Source: Gammaproteobacteria bacterium
Lineage (GTDB): Bacteria > Pseudomonadota > Gammaproteobacteria > Eutrophobiales > Eutrophobiaceae
DNA: 64,000 bases
Reading direction: 5' to 3'
Assembly: GCA_965222155.1 (NCBI GenBank)
Contig: CBDCTH010000012.1
Coordinates: 192,001 to 256,000 of the forward strand
Below the pieces are notes generated by a model. It ran no database searches, was not told the origin of the DNA, and was given only the letters and a program-made list of their open reading frames with translations. A program made the translations under genes and the position numbers. Positions 1-64,000 of the stretch are shown here, in pieces (positions within the stretch are counted from its first letter, which is position 1; every line of letters begins with the position of its first letter).

Positions 1-896
1 CTCACTACACAGCGTACGGGATTGTCGGCGTCGTTCGGCTTAAGTGGTTCGCTGTAGAACTCCATCATCATGCCGCCGAGCAAGTTGAAGGTGGTACAGC
101 CGTAGTGCCTGGTAATATCCCACAGGCGTGACTTGGTGAACTTGCGGCTGAATACGGCGCGTATGCCAAGCTTGAGCGCTGCCGCCAGTGTCAGCACCTG
201 GGCACTACCGTGTGTCAAAGACAGTCCGGTATAGAGGCAATCGTCGGGTCGGTAACCCAACAGTCCGTGCCAGCTGGCAGCCGTTCCAAACCGTACGTGC
301 GGGAAAACGACTCCTTTGGGATCGCCGGTGGTGCCCGAGGTGTAGATTATCTGCATGATGTCGAGCGGATCCGATACCTGAATCTCCAGGTCCGGCACGT
401 CGCCGCTCAATACCGCTTCCAGAGCCGACACGCCGGAAAATTTGCCCGATGGTTTACCCGCTGCCTGATCGGTAGTGATCGCATTGACCCAGTTAAGGTC
501 CGGTAAGCGCTCGCGCACGGCCTCGAGATTTTCCAGGATGTAGTCGGCGCATACGACGCCGCGGCACTCGGAATGCGACAGCATGTAGGCGAGCTTATCT
601 CCCTTGGTGCGGGGATCGATGGGCACGAATACGGTACCGGTAATGGATGCGGCCACCATGGCCTCGACAAATTCCGGATGGTTCTGCATGACGATTGCGA
701 AGCGATCGCCTTTTTGCATGCCCTGATCCAGCAGCGCGCCGGCAATGCGGCGGCCGTTGTCCCACAGTGCGGCATAAGTGCGCACTTCATCTTCACGCAC
801 CCCGCCGCCCTCGAAGGTCAACACATCGAGGGCGGGGGCGGATTCGGCACGGTTGGCGATCAGGTTCGCCAGGATCAACTCATCTCTGTCCGGCAT
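1..896 (-). CDS. AMP-binding acyl-CoA synthetase (CaiC-like), runs off the left window edge
   Basis: Manual translation from ATG at 896: MPDRDELILANLIANRAESAPALDVLTFEGGG...; in-frame IMQIIYTSGTTGDPKGV AMP-binding motif at ~310-359. Not in the ORF track because there is no stop inside the window. Confidence 0.88.
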   Translation of the reverse strand, partial: MPDRDELILANLIANRAESAPALDVLTFEGGGVREDEVRTYAALWDNGRRIAGALLDQGMQKGDRFAIVMQNHPEFVEAMVAASITGTVFVPIDPRTKGDKLAYMLSHSECRGVVCADYILENLEAVRERLPDLNWVNAITTDQAAGKPSGKFSGVSALEAVLSGDVPDLEIQVSDPLDIMQIIYTSGTTGDPKGVVFPHVRFGTAASWHGLLGYRPDDCLYTGLSLTHGSAQVLTLAAALKLGIRAVFSRKFTKSRLWDITRHYGCTTFNLLGGMMMEFYSEPLKPNDADNPVRCVV

Positions 897-905
897 GACG
901 ATGTA

Positions 906-1148
906 CTAGATGAGTTTGTCGTCAATCAGGTAGGTGCCACCCTTGATCGCGAGTAGCTCGTTACAGCTGTCCTCGATCATTGACGCACGGGCATCGCGCA
1001 GCATTTTCTCGATCCGTGCGACCTCACTCAGCGGCGGCTGGGCGCCGAGCATATCGAGCTTGACCTTGGGGCTACTGGGCCAGCCGTAGATGGGGGAGAT
1101 CTCCTCTCTGTTCAGTTCTGCTGCTGCTTCTGCTTCTGGTATTGCCAT
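906..1148 (-). pseudogene. Acyl-CoA dehydrogenase remnant, apparently internally deleted
   Basis: 80-aa ORF ending IEKMLRDARASMIEDSCNELLAIKGG, a typical ACAD C-terminal helix; far too short for a full enzyme. Confidence 0.6.
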
Positions 1149-1180
1149 GACCGTTCACATCTAAGTGTCCTTATCACCAT

Positions 1181-1234
1181 ATGTGGTTCGCCCCGGTATT
1201 GCAAGCACAATGTTCGCATTGACAAAGTGCATCC
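1181..1234. mobile_element. Possible IS110/IS1111-family end remnant
   Basis: ATGTGGTTCGCCCCGGTATTGCAAGC resembles IS1111-type subterminal ends as I recall them; no transposase adjacent. Confidence 0.3.
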
Positions 1235-1322
1235 AATTCCGGGGACACGATACTTAATTCACACCAATTCCGGGGACACGATACTTAATTCACGTAATTA
1301 AGTATCGTGTCCCCAAAATTCC
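1233..1322. repeat. 30-bp direct repeat x2 plus an inverted copy (GGGGACAC...GTGTCCCC, REP-like)
   Basis: CCAATTCCGGGGACACGATACTTAATTCAC at 1233-1262 and 1264-1293; inverted AATTAAGTATCGTGTCCCC at 1296-1314. Confidence 0.9.
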
Positions 1323-2161
1323 CACAGACAAGCCAGGCCGCTACCTTGCAGGTATCGAATGTGATGGCGCTATGTACCATAGCTCTGCCTTTGCACGTGA
1401 GCGCGACAAAATCCGACAGTCAGTGCTGGAAAACCTTGGCTGGACGATTTTTCGAATCTGGTCAACAGACTGGTGGACGAATAAGGAGGGTGCGCTTAAG
1501 AAAATAAACGATGCTCTCCATCAATGCCTTAATGAAGCGCGAAGTAAAGAGGTCGAGCAGCAGTATGTCGATGATCCTGGTGGAGACTACACCTACCAAC
1601 AGCTATCACGCTCCGTATTCCGGATTTGAAGGCCAAGCAGGTCCAGATCCACGGAACGCAACCATTGCCCAAGTGACAGAAGGGCTGTGTAGAATAATTC
1701 AGGAAGAAGGGCCGATACTTGCCAAAAGAGCGTACGATACATATCTACGCGGATGCGGTATCCGCAGGATGGGCGGCGAACTGAAACGCATGATGAATAA
1801 AGCGCTAAGTGAGACTATACGGAAAGGTCTTATAGTTAAGCAAGATGAATGGGGTAAAGGTGGCTTAATTTACTCTATAGTTCGTTTGCCTGATACACCG
1901 CCTGTTGTTGTCAGGGAACGAGGTTCCCGCAGTTTTGACGAGATTCCACCAAGTGAACTTCAACTCGTTGCTCGTCAACTGTTCCAAGATCACAATGGTG
2001 AATTAGAACCCGACTCTAAGGCTCATTTGAGGGCTGTACTTGGAGCGTTTGACTTACGCCGGCTTACGACTCCGGTTGGTGCAAAGCTTCTCGACATTTT
2101 GCAACGTGAGTATTCTTATGTGGATGACGTTATAGATCAAAAAGAGACCCAACATCAATAA
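1323..2161 (+). pseudogene. C-terminal remnant of a DUF4011-helicase/Vsr-like nuclease/DUF3320 (Hhe-like) protein; 5'-truncated and frameshifted
   Basis: DKPGRYLAGIECDGAMYHSSAFARERDKIRQSVLENLGWTIFRIWSTDWW (Vsr/DUF559-like) in one frame; continues in the 1511-2161 frame (IIQEEGPILAKRAYDTYLRGCG). Confidence 0.7.
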
Positions 2162-2162
2162 A

Positions 2163-2189
2163 GGAACCTCTGATTAAGTCAGAGTTTCC
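2163..2189. mobile_element. 27-bp minimal IS5-type MITE or footprint
   Basis: GGAACCTCTGA-ttaag-TCAGAGTTTCC (11-bp IR, 1 mismatch), flanked by TAAA on both sides; ends resemble the IS5 end at 5506. Confidence 0.6.
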
Positions 2190-2240
2190 TAAAATCATAC
2201 CTGGGAAATTTTAGCTATAAACTGGGGTTCAGTCTAAGGC

Positions 2241-4496
2241 TTAGAACGTAAATGTCACCTCGCCCCCTATAACACGGCCCTTGGCCAGGGGTGCGTAGGC
2301 GCCCCCCAAGGGGATGGGGCCGAGCCTGGATGGAAGCGGGGTATCGCCACCGTGCTTGACTTCATTCAGCAGGTTCTTGCCGTAGACTGAAAACACCCAG
2401 CGTTCGTCTCCGGAGTGAAAGTCCAGGCCAGCATCGAGGATCTTCTGTGACAGGAGATAGCCCAGGTTATTATCGGTGAAGCTCGATTCATCCCGGTAGG
2501 AGTAACTGACCCGTGAGGCGATACTACCCCAGTCGCCGACCCGCAGATGGTGCCTGAGGCCCAGGCTCCAGGTCCACTCCGCGGCGCGGGGCAGGCCCAG
2601 GTCCTTGTCCCGGCCGTCAATCACACCGTCGCTGTTGAGATCGAATCTTACTTTCCTGTACTCAGCATCCAGCCAGCCTGCTGAAGCGGTAGCCTGGAGA
2701 GCCTCCGATAGGCTGAAGGCGCCGTCCAGTTCAATGCCGAGAATCTCAGCGTCCGCGGTATTCTTGATGACCTGTACCACACCGGAGATGGGATCGGCCA
2801 GGTTGACTTCCCGCTGCATGTCTTCGATATCGTTGAAAAACAGCGCGCCGTTCAGGTAGCCTTGCCCGAAACTGAGCTTGAAGCCGATTTCATAGTTGTC
2901 AACGGTTTCCTCGTCAAACGGCCCCGGTCCGAGGTTAACGGTATCCAGGGCAGTGTTACGCAGGTTGTAGCCCCCGGACCGGAAGCCTCGAGTCCAGTGC
3001 GCGTAGAGGCGCGCCGTATCTGAGAAGTGGTAAGTCATACCCACCTTGGGCGACCAGTTGTTCCAATCTTCACTGTCAGTGAAATCGAATTGGCAGGTAC
3101 CGTCCAGCACGTTACAGGGTGAGTTTATGTTCCTGATCAGGGAAGCTATGCCGGCCTCTTTCTGTTCCGATGTGTAGCGCAATCCGGCGCTGAGCGTTAT
3201 GGACTCGCTGAGGTCATAGTCCACGGCCGCGAACACCCCGATAGTTTCCACCTCGTATTCGCCGCCGCCATCCTGGGTCAGCGCCGGTGAACCGTCCGGG
3301 GTCAACAGCCCCAGCAGGTCGCGCCGCTCATGGTAATCAATGTCGTTGTTGAAATAGTAAATCCCCGTGGTCAGGTTGAAGCGCCCGGCGAATACCCCGT
3401 GATAGCGCAGTTCATTGCTCACCTGCTCGGCCTCGGTGTACCCGCCTCCGTAGAACAGGCTGACGGGTTGGGCATCGATATCGCTCAGAAACGCCGATTC
3501 ACTGTTTCGATAGCCGAAAATGTTGGTTATGACGCCATTTTCGCCTATTTTCAAGCGCATCTCTGCAGTAACAAAATGGGTTTTCTCATTCTGCATGCCT
3601 TCCTCATTGATGGAAAAGTCATGACTGTCACGGTCAAAGTTTGCCGGTGTCCCGTTTATCCCGAGGCCATTGGTATGTGCCTGCGAAGCGGAACCGTCAC
3701 CTTCGTTTTCGAGGTATTGATAGCGCACAACCAGTTCCAGATTTTCACCGGGTTTCCAGACCACTACGGGGCGAATCATGATCTGTTCCAGTGCGCCGAA
3801 GTCATCACCGGAAAATTTATTCTCGAACCAGCCGTCATCATCGTTATAGTACCCTGTGACCCCGACGCTCAGCGTGTCACTGACCGGTCCCCCCATACTG
3901 CCCATCAGGTACTTGTTCAGACCGCCGTCGCCGCCACCGTCCAGCGCGGTGCGCACGCGGGCCTTGAACTCGTCACCGGGTTTCCTGGTATTCACCAGGA
4001 TGGCGCCGCCGGTCACGTTACGCCCGAACAGGATGCCCTGGGGGCCGCGCAGGACCTGGATGCTTTCCAGGTCAAACAGGTCGAAAGCGGCACCGCTGTT
4101 CGTCCCCAGATAAACGCCGTCCACAAATACGCCGACGGTGGGGTCGATGGACGGGATGGAACTGTTGACTCCAAGGCCGCGTATGGAAAAGTTGGCTATT
4201 CCCCTGGCGGTGCCCACCTCATCCAGGGCCACGTTGGGCATGCTTACGGCCAGGTCGGTCAGCCCGCGTATTTTTCGTGCCTCGATCTGGCTGGCCCCCA
4301 GCGCGCTGACCGAAAGCGGCACATCGAACACCGTTTCCTCCCGCTTGCGCGCGGTCACCACCACCTCTTCCAGCATGGGGAGCATATCGCTATGTTGCTG
4401 GCTTTCCTGTGCCTGCGCAGCCGGTGCGGCGACAGCGCCGCTCAAAATCATGAACACGGCTGACAGCGTTGGGAGACAACAGTTATGACTGACCAT
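2241..4496 (-). CDS. TonB-dependent outer-membrane receptor
   Basis: 751 aa; signal peptide, LEEVVVTARKREE TonB-box region, VLRGPQGILFGRNVTGGAI plug motif, C-terminal Phe. Confidence 0.95.
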   Translation of the reverse strand: MVSHNCCLPTLSAVFMILSGAVAAPAAQAQESQQHSDMLPMLEEVVVTARKREETVFDVPLSVSALGASQIEARKIRGLTDLAVSMPNVALDEVGTARGIANFSIRGLGVNSSIPSIDPTVGVFVDGVYLGTNSGAAFDLFDLESIQVLRGPQGILFGRNVTGGAILVNTRKPGDEFKARVRTALDGGGDGGLNKYLMGSMGGPVSDTLSVGVTGYYNDDDGWFENKFSGDDFGALEQIMIRPVVVWKPGENLELVVRYQYLENEGDGSASQAHTNGLGINGTPANFDRDSHDFSINEEGMQNEKTHFVTAEMRLKIGENGVITNIFGYRNSESAFLSDIDAQPVSLFYGGGYTEAEQVSNELRYHGVFAGRFNLTTGIYYFNNDIDYHERRDLLGLLTPDGSPALTQDGGGEYEVETIGVFAAVDYDLSESITLSAGLRYTSEQKEAGIASLIRNINSPCNVLDGTCQFDFTDSEDWNNWSPKVGMTYHFSDTARLYAHWTRGFRSGGYNLRNTALDTVNLGPGPFDEETVDNYEIGFKLSFGQGYLNGALFFNDIEDMQREVNLADPISGVVQVIKNTADAEILGIELDGAFSLSEALQATASAGWLDAEYRKVRFDLNSDGVIDGRDKDLGLPRAAEWTWSLGLRHHLRVGDWGSIASRVSYSYRDESSFTDNNLGYLLSQKILDAGLDFHSGDERWVFSVYGKNLLNEVKHGGDTPLPSRLGPIPLGGAYAPLAKGRVIGGEVTFTF

Positions 4497-4619
4497 CTCA
4501 TCTACCCTCCTCCACTACCTGGGGAAATCGGTACAAATAATAGTTATAGGTCATACCTTCAACATACGTTATAGGCTACCCGATGAAACACATGCCAACA
4601 TTATATTACTTTCCTGGAT

Positions 4620-5506
4620 GGCTTACAGGTTATTTGTTGACAACACCCATGATATAATATCTGTGCCTGATTTCAATACTCACGTTGGTATGGAGACGCC
4701 ATGAAGACACAAGATCTGTTCGGTTCCTTCTTTGACCCCCAAGACAAATGGTTGGCTAAACTGGGCGATCCGTTGCAGCGCAACACGCGGGCGGAGAATG
4801 CGTTGATTAAGGGGGGTGAGACAGCGACGGACTGGCGTGAGGTGAAGCAGCGCCAGAAGGATACGCAGGCGCGTTGGACGAAGCAGCACGGCAAAGCGTA
4901 TTTTGGCTATAAGAATCACGTGAATGTGGACCGGGCGCACAAGCTGATACGGACCTATGAGGTGACGGCGGCGAATGTGCATGACTCGCAGAAGTTGGAT
5001 GCGTTACTGGATGCAGGTAACAGCAGCAAGGCCGTGTGGGCGGACAGCGCCTGGCGTTCGGCAGAGCAGGCGGGACGCTTACGGGATAAGAGGTATCGCA
5101 GTCACATCCAGCGCAAGGGGACGCGCACCCGGCCGTTGACGGCCCGGGAGAAACAAGGCAATCGCACCCGGGCGAAGGTGCGGGCTCGGGTGGAGCATGT
5201 ATTTGGCGCGCAGTGCATGTTACGGGCGAAGGCGCTACGTTGTATCGGGCCGGCGCGCAGTGAGTTAGCCATTGGGATGATGAATCTGGTGTACAACATG
5301 CGGCGCTTGTGTTGTCTGCAAGGGGTCCATGCACCGGCCTGACGGAGACAACGCCTGACCGGTGTCAAACCGACACCTGAAGGCCGCAAACAGGCCCCAT
5401 TAACGGGTGGATGAAGGCGCATTCGGCAGCCCATTGCATATATTTGGAACCCGCTGGCCTTCTCATACAGTACAGCATCTGGAAACGTCAATTAATAGAG
5501 GTTCCC
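4620..5506 (+). mobile_element. Defective IS5-family element
   Basis: Transposase remnant plus right IR GTCAATTAATAGAGGTTCCC ending at 5506. No matching left IR found, so the left boundary is approximate. Confidence 0.7.
4701..5342 (+). pseudogene. IS5-family transposase with an internal deletion
   Basis: FFD..LAKLGDPL N-terminus joined directly to QRNTRAEN...DTQARWTK..FGYKNHV..ADSA..RARVEHVFG. The DUF772-like region and first catalytic Asp segment appear to be missing. Confidence 0.8.
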
Positions 5507-5543
5507 TCTACAATGTGTTCTTTCCAGGAAAATACCATTAATC

Positions 5544-7103
5544 ATGCACAATAACCGGAACCTGTTTTCATATTGCCTGCAAGGTAAGGAGAATAATCAC
5601 GACAAAGTCGCTGTTTATGCCGGGGACAAGACTCACAGCTATGCTGACCTGGCAAAGGCTTCCGCGTGCTATGCCAATACACTGATGGATCTGGGTGTCA
5701 GGCCGGGCGACAGGCTCTGCGCCTGTATCGATAAATCAATCGACAATATATTTCTGTACCTGGCTTGCCTGCGGGCGGGGATTGTCTATCAGCCGTTAAA
5801 TCCTGCATTTCGACCTGCCGAGGTTGATTATTACCTGGCAGATGCGAGTCCGGCTATGGTGGTCTGCTCAACGCTGAATGAAGACTGGGTAAGGGCTGCG
5901 GCAAAGCGTGCCGATATCGAACGGGTGCTGACCCTTGATCGGGACGGGACCGGTACCCTGGCTGCCGGCGCCAACAGAGCGGCAAGTGATTTTTCGACCT
6001 GGCGCTGCAATGGTCCCGAGCTTGCCTGCCTGCTGTATTCTTCCGGCACCACGGGGAAACCCAAGGGCATAAAACTCAGTCACGATAATCTCGCTGCCAA
6101 CGTCAGAACACTGGTTGACCTGTGGGGTTTCACAACCACTGACGTGTTGATACATGCCTTACCCCTGTTCCACGTTCACGGCTTGTTCGTTGCATTGGGT
6201 TGTGTCCTTACCGCAGGCGCCTCTCTCCACCTGCTGGATAAATTCGACGCAGGGGAAATAATCGGCCTGTTGCCCGAGGCTACGGTGTTGATGGGAGTCC
6301 CCACCTTTTACACTCGCTTACTGCAATGCCCCGGATTAACCGCAGGCGCGTGCAGTTCCATGCGTCTGTTCATCTGCGGCTCAGCGCCGCTGCACGAGAA
6401 TACGTTTAATCAATTCAGACAACAAACAGGTCATGCCATCCTCGAACGTTATGGCACGTCGGAGACCGGCATGAGTACCTCGAACCCGTTCAATGGGGAA
6501 CGCAAGGCCGGCGCGGTCGGCAAACCCCTGCCTGATGTCCTGGTCAAAATAGTTGATGATGACGGTAATCAGGTAGCGGAAGATGGTATCGGTGAGATAT
6601 TGGTGAAAGGCCCCAATGTTTTCTCCGGTTACTGGAACCTGGATAGCGCAAACAAGAGCGCTTTCACCGCTGACGGTTATTACCGTACCGGGGACCTGGC
6701 AAAACGGGGCGTCGATGGATATATCCGCATAGTCGGTCGCGCCAAAGACATGATTATCAGCGGTGGCGAGAATATCTATCCGAAAGAGATTGAGCAATGC
6801 CTGGACCGCATCGAAGGTGTCAGTGAGTCGGCCGTCGTCGGTCTTGATGATGCGGACCTGGGTGAAAGAGTGGTCGCCGTTCTGGTGACGAACCCGGATT
6901 GCCGGTTGGATGAAGCAGGAATTATTGCCGGGCTGAAAACGCAACTGGCCGGGTTCAAGGTTCCCAAACAAATTTGTTTGGTGGACGAACTGCCGCGTAA
7001 TACAATGGGCAAAGTACAAAAGAATAAGTTGAGGGAAACTCTGACCGAGTGCATTCCCGTATCAGGTACGGGACGGGTTCGGTACTTGTCAGAGGTTCCT
7101 TAA
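5544..7103 (+). CDS. Malonyl-CoA synthetase (MatB)-like acyl-CoA ligase
   Basis: YSSGTTGKPKG, HALPLFHVHGLFVA, ERYGTSETGMSTSNP and LPRNTMGKVQKN motifs. Confidence 0.85.
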   Translation: MHNNRNLFSYCLQGKENNHDKVAVYAGDKTHSYADLAKASACYANTLMDLGVRPGDRLCACIDKSIDNIFLYLACLRAGIVYQPLNPAFRPAEVDYYLADASPAMVVCSTLNEDWVRAAAKRADIERVLTLDRDGTGTLAAGANRAASDFSTWRCNGPELACLLYSSGTTGKPKGIKLSHDNLAANVRTLVDLWGFTTTDVLIHALPLFHVHGLFVALGCVLTAGASLHLLDKFDAGEIIGLLPEATVLMGVPTFYTRLLQCPGLTAGACSSMRLFICGSAPLHENTFNQFRQQTGHAILERYGTSETGMSTSNPFNGERKAGAVGKPLPDVLVKIVDDDGNQVAEDGIGEILVKGPNVFSGYWNLDSANKSAFTADGYYRTGDLAKRGVDGYIRIVGRAKDMIISGGENIYPKEIEQCLDRIEGVSESAVVGLDDADLGERVVAVLVTNPDCRLDEAGIIAGLKTQLAGFKVPKQICLVDELPRNTMGKVQKNKLRETLTECIPVSGTGRVRYLSEVP

Positions 7104-7116
7104 GGGATACCTGGAA

Positions 7117-7280
7117 CAGGTGCTCCCGCTAACTCGAGGTCAATACAGGGCAAGGGTGGACAGATTTAAATCTGTCCCCAAGGGGTCTCCCCAAGGGGGC
7201 ATGTTTCCCTGGAAGGGAGGGCGTCTCGTCCTCCATGAGGGCAGGATGCCCTCGATCCCGGGAGTTAGCGGGAATTGCTG
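7117..7280 (-). mobile_element. MITE family A
   Basis: Ends CAGGTGCTCCCGCTAA / TTAGCGGGAATTGCTG; flanks TACCTGGAA / TACCTGGAG (9-bp TSD, 1 mismatch); homologous to the array spacers. Confidence 0.85.
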
Positions 7281-7324
7281 TACCTGGAGCAGTACCACAA
7301 AAACGAGCAGGAGTAATACCGGCT

Positions 7325-7648
7325 TTGAAATTAAAGGAGCAACTCAGGCGATTATCCGCGTCAGAAAAATACCGCGCGCATGCCAATAAGCACAGGCGGG
7401 TAATCTACCTGTTAACGGGAGTCGCTGTTTTTCAATACAGTCTTTATTTCCTTGTCATAGCCTGGGCGACAGGACTGGCGGGGACGCTCTGGCCGACCGG
7501 CAGCGCCGTCAGCGTGATCATCTGGCTGACTGTACTCATTATTTTGCTGAGCGTCGTCATTTCGTGGGGGTATATATGGTGGACCGGCCGTTACCATGAC
7601 CCGGAGAGAGAGGCGATTATGAGGGAACTGGGGCTCCGACATGAATAG
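7325..7648 (+). CDS. DUF485/YjcH-like small membrane partner of ActP
   Basis: Two hydrophobic segments; overlaps the permease start (ATGA). The ORF-track start at 7235 lies inside MITE A, so TTG at 7325 is preferred; the start is uncertain. Confidence 0.7.
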   Translation: MKLKEQLRRLSASEKYRAHANKHRRVIYLLTGVAVFQYSLYFLVIAWATGLAGTLWPTGSAVSVIIWLTVLIILLSVVISWGYIWWTGRYHDPEREAIMRELGLRHE

Positions 7649-9299
7649 ATTATTCCCCTTGTGTTTGTTCATTCTGTCGTTTTATCCGATTTTTGCTTGT
7701 GCCGGCACGCCAACCGACACCGGCGCCGAACAACCTGTGAACGTGACGGCGATCATCACGTTTGTCCTGTTTGTTCTGAGTACCTTGTTGATTACCTGGT
7801 GGGCAGCCCGGCACACCCATTCCCGCAAAGAGTTTTATGTAGCCGGCGGCGGTATTCCCGCGTGGCAGAACGGGATTGCCATTTCCGGCGACTTTATGTC
7901 GGCGGCGACTTTCCTGGGATTGACAAGTCTGTTGTTTTTTGCCGGCACGGACGGGTTGATGCTGGCAGTCGGCGCGGTCGCCAGTTGGCCGGTCATTTTA
8001 TTCCTGGTCGCCGAGCGGCTGCGTAATCTCGGTCGTTATACGTTTATCGACGTCATCTCTTTTCGTCTTGATCAGCGCCCGATCACACAGGTTGCCGCCC
8101 TGGGTTCTCTGGCCACCGTGATCTTTTATCTTATCTCGCAACTCGTGGGCGCGGGAAAACTGATCCAGCTGTTATTCGGCCTGGATTATATCTGGGCCGT
8201 GAGCAGTATCAGCGCTCTGATGATCGCCTACGTAACCTTCGGCGGCATGCTTGCCACGACCTGGGTGCAGATCATTAAGGCATTCCTGCTGGTAATCGGT
8301 GGCACGATCATCACCCTGTTAATGTTGCAGTATTACCGGTTTGACCTGAATGCGGTGTTTCACAGCGCCGTCATGACTCATCCGAGGGGCTGGGACCTGG
8401 TTGCGCCGGGTGGCTGGCTGGACGACCCGGTATCGGTGCTCTCCCTGGGGCTGACGGCCCTGCTGGGGTTCATCGGACTGCCGCATATCCTGATGCGTAT
8501 CTTTACCGTGAAGGACGCAAAAACAGCAAGAAAGTCGGCATTTTACGCCATATTAATCATCGGCTACTTCAATCTCCTGATGCTCATCGTCGGTTTCGGC
8601 GCGGTGTCACTCATCATGTTCAATCCGGACTACCTGGATGCTGCCGGCAGTCTGACAGGAGGACTTAACATGGTGGTGTTGCATGCAGCACAATTCCTGG
8701 GCGGCGACATTTTGCTGGGATTTGTCTCTGCCGTTGCTTTTGCCACCATTCTTGCAGTCGTATCAGGGTTGACCATCTCCGCGGCTGCCACCATCGCCCA
8801 TGACCTGTATGCGAAATCGATTAAACGGGGCAGGGCATCGGAAAAATCCGAATTACTGGTCTCCCGCTACGCTGTGATCGGCATAGGTATCCTGGCAATC
8901 CTGTTCGGCATCGCGTTTGAACACCAAAACGTCATCTTCATTACCAATATGGCCCTGGCGGTTGCCGGCAGCGCCAATGCGCCGGTATTATTGCTTTCGA
9001 TGTATTGGCAGGGGTTGACGACCCGGGGCGCCGTCTACGGTTGTCTGGCCGGCCTGGTCTCTTCCGTCTGTCTGATTATCCTGGGGCCGCAGGTATGGGT
9101 GGACGTGATCGGAATGGAAAAACCGCTGTTTCCTTATGTTTACCCGACCATCATCTCGGCTCCCCTGGCGTTTGTTACGGCCTGGTTGTTGTCAGGCCTT
9201 GATAAAAGCGCACGGGCGGATAAGGAAAGAGCGGCATTTGCCGAACAATACATCTGTTCGGAAACCGGTATCGGTACTTCGGAAGCGGCAAGCCATTGA
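7641..9299 (+). CDS. actP: Cation/acetate symporter ActP-family (solute:sodium symporter)
   Basis: QNGIAISGDFMSAATFLG, AERLRNLGRYTF, GLPHILMR, SAVAFATILAVVSGL. Confidence 0.85.
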   Translation: MNRLFPLCLFILSFYPIFACAGTPTDTGAEQPVNVTAIITFVLFVLSTLLITWWAARHTHSRKEFYVAGGGIPAWQNGIAISGDFMSAATFLGLTSLLFFAGTDGLMLAVGAVASWPVILFLVAERLRNLGRYTFIDVISFRLDQRPITQVAALGSLATVIFYLISQLVGAGKLIQLLFGLDYIWAVSSISALMIAYVTFGGMLATTWVQIIKAFLLVIGGTIITLLMLQYYRFDLNAVFHSAVMTHPRGWDLVAPGGWLDDPVSVLSLGLTALLGFIGLPHILMRIFTVKDAKTARKSAFYAILIIGYFNLLMLIVGFGAVSLIMFNPDYLDAAGSLTGGLNMVVLHAAQFLGGDILLGFVSAVAFATILAVVSGLTISAAATIAHDLYAKSIKRGRASEKSELLVSRYAVIGIGILAILFGIAFEHQNVIFITNMALAVAGSANAPVLLLSMYWQGLTTRGAVYGCLAGLVSSVCLIILGPQVWVDVIGMEKPLFPYVYPTIISAPLAFVTAWLLSGLDKSARADKERAAFAEQYICSETGIGTSEAASH

Positions 9300-9543
9300 C
9301 AACAAAACCGTTGAGGTGCTGCAATGATCCCTGTCATGGAAGCATCTTGATGTCCCGTATAGTTTCGTTTATATTGGATTCGTAATCCATAATTAACGAG
9401 AATTAGCGATGTGTGCGATGTATCGGCGAACACTGGCGGGCACAATTAAAAACATAAGCAGCAGCTTTCCTGTTCTTTTGGTAACCGGCCCGCATCGTGT
9501 TTGTGACATAATGACCGGAGGTTAGCTGCCAGGGGATAAGCGT

Positions 9544-11745
9544 ATGATTTTCTTCTCTAACAAGAACCGGCCCTTTCACTACGGTCCCTATCCCCTTGAG
9601 AGATTGGCCCGGGATAAACACGTGATTGAGCACGAACGCCAGGCGGGACGAGGTGTTCAATCCATTATCGACAACGGCGTATCTTCAAACTATGCCGCCG
9701 CGTTGGAGAAGTATCACGCCATCTTCAAGCAATTCTGTAAAGGTACGGTCGCACCGGCCAAAGCGCCGGTGCCTGACGATCTGGAGAGGCGGTCGATAGA
9801 CGTCAAGGGGGCCGGTTATTTCCTCGACGCCGGCCAGATCGGTATATGCAAGTTGACCGATTCCTGCTGGTATCAAGGCGTAACGCCGGAAAATCACAGT
9901 CACGGGATAGTCGTACTGGCCGAATACAGTCGCTTACCGGAAGAGGACAACCTGGCCCGGCGCTGGCTTGAGGGGTCCATCCATGCCACCGCGCAGATGC
10001 GCGCCTTTGAGGTGGCGGTGGGTATTGCCAACCATATCCGGGCAATGGGGTTTAATGCTACGGCTTACGATGATCGGAATGATCAAATAGATGTCAACCG
10101 GTTGACCGTACTGGCCGGTCTGGGGGCTCGGGATAACGGACAGGTCGTCAATCCTTACCTGGGTGCCGACTTCTCGGTCGCAGTAGTGACCACGGATTAT
10201 GCACTCGCAACGCACAAACCGCTGGCCGCCAACGCAAAAAACGGCAGAAACCTGACGTACTGGCTGGGCATCGGCGGCGCCACGTCCGGCCTGGAGAGAT
10301 GGCGCCGCGCCAACCGGCAGACCCACCTCAGCAACTACCCGATGGAACAGGTGAAACGCGTAGACAGGCCCACAACGCTGATCCTGGATGATGAAGTCCC
10401 GCGGGTGCCGAAACGGGCTGGTTTCTTCGAAAGGGCAATTCATGGCGACCTGGATAAGAAAGCGCAGGTGGAACGCCAGCGTTTTTCCTTCAAACACCCG
10501 TTTGCCGCAGCCATGCTGAAGCAGATTCGCGGGATGGTGCCGCACCAGGATGGACCCGTGGCAACGACGCAGGCAAGTGACATAAATGATCCCGAGGCCA
10601 ATACAAAAGCGCTCAAATCATTGTCATACGCCCTGGGGTCGGAGATAACCGGTATTTGTGAGATACCCGAGTATGCCTGGTATTCGCATAAGGAAGACGG
10701 TTCCGAGATCAAACCGTACCATAAATACGCCGTCGTGTGCTTGATCGATCAGGGCTTTGATACCATGGAAGGGGCCTCCGGTGATGATTTCATTTCCGGG
10801 GCGCAATCCATGCGCGCCTACATGCGCGGGGCCTTGATTGCCGGCATCATGGCTGAACATATACGCTCACTTGGTTATCCCGCCCGGCCGCAAACCAACG
10901 CGGACTCCCATGTGCTGCATATTCCCCTGGTCATGTGGGCGGGGCTGGGGGAACTCAGCCGTATCGGTGAACTGGTACTCAACCCGTTTATCGGCCCGCG
11001 TTTCAAGACGGTCGTCATGACCACCGATTTGCCGCTGGTTCCCGATAAACCCGTTGACTTCGGTTTACAGTATTTTTGCTCCAACTGCCTTAAATGCGCG
11101 CGGGAATGTCCCTGCGATGCCATACCCTTCGGTGATAAGGTGATGTTTAACGGTTATGAGATATGGAAGCCGGACGTCGAGCGTTGCACCCGTTATCGCC
11201 TGACCAATCAACGCGGGCTTGCCTGCGGCCGTTGCATGAAGACCTGTCCGCTGAACAAGGTTATCAACTGGGACGGCCCCATCGCCACACAGATAGCAAG
11301 CTGGTGTGGAGTAAACGCATTCTGGCTGAAGCCCTTGCTGGTACCGATAGCGGTAAAGCTGGATGATTTGCTGGGTCACGGCGTGCGCAACCCGGCAAAG
11401 AAGTGGTGGCTGGACCTGGAGATAGTCGATGACGTCTGTATCCACCCGCGTAAAGGCGTGAATCAACGGGACCTGGACGTCAACCGTAAAATTGACGTAA
11501 AAAAACATAAAGTCGCTTACTATCACGCCGATATGATGCCGCCACCGAACAGTTCAGGCATCGCCATGATGGTGAAAAGAAAAGACGGTCTTACCGCCGC
11601 GATCAAAGTCGAAACAGTCGAACAGGCCCTGGCGCGTAAAGCCAGCGGCGGTCCCGTTCCGGAACATTACATCCCTACGCCCCCCATGGACACTAACGAT
11701 ACACCGAAGGAGGATGTTTCCACGTTCAACCCTTATCATAATTGA
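9544..11745 (+). CDS. rdhA: Catabolic (non-respiratory) cobalamin-dependent reductive dehalogenase, NpRdhA/BhbA-like
   Basis: FSNKNRPFHYGPYPLERL N-terminus, AGLGELSRIGELVLNPFIGPRFK, Fe-S motifs FCSNCLKCARECPCDAI and CGRCMKTCP; no Tat signal, no rdhB. Confidence 0.88.
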   Translation: MIFFSNKNRPFHYGPYPLERLARDKHVIEHERQAGRGVQSIIDNGVSSNYAAALEKYHAIFKQFCKGTVAPAKAPVPDDLERRSIDVKGAGYFLDAGQIGICKLTDSCWYQGVTPENHSHGIVVLAEYSRLPEEDNLARRWLEGSIHATAQMRAFEVAVGIANHIRAMGFNATAYDDRNDQIDVNRLTVLAGLGARDNGQVVNPYLGADFSVAVVTTDYALATHKPLAANAKNGRNLTYWLGIGGATSGLERWRRANRQTHLSNYPMEQVKRVDRPTTLILDDEVPRVPKRAGFFERAIHGDLDKKAQVERQRFSFKHPFAAAMLKQIRGMVPHQDGPVATTQASDINDPEANTKALKSLSYALGSEITGICEIPEYAWYSHKEDGSEIKPYHKYAVVCLIDQGFDTMEGASGDDFISGAQSMRAYMRGALIAGIMAEHIRSLGYPARPQTNADSHVLHIPLVMWAGLGELSRIGELVLNPFIGPRFKTVVMTTDLPLVPDKPVDFGLQYFCSNCLKCARECPCDAIPFGDKVMFNGYEIWKPDVERCTRYRLTNQRGLACGRCMKTCPLNKVINWDGPIATQIASWCGVNAFWLKPLLVPIAVKLDDLLGHGVRNPAKKWWLDLEIVDDVCIHPRKGVNQRDLDVNRKIDVKKHKVAYYHADMMPPPNSSGIAMMVKRKDGLTAAIKVETVEQALARKASGGPVPEHYIPTPPMDTNDTPKEDVSTFNPYHN

Positions 11746-11762
11746 GCCTGTATAATAAACTG

Positions 11763-11952
11763 CAGGTGCTTCTGCTAACTCATAAAACCCATTAAAATCA
11801 ATTGGTTATACTGAAAAATATTTCTCGTAAACTTTTCGGTATTTGAGGTGATCTCAAAAGGCTGCGGCAAACTGAAAAACCTGTTATTAATTAATGCAGT
11901 TACAAGCAATTCGCGGTTGACGGCAGACATTGAAAATTAGCGGGAGCACCTG
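11763..11952. mobile_element. MITE with family-A termini but an unrelated AT-rich interior
   Basis: CAGGTGCTTCTGCTAA...TTAGCGGGAGCACCTG; perfect 9-bp TSD AATAAACTG (11754-11762 / 11953-11961). Confidence 0.9.
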
Positions 11953-11963
11953 AATAAACTGTA

Positions 11964-12063
11964 GGGAACCTCTATTTATTCACAAATTGATATATTAGCG
12001 GTCAATGATTTCAATAAGTTAGCGACCCTGTGTATCGAAAAATGTCAATTATTAGAGGTTCCC
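11964..12063. mobile_element. 100-bp IS5-derived MITE
   Basis: TIR GGGAACCTCTA...TAGAGGTTCCC, TGTA duplicated on both sides; right end matches the IS5 end at 5487-5506 at 19/20 nt. Confidence 0.88.
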
Positions 12064-12138
12064 TGTAGACTTTGGGACAAAAGATTTTTATGCTTATCCT
12101 GGAAATAGTAAACTGGGCTGGCTACAGGTTTAATTGCA

Positions 12139-13467
12139 ATGGACTCGAATAACACCCCTCTCCTGAATAACGGACAATATCTCAATTTGTTGCAGGATGC
12201 ATTGCGTACTGATTTGGATTTTCATGGCACAAGCGGCAAACACTCGACCCATGGCTGGCATCCTTTTCCAGCAAAGTTTCCACCACAACTGCCACAGTTC
12301 TTTATTGAAAATCTTTCAAATAAGAATGAGGTAGTCTTTGATCCCATGTATGGTTCAGGCACCACGCTGGTGGAGGCTACTCGTTTGGGGCGGCGTGCAA
12401 TTGGCTGTGACATTGACCCTTTGGCACAGATGATCACAGAAGCGAAGTTAGTTGCGCTTAACCCGGTGAAAACACTGGAGACCGGATACCAAATCCTCGC
12501 TTCGGCACAGCGTGACTTTCATTATGACCGGGATCAATTGGAACTGGAATTAAATCAACGCTTTAACACAAAAACACGGGAATTTATTGATTACTGGTTT
12601 TTACCCCAGCAGCAATTGGAATTGCTTGCGCTTTTGCAGGGTATAGAAGCAATACAGCAGGATGAAATGCAGAAATTCTTCAAAATGATTTTTTCAGCAA
12701 CAATCATTGCGAAATCCGGAGGAGTCTCCCTGGCGCGTGATTTAGCCCATACTCGCCCACATAAGGTATCTGAGAAAAAACCAAACTCGGCGTTCGTCGA
12801 ATTTATCAAGCGATTAAAATATAATCTGGCTTGTTATACAAAAGATTCAACTGGTTATCCTCTTCAGGATCTGATAGCAAGACAACAAGTTGAGCTCCGG
12901 GCCGCAAACGCGGATAAAACCGGCATACCTTCTTCAAGTGTTGATTTGATAGTTACGTCTCCTCCTTATGCGAATAATGCGATTGACTACATGCGCGCGC
13001 ATAAATTTTCCCTGGTTTGGTTTGGTTGGAAAATCGAGGACCTTACAAAGATTCGAGCGCGATACCTGGGACATGATGCCACTAACGGTGCTCGGTTTGA
13101 GCATTTGCCCCGGCAATGTGAAAAAACTCTTACCAGACTTACTAAGCTTGATTATAAAAAAGCTGCGGCTTTACGCCGGTATTTTGGCGAGATGTCGGCC
13201 GTGATTAATGAGATGAAGCGAGTTTTGAAAAGTGGCAGAGCAGCCGTCATTGTAGTTGGGACTTCCAATTTAAGAGGCATAGACGTTGAGACTCAGAAAG
13301 GACTTGCTGCTATTGGTGAAAATGTCGGTTTCAATTTGGTGGGGACCGGTGTTCGTCGTCTGGACCGGGACAGGCGGATGATGCCGGCACGCTGGGGTAA
13401 AGAGCAACGTTCACAAATTGAGAAAAGGATGCATGAAGAATATGTAATTGGTTTGATAAAACCATGA
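12139..13467 (+). CDS. Amino-type DNA methyltransferase (probably N4-cytosine)
   Basis: HPFPAKFPPQL, FDPMYGSGTT (SAM binding) preceding VTSPPY (catalytic). Confidence 0.9.
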   Translation: MDSNNTPLLNNGQYLNLLQDALRTDLDFHGTSGKHSTHGWHPFPAKFPPQLPQFFIENLSNKNEVVFDPMYGSGTTLVEATRLGRRAIGCDIDPLAQMITEAKLVALNPVKTLETGYQILASAQRDFHYDRDQLELELNQRFNTKTREFIDYWFLPQQQLELLALLQGIEAIQQDEMQKFFKMIFSATIIAKSGGVSLARDLAHTRPHKVSEKKPNSAFVEFIKRLKYNLACYTKDSTGYPLQDLIARQQVELRAANADKTGIPSSSVDLIVTSPPYANNAIDYMRAHKFSLVWFGWKIEDLTKIRARYLGHDATNGARFEHLPRQCEKTLTRLTKLDYKKAAALRRYFGEMSAVINEMKRVLKSGRAAVIVVGTSNLRGIDVETQKGLAAIGENVGFNLVGTGVRRLDRDRRMMPARWGKEQRSQIEKRMHEEYVIGLIKP

Positions 13468-14312
13468 CTCCAGGAAAGATCGAAGAATTGCGACGCGAGT
13501 ATCATCGCCGGATTTGCACTGAAGTGTTGCACAAAAGCGAAACTGGGGTCCCGAACAATGCAGATAGAGCAAGTGCTGCAAGTGTTGAAATTGGTAAGGG
13601 TATTGTGGACCACATCGGAATTGATGTACAAACTGGCAGTCTGCCTGGACAAACAGCTGGGAGACGCTTCGAGAACGCCACCATGAATTTTTTGCGAAAT
13701 GCGTTCAAGTTATTACACCATTTACGCCCGGGGAAGTGGGAATTTTCTGTAGGTGGTAAGATCCGCGAGTACGAACAATATCAGCACTTATCCGATGTAT
13801 CGCGAGCAATTAAAGAAAATGAAGCATTGCGGACTGTTTTTGGAGATTATATCGTTACTCCAGACATTGTGGTTGGTCGCAAACCAGACAAGGATGAGAC
13901 AATCAATCAGAACGATATTTTATTAAGCGGCGACGAAATTGCTGCTTATACGCCACTACGCTGGGCGAATTCACGATTGGATATATTGCATGCCAGCATT
14001 TCTTGCAAATGGACGATTCGTAGCGATCGATCACAAAATGCACGTACAGAAGGATTAAATTTGATACGCAATCGCAAGGGCAAAACACCGCACATTGCTG
14101 TCGTTACTGGCGAACCTTTACCTGGACGAATCGCCTCGCTCGCTTATGGTATTGGTGATATAGATTGTGTTTACCATTTCGCGTTACGCGAGTTGATAGA
14201 AGCAACCAAAGATAATGCTTCAGGCTCCGATTCGGAGGATACACTGAATACACTGGTGTCTGGCAAACGCCTACGAGATATTAGCGATTTACCGTTCGAT
14301 TTGGCAATTTAG
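13464..14312 (+). CDS. NgoMIV-family type II restriction endonuclease
   Basis: DYIVTPDIVV, HASISCKWTIRSDRSQNARTEGLNLIRNRKG, EPLPGRIASLAYGIGDIDCVYH; 4-bp overlap with the MTase. Confidence 0.9.
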   Translation: MTPGKIEELRREYHRRICTEVLHKSETGVPNNADRASAASVEIGKGIVDHIGIDVQTGSLPGQTAGRRFENATMNFLRNAFKLLHHLRPGKWEFSVGGKIREYEQYQHLSDVSRAIKENEALRTVFGDYIVTPDIVVGRKPDKDETINQNDILLSGDEIAAYTPLRWANSRLDILHASISCKWTIRSDRSQNARTEGLNLIRNRKGKTPHIAVVTGEPLPGRIASLAYGIGDIDCVYHFALRELIEATKDNASGSDSEDTLNTLVSGKRLRDISDLPFDLAI

Positions 14313-14388
14313 TTGTAAAAGCCTTGATTTGATCTGCTATCGCACTTGGAAAAATGGATGAGGCTTCGGCTTTTCCATGTTGATAATC

Positions 14389-14428
14389 TGATACAAAAAT
14401 ATTGATATTCTTGATAAATATTGTATCA
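14389..14428. promoter_or_regulatory. PaaX operator upstream of paaA
   Basis: TGATACA-N26-TGTATCA palindrome, matching the GATACA-N26-TGTATC arrangement I recall for Pseudomonas PaaX; paaX is present in the window. Confidence 0.75.
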
Positions 14429-14461
14429 TTAAATACAGGATAACACCAAGGTGAAAAACAG

Positions 14462-15412
14462 ATGACCAATACGGCGACGTTGTCAGAGGTCTTTCAGGCC
14501 CGGATAGATGCCGAGGAGAAAATCGAACCCCGGGACTGGATGCCGGATTCCTACCGGAAAACCCTGATCAGGCAGATATCGCAACATGCCCACTCGGAAA
14601 TAGTCGGCCAGTTGCCGGAGGGGAACTGGATCACGCGGGCGCCGTCGTTGCGGCGTAAGGCAATCCTGCTGGCCAAGGTACAGGATGAAGCCGGCCATGG
14701 CCTGTATTTATACTGTGCGGCGGAAACTCTGGGTATCTCCAGGGAGCGGATGCTTGAACAACTGCATTCCGGCAAGGCCAGGTATTCCAGCATTTTTAAT
14801 TATCCGACCCTGACCTGGGCGGATATAGGCGCCATTGGCTGGCTGGTTGATTCAGCTGCCATCATCAACCAGATTCCCTTGTGCCGTTGTTCTTACGGGC
14901 CGTATGCCCGGGCCATGGTGCGGATTTGCAAGGAAGAGAGTTTTCACATGCGTCAGGGTTATGAATTGCTGATGGCGCTTTGTCAGGGAGCTGAGGAGCA
15001 AAAAGCGATGGCGCAGGATGCAGTGAACAGGTGGTGGTGGCCGTCGTTGATGATGTTCGGTCCCAGTGACGCTGATTCCATACATTCCGCCCAATCCATG
15101 CAATGGAAAATCAAGCGCAACAGTAATGATGAGTTGCGCCAGAAGTTCGTGGATCAATCCGTTCCCCAGGCCGAATACCTGGACCTGACACTGCCTGACC
15201 CCGCTCTGAAGTGGAATGCAGAGCGCGGGCATTATGATTTCGGTGAAATCAACTGGGGCGAATTTTACCAGGTCATTAACGGCAACGGCCCTTGTAATCA
15301 TGAGCGTTTGAGCGTCCGTATCCGGGCCCATGAAGACGGCGCCTGGGTACGGGAAGCTGCCCTGGCCTATGCGGATAAGCAACGGCAACGAACCAATAAA
15401 GTCGCAGCATAG
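14462..15412 (+). CDS. paaA: Phenylacetyl-CoA 1,2-epoxidase subunit A
   Basis: [51 protein letters not shown]. Confidence 0.97.
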
Positions 15413-15422
15413 GAGGGAATCA

Positions 15423-15716
15423 ATGGTGGATAAAGCCCGACGTTTACCCCTCTGGGAGGTTTTCATTCGCAGCAAGCGGGGACTGGACCACAAACATGCC
15501 GGCAGCATTCACGCGGCCGACGCTGAACAGGCCCTGCAATACGCTCGAGACACCTATACCCGTCGGAATGAAGGGTGCAGCATCTGGGTGGTGAAGTCGG
15601 CAGATATCATCGCCAGCCAGTTCGAGGACAATAGCAGTTTTTTTGATCCTGCGGCAGATAAGATGATCTATCGCCATCCTACCTTTTATGACGTGCCCGA
15701 GGATCTCAAGCTGTGA
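15423..15716 (+). CDS. paaB: Phenylacetyl-CoA epoxidase subunit B
   Basis: LWEVFIRSKRGLDHKHAGSIHAAD...ARDTYTRRNEGCSIWVV...YRHPTFY; ATG at 15423 after GGAGG. Confidence 0.95.
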   Translation: MVDKARRLPLWEVFIRSKRGLDHKHAGSIHAADAEQALQYARDTYTRRNEGCSIWVVKSADIIASQFEDNSSFFDPAADKMIYRHPTFYDVPEDLKL

Positions 15717-15742
15717 ACACAGGCAGGACAGGTACACATTTT

Positions 15743-15875
15743 GTCATTCCAGCGTTTCCCGGCAGTCCGGCTTTTCGCGTCATTCTGGCGCAAGCCGGAA
15801 CCCAGTTAAATAATCCGGTAATCATAAGGGACTGGATTCCGGCATTCGCCGGAAGGGTGGAGGAACCAGAATGAC
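15743..15875. repeat. REP-like paired palindromes (GTCATTC...GAATGAC type) between paaB and paaC
   Basis: GTCATTCTGGCGCAAGCCGGAACCCAG ... CTGGATTCCGGCATTCGCCGGAA ... GAATGAC; same motif as inside MITE B. Confidence 0.7.
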
Positions 15876-15895
15876 GGCGGAGCGGGGATGGCGCC

Positions 15896-16663
15896 ATGGG
15901 TAGGGAAACTACACAACAGGGTTTATTCCAGTACGTCATAAGACTTGGGGATAATGCCCTGATTAATGGCCAGCGCCTGGCCGAATGGTGTGGTTACGGA
16001 CCCTTTGTGGAACAGGATATAGCCATGACCAATATCGCGCTGGACCTCATTGGACGCGCCCGCATGCTGCTGACTTACGCCGCTGAGGTGGAAGGCGAGG
16101 GGAGAACGGAAGATGATCTTGCTTATTTTCGCAATGAACGGAAATTCCGGAATTTTCTTATCATGGAACTACCAGTGGGTGATTTTGCCTTCACTATGTC
16201 CAGGCAGTTCTTCGTTGACGCGTATGATTATTTCTACTACCAGGCGCTGCAATATTCTGCGGATTCTACCCTGGCCGGCATCGCGGCAAAGACCCTGAAA
16301 GAGTGTGAGTATCATCTGCGCCATAGCGGCGAATGGATGGTTCGTCTGGGTGACGGAACCGAGGAGAGTCATGCAAAAATCAGCAAGGCCATGGCCGAGG
16401 TGATGCCGTTTACTTTCGAGTTTTTCGACGCGGACGAAATCGATCAAACCATGCAGGTAAATCAAATAGGCGTGGACCTGAAAACCGTCGAGACGTTGTG
16501 GAATGAAAAAGTGAATAGCGTACTCAAGGGAGCCACGCTGGAACGGCCGGACATAAAGTTTACTCGCAGCGGCGGACGGCAAGGTTTGCATTCGGAACAT
16601 ATCGGCTACCTGTTGGCTGAAATGCAGTCCCTGCAAAGAGCCTATCCCGGTTTGCAGTGGTAG
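15896..16663 (+). CDS. paaC: Phenylacetyl-CoA epoxidase subunit C
   Basis: LGDNALINGQRLAEWCGYGP, DIAMTNIALDLIGRAR, LAEMQSLQRAYPGLQW. Confidence 0.96.
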   Translation: MGRETTQQGLFQYVIRLGDNALINGQRLAEWCGYGPFVEQDIAMTNIALDLIGRARMLLTYAAEVEGEGRTEDDLAYFRNERKFRNFLIMELPVGDFAFTMSRQFFVDAYDYFYYQALQYSADSTLAGIAAKTLKECEYHLRHSGEWMVRLGDGTEESHAKISKAMAEVMPFTFEFFDADEIDQTMQVNQIGVDLKTVETLWNEKVNSVLKGATLERPDIKFTRSGGRQGLHSEHIGYLLAEMQSLQRAYPGLQW

Positions 16664-16713
16664 AGAAGTTATCATATATGCTTTTACACTGACCCCGAAT
16701 GTGATACTACGCT

Positions 16714-17241
16714 ATGAGTTCCACCTTGGAAACAGTCTCTTTCTCACCTGGTAACGACGTCGAAGACACCGTAAAAGACGCAAGGCACGTTCTTGAGCAC
16801 ATCGTCGATCCCGAAATTCCCGTCCTGACTATTGCGGATTTGGGCATATTACAGGATGTAAGATGGAATGAAGGCAGACTGGAGGTGGTGATTACACCCA
16901 CCTACAGCGGTTGTCCCGCCATGCAGACCATAGAGCATGATATCCTGGAAACCTTGAAGGAAAACGGCTATGGCAACGTCGAAGTGAAAACCCGACTTTT
17001 GCCGGTATGGACGACGGACTGGTTGAGCGAGGCAGGCAGGGAAAAACTGTTGCAATACGGCATTGTCCCGCCGCTGGGTTCGACTGATAAGCAAAGTTTA
17101 CGCACCACCACACGCCTTGAGTGCCCGCGCTGCCGTTCCGGTAACACGGAGAAAATCAGCGAGTTCGGCTCAACCCCGTGCAAGGCCCTGTACCGGTGCA
17201 ACGATTGCCTGGAACCCTTCGACTATTTCAAATGTATATAG
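16714..17241 (+). CDS. paaD: Phenylacetyl-CoA epoxidase subunit D (DUF59)
   Basis: DPEIPVLTIADLGI, TPTYSGCPAM, CPRC...FGSTPCKALYRCNDCLEPFDYFKCI. Confidence 0.96.
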   Translation: MSSTLETVSFSPGNDVEDTVKDARHVLEHIVDPEIPVLTIADLGILQDVRWNEGRLEVVITPTYSGCPAMQTIEHDILETLKENGYGNVEVKTRLLPVWTTDWLSEAGREKLLQYGIVPPLGSTDKQSLRTTTRLECPRCRSGNTEKISEFGSTPCKALYRCNDCLEPFDYFKCI

Positions 17242-17242
17242 A

Positions 17243-17407
17243 CAGGGCAAACGCATACTTTTGAATTCAGATGTTTTTGCCCGATTCCGTCATTCTGGCG
17301 CAGGCCAGAATCCAGTGAATAACCCTTCATTACCCTGAGCATGCGCTGTTGTTTGACTGGATGCTGGCATTCGCCAGCATGACGGGCGGTGTTTTCCGGT
17401 TGCCCTG
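17243..17407. mobile_element. MITE family B (ISAs1-like ends), shortened copy
   Basis: CAGGGCAAACGCATAC...GGTTGCCCTG; perfect 10-bp TSD TGTATATAGA; lacks ~40 bp between two CGGTTG motifs relative to the 50121 and 57095 copies. Confidence 0.9.
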
Positions 17408-17581
17408 TGTATATAGAAGCCACTGGAATTGGCTTACTGCCTCCGCTGGCGTATTATAAGCAACTCACACAAGATGTCTGATTTTGTCTCGCATATATTG
17501 AACCTGGATACACGATTGGTTTTGCTCCTCTCTGCCGGATGGACTGCACATCCTGCGCGACCAGGTCTTGCGGGCTAGCGC

Positions 17582-18613
17582 TTATATAATGATCTCCAAC
17601 GCTCTTCGAAATTCCAGAGGTGACAGACCGGTCCATTCTTTAAATGCCCGCGTAAAGGCGCTGGCTTCGGTGTAGCCAACCTTTTCAGCGATGTTTTCGA
17701 TACTGCTATGGTCATGACTTAAATGGTGCACTGCTATATCTCGCCTGACTTGTAATTTTATATCGTGATAACTGGTTCTTTCCTCATGCAAGCGTCGCCG
17801 TAAAGTTTGTGGAGCAAAGTCCAGTAATGACGCCAGGTGTTCCAATGTGGGTAAACTTCTATCTTTCGTTAAGCTCGCGTGTACCTGTTTTCTAACCGCA
17901 CGGGTTAACTCGCCGGAGAGATCCTGTGGCAGAAACACATCCAGGGGTGCACGGCGAACATAGTTCTCCACACTTGCTTCATTCTGAATGATGGGGTTAT
18001 TGAGATAATCCGCACTAAAGCCCATACTGCTTTTTGACTGATTGTACAGTACGGGTGCGCCATAATAGAGGTAATGATGTTCATCGCGATAGTCTGGTGG
18101 TGGAAAACCCAGTTTTATTTGGTCCAGTGGAACATAGTCACCGCACAGCCAACCAATAAAGCGATGCGCCACAGTCAGGTGCATGTCAGTCATTGAGCAG
18201 TCGGCGATCTTTTGTCCTGGGAGCTGAGTAATCTCAACATTTGCACTTCGCCCAGTTATGTGTAACTCAAGCCTGATACTATTTTTACGCACGTTGACAT
18301 GTTCGAGGAAGCGTTGCAGGGCGCGCCCCAGAGTCCGCAGGTGAACTGTGGCCAATGCCGTGAGTCGAAAACTCCCCAAATCGACTGGTCGATCCAACTT
18401 GCCATGTGTTTCATCCTGCAGCGCCAGCCTGCAGTAGTTCAGCAACCTGGCCGCCTTTTCCACCGGCAGGCGTGTTCCCGCGCGCTCCAGTTCGCTGCGA
18501 CTGATGCCGGATTTAAGTAACAAGGGCTCCAGGTCTAAACCAGTATCCTGTGCGTCACGCAGCAAGCAATGAATATAGCGAGAAGCAATAGTCGGCGTAG
18601 TGTTTGTTTGCAT
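17582..18613 (-). CDS. AraC-family transcriptional regulator (OruR-like, ~340 aa)
   Basis: C-terminal HTH QTLRRRLHEE...IAEKVGYTEASAFTRAFKEWTGLSPLEFR; divergent from the thiolase operon. Confidence 0.93.
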   Translation of the reverse strand: MQTNTTPTIASRYIHCLLRDAQDTGLDLEPLLLKSGISRSELERAGTRLPVEKAARLLNYCRLALQDETHGKLDRPVDLGSFRLTALATVHLRTLGRALQRFLEHVNVRKNSIRLELHITGRSANVEITQLPGQKIADCSMTDMHLTVAHRFIGWLCGDYVPLDQIKLGFPPPDYRDEHHYLYYGAPVLYNQSKSSMGFSADYLNNPIIQNEASVENYVRRAPLDVFLPQDLSGELTRAVRKQVHASLTKDRSLPTLEHLASLLDFAPQTLRRRLHEERTSYHDIKLQVRRDIAVHHLSHDHSSIENIAEKVGYTEASAFTRAFKEWTGLSPLEFRRALEIII

Positions 18614-18874
18614 ATGGATTTACAGCTGTATCAGCCCCAAATTCTCATTAAAGAGTTAAATAAGACCGCGTCTCCTGGCATCGATGTTGTGTGATCAATC
18701 AGCTACAACAGCTGGGGACAGCGACCTTATGCACATAGAGTATACCAAAAAATTGTCTGAACTTGGACAGTAACGTGAATTTCACGGACTGAAACGGCGT
18801 GACGTGGTCGAAGGAGCGCCATTGCCGGACCTTCAAGAGTTGGTCCTGCGAACGGCGCGTGGAAAGCGCAAGGA

Positions 18875-18920
18875 TTGTCAATTTTTGCTAAATATGACAG
18901 GTATTTTCGTCATGGTTTAC
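18875..18920 (+). promoter_or_regulatory. Conserved upstream motif (candidate AraC site), shared with 39262-39313 and 47861-47916
   Basis: TTGTCAATTTTTGCTAAATATGACAGGTATTTTCGTCATGGTTTAC aligns to the reverse complements of the two TonB-receptor upstream regions. Confidence 0.5.
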
Positions 18921-19016
18921 ATCGGGTCGCTTAAATGATAATAACTCCCTGTTCACTTTCGAATGCCATAATTGCGTTCCCTGACTGAATTAGCACATAA
19001 CGAACAGGAGTAAAAC

Positions 19017-20225
19017 ATGAGCAATCAAGCCTACGTATACGATGCCGTCCGCACGCCGCGCAGCAAGGGTAAAAAAGACGGAAAACTTCACGAAGTCAAA
19101 CCCCTTGAGCTGGGGGCGGGTTTGTTGCGTGCGTTGCAGTCCCGTCACGACCTGGACACGGCGTATGTGGACGATGTCATGCTGGGCTGTGTAACCCCGG
19201 TGGGTGAGCAGGGTTCCAATATTGCCAAATTGGTGGCGCAGCAGGCGGGTTGGGACGAGAGCATCCCCGGTGTCAGCATGGATCGCTACTGTGCCTCGGG
19301 CCTGGAAGCGGTCAACTCTGCGGCGCAAAACGTCATGTCAGGCTGGAACCGGCTGATGGTCGCCGGTGGGGTGGAGAGCATGTCGCGAGTGCCCATTGGC
19401 TCCAATGGCGGCGCTTTCCTGATGGACCCTGAGTTTGTCACCACTCAGCGCATGACCAATCAAGGTGTAGCCGGTGATATGGTGGCAACGATGGAAGGTT
19501 TTAGCCGCGCAGACGTGGATGCCTATGCACTTGAGTCGCAGAAGCGTGCTTATCATGCCCAGTCCAATGGTTATTTTGACGAGTCAGTCGTGCCGGTCGT
19601 TGACAGTCTTGGGATGACCATTCTGGACAAGGATGACTACCTGAAGCCCCACACCACTATGGAAGGCCTGGCCGCGCTCAAACCGTCGTTTGAAATGGCC
19701 GGCGCCATGGGAATGGATAACACCGCGCTCAGTAAATACCCTGAATACAACGCGGTGAATCACGTACACACAGCGGGCAACTCCTCCGGCATTGTCGACG
19801 GCGCCAGCGCCGTACTGGTTGGTAACGAACAGGCCGGTAAAGATCTGGGCTTGACCCCGCGCGCGCGCATGGTCGCCGGCGCGGTGACCAGCTCCTGCCC
19901 GACGCTCATGATGGTGGGCCCGGGGCCCGCCGCGAAAAAGTGTCTGAATATTGCCGGCCTGACCCCCAAGGACATCGACCTGTGGGAAATGAACGAGGCC
20001 TTCGCTGCCGCGGCCATGCGCTTTATGCGCGATCTGGATATCAGCCACGAAGTGACCAATGTCAACGGTGGCGCTATTGCCATGGGTCACCCGCTGGGGG
20101 CCACCGGCGCCATACTGCTCGGTACCATGCTTGATGAACTGGAACGTAGCGGCAGGAAGCGCGCGCTGATCACTCTGTGTGCGGGCGCCGGCATTGGTAT
20201 CGCCAGCATCATCGAACGTATGTAA
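19017..20225 (+). CDS. Acetyl-CoA C-acyltransferase (thiolase)
   Basis: [27 protein letters not shown]. Confidence 0.95.
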
Positions 20226-20294
20226 ATCGACTGTTCATTAACACGTTAACAGCTACTCCACAACAGCCAAGCACAGAATTCGAGGGTAAGAAAA

Positions 20295-22454
20295 ATGAGT
20301 GGATTTCATTATGAAAAAGATAGTGATGACATAGTTACTATCACAATGGACCTGCCCGGGCCGGTCAACGCCATGGGCAAGCAGTTTGACGCAGCGTTTC
20401 AAGCGACGATGGCGGCACTGGAGGCGGAAACCAGCCTGACGGGTATTGTTTTCGCCTCTGCTAAAAAGACCTTTGTCGTTGGGGCTGATCTGGACATGAT
20501 CATCAGCCTGCAGCCAGGCGATGAAGCCGGGTTTTTTGATTTTGTCGAGAGGCATAAGAGATATTTCCGCCGTCTGGAACAATTACCGGTGCCCGTTGTA
20601 GCGGCAATCAACGGTGCGGCAATGGGTGGCGGTTTTGAGTGCTGTTTGGCCTGCAACCACCGCATTGCCTGGGATGATAAGTCGGTGCAGATTGCCCTGC
20701 CGGAGGTTAAATTTGGTCTGCTGCCTGGCGCCGGTGGCGTAGTACGTCTGACCCATATGTTGGGCTTCGAAAAGGCCCTGGCCATGCCCTACTTGCTGCG
20801 AGGTAAACAAGTGCCACCCGCACAGGCGCTGGCTGATGGCCTGATTCATCAGACCGTTGAGGATCTTGATGAACTGGTGCCCCGTGCCAGGGCCTGGATT
20901 TTGGAAAACAAGGATAATCCCGAAGCTGCCACCCAACCCTGGGACCGCAAAGGCTATAAGATCCCTGGTGGTGATATCAATCACCCCAGGGTTGCTCCGC
21001 TGGTGATCGCGGCTCCGCAAGGCTTACTGAAGGAAACTCGTGGCTTGATACCGGCGGCAGAACGTATTCTGGAAATTATGGTTGAGGCTATCACCACAGA
21101 TATCGATACTGCTCTGCTGGTGGAGACGCGCAAATTTTTGACGCTATTGACCTCGCCAGTCGCCAGAAACATGCTTACTGCGTTTTTTTTCAATTTACAT
21201 GCGGTGAAAGGTGGCATAAGTCGTCCTGAAGGAGTGCCGGCTACCCGGGTTACCAAAGTAGGCATTATCGGTGCCGGTATGATGGGTCAGGGTATTGCTT
21301 ATGTCTCTGCCAAAGCCGATTGTCGGGTGGTGCTGAAAGACATCTCCATGGCAGCGGCTGCAAAGGGCAAGGGCTACAGTGCCATGTTGATGGACAAAGC
21401 TATCAGGCGTGGTCGTGCCGACGAAGCCAAAAAGCAGGCCTTGCTGGGTCTCATCAAGACCACCGACAAAGATGCGGACCTGGCCGGTTGTGATTTGATT
21501 GTTGAAGCCGTGTTCGAGGATATAGACCTGAAAAACAGGGTGCTGCAGAGCGCCGAAGCACAGCTGGCCGAGGGGGGCACCTGGGGCTCCAACACCTCCA
21601 CGCTACCCATTACCCGTTTGGCCGAATCCAGCGCCAACCCCGGGAACTTTATCGGACTTCACTTCGCCTCGCCGGTGGATAAAATGCCGGCAGTAGAAAT
21701 TATCTGTGGTGAGAAGACCAGCGCTGAAACCCTGGCCAAAGCCTTTGACTATGTGACCAGGATCGGTAAGGTGCCTATCGTGGTCAACGACGGTGTGGGT
21801 TTCTATACCTCACGTGTCATTATTGGACAATTGAAGGAAGGCGCGCAGATGGTGGCTGAAGGCGTGCATCCGCTCCGCATCGATAATCTGGCTAAAGCCC
21901 TCGGCATGCCGGTTGGTCCGCTGACCCTGTACGATGAAGTCAGTCTGAAAACCACCAACCAGATCCGTGAAACCCAGCTGGAAATGGGGCTGGTCAAAGA
22001 GGAAGATGACCCGCGTCCGGAGGCTACCGCGCTGCTGCGATCGCTGGAAAATGAGCACGGTCGTGGAGGTCGTCACTACAACGGTGGTTTTTACGAATAC
22101 AGTGAGCACGGCAAACAGATCTGGCCGCAGTTGCTGGAGACCTGTTACAAGCCTGAGGCAAACGCAGCGATCAGCGACCAGGACATCAAAGATCGCCTGC
22201 TTTTCTCCAATGTCATTCCGGCGCTGGAGTGTCTGCAGGAAGGCATACTGCGCTCAGTTGCCGAAGGCAACATCGGTTCTATTATGGTGACTGGCGCGCC
22301 GGCGTGGACCGGTGGTTACCTGCAATTTGTCAACACATATGGTCTGCAGCGCTTTATAACCAGGTGTGACGAATTGGCCGCGCGCTATGGTGATCGTTTT
22401 AAAGCGCCGGCCGTTGTAGCTGAGAAATTGGCTGCTGGTGAGACTTTTCAGTAA
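20295..22454 (+). CDS. Multifunctional enoyl-CoA hydratase / 3-hydroxyacyl-CoA dehydrogenase (FadB/FadJ-like)
   Basis: AINGAAMGGG, LPEVKFGLLPGAGG, GIIGAGMMGQG, SNTSTLPIT, GLHFASPV. Confidence 0.95.
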   Translation: MSGFHYEKDSDDIVTITMDLPGPVNAMGKQFDAAFQATMAALEAETSLTGIVFASAKKTFVVGADLDMIISLQPGDEAGFFDFVERHKRYFRRLEQLPVPVVAAINGAAMGGGFECCLACNHRIAWDDKSVQIALPEVKFGLLPGAGGVVRLTHMLGFEKALAMPYLLRGKQVPPAQALADGLIHQTVEDLDELVPRARAWILENKDNPEAATQPWDRKGYKIPGGDINHPRVAPLVIAAPQGLLKETRGLIPAAERILEIMVEAITTDIDTALLVETRKFLTLLTSPVARNMLTAFFFNLHAVKGGISRPEGVPATRVTKVGIIGAGMMGQGIAYVSAKADCRVVLKDISMAAAAKGKGYSAMLMDKAIRRGRADEAKKQALLGLIKTTDKDADLAGCDLIVEAVFEDIDLKNRVLQSAEAQLAEGGTWGSNTSTLPITRLAESSANPGNFIGLHFASPVDKMPAVEIICGEKTSAETLAKAFDYVTRIGKVPIVVNDGVGFYTSRVIIGQLKEGAQMVAEGVHPLRIDNLAKALGMPVGPLTLYDEVSLKTTNQIRETQLEMGLVKEEDDPRPEATALLRSLENEHGRGGRHYNGGFYEYSEHGKQIWPQLLETCYKPEANAAISDQDIKDRLLFSNVIPALECLQEGILRSVAEGNIGSIMVTGAPAWTGGYLQFVNTYGLQRFITRCDELAARYGDRFKAPAVVAEKLAAGETFQ

Positions 22455-22553
22455 TGCATAGCGTGACACGTCAACATTCAGCGGGAACTACTGAACAGTT
22501 AGCGTTCGACTCACTGAACTGACCTGAAATAAACTGACGATGTAGGAGTAGCC

Positions 22554-23702
22554 ATGATTCCAAGAACGATATTTGAGCCTGAACATGAACAGTTTCGGGA
22601 CAGCGTGCGCAAGTTTTTACGAACCGAAGCGGTGCCCCATTACCGGCAGTGGGAAAAAGACGGGCAAGTTGACCCGGCAATCTGGCTAAAGGCGGGTGAG
22701 CAGGGTTATTTGTGTCCACAAATGCCGGAAGAATACGGTGGCTGCGGCGCTGACTTTCGCTATAACGTGGTGGTGACTGAAGAAATTGCCAACAATGATT
22801 TAACCGGCTTGGCGTTTATGCTCCATTCAGATATTGTAGTGCCCTATATTCTCGATAGTGGGACTGAAGAACAGAAGCTCAAATACCTGCCCCGCTGCGT
22901 GACGGGTGAGACCATTACCGGCTTGGCCATTACTGAACCGGGTACCGGTTCCGATGTCCAGGCAATCAAAACCAGCGCGGTTCCTGATGGTGATGCCTAC
23001 ATAATTAACGGCTCCAAAACCTTTATCAGCAATGGCCAGGTAGGACACCTGTTTGTGGTCGCTGCCAAAACCGATCCGGGCGCCGGCGCCAAAGGCATCA
23101 GCCTGTTTCTTGTGGAAGCGGATACTCCAGGTTTTCAACGGGGGAAAAAACTGGAAAAAATCGGTCTCAAAGCCCAGGACACGTCGGAGCTGTTTTTTCA
23201 GGATATGCGCGTACCCAAAGAGAACCTTATGGGTGGCGTCGAGGGCGCAGGGTTTGGGCAGATAATGAAGGGCCTGGCGCAGGAACGCCTGAGTGTGTCA
23301 GTGGGTTTCCTGGCGGGTGCGATCACTGTTATGAATCACACACTTGCATACGTTAAGGAACGCACAGCGTTTGGTAAGCCCATAGCGGGTTTCCAGAATA
23401 CGCAGTTCAAGCTGGCCGGGATGGACGCCGAACTGACGGCCATGCAGGTGTTTGTGGACCGTTGTCTGGAATTGCAGCTGGCGGGGCAACTGGATGAGGT
23501 GATAGCCGCCAAGGCCAAGTTACTGGTCACTGAGCTGAGTGGCCGCGTTGTGGATGAGTGTGTGCAGTTGCACGGCGGTTATGGCTACATGTGGGAATAC
23601 CCGGTGGCCCGTGCCTATGCGGATGTCCGTATCCAGCGCATCTATGGCGGTAGCAGTGAGATTATGAAGCTGATTATCAGCCGGAAATTATTAGCAGGTT
23701 GA
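22554..23702 (+). CDS. Acyl-CoA dehydrogenase (LCAD-like)
   Basis: AITEPGTGSD, NGSKTFISNG, CVQLHGGYGYMWEYPVARAYAD. Confidence 0.95.
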   Translation: MIPRTIFEPEHEQFRDSVRKFLRTEAVPHYRQWEKDGQVDPAIWLKAGEQGYLCPQMPEEYGGCGADFRYNVVVTEEIANNDLTGLAFMLHSDIVVPYILDSGTEEQKLKYLPRCVTGETITGLAITEPGTGSDVQAIKTSAVPDGDAYIINGSKTFISNGQVGHLFVVAAKTDPGAGAKGISLFLVEADTPGFQRGKKLEKIGLKAQDTSELFFQDMRVPKENLMGGVEGAGFGQIMKGLAQERLSVSVGFLAGAITVMNHTLAYVKERTAFGKPIAGFQNTQFKLAGMDAELTAMQVFVDRCLELQLAGQLDEVIAAKAKLLVTELSGRVVDECVQLHGGYGYMWEYPVARAYADVRIQRIYGGSSEIMKLIISRKLLAG

Positions 23703-23706
23703 CGCT

Positions 23707-24030
23707 AGCCCGGATTTCTCACCAGGCCGCTTATTGCCATCGGATATAGGTTTAATTTCATTGAGTTATGATAATGTGTTCATCATCCAGCCATAACAGA
23801 CTGAAGGGGACGGATTTGAAATCCGTCCCCGGAGAGTTCAGGCACCCGCTGGCGCAAAAAATCCGGCGCATTCATTGCGCCCATCCCCCTGCTCAACTCC
23901 ATACAGAGCTTGCCCCTGCGGTTGTAAGCAGGGGGGCAGGCTCTGGGCGCAACCCTACGGGCGGCTGTCGCCGTGCAAATCGGCTATCCTGCCGATTTGT
24001 CATCGCATCACCTGGTGAGAAATCCGGGCT
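23707..24030. mobile_element. MITE family D (324 bp)
   Basis: Perfect 20-bp TIR AGCCCGGATTTCTCACCAGG / CCTGGTGAGAAATCCGGGCT; internal palindrome GGGGACGGATTTGAAATCCGTCCCC. Confidence 0.8.
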
Positions 24031-24063
24031 TGTGTTTTAGACTCCAATTTATAGAGGTATGTC

Positions 24064-24837
24064 ATGAATATTATCGGAAAAGTAGCCGTTGTCACCGGCG
24101 GCGCCTCGGGCTTGGGCGAAGGCACTGTCAGAGCTTATGTGGAAAAAGGCGCCAAGGTGGCCATCTTTGACCTGAACGCCGAGCGCGCAGAAAACATGGT
24201 CACTGAGTTGGGTGCGGACAAGGTCGCTTTCTTCAACGTTAATGTGGCCGATGAAGCGTCGGTGATGACAGGGATTGCCGGAGTGATGGAAACATTTGGC
24301 GCCATTCACATTTGTAATAACTTCGCCGGTTACGGTATTGCAGTCAAAACCTATGGTAAAAAGGGTACGCATCCCTTGGACGCCTACAAAAATATTGTGG
24401 ATGTTAACCTGACCGGGACCTTTAATGTGGCACGCCTTGCCGCAGAACAAATGGCGCAGAACAAACCCTATGATGAGGACGCCGGTCGCGGTGTCATTAT
24501 CAATACCTCGTCTGTTGCAGCCTACGAGGGCCAGGTCGGCCAGGTGGCGTACAGCGCTACCAAAGGCGGTGTTGTCGGCATGACCCTGCCTATGGCGCGT
24601 GATTTGGCCTCGGTTGGCATTCGCGTGAACACGATTGTTCCGGGTTTGATTTATACGCCGTTGGCAGAAGGAATACCGGAAAACGTCTATAAGGCGCTTG
24701 AGGCCTCGGTGCTGTACCCACAACGTCTGGGTCGTCCGTCAGAAATTGCTCATCTATCAATAATGATAGTTGAAAACGACTATTTGAACGGTGAATGTAT
24801 TCGCTTGGATGGCGGCATTCGTATGCAACCCAGATGA
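24064..24837 (+). CDS. SDR, 3-hydroxyacyl-CoA dehydrogenase type II (HSD17B10-like)
   Basis: TGGASGLG, YSATKGG, NDYLNGECIRLDGGIRM. Confidence 0.92.
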   Translation: MNIIGKVAVVTGGASGLGEGTVRAYVEKGAKVAIFDLNAERAENMVTELGADKVAFFNVNVADEASVMTGIAGVMETFGAIHICNNFAGYGIAVKTYGKKGTHPLDAYKNIVDVNLTGTFNVARLAAEQMAQNKPYDEDAGRGVIINTSSVAAYEGQVGQVAYSATKGGVVGMTLPMARDLASVGIRVNTIVPGLIYTPLAEGIPENVYKALEASVLYPQRLGRPSEIAHLSIMIVENDYLNGECIRLDGGIRMQPR

Positions 24838-24914
24838 CGAAAATTACTTTTGCTCTACGTTAATCTGAGACGGATTCAAGTCATAAGCGCAACAAGTGGT
24901 TTGGTTTTGGTAAA

Positions 24915-25397
24915 ATGAGTATGTCAAAAGATGAGACTCGCCAGGTCGTCGAACGCTGGCTGGAAGAAATTTTTAACAAACACCGGCTTGATGCCGTGGA
25001 TGAACTACTGGCCGAGGATTTCAAACGTTACGATGGACATAGCTGGACCTACGGACGTGAAAACTACAAACGTCTGTTAAGCTCGTTTTTCCACGCCTTG
25101 CCTGATGTGAAGCATACGGCCACACATATCGCCATCGACGGGGATCTTGTGATGATGCGCTGGGAGGCAACCGGCACTTTCACTGGCGATTTTCTCGCCC
25201 CGGACGGTTCAGTGGCTTTCCCGGCAACCAATCAGCCTGTCGCTTTCACCGGGACCGACACCGTCGTCCTGAGGGACGGGCTGGTGACGGAAACCTACTC
25301 TTCTGCAGATAAACTGGCGTTATTTGGTCAGCTTGTCCCGACTATCGGGGCGACCGTTATGCAGGAGTTCAGTAAGTTGGCTCCATCTTCGAATTAG
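24915..25397 (+). CDS. SnoaL/NTF2-like ester cyclase family protein
   Basis: EIFNKHRLDAVDELLAEDF, WEATGTFTGDF; close paralog at 58849. Confidence 0.8.
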   Translation: MSMSKDETRQVVERWLEEIFNKHRLDAVDELLAEDFKRYDGHSWTYGRENYKRLLSSFFHALPDVKHTATHIAIDGDLVMMRWEATGTFTGDFLAPDGSVAFPATNQPVAFTGTDTVVLRDGLVTETYSSADKLALFGQLVPTIGATVMQEFSKLAPSSN

Positions 25398-25436
25398 AGA
25401 ACGGCTATCACAGAAGTCTTATCAAAATCGCTCTTG

Positions 25437-25483
25437 TCAGTTCACCATTATTAAACCACCGCAAACACTGAGAGCTTGCCCGG
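25437..25483 (-). pseudogene. 3'-end remnant of an SDR paralog of 46313-47140
   Basis: Near-identical to 46313-46359; encodes GQALSVCGGLIMVN* versus GQALSVCGGSVMVN*. Confidence 0.8.
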
Positions 25484-25488
25484 CGTGT

Positions 25489-26418
25489 TTAAGTCTGTAA
25501 GGTCAACTCAAACCGTACCCTTGGAAAATGCACGTGAACGGGCTTGCCTGCATCACTTTCCCGAGCCAGAATCCAGCGCGTGTCATCTTCACCCACCAAC
25601 ATGCCCCGGGTTGGGACAGGCATGGTTTCCGTAGGTTTTATTTCAACCTGACTGCCTGTCAACGGGCTTTTCGTCATGGCGGCAGGGATGGGTCGTGGTG
25701 TGGAATTTTTAGCTGTGTCCAGCGCTTTGACAGTATTAATCCTGATCATGTTGCCGTGACCCAAAGCCATCATACGGCCATACCAGGCTGTTAAGCGCTC
25801 AAGGCCCGCCAGCATGGATTGTCCCTCCATATCCAAGCGCCACCAGACAAACTGTACGGCGGTAAAATCCGCAATCGTGGGGACGCTGGAACCAAACAGG
25901 TAGTCACCATCGGCAAGACGCTCATCCAGGTCACGTAAATGCGCCTGCCAGACAGCCCGTGCGCCTGCGCGCGCAGGAAGCTTAAAGGGGCTTATTTCTG
26001 CAATATGTTTCTTGTCTTGCAAATAGGAAAACCAATGCCGGACCGGCACCTTCCTGGCCATCACCTTCAGCGCCCCAACTACGGGTACTGAGCTGAGCAT
26101 GTGGTAGTAGACCCGTGTTTCCACGTCTTCCACAAAATCCTGACTGGTTTGCGGCTGAGCAGCAGCGGAGAGCTCCGGGTGGTTGGTCATGCGGGCAATC
26201 TCTTCACAGATTATGCGCGAATCACAGAACACGTCGGCCCCTACCTGTGCCACCGGAATACGGCGATAGCCACCTGCCAGAGGGTCAATTGACGGACGTG
26301 GCGGGTAGAAGGTTGCGTGAACAGATTGCCAGGTGGTATTGGTATAACCCAGCATCAGACGGACTTTTTCCGAATAGGGTGATGTGTAACGATGGTGAAC
26401 AATCAGTGTATCGGTCAT
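25489..26418 (-). CDS. Glutathione S-transferase family protein
   Basis: SPYSEKVRLMLG, GGYRRIPVAQVGADVFCDSRII, VHVHFPR. Confidence 0.9.
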   Translation of the reverse strand: MTDTLIVHHRYTSPYSEKVRLMLGYTNTTWQSVHATFYPPRPSIDPLAGGYRRIPVAQVGADVFCDSRIICEEIARMTNHPELSAAAQPQTSQDFVEDVETRVYYHMLSSVPVVGALKVMARKVPVRHWFSYLQDKKHIAEISPFKLPARAGARAVWQAHLRDLDERLADGDYLFGSSVPTIADFTAVQFVWWRLDMEGQSMLAGLERLTAWYGRMMALGHGNMIRINTVKALDTAKNSTPRPIPAAMTKSPLTGSQVEIKPTETMPVPTRGMLVGEDDTRWILARESDAGKPVHVHFPRVRFELTLQT

Positions 26419-26487
26419 GTATCAGTTACCTGTCGATAATTATAGTGTAATTCCTTCCATACCGCCGCCGCTGAAGATGCGCTCTGT

Positions 26488-27357
26488 TTATTGCTTTTTG
26501 ATACGCATCAGTGCTTCTTGCGCAGTAGAGGCAACCAGTTCGCCTTTGCCGTTAAAAAAGCTCCCCCTGGAAAGGCCGCGCGCCCCAATGGCTCGGGGGC
26601 TGTCGCAAGCATAAGCCACCCACTGATCGACACGGTGGGGCAGGTGAAACCACATAGCGTGGTCCAGGCTGGCGCCCTGTAAGTTTGGCGCATGGAAATT
26701 AATGGGGTGTGGAATAGTGGCTGTTAATGCCAGGCCTAAATCGGAAATATAGGCAAGCAGAGTTTGGTGGAGTATCGGATCGTCAGGTAGTTCACCCATC
26801 AGCTTGAACCAAATTCCGTAGCTTGCGTCGAGCTCGGTAGGTTCAGGATGCTGGAAGTCGGGAAACAATGTGTGGCGTATGTCCCAGACCGCAAAGAGTT
26901 CAGGATTGTCCAGCGCGCGCGTCGAATGATCATTACCTGTGCGAATCAGGTAGTCTCTTAAGGATTCCAATTGTTCAGGACGCGGCATGTCCGGCATGGG
27001 TATCTGGTGTTCAAAACCCTGTTCGATGATCTGAAAGGACAGTGAGCAGTTAAAGATTGCCTCGCCATTTTGTAGGGCGACCACACGCCGGGTGGTAAAG
27101 CTGCCACCGTCGCGTATTGGGTCGACCTCATAAAGAACAGGACGGTCCGGATCACCCGGGCGCAGGAAATAAGCATGCAGGGAGTGGATAACCCGCTCAC
27201 GGCTGACTGTGCGCAGTGCGGCATTCAATGACTGAGCAATAACCTGACCTCCGTAGATACGCGGCAGGGTGGGTCGAGGCGTAGTTCCTCGGTAAAGGTA
27301 TTTGTCAATTGTTTCAACCTTCAGGCTGTCGATCAAATTGCTGAGTGCGTCATTCAT
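26488..27357 (-). CDS. tesB: Acyl-CoA thioesterase II
   Basis: IYGGQVIAQ, HSLHAYFLRPG, RDGGSFTTRRV, ASLDHAMWFH. Confidence 0.9.
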   Translation of the reverse strand: MNDALSNLIDSLKVETIDKYLYRGTTPRPTLPRIYGGQVIAQSLNAALRTVSRERVIHSLHAYFLRPGDPDRPVLYEVDPIRDGGSFTTRRVVALQNGEAIFNCSLSFQIIEQGFEHQIPMPDMPRPEQLESLRDYLIRTGNDHSTRALDNPELFAVWDIRHTLFPDFQHPEPTELDASYGIWFKLMGELPDDPILHQTLLAYISDLGLALTATIPHPINFHAPNLQGASLDHAMWFHLPHRVDQWVAYACDSPRAIGARGLSRGSFFNGKGELVASTAQEALMRIKKQ

Positions 27358-27369
27358 AGAAACAACTAA

Positions 27370-27510
27370 TTAATCGGGTGTCTCCGCCGTCACGATAATC
27401 CCATCGGCGTCAAAGCGCAATTCGGCGGTATTCTCCAGTGTGAATTCTGAGCGATTTTCAAACAACATCAGCGGGTTGCATTTTATCACAGAATTCACCA
27501 GATCAGGCAG
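27370..27510 (-). pseudogene. Short remnant resembling the C-terminus of the 35521-36468 protein
   Basis: Frame reads LPDLVNSVIKCNPLMLFENRSEFTLENTAE..., versus QQLMLFENISDFFWEETGE. Confidence 0.3.
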
Positions 27511-27636
27511 GCTCTTTGGACATGGGCTTTTCTCCCCGTCTCAGGGTGTTATACCACGAGCTGATGGATACTTTCAGCGAGCTTTTCAGGCATAGAAAAA
27601 AATGGCGAGTGGTCGGATTCAAGAGTTATCACATCG

Positions 27637-28695
27637 TTAATCCGATTCCATATTGACGACAGTGATGCCGAAGTTTTCTCCTCGCATCATCCCGATTAGT
27701 GTTTGAGGCAGCTTTTCAAAACCTACGGTAACGTCTTCCTTGTATTTGAGCTTTCCTTCAGCATAGAGTTTTGCCAACCTGTTAGTGGCTTCGGGTATCT
27801 TGTCTTCATGATCAAAAACATACAAACCTTCCATAGTGCCCCTGAAATACACGAGGTTGAAGTAGTTTTTCGGGCCAACCTGTCCGACGCCGCTGGCTTC
27901 ACCCGCCTTACCCTGAATACCGTCTTCGACTTGCGAGGTTTCACCACAAACCACAATACGCCCACGCACAGCCATATTCAACAAGGCATCGTCCAGCATT
28001 TCGCCACCAATATTGTCGAAATAGATATCCATGCCGCCGGGGCACAGCTCAGCAAACTTCCCGGCAACCTTGTCTGTTTTGTAATTGATGGTTGCATCAA
28101 TACCTAAGTCATCAGTCAGCCACTTACACTTTTCATCTGAACCGGCAATACCAATAACTCTGCAACCAGAGAGTTTGCCAAGCTGGCAGACCAGCGAGCC
28201 TACGGTACCTGCTGCACCCGACACGACCAAGGTGTCTCCAACTCTGGGACGACCGTGTTCAAACAAGCCGAAATAGGCAGTCATTCCGGAGTAACCAAGT
28301 ATGTGGAGACGAGTCTGAATTGGCAGGCCTTCAAGTGGCTCAACTTTTTTCATGGGAATGATGTTGGCCAGTTTGACGGAACCACCCAAGCCCGCGCGGC
28401 GTTGGGAGGACACCATATACTCGGTCCAGCCACTGACACCGGTCACATAATCACCAACAGGAAAATCCGGGTTTTTTGATTCAATAACTCGGGAAAGAGT
28501 GCCTCCAAAAACAGGGTTATCGGGCACCCAGTGCTTGCGCGTGGCCGGAGATAATGCAAAGCACACCGCTCTGGCCAGGAACTCGCCCTCCTTGATTTCC
28601 GGTACTGGTGTTTCACTAAAAATAAAATTCGATTCATCAACGCGCGCTGTCGGTCGGGGGCCGCAGAGCCACTGGCGGTTCATATGCTGAGTCAT
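27637..28695 (-). CDS. NADP-dependent oxidoreductase (prostaglandin reductase/CurA-like MDR)
   Basis: GMTAYFGL, VSGAAGTVGSLVCQ, DIYFDNIGG. Confidence 0.9.
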   Translation of the reverse strand: MTQHMNRQWLCGPRPTARVDESNFIFSETPVPEIKEGEFLARAVCFALSPATRKHWVPDNPVFGGTLSRVIESKNPDFPVGDYVTGVSGWTEYMVSSQRRAGLGGSVKLANIIPMKKVEPLEGLPIQTRLHILGYSGMTAYFGLFEHGRPRVGDTLVVSGAAGTVGSLVCQLGKLSGCRVIGIAGSDEKCKWLTDDLGIDATINYKTDKVAGKFAELCPGGMDIYFDNIGGEMLDDALLNMAVRGRIVVCGETSQVEDGIQGKAGEASGVGQVGPKNYFNLVYFRGTMEGLYVFDHEDKIPEATNRLAKLYAEGKLKYKEDVTVGFEKLPQTLIGMMRGENFGITVVNMESD

Positions 28696-28855
28696 GCTGT
28701 ATCTCCAAAATGTATAGTTTTCTGTATCTTTTCAAGTTGCTTCCCCCTTTGTAGAACGATACAAAAGGAGAGATGATATTTAACCTCTGACTTAATCAGG
28801 TTTCTTAAGGTAATTATATCCATCAGCGGCGCTGATAGTGATGGAATAGTTTTAC

Positions 28856-30037
28856 TCAGTGGCCTTTGTACATAGTGACAACAACACCGCCACCCACACC
28901 CAGATTGTGCTGCAGGCCAATTTTTGCGCCCTGCACCTGACGCTGGTCTGCCGTGCCGCGCATCTGGTGGACCAGCTCGAAACACTGGGCTACACCCGTT
29001 GCGCCAATGGGATGCCCTTTGGACATCAAGCCACCAGACGGATTGACCACATGGCTGCCGCCGTATGTGTTATCGCCATTGGCGATAAACTCGGTCGCGC
29101 AGCCTTCAGGGCACAATTGCAGGGCTTCATAGCTAATCACTTCGTTGGTGGTAAAACAATCGTGCAATTCCACCACGTCCACGTCTTCGGGGCCAATGCC
29201 GGTTTGTTCGTACACCTGCGCCGCCGCCCGACCGGCCATTTCCGCGCCGACCAGATTCATCGGACTGGTAAAGCTTTCCGGAATGTCGGTGGCCATCGCT
29301 TGACCGGCAATTTCAATGCCGTGCGTAATACCCTGTTTTTTAGCAAAATCAGGGCTACAGATTAGCGCCGCAGCGGCGCCACAAGTAGGAGGGCAGCACA
29401 TATAGCGCGTCAGGTAATCCAGATACACCACCGGAGACTCGACAACCTCTGCTTCGGTCAAGGGAGTGGTAAATACCGCATGGGGGTTTAATGCGGCATG
29501 GTTGCGGCTCTTCACGGCGACTTTGGCAAAAATATCCGGCTTGGCATCGTACTTTTCCATATAGTCATGCCCCGCGGCGCCAAAACTCATCCCCGCAGGA
29601 AAATTGCCGACCGGGTAACCGAATTCGGTATGCAGGCGCTCATAGACGCTTTTCATTGTAGGCATTTCACGGTCATCCCAATGGCTTTTTAATGCGCCGG
29701 TCTGCATCTGCTCAAAACCAAAGGCCAAGGCACATTCCACGCCGCCACCCTCTACAGCCTGACGCGCCAGATAGATGGCGTTAGATCCGGAGGCACAGTT
29801 ATTGTTAACGTTAAATACCGGAATACCAGTCATAAAAGCGTCATAAAGCGCATGTTCACCACTGGTGGAATCCCCGTAGATATAGGCGGCGTAAGCCTGC
29901 TCAATCAATGTGTAATCGATACCTGCATCAGCGATCGCTGCTTTAATGGCATTGGCGGCCATTACGCGATAAGGCACTTGCTGGCTGGGCTTGGTAAATT
30001 TCACCATGCCGACGCCGGTGACAATTGCTTTAGTCAT
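28856..30037 (-). CDS. SCP-x-type thiolase / lipid-transfer protein
   Basis: NVNNNCASGS, VVELHDCF, NPSGGLMSKGHPIGATG, QHNLGVGG. Confidence 0.92.
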   Translation of the reverse strand: MTKAIVTGVGMVKFTKPSQQVPYRVMAANAIKAAIADAGIDYTLIEQAYAAYIYGDSTSGEHALYDAFMTGIPVFNVNNNCASGSNAIYLARQAVEGGGVECALAFGFEQMQTGALKSHWDDREMPTMKSVYERLHTEFGYPVGNFPAGMSFGAAGHDYMEKYDAKPDIFAKVAVKSRNHAALNPHAVFTTPLTEAEVVESPVVYLDYLTRYMCCPPTCGAAAALICSPDFAKKQGITHGIEIAGQAMATDIPESFTSPMNLVGAEMAGRAAAQVYEQTGIGPEDVDVVELHDCFTTNEVISYEALQLCPEGCATEFIANGDNTYGGSHVVNPSGGLMSKGHPIGATGVAQCFELVHQMRGTADQRQVQGAKIGLQHNLGVGGGVVVTMYKGH

Positions 30038-30075
30038 TGTAACCTCCTGACTGTTTCATGTTCATCAATAAATCA

Positions 30076-31737
30076 CTAAACGAATTCCACCAGAACTTTT
30101 CCCTGCTGCGCCGCTGCGCGGGCCCGGCGCTCGCCCAGCTCAGCAAAGCGTTTATCGATCTCAGCGCGCTTGACTTTCATTGTCACGGTCAGCATACCGT
30201 TATCAATGTTCCAAGGCTCCCGATCAACAATCACCACGCCGATGCGCGCGTGTTTTTCAACCGAGTTGTTGATTTCAGTGACAGTCGCCTTAAGCGCCGT
30301 CGCTATTTCATCCGGAGATTTACCTTCTGCTTCCGACGCCAACACACAAACCATCACCGTCTTTGAAAAACCCCTCCCGATAAGGCATTGCTGTTGCGCC
30401 AGCGGATTTTTTGAAAAAGTTTGTTCAAGGGGCAGCGGCGCTACATATTTGCCATGGATAGTTTTGAAATAATCCTTAATCCGGCCGGTGATGTAATAGT
30501 AGCCGTTTTCGTCAACCCGCACTTTGTCACCGGTGTGCAGCCAGCCGTCGACAAAAGTCTCCGCTGTCTCTTCCGGCATTTTGTAATACCCTGGAGACAG
30601 GCCATTCATACGGACCAGCATTTCACCCGCTTCACTGATGCGGACTTCTACACCAGGCAGGGGCTTGCCCACTGAGCCCACAGGTGGTCGGCCATCCACG
30701 TTACCAAGCAGACCATTGGCTTCTGTCATGCCCATCATTTCCGTGATATGAATACCCAGGTTGTCATACCAATCCAACAACGCCGCCGAGATCGGCGCGC
30801 CACCACTGATTGCTGCGTCCAAATCCTCAAAACCCAGTATGCCGCGCGCTTTGAGGATGGCGCCTTCCCGATCCTCTAGCAGACCTTTCTCCAATGCCTC
30901 CTGACCCTCAAAGATGCCGATTACGATATGACTCAATATTTCCCAGACGCGGGGCACTGCCAAAAACAATGTCGGCCTGGCATCAGCCAGATCCCGAATC
31001 AGGGTATCCATCGATTCGCAAAACGTTACTTCCCCACATTTTAACAGGCTGGGCATCCAAACCAGGCAACGCTCACCGGCATGAGCGAGGGGCAGATAAG
31101 AGAGAAGGCGAGGGAAGTCGCGGCATTCAATCGCCTTGCCGAGACCGAGCAGTTTATTGACGGGTATCAGCATACTGTTATGGGTCTGCATAACGCCTTT
31201 CGGCAAACCCGTGGTGCCCGAAGTAAAGGTCAGGGCGATCAGTTCATCGGGCTTGCTCTGGTGAGCAGGCTTTTGCCCACGATACTCGTCTGACAGCGCT
31301 TCCCAGCTATACGACGCCGGTGCGCACTGTACCCCGGGGAAAGTGATAATTTCCACGTCTGCGGGAACGATTGCGCGAACCTTTTCCCAGTTGTCCGCCT
31401 CCCCCAGGAACAGGGCCTTGGTCTCTGTAAACGCCAACAGGTATTTGACAATGTCATCCTTTTGCGTGGTAAACAAGGGCACCGTACAGTTACCAGAGGC
31501 GTTGATGGCCGCATCGGCCAGTATCCAGTGGGCGCGGTTGCGAGACAAGAGCGCAATGTTATTGGCCTGGCCCTCAAAACGTTGTTCCAGCCACGTTCCG
31601 ACCGCGTGAACCTCTTCTGCTGCCTGGCGCCAGCTCCATTCGGTAAACTCATCACCCTTGCGATCACGCAACCAAACGCGATCTGGCTCTTCCTGAGCCC
31701 AATGAGTAAGATAGCCAGTGACCGTATTTATTGTCAT
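30076..31737 (-). CDS. Long-chain acyl-CoA synthetase (AMP-binding)
   Basis: FTSGTTGLPKG, SYLPLAH, GWLHTGD, ITGRIKD. Confidence 0.93.
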   Translation of the reverse strand: MTINTVTGYLTHWAQEEPDRVWLRDRKGDEFTEWSWRQAAEEVHAVGTWLEQRFEGQANNIALLSRNRAHWILADAAINASGNCTVPLFTTQKDDIVKYLLAFTETKALFLGEADNWEKVRAIVPADVEIITFPGVQCAPASYSWEALSDEYRGQKPAHQSKPDELIALTFTSGTTGLPKGVMQTHNSMLIPVNKLLGLGKAIECRDFPRLLSYLPLAHAGERCLVWMPSLLKCGEVTFCESMDTLIRDLADARPTLFLAVPRVWEILSHIVIGIFEGQEALEKGLLEDREGAILKARGILGFEDLDAAISGGAPISAALLDWYDNLGIHITEMMGMTEANGLLGNVDGRPPVGSVGKPLPGVEVRISEAGEMLVRMNGLSPGYYKMPEETAETFVDGWLHTGDKVRVDENGYYYITGRIKDYFKTIHGKYVAPLPLEQTFSKNPLAQQQCLIGRGFSKTVMVCVLASEAEGKSPDEIATALKATVTEINNSVEKHARIGVVIVDREPWNIDNGMLTVTMKVKRAEIDKRFAELGERRARAAAQQGKVLVEFV

Positions 31738-31759
31738 AATAATTTCCCGTTTTTTAACT

Positions 31760-31942
31760 TCACATAATAAGGTAGCGCATGATGTCGCAGGATTCGTGCA
31801 TGGCCTTGCCGTTGTGAACGATCGCGGGGACTTCGCCTTTGGGGTTGATGCGAAGATACTCTTCGGTTAACTGCTCACTCTTTAACAGATTGACCTCGTG
31901 CATTTCCGCTTCAATACCTTTTTCAGCAAGCAGCAACATGAT
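31760..31942 (-). pseudogene. Internal fragment of a GST paralog of 40320-41105
   Basis: IMLLLAEKGIEAEMHEVNLLKSEQLTEEYLRINPKGEVPAIVHNGKAMHESCDIMRYL versus ILLLLAEKRIDAEMHEVNLLKSEQLTEDYLRINPKAEVPAIIHNGKKVNESSEILKYL. Confidence 0.85.
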
Positions 31943-31948
31943 AAAGAA

Positions 31949-33190
31949 CTACATCCTCTCAATAATAATGGCCGGGGCCATGCCGCCACCGGTGCACATG
32001 GTAATTAGCGCGCGTCGCTCGTTGCGGCGTTCCAGTTCATCCAGTGCCGTGCCAATCAGCATCGCACCGGTGGCGCCAATCGGATGACCCAGAGCCATGG
32101 CCCCACCATTCACATTGACCTTGCCACGGTCAAGCTCCAGGTGACGGATAAACTTCTCGGCCACTACCGCAAAGGCTTCGTTGATCTCCCACAAATCGAT
32201 ATCGTCCACGGTAAGGTCCGCTTTCGTCAATACCTTTCTGGCGCCGTCGACCGGGGCGTCCAGAATCAGTGAAGGACAACCACCAACCACAGCCATAGCA
32301 ACTACTTTGGCGCGCGGCGTCCAGTCCTGGGCCTGGCTGTAATCAGGGGACGCCAGCAGGATGGCGGCGGAACCGTCCACCACACCCGAGGACGTGCCCA
32401 CATGGTGAACAGGCTGGATATCCATATCCGGGTACACTTTCAGCAGATGGCTTTTGAAGGTGTGATCCGGTTGATCCGGGATCGGCATATTGGCCACCTG
32501 GGCAAAGGCCGGCTCCAGCTCGGCAAACCGCTCCAGGGTGCTGTCGGGACGCGGATACTCTTCATGGTCCAACGCCACGCTACCATCGTTGTGATAGACA
32601 GTCACCATACTCTTATCGAAATAGCCGTTTTTAATCGCGTTATCGGCCCGTTGCTGACTCAAAACACCCAGCTTTTCCAGGTCTCCACGACCGATGCCTT
32701 CTTTGGCTGCAATCGCATCCGCCGCCACACCCTGGTGGGTCATGGGATACAGGGCTCGCAGGTGCAGGTTGCCCATATCGTGCAATGCAGAGGGCGCGAC
32801 CTTGTAGAACGACGGATACAACGACATCAGTTCAGTACCGCCACTGATTACCAGATCTTCCATACCCGACATAATCTTGGCTGCGGCGATATTGGTCGCC
32901 GTAATGCTGGAACCGCAAAAGCGTTCCACCATCGTGGCAGCAGACATAATATCGTAACCCGCATCCAGTGCGCTCATGCGACCCAAATTGTTGGACTGGG
33001 TACCCGTCTGGGCCGCACAACCCCAGACGATATCATCCACTTCCGCCGTATTCAGGTCATTGCGATCGGCCAGCGCTTTCAGCACGGCGGCGCCCAGTCG
33101 ATGCGGGTGCAGGTCTGCAAGAGAACCCTTGCCCTGCTTGCCAATACCGCGAGGGGTACGACAAGCATCAATAATCCAGGCTTCTGACAT
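31949..33190 (-). CDS. Acetyl-CoA C-acyltransferase (thiolase)
   Basis: ERFCGSS, NEAFA, GHPIGATG, MCTGGG. Confidence 0.95.
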   Translation of the reverse strand: MSEAWIIDACRTPRGIGKQGKGSLADLHPHRLGAAVLKALADRNDLNTAEVDDIVWGCAAQTGTQSNNLGRMSALDAGYDIMSAATMVERFCGSSITATNIAAAKIMSGMEDLVISGGTELMSLYPSFYKVAPSALHDMGNLHLRALYPMTHQGVAADAIAAKEGIGRGDLEKLGVLSQQRADNAIKNGYFDKSMVTVYHNDGSVALDHEEYPRPDSTLERFAELEPAFAQVANMPIPDQPDHTFKSHLLKVYPDMDIQPVHHVGTSSGVVDGSAAILLASPDYSQAQDWTPRAKVVAMAVVGGCPSLILDAPVDGARKVLTKADLTVDDIDLWEINEAFAVVAEKFIRHLELDRGKVNVNGGAMALGHPIGATGAMLIGTALDELERRNERRALITMCTGGGMAPAIIIERM

Positions 33191-33226
33191 TTACTTCTCT
33201 AACTCATCGCGTATTGCCAAGGGAGC

Positions 33227-34432
33227 TTAGGCTATCGCGCCACAGCTGCGCAATTTCTCTACCTCTTCCAAGGTATAACCCAGTTCGTTCAGTATGGCTT
33301 CACTATGTTCGCCAGGGACTGGACCGCCAGTGCGAATCTCACCCGGAGTATCTGACAGTTTGACCGGTATGCCGATCTGTTTAATTGACCCAACCCGCTC
33401 GTCATAAAACTCAATCACCATATCCCGTGCGAGAATTTGTGCATCCCGGGTAGCCTCTTGCAGTGAATTAAGCGCGGACACACACACGTTCTTATCGCTG
33501 AAAAACCCGATCCATTCATCACGCGTTTTTTGTAAAAGTGCAGCCGCAATTTCTTTCCTCGCCTGCTGCTCTTCTTCATTGGGCATTCGATAGCGGTGGG
33601 AACTTGAGACAGTCAGTTCAGATAAATGATCCAAGTCGAGCGCTTTGCAAAAATTGACGTATAACCAGGGCTCGGCACAGGCGACTGAGAGATATTTGCC
33701 GTCGGCCGTTTCATAGACGGCATAGTAATGATAGGCGCCACCCGCAGGGCCGCCACCTTTGGGGATGTGTTTCCCGGTGTGAAAGAAGTCACGGACATTG
33801 TGGGTAGCGCTTAACAACGAGAACGAAGCATCGAGGTAAGACACGTCGACAAATTGTCCCTTGCCGGTGATATGGCGGGCATTCAGCGCCAACAGGATGC
33901 CCAATAGCGAATGCATGGTGCCGCCCGCATAATCAGCCACCAGATTGAGAGGCAACACCGGTGGACCATCGGCCTCACCAATCAGCCCCAAGGCGCCCGA
34001 CTGCGCCAGGTAGTTCAGATCGTGACCCGGCCAGTCCCGTTGCGGGCCGTCCTGACCAAAACCGGTCGCCGCGCAATAAATCAACCGCTTATTTCGGGCT
34101 TTCAGCGCCTCATAGCCAAAACCCAGGCGCTCCATTACGCCCGGGCGGAAACCATCGACTAGCACATCAGCGGTATCCAGCAATTTTTGTAACACAATCT
34201 TGCCGGCGGGGTGTTTGAGGTCTAAGGCTATACTGCGCTTGTTGCGCTCATAGGGGCAAAATCTTGCTGTTTTCAGAGCCTGTTCCATGTCTGCCTCGGC
34301 CGGGGCCTCCTTAACGGAATGCACCTTGATCACTTCAGCGCCATAGTCAGCCAAGATGCGGGTGCCAAACGCGTTGGGTGATGTTCTCGCCGCTTCAATG
34401 ACTTTTATAGCTTGTAAGGCGCGCACGGTCAA
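33227..34432 (-). CDS. CaiB/BaiF family III CoA-transferase (methylacyl-CoA racemase-like)
   Basis: LADYGAEVIKV, RNKRSIALDLK, GHDLNYLA, ADYAGG. Confidence 0.92.
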   Translation of the reverse strand: MTVRALQAIKVIEAARTSPNAFGTRILADYGAEVIKVHSVKEAPAEADMEQALKTARFCPYERNKRSIALDLKHPAGKIVLQKLLDTADVLVDGFRPGVMERLGFGYEALKARNKRLIYCAATGFGQDGPQRDWPGHDLNYLAQSGALGLIGEADGPPVLPLNLVADYAGGTMHSLLGILLALNARHITGKGQFVDVSYLDASFSLLSATHNVRDFFHTGKHIPKGGGPAGGAYHYYAVYETADGKYLSVACAEPWLYVNFCKALDLDHLSELTVSSSHRYRMPNEEEQQARKEIAAALLQKTRDEWIGFFSDKNVCVSALNSLQEATRDAQILARDMVIEFYDERVGSIKQIGIPVKLSDTPGEIRTGGPVPGEHSEAILNELGYTLEEVEKLRSCGAIA

Positions 34433-35505
34433 CCCGCCGCGCGAATAATGGCATGCATCAGTTTGTCGGCCTCTTGAATATATTTATCGACCATCCTGAC
34501 GTAGCCCTTCATAGCGCCGGATTGAGCTCCCTCCCCGTAACCACCTTTAGCGTAAATCGCCACGCCTTGAATAATCACGCAGGCCATACGCCAGTACTGG
34601 AAGGCCAGATAGTATTTGACGTCGGAGAGATCGCGTCCTGATTTCTCCGCGTAGCGTTCTAACAGGTAGCTATGATTGGGGAAGCCGGGAGCCTGTGAAG
34701 GACCAGGCCGGGTTGGGAATTCTTCTTCGGGGTGGGGCCAGAAGCTGATAATGTAACTGATGTCCGACAGGGGATCGCCGAGCGTACAGACTTCCCAATC
34801 CAGTACCGCGATAATATCACCTGCGGGGTCGACCATCACGTTTTCCAGCCGGTAATCACCATGTACGAAGACCGCGCTCCGCTGTGGCGGAATACGGGCT
34901 TCCAGTTGCCCTTGCAGTTCCATTATTCGGTGGTACTGCTCAACGCCATTCACCCGAGCAACCGCTTTCGTCCAGCGATTAATCTGGCGGGCAACAAAAT
35001 CTTCTTTCCTGCTCAAATCACCCAGGCCGACCGAGTCCGGATCAAGCGCCTGCAGTTCCACCAGGGTATCAACCAGTTGGTTGGCGGCATTGATGCGACC
35101 CGCCTCATCGAGGGCCTGCTCTGCATCTGCAGCGGTATTGAGAACCTTGCCGATAACAAAATACATCACATAAAAATCGGCGCCGGTTACCGCGTGGTCG
35201 GTGCACAAACCGGCCATACGCGGCACTGGCACCGGGGTATTTTCCAACGCTTTATAAATACGATACTCGCGCTGCACGTCGTGCGCTGAAGGCGTCAGTT
35301 TACCGGTTGGGGGACGCCGGAAAATAAAATTATTGCCTGCCGCATCAGTGACCTTATAGGTCAGGTTCGACAGGCCACCCGTAATCGCATCAAAACTCAG
35401 CGGTGGCTTTACGCCGGGGATATTCTCCTCAAACCATTTTGTAACCGACCGTGCATCAACGCCTAATATTTCCTGCTCAGCCGCGCCGTCCTGATTTGAA
35501 CTCAT
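34429..35505 (-). CDS. APH/ACAD10-like phosphotransferase
   Basis: GGLSNLTY, SAHDVQRE, HGDYRLENV, DWEVCTLGDP. Confidence 0.9.
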   Translation of the reverse strand: MSSNQDGAAEQEILGVDARSVTKWFEENIPGVKPPLSFDAITGGLSNLTYKVTDAAGNNFIFRRPPTGKLTPSAHDVQREYRIYKALENTPVPVPRMAGLCTDHAVTGADFYVMYFVIGKVLNTAADAEQALDEAGRINAANQLVDTLVELQALDPDSVGLGDLSRKEDFVARQINRWTKAVARVNGVEQYHRIMELQGQLEARIPPQRSAVFVHGDYRLENVMVDPAGDIIAVLDWEVCTLGDPLSDISYIISFWPHPEEEFPTRPGPSQAPGFPNHSYLLERYAEKSGRDLSDVKYYLAFQYWRMACVIIQGVAIYAKGGYGEGAQSGAMKGYVRMVDKYIQEADKLMHAIIRAAG

Positions 35506-35520
35506 AGTCGGTTTTCCCTG

Positions 35521-36468
35521 TTAACAGTCGAACTGAACCCCGTGTTCGTCCGCGCCCACACCGGTTTCTCCTGTTTCTTCCCAGAAAAAATCCGATATGT
35601 TTTCAAACAGCATCAACTGCTGGCCTTTGCCATTCAAAGACAGCTCCGGGTCAGGCCAGGGGACATTAACCGCTGAGAAGCATCTGGCTGAGATGGTGTA
35701 GGTTTTCCCATTCCGATCGGTAAGACTATATTTGCTCGCAATCGGGCCATCGTTTTCATCCTTCTCGATATACACCGTTTCCATACTCCTGATGCGCACA
35801 ATACCTTCCGGTCCTGTCACATAACCCACCGTCAGGTTGCGATCATCCAGACGCATCCGGCTGACATGCACCAGTGAATCGGGGAAATGCGCCCAGATCC
35901 AGTTCCAGCCATCAAGTTGTGTATCTTCCCGATAACCCCAGGAGTGGTCGCGGTAGCCCAGACCTTTGATAATTCTGGTTTCTCCGCCTTTGACGAAGGT
36001 TCCGTTGACATGCAACGCCTGCTCGTAGTGGCGAATATTCATCGACTTGTTAGTGCCCGTTGGCGTTTTATCCTTGCGCTGCGCGGCATAGTCATAGGCA
36101 TCAAAGCGATTCGTGAAGGTAATATCTGCTGCGTAGCCGTCGCCCTTGTCGGTTATCCGTATTTCTTCGAAGGGTTTGACAAAATCCACCTTGATTCGAC
36201 CATGTTCAAGCTCGGTAAAGTTTTCATCAATATCGAGATAAACCTGGTTATAGTATTTTTCGCCACCCACTTTGTGGAAATTTGAGAAGCGTGCGCGTTT
36301 TTTATTTCGTTCCAGCGAGATATGGAATATTACAATAACATCATTTTCCCGGTCGATGCCGATAAAACCCCAGTTCTCCTTCCAGGGGGTAGGGTCTTCG
36401 CGCGGATAGTCCACGTGGACACGTTCATCATTGGGGTCCAAGCCAGAGTGTCTGATTTCAGTGGTCAT
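35521..36468 (-). CDS. Hypothetical beta-rich protein (WKENW / GYRDHSWG motifs)
   Basis: 315-aa ORF in the operon; the RDHSWG motif recalls tocopherol-cyclase/AttH-like folds (inference). Confidence 0.75.
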   Translation of the reverse strand: MTTEIRHSGLDPNDERVHVDYPREDPTPWKENWGFIGIDRENDVIVIFHISLERNKKRARFSNFHKVGGEKYYNQVYLDIDENFTELEHGRIKVDFVKPFEEIRITDKGDGYAADITFTNRFDAYDYAAQRKDKTPTGTNKSMNIRHYEQALHVNGTFVKGGETRIIKGLGYRDHSWGYREDTQLDGWNWIWAHFPDSLVHVSRMRLDDRNLTVGYVTGPEGIVRIRSMETVYIEKDENDGPIASKYSLTDRNGKTYTISARCFSAVNVPWPDPELSLNGKGQQLMLFENISDFFWEETGETGVGADEHGVQFDC

Positions 36469-36576
36469 AGGGGTATAATTATCCTGTAGTGTCCTGGGAC
36501 TTTCTAAAATAGCGGGTTATCGAGCACCCGAACCGGTTTTTAAAACGTGTGCGACGAAATCGACAGTTTCTTCTTT

Positions 36577-39192
36577 TTAGAAGTTATATTTGGCAGTCAC
36601 ACCGTAAGTTCTGGGAGGCTCAACAGCACGGAGTAGTGTAAATCCCGGGCCGACAAGGGGTTGGCCAATCCCACCTGTGAAACCTTTTTCATTGCTCAGG
36701 TTTTTCCCCCACGCCTCCAAAACCCATGTGCCTGTCTGCGAACCAATGCCCAAGGTAAGGTTAAGCTGTTTTGTATTATTTTTTCCGGACTGATCGTTGC
36801 TGACATCGGTGAATGCACTCGAACGATAAACGCCATTAAGGTTGGCGGTAATTTCCAGGGTGTCGCCAATTGGCTGCCTGAAGCCAACCAACACAGTTGA
36901 ACTGAAATTCGGCGCATTCCTCACATCCTCGCCGGCCATATCCACCTGACCGTTGACCAGGCCGGCGAGTCTTGCTTGTGTATTGGCGGCTCCATCAGGG
37001 AATGTATCGTAGCTCACATCCTGTACCGCGATACCGGCGCCGATCAGCCAATGATCACTCGGCCTATAAGTAAGATCCAGCTCCAGTCCCTTGGCTTCCA
37101 CCTCTGCCGCGTTTCTGATGACCAGCGCAGTACCGGTAAAGAACTGGAACTGGAAGTCCTCCAGCGTCTGGTAGAACAACGAAGCGTTCAGGCTCAGGCT
37201 GTTGTCCAGCAGGACGGACTTGATTCCCACTTCAAAAGCATCGACGGTTTCCGGGTCGAACTGCACAGCATCGGGGTTGCCCAGGTTAATCCCGGGTCTT
37301 GCACCAGCCGCCGCACGGTCAAGGTTCAGACCGCCGCCCTTGTAGCCCCGGGTATAGCGCGCGTAAACGCTGACGTCGTCGTTGACGTTGTAATTGACAC
37401 TGGCCGTACCGGAGATATTATCGTCATCATAGTCAGCCGAAAATGGTGCAAAAGGAACAAAGAACTGTAGCCCCTGGAAACCCGGAATCAATGCAGCCTG
37501 GAGTGCCGCTGTAACAGCAGCGCCGGTAGGAGTCGCAATAAATGCATCCATCGTTGCATTGTTTACCGCCGCGCCCGCCGCCGGATCCAAAGCTAAGCCA
37601 ACACCAGGAATAGGGGACGCCAGTGCCCCTCTAAGCAACTCGTTTCCATCAAGCTCTGCATATGGGTTGTGCATATCAGAGATATAATCCGCCTCCTTTT
37701 GTTCATTGGAATAGCGCAGCCCCAGGCTGACACTCAGAGCTTCCGTCGCATGCCAGGTAGCCTGACCAAAGAATGCGAAACTTTCAGTTTCATTGTTCGC
37801 GCCGGCTGAGTAAGTGGTGCCAGGACCATAATAAAAATTGCCGATACGATCAGGGGTGATTCCATCGGCGCCCAAAGCCAGTTGTCCCAGCTCAAAAGCA
37901 GCAAGAAGATCCGGTGCGAGAGCATCCAATAAGGGACGAAAGTCAGCGCCAATGGGTGCAGGTGAATCGTACGCCAGATCTGAATAATAGAGATAGGTTC
38001 CGACCGTCCAATCTAATGCCCCAGCGCCAGTAGAGTCCAGACGAATTTCCAGAGTTGCCTCATCCTGGTCATAGAATTGATCACGATGCTTGATCAGAGA
38101 GGTCGGGAGGAAATCCGCGTCCGCCGACTGGAAGTTCTTGAAATTGCGGTAAGAGCCAATCACAGTGAGGGCTGTTGCGTCGAAATCCCAGTTCAGCTCT
38201 GCCGAGATACCTTCGTCTTCGGTTTCGTCGGCCGCCAGATTCGGTGTGTTGATCAGACGTTTGCCAATATCGACTAACTCAGGATTCGCCAGGCCGGGAA
38301 CCTGAATTGGACGTGAGGGCAAGGGAAATTGTGTCTCTACGGGGAAAAATGCATCGAAAAACGCCTGGTTATCCCCTTTAACCAAGACGGTGCCCGGACA
38401 GCAGACTTCCTTAATTTCAGATCTGTCCACGATCATGCGTAGCGAGGCATCCGCGTTAATATCCCAGAGCAACTGACCGCGAACATTCCAGCGATCGCGG
38501 TCATAGGGTTCCTGACCGTTAATGATGTTATTGGCGAAGCCGTCCCGCTCATGCCAGGAGCCTGCCAGGCTAAAGGCCAGCGTATCCTCAACCAGCGCGC
38601 CTGTTACCGAAGCGCGCACCTGTCGCATATCGAAGTTGCCATAGGTAGCCTCCAGGTTACCACCGGTTTCATAGGATGGCTTGGCTGTGCGCACATTGAG
38701 TACGCCGGCAGCGGTGTTGCGACCAAACAGAGTACCTTGAGGGCCTTTCAGGATTTCGATACTCTCCAGGTCAACATAGTCAGATACCGCTGAACCCGCA
38801 CGCCCACGATAGACGCCGTCGATAAAAATACCCACGGACTGTTCAAAACTGGGATTGTTGCCGGAAGTACCAATACCACGTATGGTAAGTTCGGTTTCAA
38901 CCGAACCGTTACCGTCGGTGACCGTGACCGACGGCGATAACTGAATCAAGTCGCCCATATCCCGAACTTTGGCCTGATCCAGTGTTTCGCCGCTATAAAC
39001 CGAAACTGATAAAGGCACATCCAGAATGGACTGCTCACGTTTTTGCGCGTAGACAACCACCTCTTCAATCACTGCAGCCCCTGCGCTTGTTGCCACCAGG
39101 ACCGTAGCCAGCAGAGCGATGGCGCCCGCCAGCAACCCGGGTCGTCGTGCTCCGATCGCAAAATGACCTCTGTTATCATTTGATTTCAACAC
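36577..39192 (-). CDS. TonB-dependent outer-membrane receptor
   Basis: IEEVVVYAQKREQ, ILKGPQGTLFGRNTAAG, C-terminal YNF; GTG at 39192 after GGAGG preferred over the ORF-track start. Confidence 0.95.
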   Translation of the reverse strand: MLKSNDNRGHFAIGARRPGLLAGAIALLATVLVATSAGAAVIEEVVVYAQKREQSILDVPLSVSVYSGETLDQAKVRDMGDLIQLSPSVTVTDGNGSVETELTIRGIGTSGNNPSFEQSVGIFIDGVYRGRAGSAVSDYVDLESIEILKGPQGTLFGRNTAAGVLNVRTAKPSYETGGNLEATYGNFDMRQVRASVTGALVEDTLAFSLAGSWHERDGFANNIINGQEPYDRDRWNVRGQLLWDINADASLRMIVDRSEIKEVCCPGTVLVKGDNQAFFDAFFPVETQFPLPSRPIQVPGLANPELVDIGKRLINTPNLAADETEDEGISAELNWDFDATALTVIGSYRNFKNFQSADADFLPTSLIKHRDQFYDQDEATLEIRLDSTGAGALDWTVGTYLYYSDLAYDSPAPIGADFRPLLDALAPDLLAAFELGQLALGADGITPDRIGNFYYGPGTTYSAGANNETESFAFFGQATWHATEALSVSLGLRYSNEQKEADYISDMHNPYAELDGNELLRGALASPIPGVGLALDPAAGAAVNNATMDAFIATPTGAAVTAALQAALIPGFQGLQFFVPFAPFSADYDDDNISGTASVNYNVNDDVSVYARYTRGYKGGGLNLDRAAAGARPGINLGNPDAVQFDPETVDAFEVGIKSVLLDNSLSLNASLFYQTLEDFQFQFFTGTALVIRNAAEVEAKGLELDLTYRPSDHWLIGAGIAVQDVSYDTFPDGAANTQARLAGLVNGQVDMAGEDVRNAPNFSSTVLVGFRQPIGDTLEITANLNGVYRSSAFTDVSNDQSGKNNTKQLNLTLGIGSQTGTWVLEAWGKNLSNEKGFTGGIGQPLVGPGFTLLRAVEPPRTYGVTAKYNF

Positions 39193-39236
39193 AATCACCT
39201 CCTCACAAGGGGTTATAATTGTTACTATCCAATGAT

Positions 39237-39264
39237 ATTTTAGATGGGGGGGGGGGGGTGTCCA
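39237..39264 (-). promoter_or_regulatory. Sigma70-like promoter with a C13 tract in the spacer
   Basis: Minus strand: TGGACA - C13 ATC (16 bp) - TAAAAT, 45 bp upstream of the receptor start. Confidence 0.55.
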
Positions 39265-39487
39265 TGACAAAAATACTGGTGAAAATGTACCAAAAATTAC
39301 CAAACCTGATTTTTAATGCAAGTGATAAAATCCGGCGCGGTTTTGTACCTGAAATAGACGGCGTGAATTTGGCGACACCAGGCAATGCCGGATCCCCAAA
39401 GTGTTATTAAGGAAAAAGCTTGACTAATAGACCCTGAACAACTCCAAAATCCACTCTAACTTATTGATTATACCTATGTAACCTGTC

Positions 39488-39660
39488 CAGCAGTTCCCGC
39501 TAACTCCCGCGATCGAGGGCATTCTGCCCTCGTGGAGGGCGAGATGCCCTCCCTCCCAGGGAAATATGCCCCTTTATGGTCAGAGGAACTTGGGGGACAG
39601 GGCAAGATCATACTTTTTGTCATAAGCAGGGGGTTTTTATTCCAAAGAGATATATATAAG
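39488..39660. mobile_element. Partial MITE A interrupted by a truncated ISAs1-like MITE C
   Basis: CAGCAGTTCCCGCTAA start; switches at 39598 to CAGGGCAAGATCATACT..., similar to 57073-57364. Confidence 0.75.
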
Positions 39661-39727
39661 CAAGGAACTTAAGGATGTTGTGGGGATCATAGCAGTATCC
39701 ACCCCAACTTGAGGAGAAGCCGATGAG

Positions 39728-40312
39728 GTGGCTGGCGCATCGGGCAACATTGGCATGCTGGTCTGTCAGATGGCGAAGATGTCCGGCCTGGAAGTGATTG
39801 GTATCGCCGGGGGTGAAATGAAGTGCAACTGGCTGATGGATAATCTTGACATTGATGCGGTAATTGATTACAAGTCCGATGATGATGAGAAGCGCATGGC
39901 TGAGCTGTGTCCCGATGGCATGGATATCTTCTTCGATAATGTGGGTGGTGAAGTTCTGAACGCGGCCATGGCGAATATGGCTAAAGGTTGCCGGGTGGTT
40001 GTCTGTGGTGAAACCTCACAGATGGAGCTGGAAGGGGCGAAGTTGAAGAAGGACGTGCCCAGCACCCTCTCTCAAGAAGGCCCCAGCAACTACTTTAATC
40101 TGGTGTATGCGGAAGCCGAAATGCGTGGCCTGTATGTTATGAAATATGCGAGTCAATTCCCTCAGGTGATGAAATGGCTGGCCGGGAAGTATACTTTGGG
40201 CGAGTTTATTTATAAGGAAGATAGAGCTTTTGAAGGTCTTGAGAATGTGCCTAAAATGATGATGCGCATGATGGCCGGGGAGAATTTTGGCAGTAGTGTC
40301 TTCCAGTTATAA
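39728..40312 (+). pseudogene. 5'-truncated NADP-dependent oxidoreductase (paralog of 27637-28695)
   Basis: Begins at VAGASGNIGMLVCQ; lacks roughly the N-terminal 155 aa. Confidence 0.75.
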
Positions 40313-40319
40313 ATAGCGT

Positions 40320-41105
40320 ATGATTAACACCCTTCAAAGTTACCAGGCAGGACTTCACCTGTTTTATCATCCGTATTCCAACTGTTCGCAGCGCATCCTG
40401 TTGCTGCTGGCGGAAAAGCGTATTGATGCCGAAATGCACGAGGTCAATTTACTGAAGAGCGAACAGTTAACGGAGGACTATTTGCGCATCAATCCCAAGG
40501 CGGAGGTGCCGGCTATTATTCACAACGGCAAGAAGGTTAATGAATCCAGTGAAATTCTGAAATACCTGGAGGCGGAGTTTCCTGAGCCGTCGTTATCACC
40601 GGACGGTGACCAGGCGCTACAACTGATGGAGGCCTGGATAGCCTCTGCCGCGGAGTCCCATTTGAGTGGAGTGGCCAACTATGTTTATTCCCACGGTTAT
40701 GGCCGATTGCCCAGGCCCGAAGACTGGGAGTTCTATCAAAAGCATATTCCCCACCGGGCAAAATTCCATGAAGATCGTCGCAAAGGCCTGATAGGATGTG
40801 ATCCGGCGGCTGCCAGGGCCGTACTGGACGAGCAGTTTTCTAAACTTGAAGTAGCACTGGAGAACAATGACTGGCTGGTTGAGGATAGCTACAGCCTGGC
40901 CGATATTGCCTGGTTTCCCAATGTCGGTGTACTCAGGTTACTGGGTTATTCGGTTGATAAATTTCCCAATGTACAACGATGGGCTGAACGGATAGAAGCC
41001 AGACCCGCTTATCACAATGGTATCGGTAGCAAATTGAAGAACATACCGGGTTGGCTGATAGGGGTTATCGCCAGATTAAATAACAAATTTGGTAACCGGG
41101 GCTGA
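40320..41105 (+). CDS. Glutathione S-transferase family protein
   Basis: SNCSQRILLLLAEK, INPKAEVPAI, YSLADIAW. Confidence 0.9.
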   Translation: MINTLQSYQAGLHLFYHPYSNCSQRILLLLAEKRIDAEMHEVNLLKSEQLTEDYLRINPKAEVPAIIHNGKKVNESSEILKYLEAEFPEPSLSPDGDQALQLMEAWIASAAESHLSGVANYVYSHGYGRLPRPEDWEFYQKHIPHRAKFHEDRRKGLIGCDPAAARAVLDEQFSKLEVALENNDWLVEDSYSLADIAWFPNVGVLRLLGYSVDKFPNVQRWAERIEARPAYHNGIGSKLKNIPGWLIGVIARLNNKFGNRG

Positions 41106-41252
41106 TTGAGATTCGCTGTTTCCTGACTCATCAATCATGACGCTACGATAAAAACAGGTATTACAACAGGCCTGAATACGGTGAACTCCATAAGGATAAA
41201 ATGCTGTTATCTTAAAATACTGGACAGGGCGATAGCTCCGGCATGCTCAGTG

Positions 41253-41975
41253 TCATGATAACAAGCTTTCAATCAACTCGGTTAATTGCGTTGGTTGCGA
41301 CCAAAAAGGCGAGTGCGAGGCCGCTATAGACACTACTCGTTCAAAATCCCAACGCGCATGCATTTCTCGCTGGTGTTCAATACTGATAGCCTCGTCATCC
41401 AGGCATTCAATATAGTACTTGGGCACTTGCCCTAAACCATCCTGAGTATAAGCGGTTCGGGACAGCAATGGCCTTACAGGTTGAGGCTGGATAAATTGCT
41501 CAGCAGCCCTTTGGTCAGCGACTGAACAGTCACTGTAAAAGCGCTTTATTCCCGTGTCTGACCGCACTAACAGTGAAGCGGTAATCAGTGAAAATTTGCA
41601 CAATACGGATAGATCGGTCGCTTTCTCACTTTGGCCTGCGCTATACACACTTGCTACGCCGTATGGCACAACAGCCGTAAGATAGATGAGTTTATCAAAC
41701 AGTTCAGGTCGTTTCTGGGCAGCCGCCGAGACCACAAAACCACCCATGGAGTGCCCCATGGCAACAACAGGTTCTGCAGCCCTTTCCGCAGCAGCAATGA
41801 CATCCCCGGTATAATCATCCATAGTAATTCGAAACGCATTTTTTTTTCGTCCACCGGTTTGCCCCGTCAGGTTGACCACGCTTGCCTGATGCCCCTTTGC
41901 AGTAAGTAAAGGCTGGACCCTGGACCAACAACGTCCATCGTGAAAAGAACCGTGTACCAATACAATGTGCGCCAT
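41253..41975 (-). CDS. Alpha/beta hydrolase (methylesterase-like)
   Basis: VLVHGSFHDGRCW, GHSMGG, ASHSPF. Confidence 0.9.
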   Translation of the reverse strand: MAHIVLVHGSFHDGRCWSRVQPLLTAKGHQASVVNLTGQTGGRKKNAFRITMDDYTGDVIAAAERAAEPVVAMGHSMGGFVVSAAAQKRPELFDKLIYLTAVVPYGVASVYSAGQSEKATDLSVLCKFSLITASLLVRSDTGIKRFYSDCSVADQRAAEQFIQPQPVRPLLSRTAYTQDGLGQVPKYYIECLDDEAISIEHQREMHARWDFERVVSIAASHSPFWSQPTQLTELIESLLS

Positions 41976-42343
41976 AAATTACCCCTGTTGGACGATAAAA
42001 TCCGAACAATACCCACCAATGCCCGAGGTGTTAACTGCAAACGCGTCCTCGATTATATGCCTGTGATTCTGAATCTCTATGACCAATAAGCTGGCAACTA
42101 TTATAGCACGCAAATGCTATAATAGTCGTCAGCTCAGCAGTTCCCGCTAACTCCCGGGCTCGAGGGCATCCTGCCCTCGTGGAGGGCGAGACGCCCTCTC
42201 TCTCAGGGAAATATGCCCCCGCTGTCTTCGAATCCGGCAATAATCAACTGTATTGACCTCGATTTAGCGGGAGCACCTGTCAGTTTGGCAAGTGGTAGAG
42301 TAGAAGTGGCTTGTCAGGGAGACTGTGCTATATTGGCATTGCT

Positions 42344-42550
42344 ATGAACCCGGAAATTCTGACAACTGTAGGGGTCGGTATAGCGATTCTCGCTGCTGTT
42401 TTGCCAGCCATTTTGTACCTGTCCAAGCGCATTGATGAGCAGGGCAAGGAACAAGCGAAGTTCCGTGAAGACATGGCCGGCAGGATGGGCAAGCTGGAAG
42501 GTCTGCTGGAAGGTCTGCGAGAAGCCATCACCGGCAGGCGCGCTGCCTGA
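42344..42550 (+). CDS. Small membrane-anchored coiled-coil protein, copy 1 (68 aa, 0 extra repeats)
   Basis: MNPEILTTVGVGIAILAAVLPAILYL (TM)-SKRIDEQGKEQAK...LEGLLEGLREAITGRRAA. Confidence 0.8.
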   Translation: MNPEILTTVGVGIAILAAVLPAILYLSKRIDEQGKEQAKFREDMAGRMGKLEGLLEGLREAITGRRAA

Positions 42551-42885
42551 CCTGGCCGTGGCATTCCCCACCATACCTTGCCAGGATACGCCGCATCACT
42601 CTGTATATTTGTTCCTGACAGTCGCCGTAACTGGTTCCGGGAGCTGGCAACAGTTCCCGCTAACTCCCGGGCTCGAGGGCATCCTGCCCTCGTGGAGGGC
42701 GAGACGCCCTCCCTCCCAGGGAAATATGCCCCGTGACTCCTGGGGGACAGATTTGAATCTGTCCCCGCTGTCTTCGAATCCGGCAATAATCACTGTATTG
42801 ACCTCGATTTAGCGGGAGCACCTGTCAGTTTGGCAAGTGGTAGAGTAGTGGCTTGTCAGGGAGACTGTGCTATACTGGCATTGCT

Positions 42886-43224
42886 ATGAACCCGGAAATT
42901 CTGACAACTGTAGGGGTCGGTATAGCGATTCTCGCTGCTGTTTTGCCAGCCATTTTGTACCTGTCCAAGCGCATTGATGAGCAGGGCAAGGAGACGAACA
43001 AGCGCATTGATGAGCAGGGCAGGGAGACGAACAAGCGCATTAATGAGCAGGGCAGGGAGACGAACAAGCGCATTGATGAGCAGGGCAAGGAGACGAACAA
43101 GCGCATTGATGAGCAGGGCAAGGAACAAGCGAAGTTCCGTGAAGACATGGCCGGCAGGATGGGCAAGCTGGAAGGTCTGCTGGAAGGTCTGCGAGAAGCC
43201 ATCACCGGCAGGCGCGCTGCCTGA
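42886..43224 (+). CDS. Small membrane-anchored coiled-coil protein, copy 2 (112 aa, 4 extra 11-aa repeats)
   Basis: Same ends; KRI[D/N]EQG[K/R]ETN x4, in frame. Confidence 0.8.
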   Translation: MNPEILTTVGVGIAILAAVLPAILYLSKRIDEQGKETNKRIDEQGRETNKRINEQGRETNKRIDEQGKETNKRIDEQGKEQAKFREDMAGRMGKLEGLLEGLREAITGRRAA

Positions 43225-43562
43225 CCTGGCCGTGGCATTCCCCACCATACCTTGCCAGGATACGCCGCATCACTCTGTATATTTGTTCCTGACAGTCGCC
43301 GTAACTGGTTCCGGGAGCTGGCAACAGTTCCCGCTAACTCCCGGGCTCGAGGGCATCCTGCCCTCGTGGAGGGCGAGACGCCCTCCCTCCCAGGGAAATA
43401 TGCCCCGTGACTCCTGGGGGACAGATTTGAATCTGTCCCCGCTGTCTTCGAATCCGGCAATAATCACTGTATTGACCTCGATTTAGCGGGAGCACCTGTC
43501 AGTTTGGCAAGTGGTAGAGTAGAAGTGGCTTGTCAGGGAGACTGTGCTATACTGGCATTGCT

Positions 43563-43802
43563 ATGAACCCGGAAATTCTGACAACTGTAGGGGTCGGTAT
43601 AGCGATTCTCGCTGCTGTTTTGCCAGCCATTTTGTACCTGTCCAAGCGCATTGATGAGCAGGGCAGGGAGACGAACAAGCGCATTGATGAGCAGGGCAAG
43701 GAACAAGCGAAGTTCCGTGAAGACATGGCCGGCAGGATGGGCAAGCTGGAAGGTCTGCTGGAAGGTCTGCGAGAAGCCATCACCGGCAGGCGCGCTGCCT
43801 GA
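43563..43802 (+). CDS. Small membrane-anchored coiled-coil protein, copy 3 (79 aa, 1 extra repeat)
   Basis: Same ends; one 33-bp repeat. Confidence 0.8.
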   Translation: MNPEILTTVGVGIAILAAVLPAILYLSKRIDEQGRETNKRIDEQGKEQAKFREDMAGRMGKLEGLLEGLREAITGRRAA

Positions 43803-44137
43803 CCTGGCCGTGGCATTCCCCACCATACCTTGCCAGGATACGCCGCATCACTCTGTATATTTGTTCCTGACAGTCGCCGTAACTGGTTCCGGGAGCTGAC
43901 AACAGTTCCCGTTAACCCCCGGGCTCGAGGGCATCCTGCCCTGGTGGAGGGCGAGACGCCCTCCCTCCCAGGGAAATATGCCCCGTGACTCCTGGGGGAC
44001 AGATTTAAATCTGTCCCCGCTGTCTTCGAATCCGGCAATAATCACTGTATTGACCTCGATTTAGCGGGAGCACCTGTCAGTTTGGCAAGTGGTAGAGTAG
44101 TGGCTTGTCAGGGAGACTGTGCTATACTGGCATTGCT

Positions 44138-44509
44138 ATGAACCCGGAAATTCTGACAACTGTAGGGGTCGGTATAGCGATTCTCGCTGCTGTTTTGCCA
44201 GCCATTTTGTACCTGTCCAAGCGCATTGATGAGCAGGGCAGGGAGACGAACAAGCGCATTAATGAGCAGGGCAAGGAGACGAACAAGCGCATTGATGAGC
44301 AGGGCAAGGAGACGAACAAGCGCATTGATGAGCAGGGCAGGGAGACGAACAAGCGCATTAATGAGCAGGGCAAGGAGACGAACAAGCGCATTGATGAGCA
44401 GGGCAAGGAACAAGCGAAGTTCCGTGAAGACATGGCCGGCAGGATGGGCAAGCTGGAAGGTCTGCTGGAAGGTCTGCGAGAAGCCATCACCGGCAGGCGC
44501 GCTGCCTGA
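44138..44509 (+). CDS. Small membrane-anchored coiled-coil protein, copy 4 (123 aa, 5 extra repeats)
   Basis: Same ends; five 33-bp repeats. Confidence 0.8.
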   Translation: MNPEILTTVGVGIAILAAVLPAILYLSKRIDEQGRETNKRINEQGKETNKRIDEQGKETNKRIDEQGRETNKRINEQGKETNKRIDEQGKEQAKFREDMAGRMGKLEGLLEGLREAITGRRAA

Positions 44510-44844
44510 CCTGGCCGTGGCATTCCCCACCATACCTTGCCAGGATACGCCGCATCACTCTGTATATTTGTTCCTGACAGTCGCCGTAACTGGTTCCGGG
44601 AGCTGACAACAGTTCCCGCTCACTCCCGGGCTCGAGGGCATCCTGCCCTGGTGGAGGGCGAGACGCCCTCTCTCTCAGGGAAATATGCCCCGTGACTCCT
44701 GGGGGACAGATTTAAATCTGTCCCCGCTGTCTTCGAATCCGGCAATAATCACTGTATTGACCTCGATTTAGCGGGAGCACCTGTCAGTTTGGCAAGTGGT
44801 AGAGTAGTGGCTTGTCAGGGAGACTGTGCTATACTGGCATTGCT

Positions 44845-45150
44845 ATGAACCCGGAAATTCTGACAACTGTAGGGGTCGGTATAGCGATTCTCGCTGCTGT
44901 TTTGCCAGCCATTTTGTACCTGTCCAAGCGCATTGATGAGCAGGGCAGGGAGACGAACAAGCGCATTGATGAGCAGGGCAAGGAGACGAACAAGCGCATT
45001 AATGAGCAGGGCAGGGAGACGAACAAGCGTATTGATGAGCAGGGCAAGGAACAAGCGAAGTTCCGTGAAGACATGGCCGGCAGGATGGGCAAGCTGGAAG
45101 GTCTGCTGGAAGGTCTGCGAGAAGCCATCACCGGCAGGCGCGCTGCCTGA
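44845..45150 (+). CDS. Small membrane-anchored coiled-coil protein, copy 5 (101 aa, 3 extra repeats)
   Basis: Same ends; three 33-bp repeats. Confidence 0.8.
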   Translation: MNPEILTTVGVGIAILAAVLPAILYLSKRIDEQGRETNKRIDEQGKETNKRINEQGRETNKRIDEQGKEQAKFREDMAGRMGKLEGLLEGLREAITGRRAA

Positions 45151-45447
45151 CCTGGCCGTGGCATTCCCCACCATACCTTGCCAGGATACGCCGCATCACT
45201 CTGTATATTTGTTCCTGACAGTCGCCGTAACTGGTTCCGGGAGCTGACAACAGTTCCCGCTCACTCCCGGGCTCGAGGGCATCCTGCCCTCGTGGAGGGC
45301 GAGACGCCCTCTCTCTCAGGGAAATATGCCCCGTGACTCCTGGGGGACAGATTTAAATCTGTCCCCGCTGTCTTCGAATCCGGCAATAATCACTGTATTG
45401 ACCTCGATTTAGCGGGAGCACCTGTCAGTTTGGCAAGTGGTAGTGGT

Positions 45448-46311
45448 TTATCGAATATCGTTAAATCTGATCAGCCCCTCCTGAGTTACTGTTGCTATCA
45501 TGGTGCCGTCCTGTTGATAAATTGTGCCTCTTGCCAGGCCACGGGAGTTGGAGGTAGACAAGGCTTCACACTCATACAATAACCAGGCGTCGGCATGAAA
45601 GGGGCGATGAAACCACATGGCATGATCGATACTGGCCATGATAAGTTTGTTGTGGAACATATCAATCCCATGGGGGACCAGGGTCGCGGTCAACAACCCG
45701 TAATCCGAGGCATAGGCGAGTATTGCCCGGTGCAGGTCGGGGTCATCCGGTAGTTTATCTATGGTCTTGAACCACAATCGGCGTCCGGGTTTGCTGTTCG
45801 CCGAGAGCTCCCGGTCCAGTGGTTCTACCGGTCTGAGATCAAAAGGAGCTGACAGGGTAATGAGACGTCGAAATTTTTCCGGCAACCGGCCGCCTAAGCG
45901 GGACTTATACTCATGTACACCAGGCAGGGTATCAGGCGCCGGGACATCGGCGCTTTTCAGCTGATATTCGAGTCCTTGTTCGGCTACCTGGAATGATGCC
46001 GACAATGTGAATATGGGACGGCCGTGCTGTGTGGCGACAACACGCCGCGCCGAGAAACTTCTGCCGTCACGACTGCGTTCTACCTCATAGATGATTGGGC
46101 GATCATGATCGCCCTCGCGCAAGAAGTAGGCATGCAAGGAGTGTATTTGCCGGTTTTGGACTGTATATTGTGCTGCTTTCAGGGCCTGGCCCAGCACTTG
46201 TCCGCCATACACCCGGGCGGCGCCGATATCCCGGCTGGACCCGCGGAACAGGTTGTCTTCAAGCCTTTCCAACGTCAATAAACTAATGAGCTCTGCCAGT
46301 ACTGGATTCAT
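45448..46311 (-). CDS. tesB: Acyl-CoA thioesterase II (second copy)
   Basis: VYGGQVLGQAL, RDGRSFSARRV, YASDY, ASIDHAMWFHRPF. Confidence 0.92.
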   Translation of the reverse strand: MNPVLAELISLLTLERLEDNLFRGSSRDIGAARVYGGQVLGQALKAAQYTVQNRQIHSLHAYFLREGDHDRPIIYEVERSRDGRSFSARRVVATQHGRPIFTLSASFQVAEQGLEYQLKSADVPAPDTLPGVHEYKSRLGGRLPEKFRRLITLSAPFDLRPVEPLDRELSANSKPGRRLWFKTIDKLPDDPDLHRAILAYASDYGLLTATLVPHGIDMFHNKLIMASIDHAMWFHRPFHADAWLLYECEALSTSNSRGLARGTIYQQDGTMIATVTQEGLIRFNDIR

Positions 46312-46312
46312 A

Positions 46313-47140
46313 TCAGTTCACCATCACTGAACCACCGCAAACACTGAGAGCTTGCCCGGTGATATAAGAACTCTCATCTGATGCCAGGAATGCCACCGCG
46401 TTTGCAATATCAGAGGGCTTCCCAAGGCGCCCCGCCGGACAGGCAATTCCTAACTTATCAACTAACACCGATACATCAGCCCCCTCACCTATCATCGCGC
46501 TAACGACATCATCCAGACGTTCGTTCTCTATGGCCCCCGGACAAACGCTATTAACCTGGATACCATAAGGCCCCAGCTCGTGGGCCAGACATTGGGTAAA
46601 GCCGACAATACCAAACTTTGATGAACTGTATGCCGCAACGTTGGCAAAGCCTTTTAAACCGCCGCCGGCAGATATATTGATAATTTTTCCACCTTCATTA
46701 CGCTCCTGCAGGTGTCTGGCCACCGCTCTACAACAGATAAAGGTGCCTTTCATATTCACGCGCTGGACAAGGTCAAAAACTTCTTCTTCCAATTCAGTAA
46801 CCGGTACACGGTCACGACCGGCAGGCGCGGCGGCGCAATTAACGAGAATATCAATTTTACCAAATCGCTTAATAACAGCCTTTACAACTTCATCAACCTG
46901 GGCGGCGTTCGTTACATCCATTTCAGCGGCCATTGCCTGGCCACCCTTATCGCTGATGGTTTTTACTACGCTCAACAACCCTTCCCAGCCTTCCTGGCCA
47001 CGGCCACTCATGGTCAGGTCGGTCACAGCAACAGCGGCGCCGTCTTTTGCCAACCGCTGAGCGGTTGCCGCCCCGATACCCTTCTTTGCGGCCGCGCCTG
47101 TGATCAGAGCAACTTTGCCGCTAAGTTTACGCTCAGTCAT
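46313..47140 (-). CDS. SDR family oxidoreductase
   Basis: TGAAAKKGIG, YSSSKFG, ITGQALSVCGG. Confidence 0.92.
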   Translation of the reverse strand: MTERKLSGKVALITGAAAKKGIGAATAQRLAKDGAAVAVTDLTMSGRGQEGWEGLLSVVKTISDKGGQAMAAEMDVTNAAQVDEVVKAVIKRFGKIDILVNCAAAPAGRDRVPVTELEEEVFDLVQRVNMKGTFICCRAVARHLQERNEGGKIINISAGGGLKGFANVAAYSSSKFGIVGFTQCLAHELGPYGIQVNSVCPGAIENERLDDVVSAMIGEGADVSVLVDKLGIACPAGRLGKPSDIANAVAFLASDESSYITGQALSVCGGSVMVN

Positions 47141-47168
47141 TTTTCCCCATCTCCCTCACCCGGCGTGT

Positions 47169-47589
47169 TTAAGTCTGTGAGGTTAACTGAAAACGCACCC
47201 TTGGAAAATGCACGTGAACGGGTTTGCCTGCATCACTTTCCCGAGCCAGAATCCAGCGATTGTCATCTTCACCCACTAACACGCCCCGGGTTGGGACAGG
47301 TATGGTTTCCGTCGGCCTTATTTCAACCTGACTGCCTGTTAACGGGCTTTTGGTCAGCGCGGCAGGGATGGGTCGTGGTGTGGAATTTTTAGCTGTGTCC
47401 AGCGCTTTGACAGTATTAATCCTGATCATGTTGCCGTGACCCAAAGCCATCATACGGCCATACCAGGCTGTTAAGCGCTCAAGGCCCGCCAGCATGGATT
47501 GTCCCTCCATATCCAAGCGCCACCAGATAAAGTGTACGGCGGTAAAATCCGCAATCGTGGGGACGCTGGAACCAAACAGGTAGTCACCA
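47169..47589 (-). pseudogene. 3' half of a GST duplicated from 25489-25909
   Basis: Near-identical nucleotide and protein sequence to the C-terminal half of the 25489-26418 GST; 5' half absent. Confidence 0.9.
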
Positions 47590-47724
47590 ATCGTTTACTG
47601 ATTGCTCACGCTTTTGAGCGGTGACAGTAATCTCTTCTATTTCAAGAGCGCTGAGGGCCTGGGTACCCATTAAACAAAACACTGACAGGCCACAGGCAAT
47701 ACCAACTTTTCTAAATAATTTCAT
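47584..47724 (-). pseudogene. N-terminal stub of a TonB-dependent receptor
   Basis: MKLFRKVGIACGLSVFCLMGTQALSA-LEIEEITVTAQKREQSVND, then an out-of-frame junction into GST sequence and a stop. Confidence 0.85.
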
Positions 47725-47993
47725 GAACTCTTTCCCCTCCTGACCGGAGGTAATTATAATCTTCAGAGCGGCCCCGGTTAAACTGGAAAATCTGTGAACC
47801 AACTGAATCTGATTGGTTCCCGCCCTCTATTGCCAAGTAATAATATGCCGGGTTAACGACGTAAACCATGACAAAAACACGGGCAAAATTTACCAAAATT
47901 TACCAAACCTGATTTTCAGCCATCTTGAAAACGGAACGTAATTATATTAGCTTACCTGAAGTCGTTTAATGTCAAAGGTCAGGAACGTTATAA

Positions 47994-49076
47994 ATGCCGA
48001 AATTTTATCCTTTAACCATCAGTGACGTCAGGAACGAGACGGATAGCGCGGTTTGTCTGACGTTCGATGTGCCGAAGCATTTGATCGAAACCTTCCGCTT
48101 TATACAAGGCCAGTACCTGACCCTGAAAGCGGAAATTGACGGGAGTGAGGCAAGGCGCTCCTATTCCATTTGCTCCGGGGTCGATGACGGAACCCTGCGG
48201 GTTGCCGTAAAAAGAATAGAAGGCGGCGTCTTCTCGACGTTTGCCAATGAAAAACTGGGCAAGGGTGAGGTTATCGAGGTAATGCCGCCCAAGGGCACTT
48301 TTTTCACGCCGCTGCATGAGGATAACGAAAGCAATTATTTGTGTATTGCGGCAGGCAGCGGCATAACACCTGTCATTTCGATCATAAAGACCATATTGAA
48401 ACGGGAACCTGCCAGCCACGTTACCCTGCTGTATGGCAATCAACGGGTTGCCACGATCATGTTCAAGGAAGAACTGGAAGCGCTAAAAAATCGATACCTG
48501 TCCCGTTTCCAGTGGATCAATATCCTCAGCCGGGAACGCCAGGACATTGAAATCCTGAATGGTCGAATCGACAACAAAAAGGGCGGTGAATTAATTCGGC
48601 GCCTGCTTGACCTGCATTCCGTCGACGAATTCTTTTTATGCGGTCCCGAGGCGATGATATCCGAAGTATCCCGGGGATTACGCTCCGAAGGGGTTGATGA
48701 AAACAGGATCCATTATGAATTATTCGCCGCCTCGGCCGATGATGCCGCGGCAAGGGCGGTAAAACATCGTGAGCGGGCATTGAAAATGGCCGGGATGGTA
48801 GCGCAGGTCACAATCAATGCCGATGGGCGGCAGACACGGTTTGAATTGACCGCGGACGGCGAAAATATCCTTGATGGCGCTTTGGATAACGGTGTTGACC
48901 TGCCGTTTGCCTGTAAAGGCGGTGTTTGCGCAACCTGTAAGGCGAAATTACTCGAAGGAGAAGTGGATATGGATCTCAATCATGCCCTGGAACCGGATGA
49001 GCTGACTGCCGGTTATATACTCACCTGCCAGGCTCACCCGATTACGGCTGAGGTCGTCGTCGATTTCGACCAGTAG
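47994..49076 (+). CDS. paaE: Phenylacetyl-CoA epoxidase reductase subunit E
   Basis: GQYLTL, RRSYSICS, AAGSGITP, CGPEAM, PFACKGGVCATC...LTCQ 2Fe-2S domain. Confidence 0.95.
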   Translation: MPKFYPLTISDVRNETDSAVCLTFDVPKHLIETFRFIQGQYLTLKAEIDGSEARRSYSICSGVDDGTLRVAVKRIEGGVFSTFANEKLGKGEVIEVMPPKGTFFTPLHEDNESNYLCIAAGSGITPVISIIKTILKREPASHVTLLYGNQRVATIMFKEELEALKNRYLSRFQWINILSRERQDIEILNGRIDNKKGGELIRRLLDLHSVDEFFLCGPEAMISEVSRGLRSEGVDENRIHYELFAASADDAAARAVKHRERALKMAGMVAQVTINADGRQTRFELTADGENILDGALDNGVDLPFACKGGVCATCKAKLLEGEVDMDLNHALEPDELTAGYILTCQAHPITAEVVVDFDQ

Positions 49077-49112
49077 TTCCGGAGGCTGCGGACTGCTACC
49101 TTATCAGCAGAC

Positions 49113-50045
49113 ATGAAACAAGTCAGAAACCTGGTGGCGGAATTTGCCGGTCGTAAGCCTGTCCGCACAGGGTCACTGATCGTCAGTGTGTTCGGCGATG
49201 CCATTTCGCAGCATGGGAACTCGGTCTGGCTGGGTAGTTTGATCAAGGCGCTGAAACCCTTCGGATTGAATCCGCGACAAATCCGCACGGCGGTATTCAG
49301 GCTGGCAAAAGCAGACTGGCTGACCGCCAGGCAGGTGGGCAGGCGCAGCTATTACAGCTTTACCGAGGCGGGGCAAAGACATTATAAGCAGGCCGCAAGA
49401 CGGATTTATCATCCCGGCCGGCAACCCTGGAATGGAAAATGGACTCTGGTACTGCCGACTTTGCTCGATAATGAAGAAAAGGAACTATTGCGCAAGGAAT
49501 TATCATGGCTTGGCTATGGCGCGTTAACACCGGGTATGCTGGCACATCCGTCCGCTGAGCGGCAGCCTCTGGATGAAACCCTGCTGGAATTGAAGCTGAC
49601 AGACAAGGTAGTCGTATTTATTGCCAATACCGAGGAGGTTGCCTCCCGCGAAGTGTTGAGGAAATTATCTCATGATTGCTGGAGGCTGGCCGGGATAGAA
49701 AAGAAGTATCATCATTTTATTCAGCGTTTCAGCCCGGTCTATCGCGCTGTCAGGAGAGCAAAGAAAAGAGATGCTGAGCAATGTTTTCAAGTCCGAACTC
49801 TGTTGATTCATGCGTATCGCCGTATACAGTTGCAGGATTCCGATCTTCCCGAAGAACTCCTGCCGCCAAACTGGCCGGGCGTCACGGCATATAATCTCAC
49901 AAAAAATATATACCGTGCCGTGCAGAAAGATTCGGTTGACTACCTGATGAAGAATATGGAAACCATTGAGGGCAGTCTGAGCGAACCTGCGAGAGGGTTC
50001 TATTCCCGCTTCAACGGTGCCCTCCCAGGGAAACATGCGGGTTAG
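49113..50045 (+). CDS. paaX: Phenylacetate degradation repressor
   Basis: GSLIVSVFGDAI, VWLGSLI, RTAVFRL, LLIHAYRR...LPEELLP..WPG. Confidence 0.95.
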   Translation: MKQVRNLVAEFAGRKPVRTGSLIVSVFGDAISQHGNSVWLGSLIKALKPFGLNPRQIRTAVFRLAKADWLTARQVGRRSYYSFTEAGQRHYKQAARRIYHPGRQPWNGKWTLVLPTLLDNEEKELLRKELSWLGYGALTPGMLAHPSAERQPLDETLLELKLTDKVVVFIANTEEVASREVLRKLSHDCWRLAGIEKKYHHFIQRFSPVYRAVRRAKKRDAEQCFQVRTLLIHAYRRIQLQDSDLPEELLPPNWPGVTAYNLTKNIYRAVQKDSVDYLMKNMETIEGSLSEPARGFYSRFNGALPGKHAG

Positions 50046-50120
50046 GGGACAGATTTAAATCTGTCCCCCCTGTCTTCGGCAAAAATCACTGTATTGACCT
50101 CGATTTAGTGGGAGCGCCTG
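50019..50120 (+). mobile_element. Partial MITE A overlapping the paaX 3' end
   Basis: CCCTCCCAGGGAAACATG...GGGGACAGATTTAAATCTGTCCCC...TTAGTGGGAGCGCCTG. Confidence 0.8.
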
Positions 50121-50326
50121 CAGGGCAAACGCATACTTTTGAATTCAGATGTTTTTACCCGATTCCGTCATTCTGGCGCAGGCCGGAATCCAGTGAATAA
50201 CCCTTCATTACCCTGAGCATGCGCTGTTGTTTGACTGGATGCTGGCATTCGCCAGCATGACGGGCGGTGTTTTCCGGTTGGTTTCCTGTCTTCTGCAACA
50301 GAATCCAAAAGTATGCGGTTGCCCTG
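50121..50326. mobile_element. MITE family B, full length (206 bp)
   Basis: CAGGGCAAACGCATACTTTTG...CAAAAGTATGCGGTTGCCCTG; perfect 10-bp TSD GGAGCGCCTG. Confidence 0.92.
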
Positions 50327-50351
50327 GGAGCGCCTGTACAAACGCAGCTGT

Positions 50352-50390
50352 TTGACCGGAGATAGGCTTTTAGTGTATCCTGTACACTAA
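50352..50390 (+). promoter_or_regulatory. Putative promoter with a palindromic operator
   Basis: TTGACC-N18-TATCCT; TTAGTGTA-N5-TACACTAA overlaps the -10. Confidence 0.4.
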
Positions 50391-50506
50391 CCCGGATCGT
50401 TCAACGAGAACGGTTGGGTGGCTGCCATTCCCGGAACCGGGGCGGTACGGAGTGTGAAGCTCAAAACAGCGTTGAGTTATGATGTCTGGGGTTGAGGGGT
50501 ATGAAT

Positions 50507-50911
50507 ATGCAAAGTAAAAATATACGAAGTAAATTCATCGTACTGTTTATCTGCGCTTTCCCGATTGTGGCGTTTTCCGTGCAGCCGCTCTCGACGGAGA
50601 GGATGGTTGCACAATGCAGGACTGCACCAACGGATGTTGGCGGTTGGAAAACATGCGAATCCGGTTGGAATTGGCTCGAAGCGGAAAAGGGCTACTATAT
50701 CGATCTCGACAGCTTGAAGCCCATAACGACGCGTATGACCGGAGGAGGTTCTTGCGATTTCAGGGCGAGGCGATATACCGAAGTCAGTCCAGGGAATCGT
50801 CAGCCGAGAAAAATGGCTATCCAGGCTACCGCCAGTAGCCCTGCCGGCATAATCGGCGGGGTCGCCAGCACCTTGTGCGAATACACAATTAATGTCGTCG
50901 CCTACGAGTGA
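50507..50911 (+). CDS. Hypothetical secreted protein with 4 Cys in the mature part
   Basis: MQSKNIRSKFIVLFICAFPIVAFS signal-like N-terminus; start could also be 50501. Confidence 0.55.
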   Translation: MQSKNIRSKFIVLFICAFPIVAFSVQPLSTERMVAQCRTAPTDVGGWKTCESGWNWLEAEKGYYIDLDSLKPITTRMTGGGSCDFRARRYTEVSPGNRQPRKMAIQATASSPAGIIGGVASTLCEYTINVVAYE

Positions 50912-51123
50912 AGTGCTTCCGCGAACCAACATCGCAACGGGAGTATTAAGAAGTACAGTATGGATATCCGATACTCGGCGCGCGTAGGGAAGCAGACGGT
51001 TGTTTATCGCTTCCGATTGCAGCGCGTGGCGAGCGGACGTCAAACCGTCCCGGCTTTGGCAGGTCAGGTCGTGGCCGCTAAGTGAAGCAGGCTATCCCTG
51101 AATACAATTGGAGGAAACTGATC

Positions 51124-51597
51124 ATGCAATGGTTATTCATTCGAGTAAGACATTCCTGTTTCGTCGTAGCGACAATAGCCTTGGCCATAGCCGCGCCTGC
51201 ATCCGCTCAAACAGGAGCCGGCGCCGATAGTTGCGTCGAGCGTTACCAGCAATGCAATGGCGATTATTCTCAGTATCAAGAGGGCAAAACCATCCGCTGT
51301 GTGGCTGATGTTCTGCGCTGTTCCGGGGCGGATGCGGCGCAGGTCCGTTATCTGTTTACCCCGGAGAAAGCCATACGGGAATGGTATCGCAACTCGCAGT
51401 CAGCCAGCCGCGATCGACGCTACGTGTGCCACGAGACCGCAGACCGATGTTCGCGTCTGTGCCATGAAACCCTCGGGCGGACGGTTGGCTACAGCTATAA
51501 CGCCACAACCGGATATGGCGCTGTCTCGATCGTCGATAGCTGCGATCGTGTATGTCTTGCGCAAGCCGATCGATGCTCGGCGAGCACCGAAGGCTGA
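51124..51597 (+). CDS. Hypothetical secreted Cys-rich protein
   Basis: GGAGG RBS; signal peptide ending ASA-Q; 10 Cys in the mature part. Confidence 0.7.
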   Translation: MQWLFIRVRHSCFVVATIALAIAAPASAQTGAGADSCVERYQQCNGDYSQYQEGKTIRCVADVLRCSGADAAQVRYLFTPEKAIREWYRNSQSASRDRRYVCHETADRCSRLCHETLGRTVGYSYNATTGYGAVSIVDSCDRVCLAQADRCSASTEG

Positions 51598-51751
51598 CGG
51601 ACGCGCGCCTGAAGATGACGCTGCCATCCACGGTTTTGGCGTATCAATAGCCGATAAGAGTATGCGCCGGCCTTGGGGAAGCGGGGCGAAGCTCTATTGG
51701 CGCCTCCATCGATGGCTGTGACTGAAGGATGCCGAAACACCTGTCTGCCGG

Positions 51752-53065
51752 CTACTCCGCCCGCAGGGCGGTGATGGGATCAAGCCGGGCCGCCTGGTAA
51801 GCCGGATAGAACCCGAAGAAGATACCGACGGCCGATGCCACACCAAACCCGAGTATCACGGCTGCCGTCGACACCAGGAAAGTCCAGTCCGTGAAGTGAC
51901 AGATGGTGTAAGATGCCCCGATGCCGAGGGCGACCCCGAACAGTCCGCCGATCAGCGACAGGATAAGGGACTCCATCAGGAATTGACTTTGGATGTCCCC
52001 GCGGCGGGCGCCCAGCGCCCGCCTGATGCCGATTTCCTTGCGCCGTTCGGTCACCGAGACCAGCATGACATTCATCACTCCGACCCCTCCGACGATGAGC
52101 GAGATGCTGCCGATAGCGCCCAGTAACAGGGTAAACAATTGCATTTGTTTTTCCATCTGTTCGATCAGTTGTCTGGCACTTTCCACCTCCACCTCCAGGC
52201 CCTTGGCTTTGTGGCGGAAATAGGTCTGCACCTCTTCCGTTGCCGCCATATAGTGCACCTGGGGCTGCATACGCGCGATGACCGATTCAATCTCCGCCTC
52301 GCTGAATGCGCGCTGCGCGGTGGTGATAGGCACGAACACGGAGCGGTCTGTGTTGAACTGCCGCATACCCCATCCCGGGGTGTTCTGCAGTACCCCTACG
52401 ACGGTATAAAGACGCCCCGCCAGTTTGATTGTTTCGCCTACGAGCCGGCGCGCGCCGGCGCGCTGCATGGCCTGGGCGATCTCTCCCCCGATGACGCAGT
52501 AGTATCGACGAAAATCCAGGTCTGAGATAAACCGGCCGGTGGTAAGGAACAGCTTGTTGAGATCGGAGAAAGAGGCGGTGACTCCAAGTATCGCGCCATC
52601 GCCCACACGCTTCCCGGCATACACGAACTCTCCGAAGCCATGAGTCGAGGGGGCGGCTGCCAAGATGGATTCTGTCTTTACCGGGAGCTCTAAGGCGTCC
52701 GCCAGACGGATGGTGGCTGTCGCCTGACGGTCAGAGGTCACACCGCCGGCATCGGGGTTTCGGATGGTCAGGATGTCGGTGCCGAGTTCCTGGAATTGTG
52801 CGAGGGCTTCGCTCTTGACGATCTCACCTACCGAAATCATCGCGATCACCGAGCCGATTCCAATCACGATGCCGATCAACGCCAGCAGAGTACGCTGCTT
52901 GGCGGCATACAGACTGCTGACGGCCTCTTTGACGTTTGCCTTAAGCAGCAGCACGGATGGGTTCGCTTTTGATACTGCAGCAATTCCACGCCTGCTGCGC
53001 TTGAGGATTTTTTTGACGTTCGTCCTAAGGATCATGGATGGGCATAGCTCCCGTACCGACATCAC
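51752..53065 (-). CDS. MacB-like ABC transporter permease
   Basis: LIGIVIGIGSVIAM, GGVGVMNVMLVSVTERRKEIGIRRALGA, YPAYQAARLDPI. Confidence 0.95.
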   Translation of the reverse strand: MMSVRELCPSMILRTNVKKILKRSRRGIAAVSKANPSVLLLKANVKEAVSSLYAAKQRTLLALIGIVIGIGSVIAMISVGEIVKSEALAQFQELGTDILTIRNPDAGGVTSDRQATATIRLADALELPVKTESILAAAPSTHGFGEFVYAGKRVGDGAILGVTASFSDLNKLFLTTGRFISDLDFRRYYCVIGGEIAQAMQRAGARRLVGETIKLAGRLYTVVGVLQNTPGWGMRQFNTDRSVFVPITTAQRAFSEAEIESVIARMQPQVHYMAATEEVQTYFRHKAKGLEVEVESARQLIEQMEKQMQLFTLLLGAIGSISLIVGGVGVMNVMLVSVTERRKEIGIRRALGARRGDIQSQFLMESLILSLIGGLFGVALGIGASYTICHFTDWTFLVSTAAVILGFGVASAVGIFFGFYPAYQAARLDPITALRAE

Positions 53066-53787
53066 GCCGGATGCGGCGCCTCCTCATGCAACTCTCCGTC
53101 ACGGATGCGGGTGCGCCGCGTACATTGCCGGGCAATCGCCGGATCATGGGTAATGATGATGACGGTTACCTGTTCTTCCGCATTCAGGCGGATAAAAAGC
53201 TTCATGATCTCCGTGCCGATCTGAGGGTCCAGGGCGCCAGTAGGCTCATCGGCCAGGATGATGCCCGGTTCTCCGACCAGGGCCCGGGCGATGGCTACTC
53301 GCTGTTGCTGTCCGCCGGAGAGCTGATTCGGCTTGTGACTGCCCCGGTCCCCCAGGCCGACCTTGTCCAGGACTCTCTGCACGCGTCGCTTGATCTCCTT
53401 GTCTGCCAGACCTCGATATACCAGCGGAACACCGACGTTTTCCTGGGCAGTCAGGCGCGCCAGCAGATTGAAGGACTGAAACACGAAGCCGATGCTGGTG
53501 TTCCGAATGACGGACAACTCGTTGTCGCCAGCGCTCGAGACTTCTCGTCCTCCCAGGAGATAGGAGCCGTTCGTGGGCTGGTCCAACAGGCCGATGATAT
53601 TCATCAGGGTCGATTTACCACACCCCGATGGCCCCATGATCGACAACAGGTCGCCTCGGTTCACCTCGAGGTTAACCCCCCGCAGGATCTCCACGGCAAT
53701 GGGGCCGATATGATACGTCTTGCAGATATCTACCAGAGCGCAGCATAGCGAGCGTCTCCGGTCAGGTTCCGGAAAGCACGACTTCAT
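53062..53787 (-). CDS. ABC transporter ATP-binding protein (MacB/LolD-like)
   Basis: [30 protein letters not shown]. Confidence 0.96.
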
Positions 53788-55561
53788 CGCCGGGCGCGAG
53801 CCCGTGGACGATTTCCACCCTATCCACGGTGGTTACCCCAACATCCACCCGCACCTCCCGCACCTCATCGGTCTCTTTGTCCTTGACCCGCAGCCAGGTT
53901 TCGGCGTCGCGCATTTCAATAGCATCGAAGGGCACGAGCAACGCGTCCGGCCTGGCATAGACGATGACCTCAAGATCAGCTGACATGCCCAGACGCACCT
54001 CCCGCCGTTGTGCCGGGGTGAGATTCCCGATAGCCACAGTGACCTGGAATGATGGCAATTCATCTCTCCCTTGTCCATTGCCCGCCTGTGAGGAGACCTG
54101 GACGATCGTCCCCTGCAGTGTCTGGTCGGGGAAAGCATCACCGCTGATCCTGACCTCATGTTGCGGATGAATTTTCGTAATATCCACCTCGTCCACCCAG
54201 CCGACGACCGACAGACTGTCAAGCTCCCCGATAGTCAGCAGGCGCTCCCCCTGCGTCACCGACCGGCCAGCCGCGATACGTCCGGAATCCCCACTCGACT
54301 GACTGCGCCGGTCGTCACGACGCGGCTGGAGGATAACACCCCCGACCGGCGCCTCGACCACCGTCTTTTGCAGGGCTTGTTCCAACTGCCGCATCCGAAT
54401 ACGAGTATTGTCGAGTTGCAACCGGGCTACCTGCCTGGCGTCAGCATCGCCCTTGTCCAGCACGGCCTGGAGGTCCTGCTGAGTCGCTTCATAGTCCAAC
54501 TGCTGGTTACGGTATTGCTGTTCGGCCGCCTGGTGCTCCGAGGCGGGGATGACCCCCTGCTGCTGCAGAAAGGCGGTTTCGTCCAGCTTGTTGCGCTGAT
54601 CCTCAAGCGCCATCTTGGCTCTGCTGACCCCCCGCCGGGCGCGCACCACCTCAAGGCTGTTGGCCCAGTCCTCCAGCTCTTTGAAATGTCCGAGGGCTTT
54701 GATATACGCCGATTGAGCCTCGCGATACTCCCGTTCGACCTCGACGGCATCCAGTTTCAGCAGTTGTTGTCCTTTGGACACCTGTTCGCCGTACTGAAAA
54801 TGGATGGCAGCCACCTTGCCGGCGAGCGGACTGATGATGTTTACCTCACGGCGGGGCGCCAGCCGTCCGGATAACAGGATCGTCGAGTAAACCCGTTGCG
54901 GTTCAACAACCAGGGTGTGCAGGGCCGTGGCGGCCGGCGCCGCAGCGCGTGGTGTCGGCATGTCTGGTGCTGCCGACTGGAGATTCGTGTCCCAGCTACG
55001 TAACCCGGCTGCCAGAAACAGGCTGATGACAAATACCGTCGCCACCACCCGCACCACCTGTACCTTCTTCAGGGCTGAGGCCAGCGTCTGATTGTTTTCT
55101 TCAATCTTTCGGTAAGCCTCCTGAAGTTCGATATGTTGCGCCTTGATCGATTCCGTCAGTTGCAACTCGGCTTCCCGCAGCTCCCTGATTTCGGTAATAT
55201 CGCTGAATACGGCGATGACGCCGATTCTTTGAATACCGCCATCCTGGCTGACCTGCAGATACGAGGTGGTAAGCGCAAGGGAACGCGTTGTATCGCCCAG
55301 GGGCACCCTGACCACCCGCTGATGACCAACCGCCGCTTCATAGACAGCATCAAAGATGGTTTGGGTAAAATCGTCCATGCCATCCATGGTCAGAAAGATT
55401 TCACCGAATACGCGCCCTAGCACCTCCTCAGGCACAAGCCCCAGCATATGGGAAGCCGCCGGGTTGAATGTCATGATGCGGCCCTCGAGATCAATCGTCA
55501 TGACCCCGTCATTCATGTTGTCCAGGACATTTTTATGGATCAGGGCTTCCCGGTCCATCAT
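53762..55561 (-). CDS. PAS-domain-fused periplasmic adaptor (MacA/HlyD-like membrane fusion protein)
   Basis: N-terminal PAS (VLDNMNDGVMTID...FNPAA...FSDITE), coiled coil, one TM, then lipoyl halves (SPLAGKV...GEQVSKGQ; APVGGVI) and a beta-barrel. Confidence 0.88.
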   Translation of the reverse strand: MMDREALIHKNVLDNMNDGVMTIDLEGRIMTFNPAASHMLGLVPEEVLGRVFGEIFLTMDGMDDFTQTIFDAVYEAAVGHQRVVRVPLGDTTRSLALTTSYLQVSQDGGIQRIGVIAVFSDITEIRELREAELQLTESIKAQHIELQEAYRKIEENNQTLASALKKVQVVRVVATVFVISLFLAAGLRSWDTNLQSAAPDMPTPRAAAPAATALHTLVVEPQRVYSTILLSGRLAPRREVNIISPLAGKVAAIHFQYGEQVSKGQQLLKLDAVEVEREYREAQSAYIKALGHFKELEDWANSLEVVRARRGVSRAKMALEDQRNKLDETAFLQQQGVIPASEHQAAEQQYRNQQLDYEATQQDLQAVLDKGDADARQVARLQLDNTRIRMRQLEQALQKTVVEAPVGGVILQPRRDDRRSQSSGDSGRIAAGRSVTQGERLLTIGELDSLSVVGWVDEVDITKIHPQHEVRISGDAFPDQTLQGTIVQVSSQAGNGQGRDELPSFQVTVAIGNLTPAQRREVRLGMSADLEVIVYARPDALLVPFDAIEMRDAETWLRVKDKETDEVREVRVDVGVTTVDRVEIVHGLAPGDEVVLSGT

Positions 55562-57024
55562 TCTTCCATCCGTTTGACGTCGATCTGCCAGGTTTCCAGG
55601 GTCGTGCCCAAGGTCTGGTCAAGTGAAGTCAGGGCGTTCAGGTAAGCGATCACCGCGCCTACTTCGCTGTTCTGGGCGTCTACCAGATCGTCCTCGAACC
55701 TGACCAGTTGAAAGTTTGTCGACAGGCCCAATTTCAGCTTCTCCTGCTCAATGTCCAACTTTTGTTCGGCGAGCTCACGCGCCCGTTGAGCCAACTCGAC
55801 CTGTCGAAATCGCACGTCGACCTCGCGCACCGCGTTGAGGACAATGATATCGACTTTCTGGCGCAACTCCTCCAGGTTACGTCTGGCCTGCTCCAGTCTG
55901 ATCCTGGCGGTCGAATAGTTTCGCCTGGGAGCGCGGTCCACCAGAGGGATGGCCAGGTTCAGCCCGATACGATAGTCACCCCCATTATCAAACGCCGTAC
56001 CAATGGAATCGCTGCCCGAGAGATCCACGGAGGAGGTCAAGGACAAATCCCACAGGCGGTTGTTTTTGGCGACCAGGAGGGCGGTCTCGGAGTTCTCAAT
56101 ATGCAACAGCGCCTGTAAATATTCGGGACGGTGTTGTAACGCCAGCTCCATGCTGCGCGTTACATCGGGTTTTATGGGATCCACGGTCATGGTTTCCGTC
56201 GGTTCGACCTGGGTACGGCTGTCGATATCCAGGATGTCGATCAGGGCGAGACGGGCAGCGTCCAGGCTATTGCGCGTCTCGGTGAGCCTCAATTCACGGT
56301 TGGCCACTTCCGCTTCGGCCTGGACGATATCGCGTGCGGCCATCCGGCCAGCCTGGATCAGCAACTGGTTCACAGCCAGCAAGTCCTTGCCCCGCTGCAG
56401 CGAACGAGTGCTGATTTCCAGCCGTCGTTTGGCTTGGATAAAGCTTCGATAGGTCTGGATAACTGAGGTGACAATATTGATAACCACCGCTTTGAACCCG
56501 AGGACGTTGATCTCCTCCATACGCCGGGCAGTCCTGAGCGAGGCGGTACCGACCTTGACTCCGCCGCCTTTCAACAGAGGCTGGCTGAAGCTGAACCTCA
56601 ATGCGGTATGGAACTGATCGGCGACGGAATTTTCCCAGTCAAAGCCAAGCTGTCCCCCGGTAGGAATGCGCAGGGTCACCCCGGAGGAAATAGCCGCATC
56701 AGCGCTGTCTTCCCGATATTCCCCGGATTGTGAGAGGTACCTGGTAGACGGCGTGACGTTTACCTTTGGCCAAAACTCGTCCTCGCTCGCTTCAAGAGCG
56801 AACTTATCCAGGACGCGGCCAAGGCGGGCATTGATGAGACTCCGGTTATTCCGCAAGGCCAGCGCAATAGTGTCGGCCAGGTTGAGTTTCAGCGGCAGTG
56901 ACTGGAGATGTTCAGGTTGTTCATCCCCTGCCGACCCGGCACCTGGGGAGATCAGCAACAGGACGAAAAAAATGCTCACAAGCCTCATAGGCATCCAAGA
57001 GAAAATCGAGTCAGGACTGTACAC
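55558..57024 (-). CDS. TolC-family outer membrane factor
   Basis: Signal peptide, LADTIALALRNN, two OEP-like repeats; the true start may be a downstream ATG (MPMRLVS). Confidence 0.9.
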   Translation of the reverse strand: MYSPDSIFSWMPMRLVSIFFVLLLISPGAGSAGDEQPEHLQSLPLKLNLADTIALALRNNRSLINARLGRVLDKFALEASEDEFWPKVNVTPSTRYLSQSGEYREDSADAAISSGVTLRIPTGGQLGFDWENSVADQFHTALRFSFSQPLLKGGGVKVGTASLRTARRMEEINVLGFKAVVINIVTSVIQTYRSFIQAKRRLEISTRSLQRGKDLLAVNQLLIQAGRMAARDIVQAEAEVANRELRLTETRNSLDAARLALIDILDIDSRTQVEPTETMTVDPIKPDVTRSMELALQHRPEYLQALLHIENSETALLVAKNNRLWDLSLTSSVDLSGSDSIGTAFDNGGDYRIGLNLAIPLVDRAPRRNYSTARIRLEQARRNLEELRQKVDIIVLNAVREVDVRFRQVELAQRARELAEQKLDIEQEKLKLGLSTNFQLVRFEDDLVDAQNSEVGAVIAYLNALTSLDQTLGTTLETWQIDVKRMEE

Positions 57025-57072
57025 GCTAAATTCTACTACATACTATACTTGGTTTACCTGCTCCTGTCTAAA

Positions 57073-57364
57073 GCAAGATCATACTTGTCGTCATCAGGGC
57101 AAACGCATACTTTTGAATTCAGATGTTTTTGCCCGATTCCGTCATTCTGGCGCAGGCCAGAATCCAGTGAATAACCCTTCATTACCCTGAGCCTGCGCTG
57201 TTGTTTGACTGGATGCTGGCATTCGCCAGCATGACGGGCGGTGTTTTCCGGTTGGTTTCCTGTCTTCTGCAACAGAATCCAAAAGTATGCGGTTGCCCTG
57301 ACTTGTTGTCATAAGGAAGAGGTTTTTTATTCCAAATAATATATAAAAGTATGCGTTCGCCCTG
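57073..57364. mobile_element. Nested MITEs: family B (57095-57300) inserted into a small ISAs1-like MITE C
   Basis: B is flanked by ACTTGTCGTCAT / ACTTGTTGTCAT; host ends GCAAGATCATAC...GTATGCGTTCGCCCTG. Confidence 0.85.
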
Positions 57365-57382
57365 TCATATGTACTAAACCCG

Positions 57383-57550
57383 CAGCAGTTCCCGCTAACG
57401 CCCGGGATCGAGGGCATCCTGCCCGCGTGGAGGGCGAGACGCCCTCCCTCCCAGGGAAACATGCCCCCTTATGGTCAGACTCCCAGGGGACAGATTTAAA
57501 TCTGTCCCCCTTGTCTTAAACTGTATTGACCTTGATTTAGCAGGAGCCGC
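57383..57550 (+). mobile_element. MITE family A
   Basis: CAGCAGTTCCCGCTAA start, both internal hairpin blocks, degenerate right end. Confidence 0.85.
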
Positions 57551-57756
57551 CGTCCTGGTAATCGATTGCTGGTAATCGATTGCTTGAGAGATTAGTTTGT
57601 CATATGATAACCTGCCGGTTCCACGGGTTCAGAAACAGACGGCGTAACACTTCACGAACCGGCTATGTCACGAGCACCCTGACACCCGGCTGGAATTGAC
57701 TGAAACCCGGATGGAAAATCATCAATCAATGTCGCATCGAAACTCAAGGAGCAGCT

Positions 57757-58794
57757 ATGGCTACGCGCAAAATTGCCGATGATCCACGTATAGATCCCCG
57801 TCTCAAAGCGGTTTCGGATCAGCTACCCGTCCAGCCTGTTCTGAACGTGAAGAACCGTGAGGAGTTGCTGGCGATTGTGGCATCCGCTGAAACCCGGCAG
57901 CACTTTGCCGAGCAGGATGCCTGGCTGGATGCCATGAACAGCGAAGCAATTGCCCCTTCCGCAGGCCTGTCGATACGCACGCTCGAATTTGCCTCACAAC
58001 CCGATGGCAATACCGTCAAAATTCTGTTCATGCGGCCGCACACCGAGGGGCAACTGCCATGCGTCTATTACATTCATGGTGGCGGCATGATGGCTTTCTC
58101 CTGCTTCTTTGGCAATTATCAGACTTGGGGGAGAATGATTGCCCACCAGGGTGTGGCGCTGGCGCTGGTGGATTTCCGCAATTGCCTGATGCCGTCCTCC
58201 TCACCGGAGGTGGCGCCGTTTCCAGCCGGTTTGAACGATTGTGTGTCGGGAATACGCTGGATGACCGATAATAGCGCGCAGTTGAACATTGACCCCAAGC
58301 GCATCATCGTCTCCGGTGAAAGCGGTGGCGGCAACCTGGCATTGGCAAGCGCGATAGCGCTGAATCGGGAGGGCGAAATCCATCGGATCAGCGGGGTCTA
58401 CGCTTTGTGCCCCTATATTGCCGGTGACTATCCGCGTCCCGAATACCCGTCCACAACCGAGAACAACGGCATATTTTTGCAGTTGCACCACAACAGCAGC
58501 CGCATGGCCTACGGGATTCAAGCGTTTGACGAGCGCAACCCCCTGGCCTGGCCCGATTTTGCCTCCGGCGCTGACATCGGAGGATTCCCCCCGACGGTTA
58601 TCAGCGTCAACGAATGCGACCCCTTGCGGGACGAAGGCATCCACTTTTATCGCTTGCTGCTCGCCAATGGCGTGGCGGCGCGGTGTCGCCAGGTGATGGG
58701 CACGATTCACGCAACCGAGATTCTTCCCGTCGTCTGCCCGGAGATCAGCCGTGATACCGCCCGGGACTTAGCGGCCTTCTGCCGGGGCGACTGA
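57757..58794 (+). CDS. HSL-family (alpha/beta hydrolase_3) esterase/lipase
   Basis: HGGG, GESGGG, DPLRDEG, His near the C-terminus. Confidence 0.92.
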   Translation: MATRKIADDPRIDPRLKAVSDQLPVQPVLNVKNREELLAIVASAETRQHFAEQDAWLDAMNSEAIAPSAGLSIRTLEFASQPDGNTVKILFMRPHTEGQLPCVYYIHGGGMMAFSCFFGNYQTWGRMIAHQGVALALVDFRNCLMPSSSPEVAPFPAGLNDCVSGIRWMTDNSAQLNIDPKRIIVSGESGGGNLALASAIALNREGEIHRISGVYALCPYIAGDYPRPEYPSTTENNGIFLQLHHNSSRMAYGIQAFDERNPLAWPDFASGADIGGFPPTVISVNECDPLRDEGIHFYRLLLANGVAARCRQVMGTIHATEILPVVCPEISRDTARDLAAFCRGD

Positions 58795-58848
58795 TGCAAA
58801 CGAAAACTGATTCAAGCTGTTGTATTCCGAGAGAGAAAGAGGAAACGT

Positions 58849-64000: not shown

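Follow-up and report, generated by a model that had tools for sequence, protein, structure and literature searches.

Probable young tandem amplification of a small-gene unit delimited by composite MITE repeats in a gammaproteobacterial genome

Between positions 42135 and 45451 of the 64,000-nucleotide stretch of DNA analysed here (the window), six TIR-bounded MITE copies alternate with five copies of one small gene, which raises the question of whether the arrangement is the product of a dedicated genetic system. We consider it likely that no such system is involved and that the array arose recently, by tandem amplification of a single unit of 0.5-0.7 kb. The alternation of repeats and genes given in a preliminary description of the window was confirmed by repeat finding, which placed the starts of six MITE parts at 42135, 42648, 43322, 43900, 44607 and 45248 and recovered a 300-nt gene-plus-spacer block five times at 98-100% identity, and by five intact ORFs of 68-123 aa. 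The repeat had been described as a 177-bp element in six copies, and this is correct for all except the first. The amplified unit would comprise the 177-bp element, here named MITE-A, a truncated copy of a second element (MITE-B), an extended -10 element with almost no leader, the small gene and a 97-bp spacer. The features, in window coordinates, are:

41253..41975, minus strand: left neighbour, an alpha/beta hydrolase gene, outside the array
42135..42279, plus strand: MITE-A copy 1, 145 bp, without the 33-bp hairpin module, starting CAGCAG
42280..42314, plus strand: truncated MITE-B centre to the right of MITE-A, consisting of a 19-mer, a small insertion, then TGGCTTGT
42326-42334, plus strand: extended -10-like TGCTATATT of unit 1, 9 nt before the ATG, read from the sequence
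42344..42550, plus strand: small-gene copy 1 (ATG start), encoding 68 aa with 1 repeat core
42551..42647, 43225-43321, 43803-43899, 44510-44606 and 45151-45247, plus strand: 3' spacer of exactly 97 bp, with no occurrence elsewhere in the genome
42648..42824, plus strand: MITE-A copy 2, 177 bp
42825-42856, 43499-43533, 44077-44108 and 44784-44815, plus strand: the same MITE-B piece in the other units
42868..42876, 43545-43553, 44120-44128 and 44827-44835, plus strand: extended -10-like TGCTATACT, 9 nt before the ATG, read from the sequence
42886..43224, plus strand: small-gene copy 2 (ATG start), encoding 112 aa with 5 repeat cores
43322..43498, plus strand: MITE-A copy 3
43563..43802, plus strand: small-gene copy 3 (ATG start), encoding 79 aa with 2 repeat cores
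43900..44076, plus strand: MITE-A copy 4
44138..44509, plus strand: small-gene copy 4 (ATG start), encoding 123 aa with 6 repeat cores
44607..44783, plus strand: MITE-A copy 5
44845..45150, plus strand: small-gene copy 5 (ATG start), encoding 101 aa with 4 repeat cores
45248..45424, plus strand: MITE-A copy 6
45425..45451, plus strand: last MITE-B fragment, a diverged allele with the 19-mer and TGGTTTAT, without the AGTAG insertion, holding the thioesterase stop codon (other strand)
45448..46311, minus strand: right neighbour, an acyl-CoA thioesterase gene with its stop codon inside the last repeat fragment

The 3' spacer, earlier put at approximately 97 bp per unit, thus has that length exactly. 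Substitutions in gap-free columns are confined to 10 of the 711 columns of the unit alignment. The window contains the 40-nt hairpin core 10 times, where shuffles gave an expectation of 0, and the inter-gene stretch folds far better than its shuffled counterparts (z = -5.58). When 41000-46500 was searched against Rfam, a sub-threshold xanthine-riboswitch-like match inside the hydrolase gene was returned, and nothing else.

MITE-A is a non-autonomous TIR transposon. It is small, non-coding and multi-copy, with 144 BLAST matches in the genome. Sixty-nine copies close to full length were aligned and revealed TIRs, reading CAGCAGTTCCCGCTAA and TTAGCGGGAGCACCTG at their two ends. Dispersed copies are bordered by 9-bp TSDs (e.g. 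ttacattac, acatggcaa and AATAAACTG), and there is a longer parent element, an IS of 1.63 kb that has the TIRs of MITE-A and is likewise bordered by 9-bp TSDs. It is found at two sites (C12:1153950-1155577 and 1299206-1300839), with broken transposase frames at both. Profile searches assigned this IS to no family, as Pfam returned no match and NCBIfam offered no more than IS4 at E = 0.098. The preliminary description had assigned TSDs to two dispersed members of the family in the window. The duplication of AATAAACTG is exact at the copy in 11763-11952, though that copy has only its TIRs, and not its interior, in common with MITE-A; at the copy in 7117-7280 the TSD matches at eight of nine bases.

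The absence of a 9-bp TSD from the array copies was verified at all six. Their right flank is always TCAGTTTGG, and the left flank is TCGTCAGCT at copy 1 versus GGGAGCTGG or GGGAGCTGA at the internal copies. As the internal copies lack TSDs and have identical flanks, we conclude that the array MITEs were copied with the unit and not separately inserted. Together with an arrangement in which n+1 repeats bracket n genes, this supports the earlier proposal that the array grew by recombination rather than by independent insertions.

The alternation of a hairpin-rich, structured repeat with single genes resembles an integron cassette array, and the hairpin element might be taken for the recombination site of an integron or of another site-specific system. 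We regard this as extremely improbable. Its TIRs and TSDs and the existence of a parent IS mark the repeat as derived from a transposon, and whereas integron cassettes are promoterless, unrelated and end in attC, every cassette here is the same gene with its own TGCTATACT-type -10 element. No integrase lies near the array. The statement that the window contains none held for tyrosine recombinases, as PF00589 matched at C4:140595, C4:433477, C4:617974 and C12:2409301 and nowhere in the window, the nearest match on the array contig being at 2.41 Mb.

Comparison of the repeats indicated that two MITE families, and not a single element, make up the delimiting repeat. The last copy had been said to carry a further 19 bp of the unit. 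This sequence is not specific to the unit, as the 19-mer TCAGTTTGGCAAGTGGTAG is the centre of the second hairpin MITE (MITE-B, roughly 88 bp) and is dispersed in the genome, with 23 further matches outside the array (<=3 substitutions). The homology of the last copy also runs 8 nt past the extra 19 bp, to 45451, across the thioesterase stop codon. There, the MITE-B piece to the right of copy 6 differs from the units by 2 substitutions in 8 nt and lacks the insertion that they carry (AGTAG or AGTAGAAG), which is more in keeping with a long-standing flanking copy than with a truncated unit.

These features can be accommodated in a simple scheme. A single gene would have been located between two composite repeats, each a MITE-A plus a MITE-B fragment, and homologous crossover between the composites on sister chromosomes would have produced the first duplication. 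Whole-unit unequal crossing-over or gene conversion would then have taken the array to five units and kept them near-identical. The in-frame 33-bp repeats inside the gene would be subject to the same misaligned recombination, so that repeat number came to differ between the gene copies. The n+1 layout, the distinct first copy and the diverged last flank would all match a founding crossover between flanking composites. MITE-A copies 2-6 have the start CAACAG and the 33-bp module in common, and copy 1 alone differs; it may represent the left parent, with copies 2-6 as hybrids resembling the right parent, as expected of such a crossover. Two observations count against this founding step. Neither outer MITE-A copy has a TSD, and the variant sites within the array MITE copies form a mosaic that does not fit a single simple crossover. 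Comparisons of the left flank with the unit promoter region and of the right flank with the unit found no similarity beyond that in shuffles. A simple model of two independent insertions was also considered and failed the TSD test.

Alternatively, the MITE could be a pure passenger. Illegitimate or slipped recombination would have duplicated a unit that already held one MITE, amplification would have followed, and the sixth MITE would be the remnant of a deleted sixth unit. We think this rather unlikely, but it has a parallel in the same genome. A second MITE-plus-gene array, at G000:C12:933.4-941.5 kb, contains an Hjc-like gene and three full MITE copies with one identical TSD, CCGTTAAAG. As the TSD is the same, a single insertion was followed by copying with the unit, and the MITE in that array was a passenger. 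Clusters can also exist without MITE-A, as seen for the small-gene family at C4:423.6-427.3 kb in this genome and in a pair of 98 and 181 aa in the relative G014, and for the Hjc-like family, which is clustered in several genomes of the genus in which MITE-A was not detected. Furthermore, six full units followed by loss of the last gene would also yield n+1 repeats, with only the diverged 8 nt speaking against it. However, the array begins on the left precisely at the end of MITE-A, MITE-A copy 1 is structurally unlike copies 2-6, and in an array that is otherwise homogenised the MITE-B piece of the last right flank departs from that of the unit.

An amplification of either kind presupposes that the units are present together in one genome. 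An assembly artefact, in which each genome has one unit and strain variants have been concatenated, might be suspected, as the genome bin is 7.28% contaminated, parts of contig C10 recur in C7 and C8, and short-read contigs break at every repeat, with no read or contig spanning the array. Yet the array is inside a 3.5-Mb contig, and unit-private unitigs covering all units were 3.7-5.4 times as deep as the contigs of both flanks in three runs (X1, X2 and X3) from two studies, whereas concatenated haplotypes would total approximately 1 times. An artefact is thus very improbable. The unitig depth hints at about five units per genome, with unit order outside its reach. A few contig joints considered as deletion forms were rejected, as the joints lie inside near-identical MITE copies. 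The thioesterase neighbour is not syntenic in the relative G002, so an empty site was not found there.

The small gene is real. Its product has 491 homologues at E <= 0.01 and 721 cluster representatives at E <= 1e-3, and AlphaFold2 modelled one helix across residues 3-78 (pLDDT 83). The product is predicted to be a single long helix, with a short N-terminal membrane anchor followed by a stalk that is probably cytoplasmic, that would change in length by 11 residues per repeat and that would end in a conserved glycine-spaced helix, MGKLEGLLEGLREAI. A role in helix-helix docking or tethering is our guess. The family is unnamed and is spread over MAGs from numerous phyla, and within this genus it is multi-copy. 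The closest homologues are P0002, P0005 and P0008-P0010, the last three of them all on one 3.1-Mb contig. When the small protein was used to query Pfam and NCBIfam, only sub-threshold coiled-coil noise was returned, while PDB sequences matched at E values of at least 0.13 and PADLOC gave weak matches only. A precomputed PF27974.1 label on two homologues was absent from the direct Pfam matches of those proteins. Cluster look-up of the family gave no names, and a search of the ESM Atlas with one homologue gave 'hypothetical protein' clusters, with phage-like small coiled-coil families below 0.9 only. A literature search for the C-terminal motif found nothing. No conserved partner gene was evident among 75 proteins scanned from 77 homologue loci, where same-strand neighbours are a mix of unrelated mobile and housekeeping genes. 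When the class was searched with P0008, one of 400 genomes matched, and this was the present genome (G000) itself, and a metagenome scan for close relatives yielded three weak loci.

The preliminary description had also raised the recurrence of the gene in such MITE-delimited arrays. We found instead that clusters of the same family exist without MITE-A and that in other taxa the more distant relatives usually stand alone, with a single copy at 66 of 77 loci. The only two whole-gene tandem arrays identified in this genome have two features in common: the same MITE is upstream in both, and the amplified genes encode one helical repeat module (KETxxRIDxQ ... RMxKLEGL), shared by the Hjc-like protein and the small-gene product (BLASTP E = 3e-10, hhalign 85%).

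The differences between the five gene copies lie in the number of in-frame 33-bp repeats (1, 5, 2, 6 and 4), with almost no point differences. Five open frames with five different repeat numbers could be the mark of a contingency-type locus selected for diversity or dosage, in which graded stalk lengths are kept and the repeats allow quick changes in copy number and length. Relatives of 59 to 211 aa with different helix-periodic repeats, among them the 98-aa and 181-aa pair, and the second amplified family with the same repeat module would be in keeping with this. But neutral slippage in a young array also gives variable repeat number, the depth ratios are similar across the three runs, and the predominance of single copies among distant relatives points the other way, and we judge selection of this type to be unlikely. 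More specifically, the array might encode a maintained length-ruler set of five membrane-anchored single-helix proteins in 11-residue steps, each step approximately 16 Å if helical, with the anchors docking the Hjc-like nuclease-fold proteins of the second array via the shared helical module in a two-part, copy-number-variable system, perhaps one of genetic conflict. The repeat-rich unit may then keep the protein set rapidly variable. This proposal is quite improbable, and we continue to favour amplification with no dedicated system.

Several known arrangements offer comparisons. Mycoplasma vlp clusters and the 'genomic accordions' of poxviruses are size-variable sets of tandem paralogues with copy numbers that can expand and contract. 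The array here is similar in having tandem paralogues whose product length varies by in-frame repeats, but the product probably faces the cytoplasm, and the likeness covers gene layout and not phase variation, surface exposure or selection. Shyamala et al. reportedly described, in 1990, chromosomal duplications in enterobacteria mediated by REP/BIME sequences, said to be large and unstable. There too, short dispersed palindromic repeats are the joins of a tandem duplication, whereas here a five-unit array with a 0.6-kb unit is fixed in an assembly. A close parallel is the amplification of a resistance gene between IS copies, as reported for aac(3)-IId between IS6-family copies (PMC12892994). 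Both arrays have n genes with n+1 direct repeats, lack TSDs at internal repeats and can be attributed to unequal crossing-over, between the flanking repeats first and whole units next. The present array differs in that the repeat is a 177-bp gene-less MITE with a piece of a second MITE rather than a 0.8-kb IS that encodes a transposase, the cargo, a gene for a small membrane protein, is under no known selection, and the cargo copies also vary by internal in-frame repeats. Tandem amplification between repeats by unequal crossing-over is a classical, textbook mechanism (PMC12892994), and the suggestion of an undescribed system is not supported. What looked like a new system is best read as classical repeat-driven gene amplification, and a false lead has been removed. 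Of modest interest are the small gene, as a member of an unnamed single-helix membrane-protein family with variable repeat number, the association of both whole-gene arrays with the same upstream MITE and one helical repeat module, and the sharply preferred position of the MITE family relative to promoter elements, described next.

The promoter-like region ascribed to each unit was found in part. Every gene copy is preceded by an extended -10-like element, but when the upstream regions were scanned with a two-hexamer consensus, none yielded a -35/-10 pair. The MITE's own TTGACC was considered as the -35 of the small gene and dropped, as the spacing is wrong. Counted by eye and discounting the AGTAG (or AGTAGAAG) insertion, the distance from the end of MITE-A to the TG of the -10 element is exactly 38 nt. 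Common ancestry of three loci with the MITE upstream was also considered and dropped, as the 38 nt between MITE and -10 are unrelated. Genome-wide, -10-like hexamers were found 30-49 nt outward of MITE-A at 26 of 79 right ends and 32 of 89 left ends, where about 5 were expected, and TGnTAnnnT starts at offsets 33-40 from 20 of 534 TIR-like ends (approximately 3 expected), 14 of them at 37-38. The sequence pattern thus places the MITE-A family approximately 38 nt upstream of extended -10 elements across the genome, and the mechanism may be that this MITE/IS family chooses targets by a fixed distance from the -10 element, e.g. via bound RNA polymerase. A limited literature search, which is no proof of absence in print, found no precedent for promoter-distance targeting by IS elements. 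If it reflects targeting rather than selection, the preference for approximately 38 nt would be an unusual target choice for a bacterial transposon.

The array extends from 42135 to 45451, between an alpha/beta hydrolase gene and an acyl-CoA thioesterase gene, and represents a new example of repeat-flanked tandem amplification. What it amplifies is the gene of a small, uncharacterised membrane protein that differs in length from copy to copy. As the preliminary description had it, six repeat copies alternate with five copies of one small gene; repeat finding recovered six in-register copies of the delimiting element, here named MITE-A, and the five genes are intact frames. A 300-nt block comprising the gene 3' end and the spacer was found in five copies that are 98–100% identical, and the spacer, put at about 97 bp before, is exactly 97 bp.

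Features of the array (window positions)
42135, 42648, 43322, 43900, 44607, 45248: starts of the six MITE-A copies
42344, 42886, 43563, 44138, 44845: ATG starts of the five intact frames
42280–42298: first array site of a 19-mer from a second MITE (MITE-B), present at five further places in the array

The repeat is indeed rich in hairpins: the window has 10 occurrences of a 40-nt double-hairpin core, versus none in 100 shuffles, and folding of an inter-gene stretch gave z = -5.58 against shuffles. While the number of copies stands, a uniform length of 177 bp does not, as copy 1 is 145 bp, without a 33-bp palindromic module and with one additional A. It begins CAGCAG, and copies 2–6 begin CAACAG. 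On the other strand, the last bases of the array supply the thioesterase stop codon. The final residues and stop codon of this gene (45448–45465) are encoded by repeat-derived sequence, and its product ends …LIRFNDIR versus …LIRVKTRVQ in the homologue from the related genome G002. A xanthine-riboswitch-like Rfam match lying antisense within the hydrolase gene (41439–41506, plus strand; 27.8 bits, under the gathering score of 36), is probably due to chance.

MITE-A is a genuine MITE. When the 177-bp unit was used to query the genome, BLAST returned 144 matches, including 69 near-full-length copies, and the copies align between the ends CAGCAGTTCCCGCTAA and TTAGCGGGAGCACCTG; 9-bp target duplications border the dispersed copies. 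Two dispersed copies in the window had been credited with such duplications. That at 11763–11952 has an exact one (AATAAACTG) and shares the terminal inverted repeats of MITE-A around a different interior, and that at 7117–7280 exists with a match at 8/9 bases. The family with ends CAGnnnnTCCCGCTAA has in-window sites at 7117–7280, 11763–11952, 39488–39572, 57383–57547 and 59403–59533. Two 1.63-kb elements with MITE-A ends and 9-bp duplications contain broken transposase frames, for which there was no Pfam match and a best NCBIfam match to IS4 at E = 0.098. In none of the genus's 22 further genomes did a MITE-A match exceed 57 nt; hairpin modules alone recur.

The last MITE-A copy had been reported to carry a further 19 bp of the unit. 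This 19-mer is not private to the unit: with up to three substitutions allowed it matches 29 sites genome-wide, of which 6 belong to the array and 23 lie outside it, and nearly all of the latter are the loop of MITE-B, an ~88-bp perfect-hairpin MITE. Each of the six MITE-A copies in the array has the same truncated MITE-B piece directly after it, so the delimiting repeat is a composite of ~204 bp (MITE-A plus MITE-B fragment). In the five units, the fragment consists of the 19-mer, AGTAG or AGTAGAAG, then TGGCTTGT. After copy 6, the 19-mer is followed by TGGTTTAT, an allele also found in two dispersed MITE-B copies, and both forms end at the same MITE-B position. MITE-B has arms GATATTTGGGGTCAGAGTAAAAATAC and a predicted folding energy of -47.6 kcal/mol; seventeen near-full-length copies and many partial matches are present genome-wide, at times nested with MITE-A.

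The proposal that the array grew by recombination between MITE copies rather than by insertion is largely right. Array copies lack the 9-bp TSD, as had been observed, and because the internal MITE-A copies carry no TSDs and share the same flanking sequence to left and right, their independent insertion is excluded. Nor does a simple model with two independent insertions hold, as the left flanks (TCGTCAGCT at copy 1, GGGAGCTGG or GGGAGCTGA at internal copies) differ from the right flank of all copies, TCAGTTTGG. The pattern suggests that a pair of flanking composite repeats founded the array: there is one more repeat than there are genes (six and five), the left array edge lies exactly at the MITE-A end, copy 1 stands apart in structure with copies 2–5 similar to copy 6 on the 5' side, and the last MITE-B fragment has diverged, the remainder of the array being homogenised. 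Alternatively, there may originally have been six units, the last gene having been deleted later. The two composite repeats presumed to be the parents share a single identical stretch right of the 33-bp module, ~78 bp long, and identity of this length is sufficient for RecA-type exchange. After the first duplication, whole-unit homology would drive further change. Mosaic variant sites among the array MITE copies fit repeated exchange or conversion, and the window has no integrase, as stated previously. A report on IS-flanked amplifications (PMC12892994) describes the same mechanism, with further change likewise via whole-unit homology, and the array is thus not the undescribed system that had been suspected.

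None of the assembled contigs of four sequencing runs bridges the array. Unit-private unitigs had depths of 942 and 743 versus 202 and 195 for flank contigs in run X1, 669 and 736 versus 135 and 151 in run X2, and 52.8 and 46.5 versus 10.4 in run X3, which is from another study. These ratios (3.7–5.4) are as expected from five copies per genome and not as expected from concatenated haplotypes, but are a hint only because unitig depths are rough and the best-matching runs may be the source sample itself. Bin contamination is 7.28%, and the assembly thus has duplicated or strain-variant contigs. Contigs C7 and C8 are near-exact duplicates of parts of C10, down to the MITE matches and their spacing.

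The products of copies 1–5 are 68, 112, 79, 123 and 101 aa and contain 1, 5, 2, 6 and 4 cores, respectively, of the 11-residue repeat KRIDEQGKETN (33-bp units). Each starts with the hydrophobic segment MNPEILTTVGVGIAILAAVLPAILYL, then SKR, and ends in the invariant tail FREDMAGRMGKLEGLLEGLREAITGRRAA; the positive-inside rule predicts an N-out, C-in topology. Outside the repeats, the 711-column alignment of units has 10 gap-free substitution columns, which by our own reading of positions fall in the MITE (7), the -10 element (1), the coding region (1) and the spacer end (1). AlphaFold2, with a 12-sequence alignment, modelled a single continuous helix over residues 3–78 (mean pLDDT 83). Pfam and NCBIfam gave coiled-coil noise under cut-offs and no named family, PDB sequences matched at E ≥ 0.13, and a literature search found no paper on the tail motif. 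Judged by its homologues, the small-protein family is real and widespread. There are 491 homologous proteins at E ≤ 0.01, and of 1.84 billion cluster representatives 721 match at E ≤ 1e-3, with 113 still matching at E ≤ 1e-10. Relatives are encoded on 317 genomic stretches, with record titles naming MAGs of Vicinamibacterales, Gammaproteobacteria, Binatia, Alphaproteobacteria, Defluviicoccus and Gemmatimonadetes. Members vary in length via different helix-periodic repeats, and in the loci examined their same-strand neighbours are unrelated, with no common partner.

Each unit had been said to have a promoter-like region. An extended -10-like element is present, and a -35/-10 hexamer pair is not: a two-hexamer scan found nothing upstream of the array genes. 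The sequence TGCTATACT (TGCTATATT in unit 1) is conserved 9 nt before each array ATG, and the same -10-like element lies 6 nt before the ATG of a solitary paralogue at G000:C12:102.4 kb in the source genome. Read as an extended -10, it would yield a leaderless or nearly leaderless mRNA. For MITE-A copies outside the arrays, -10-like hexamers were found 30–49 nt outward of 26/79 right ends and 32/89 left ends (expected ~5). TGnTAnnnT starts at offsets 33–40 from 20 of 534 TIR-like ends versus ~3 expected, 14 of them at 37–38, though these ends were collected with a loose pattern that possibly admits false ones. At the 11952 end in the window, the motif TGATATATT begins 35 nt outward. In the array, MITE-A is 43 or 46 nt from the -10, exactly 38 nt without the AGTAG or AGTAGAAG insertion, and the 38 nt are unrelated across loci. 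From this enrichment and spacing, the MITE-A family seems to land just upstream of promoters in either orientation, which would explain its position in the array without a link to the gene family. The fixed distance may reflect targeting, for which a limited literature search on IS elements found no precedent, or selection.

Relatives of the small gene are single copy within ~10 kb at 66/77 kept loci. The closest are P0002 and P0008–P0010, three of which are on one 3.1-Mb contig. The 79-aa query had matches in 8/18 other genomes of the genus, none of them a close array copy. The source genome has about a dozen further members, one a solitary paralogue with a partial MITE-A upstream. Members of a second subfamily (N-terminus MSMELIALIG...) are clustered:

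C4:423.6–427.3 kb (source genome; within L101, G000:C4:417500–429800): loose cluster, four direct and two inverted copies, 91–127 aa
L115, G014:C1:3649500–3664000 (a related genome): comparable cluster, copies of 98 aa and 181 aa

Neither cluster includes MITE-A; MITE-B-type hairpins follow two copies in the C4 cluster. Copies at these loci (87–181 aa) differ in 11- or 18-residue repeat number, and some are inverted or broken.

MITE-A does accompany a second array in the source genome:

G000:C12:933.4–941.5 kb (within L100, G000:C12:932500–942500): about nine tandem genes, 216–231 aa

Each gene is preceded, in the same orientation, by MITE-A or the 3' half of it, and one gene copy is broken by a stop. 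Helical repeats make up the N-terminal region of the protein, which also has a nuclease fold of the Hjc/AHJR-like type (22.6 bits against Pfam Hjc, cut-off 21.1). Homology between these repeats and the small-protein repeats is evident from ~75% DNA identity, a BLASTP E = 3e-10 and an hhalign probability of 85%, RMxKLEGL motif included. One TSD, CCGTTAAAG, is common to three full MITE copies, and in this array the MITE inserted a single time and was then multiplied as a passenger. The source genome has 30 matches to the Hjc-like family, which is found in 20/23 genus genomes and is often clustered.

A genome sweep with Tandem Repeats Finder (period ≥150, score ≥300) returned 78 rows, mostly within one long open frame. 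Our screen for whole-gene arrays covered loci with ≥3 copies, with inspection of C1:37.6, C4:468 and C12:1150 kb; six such loci lack a single spanning frame, and of these the two MITE-bearing arrays alone were identified as whole-gene arrays. C12:583 kb was judged non-coding solely from its longest open frame (65 aa), and the 87-aa frame at C1:37.6 kb is doubtful. The latter locus (G000:C1:37614–38507) consists of three identical 297-bp tandem units, in each of which the 87-aa frame looks non-coding, and adjoins a partial MITE-A, a MITE-B copy and several Hjc-like paralogues.
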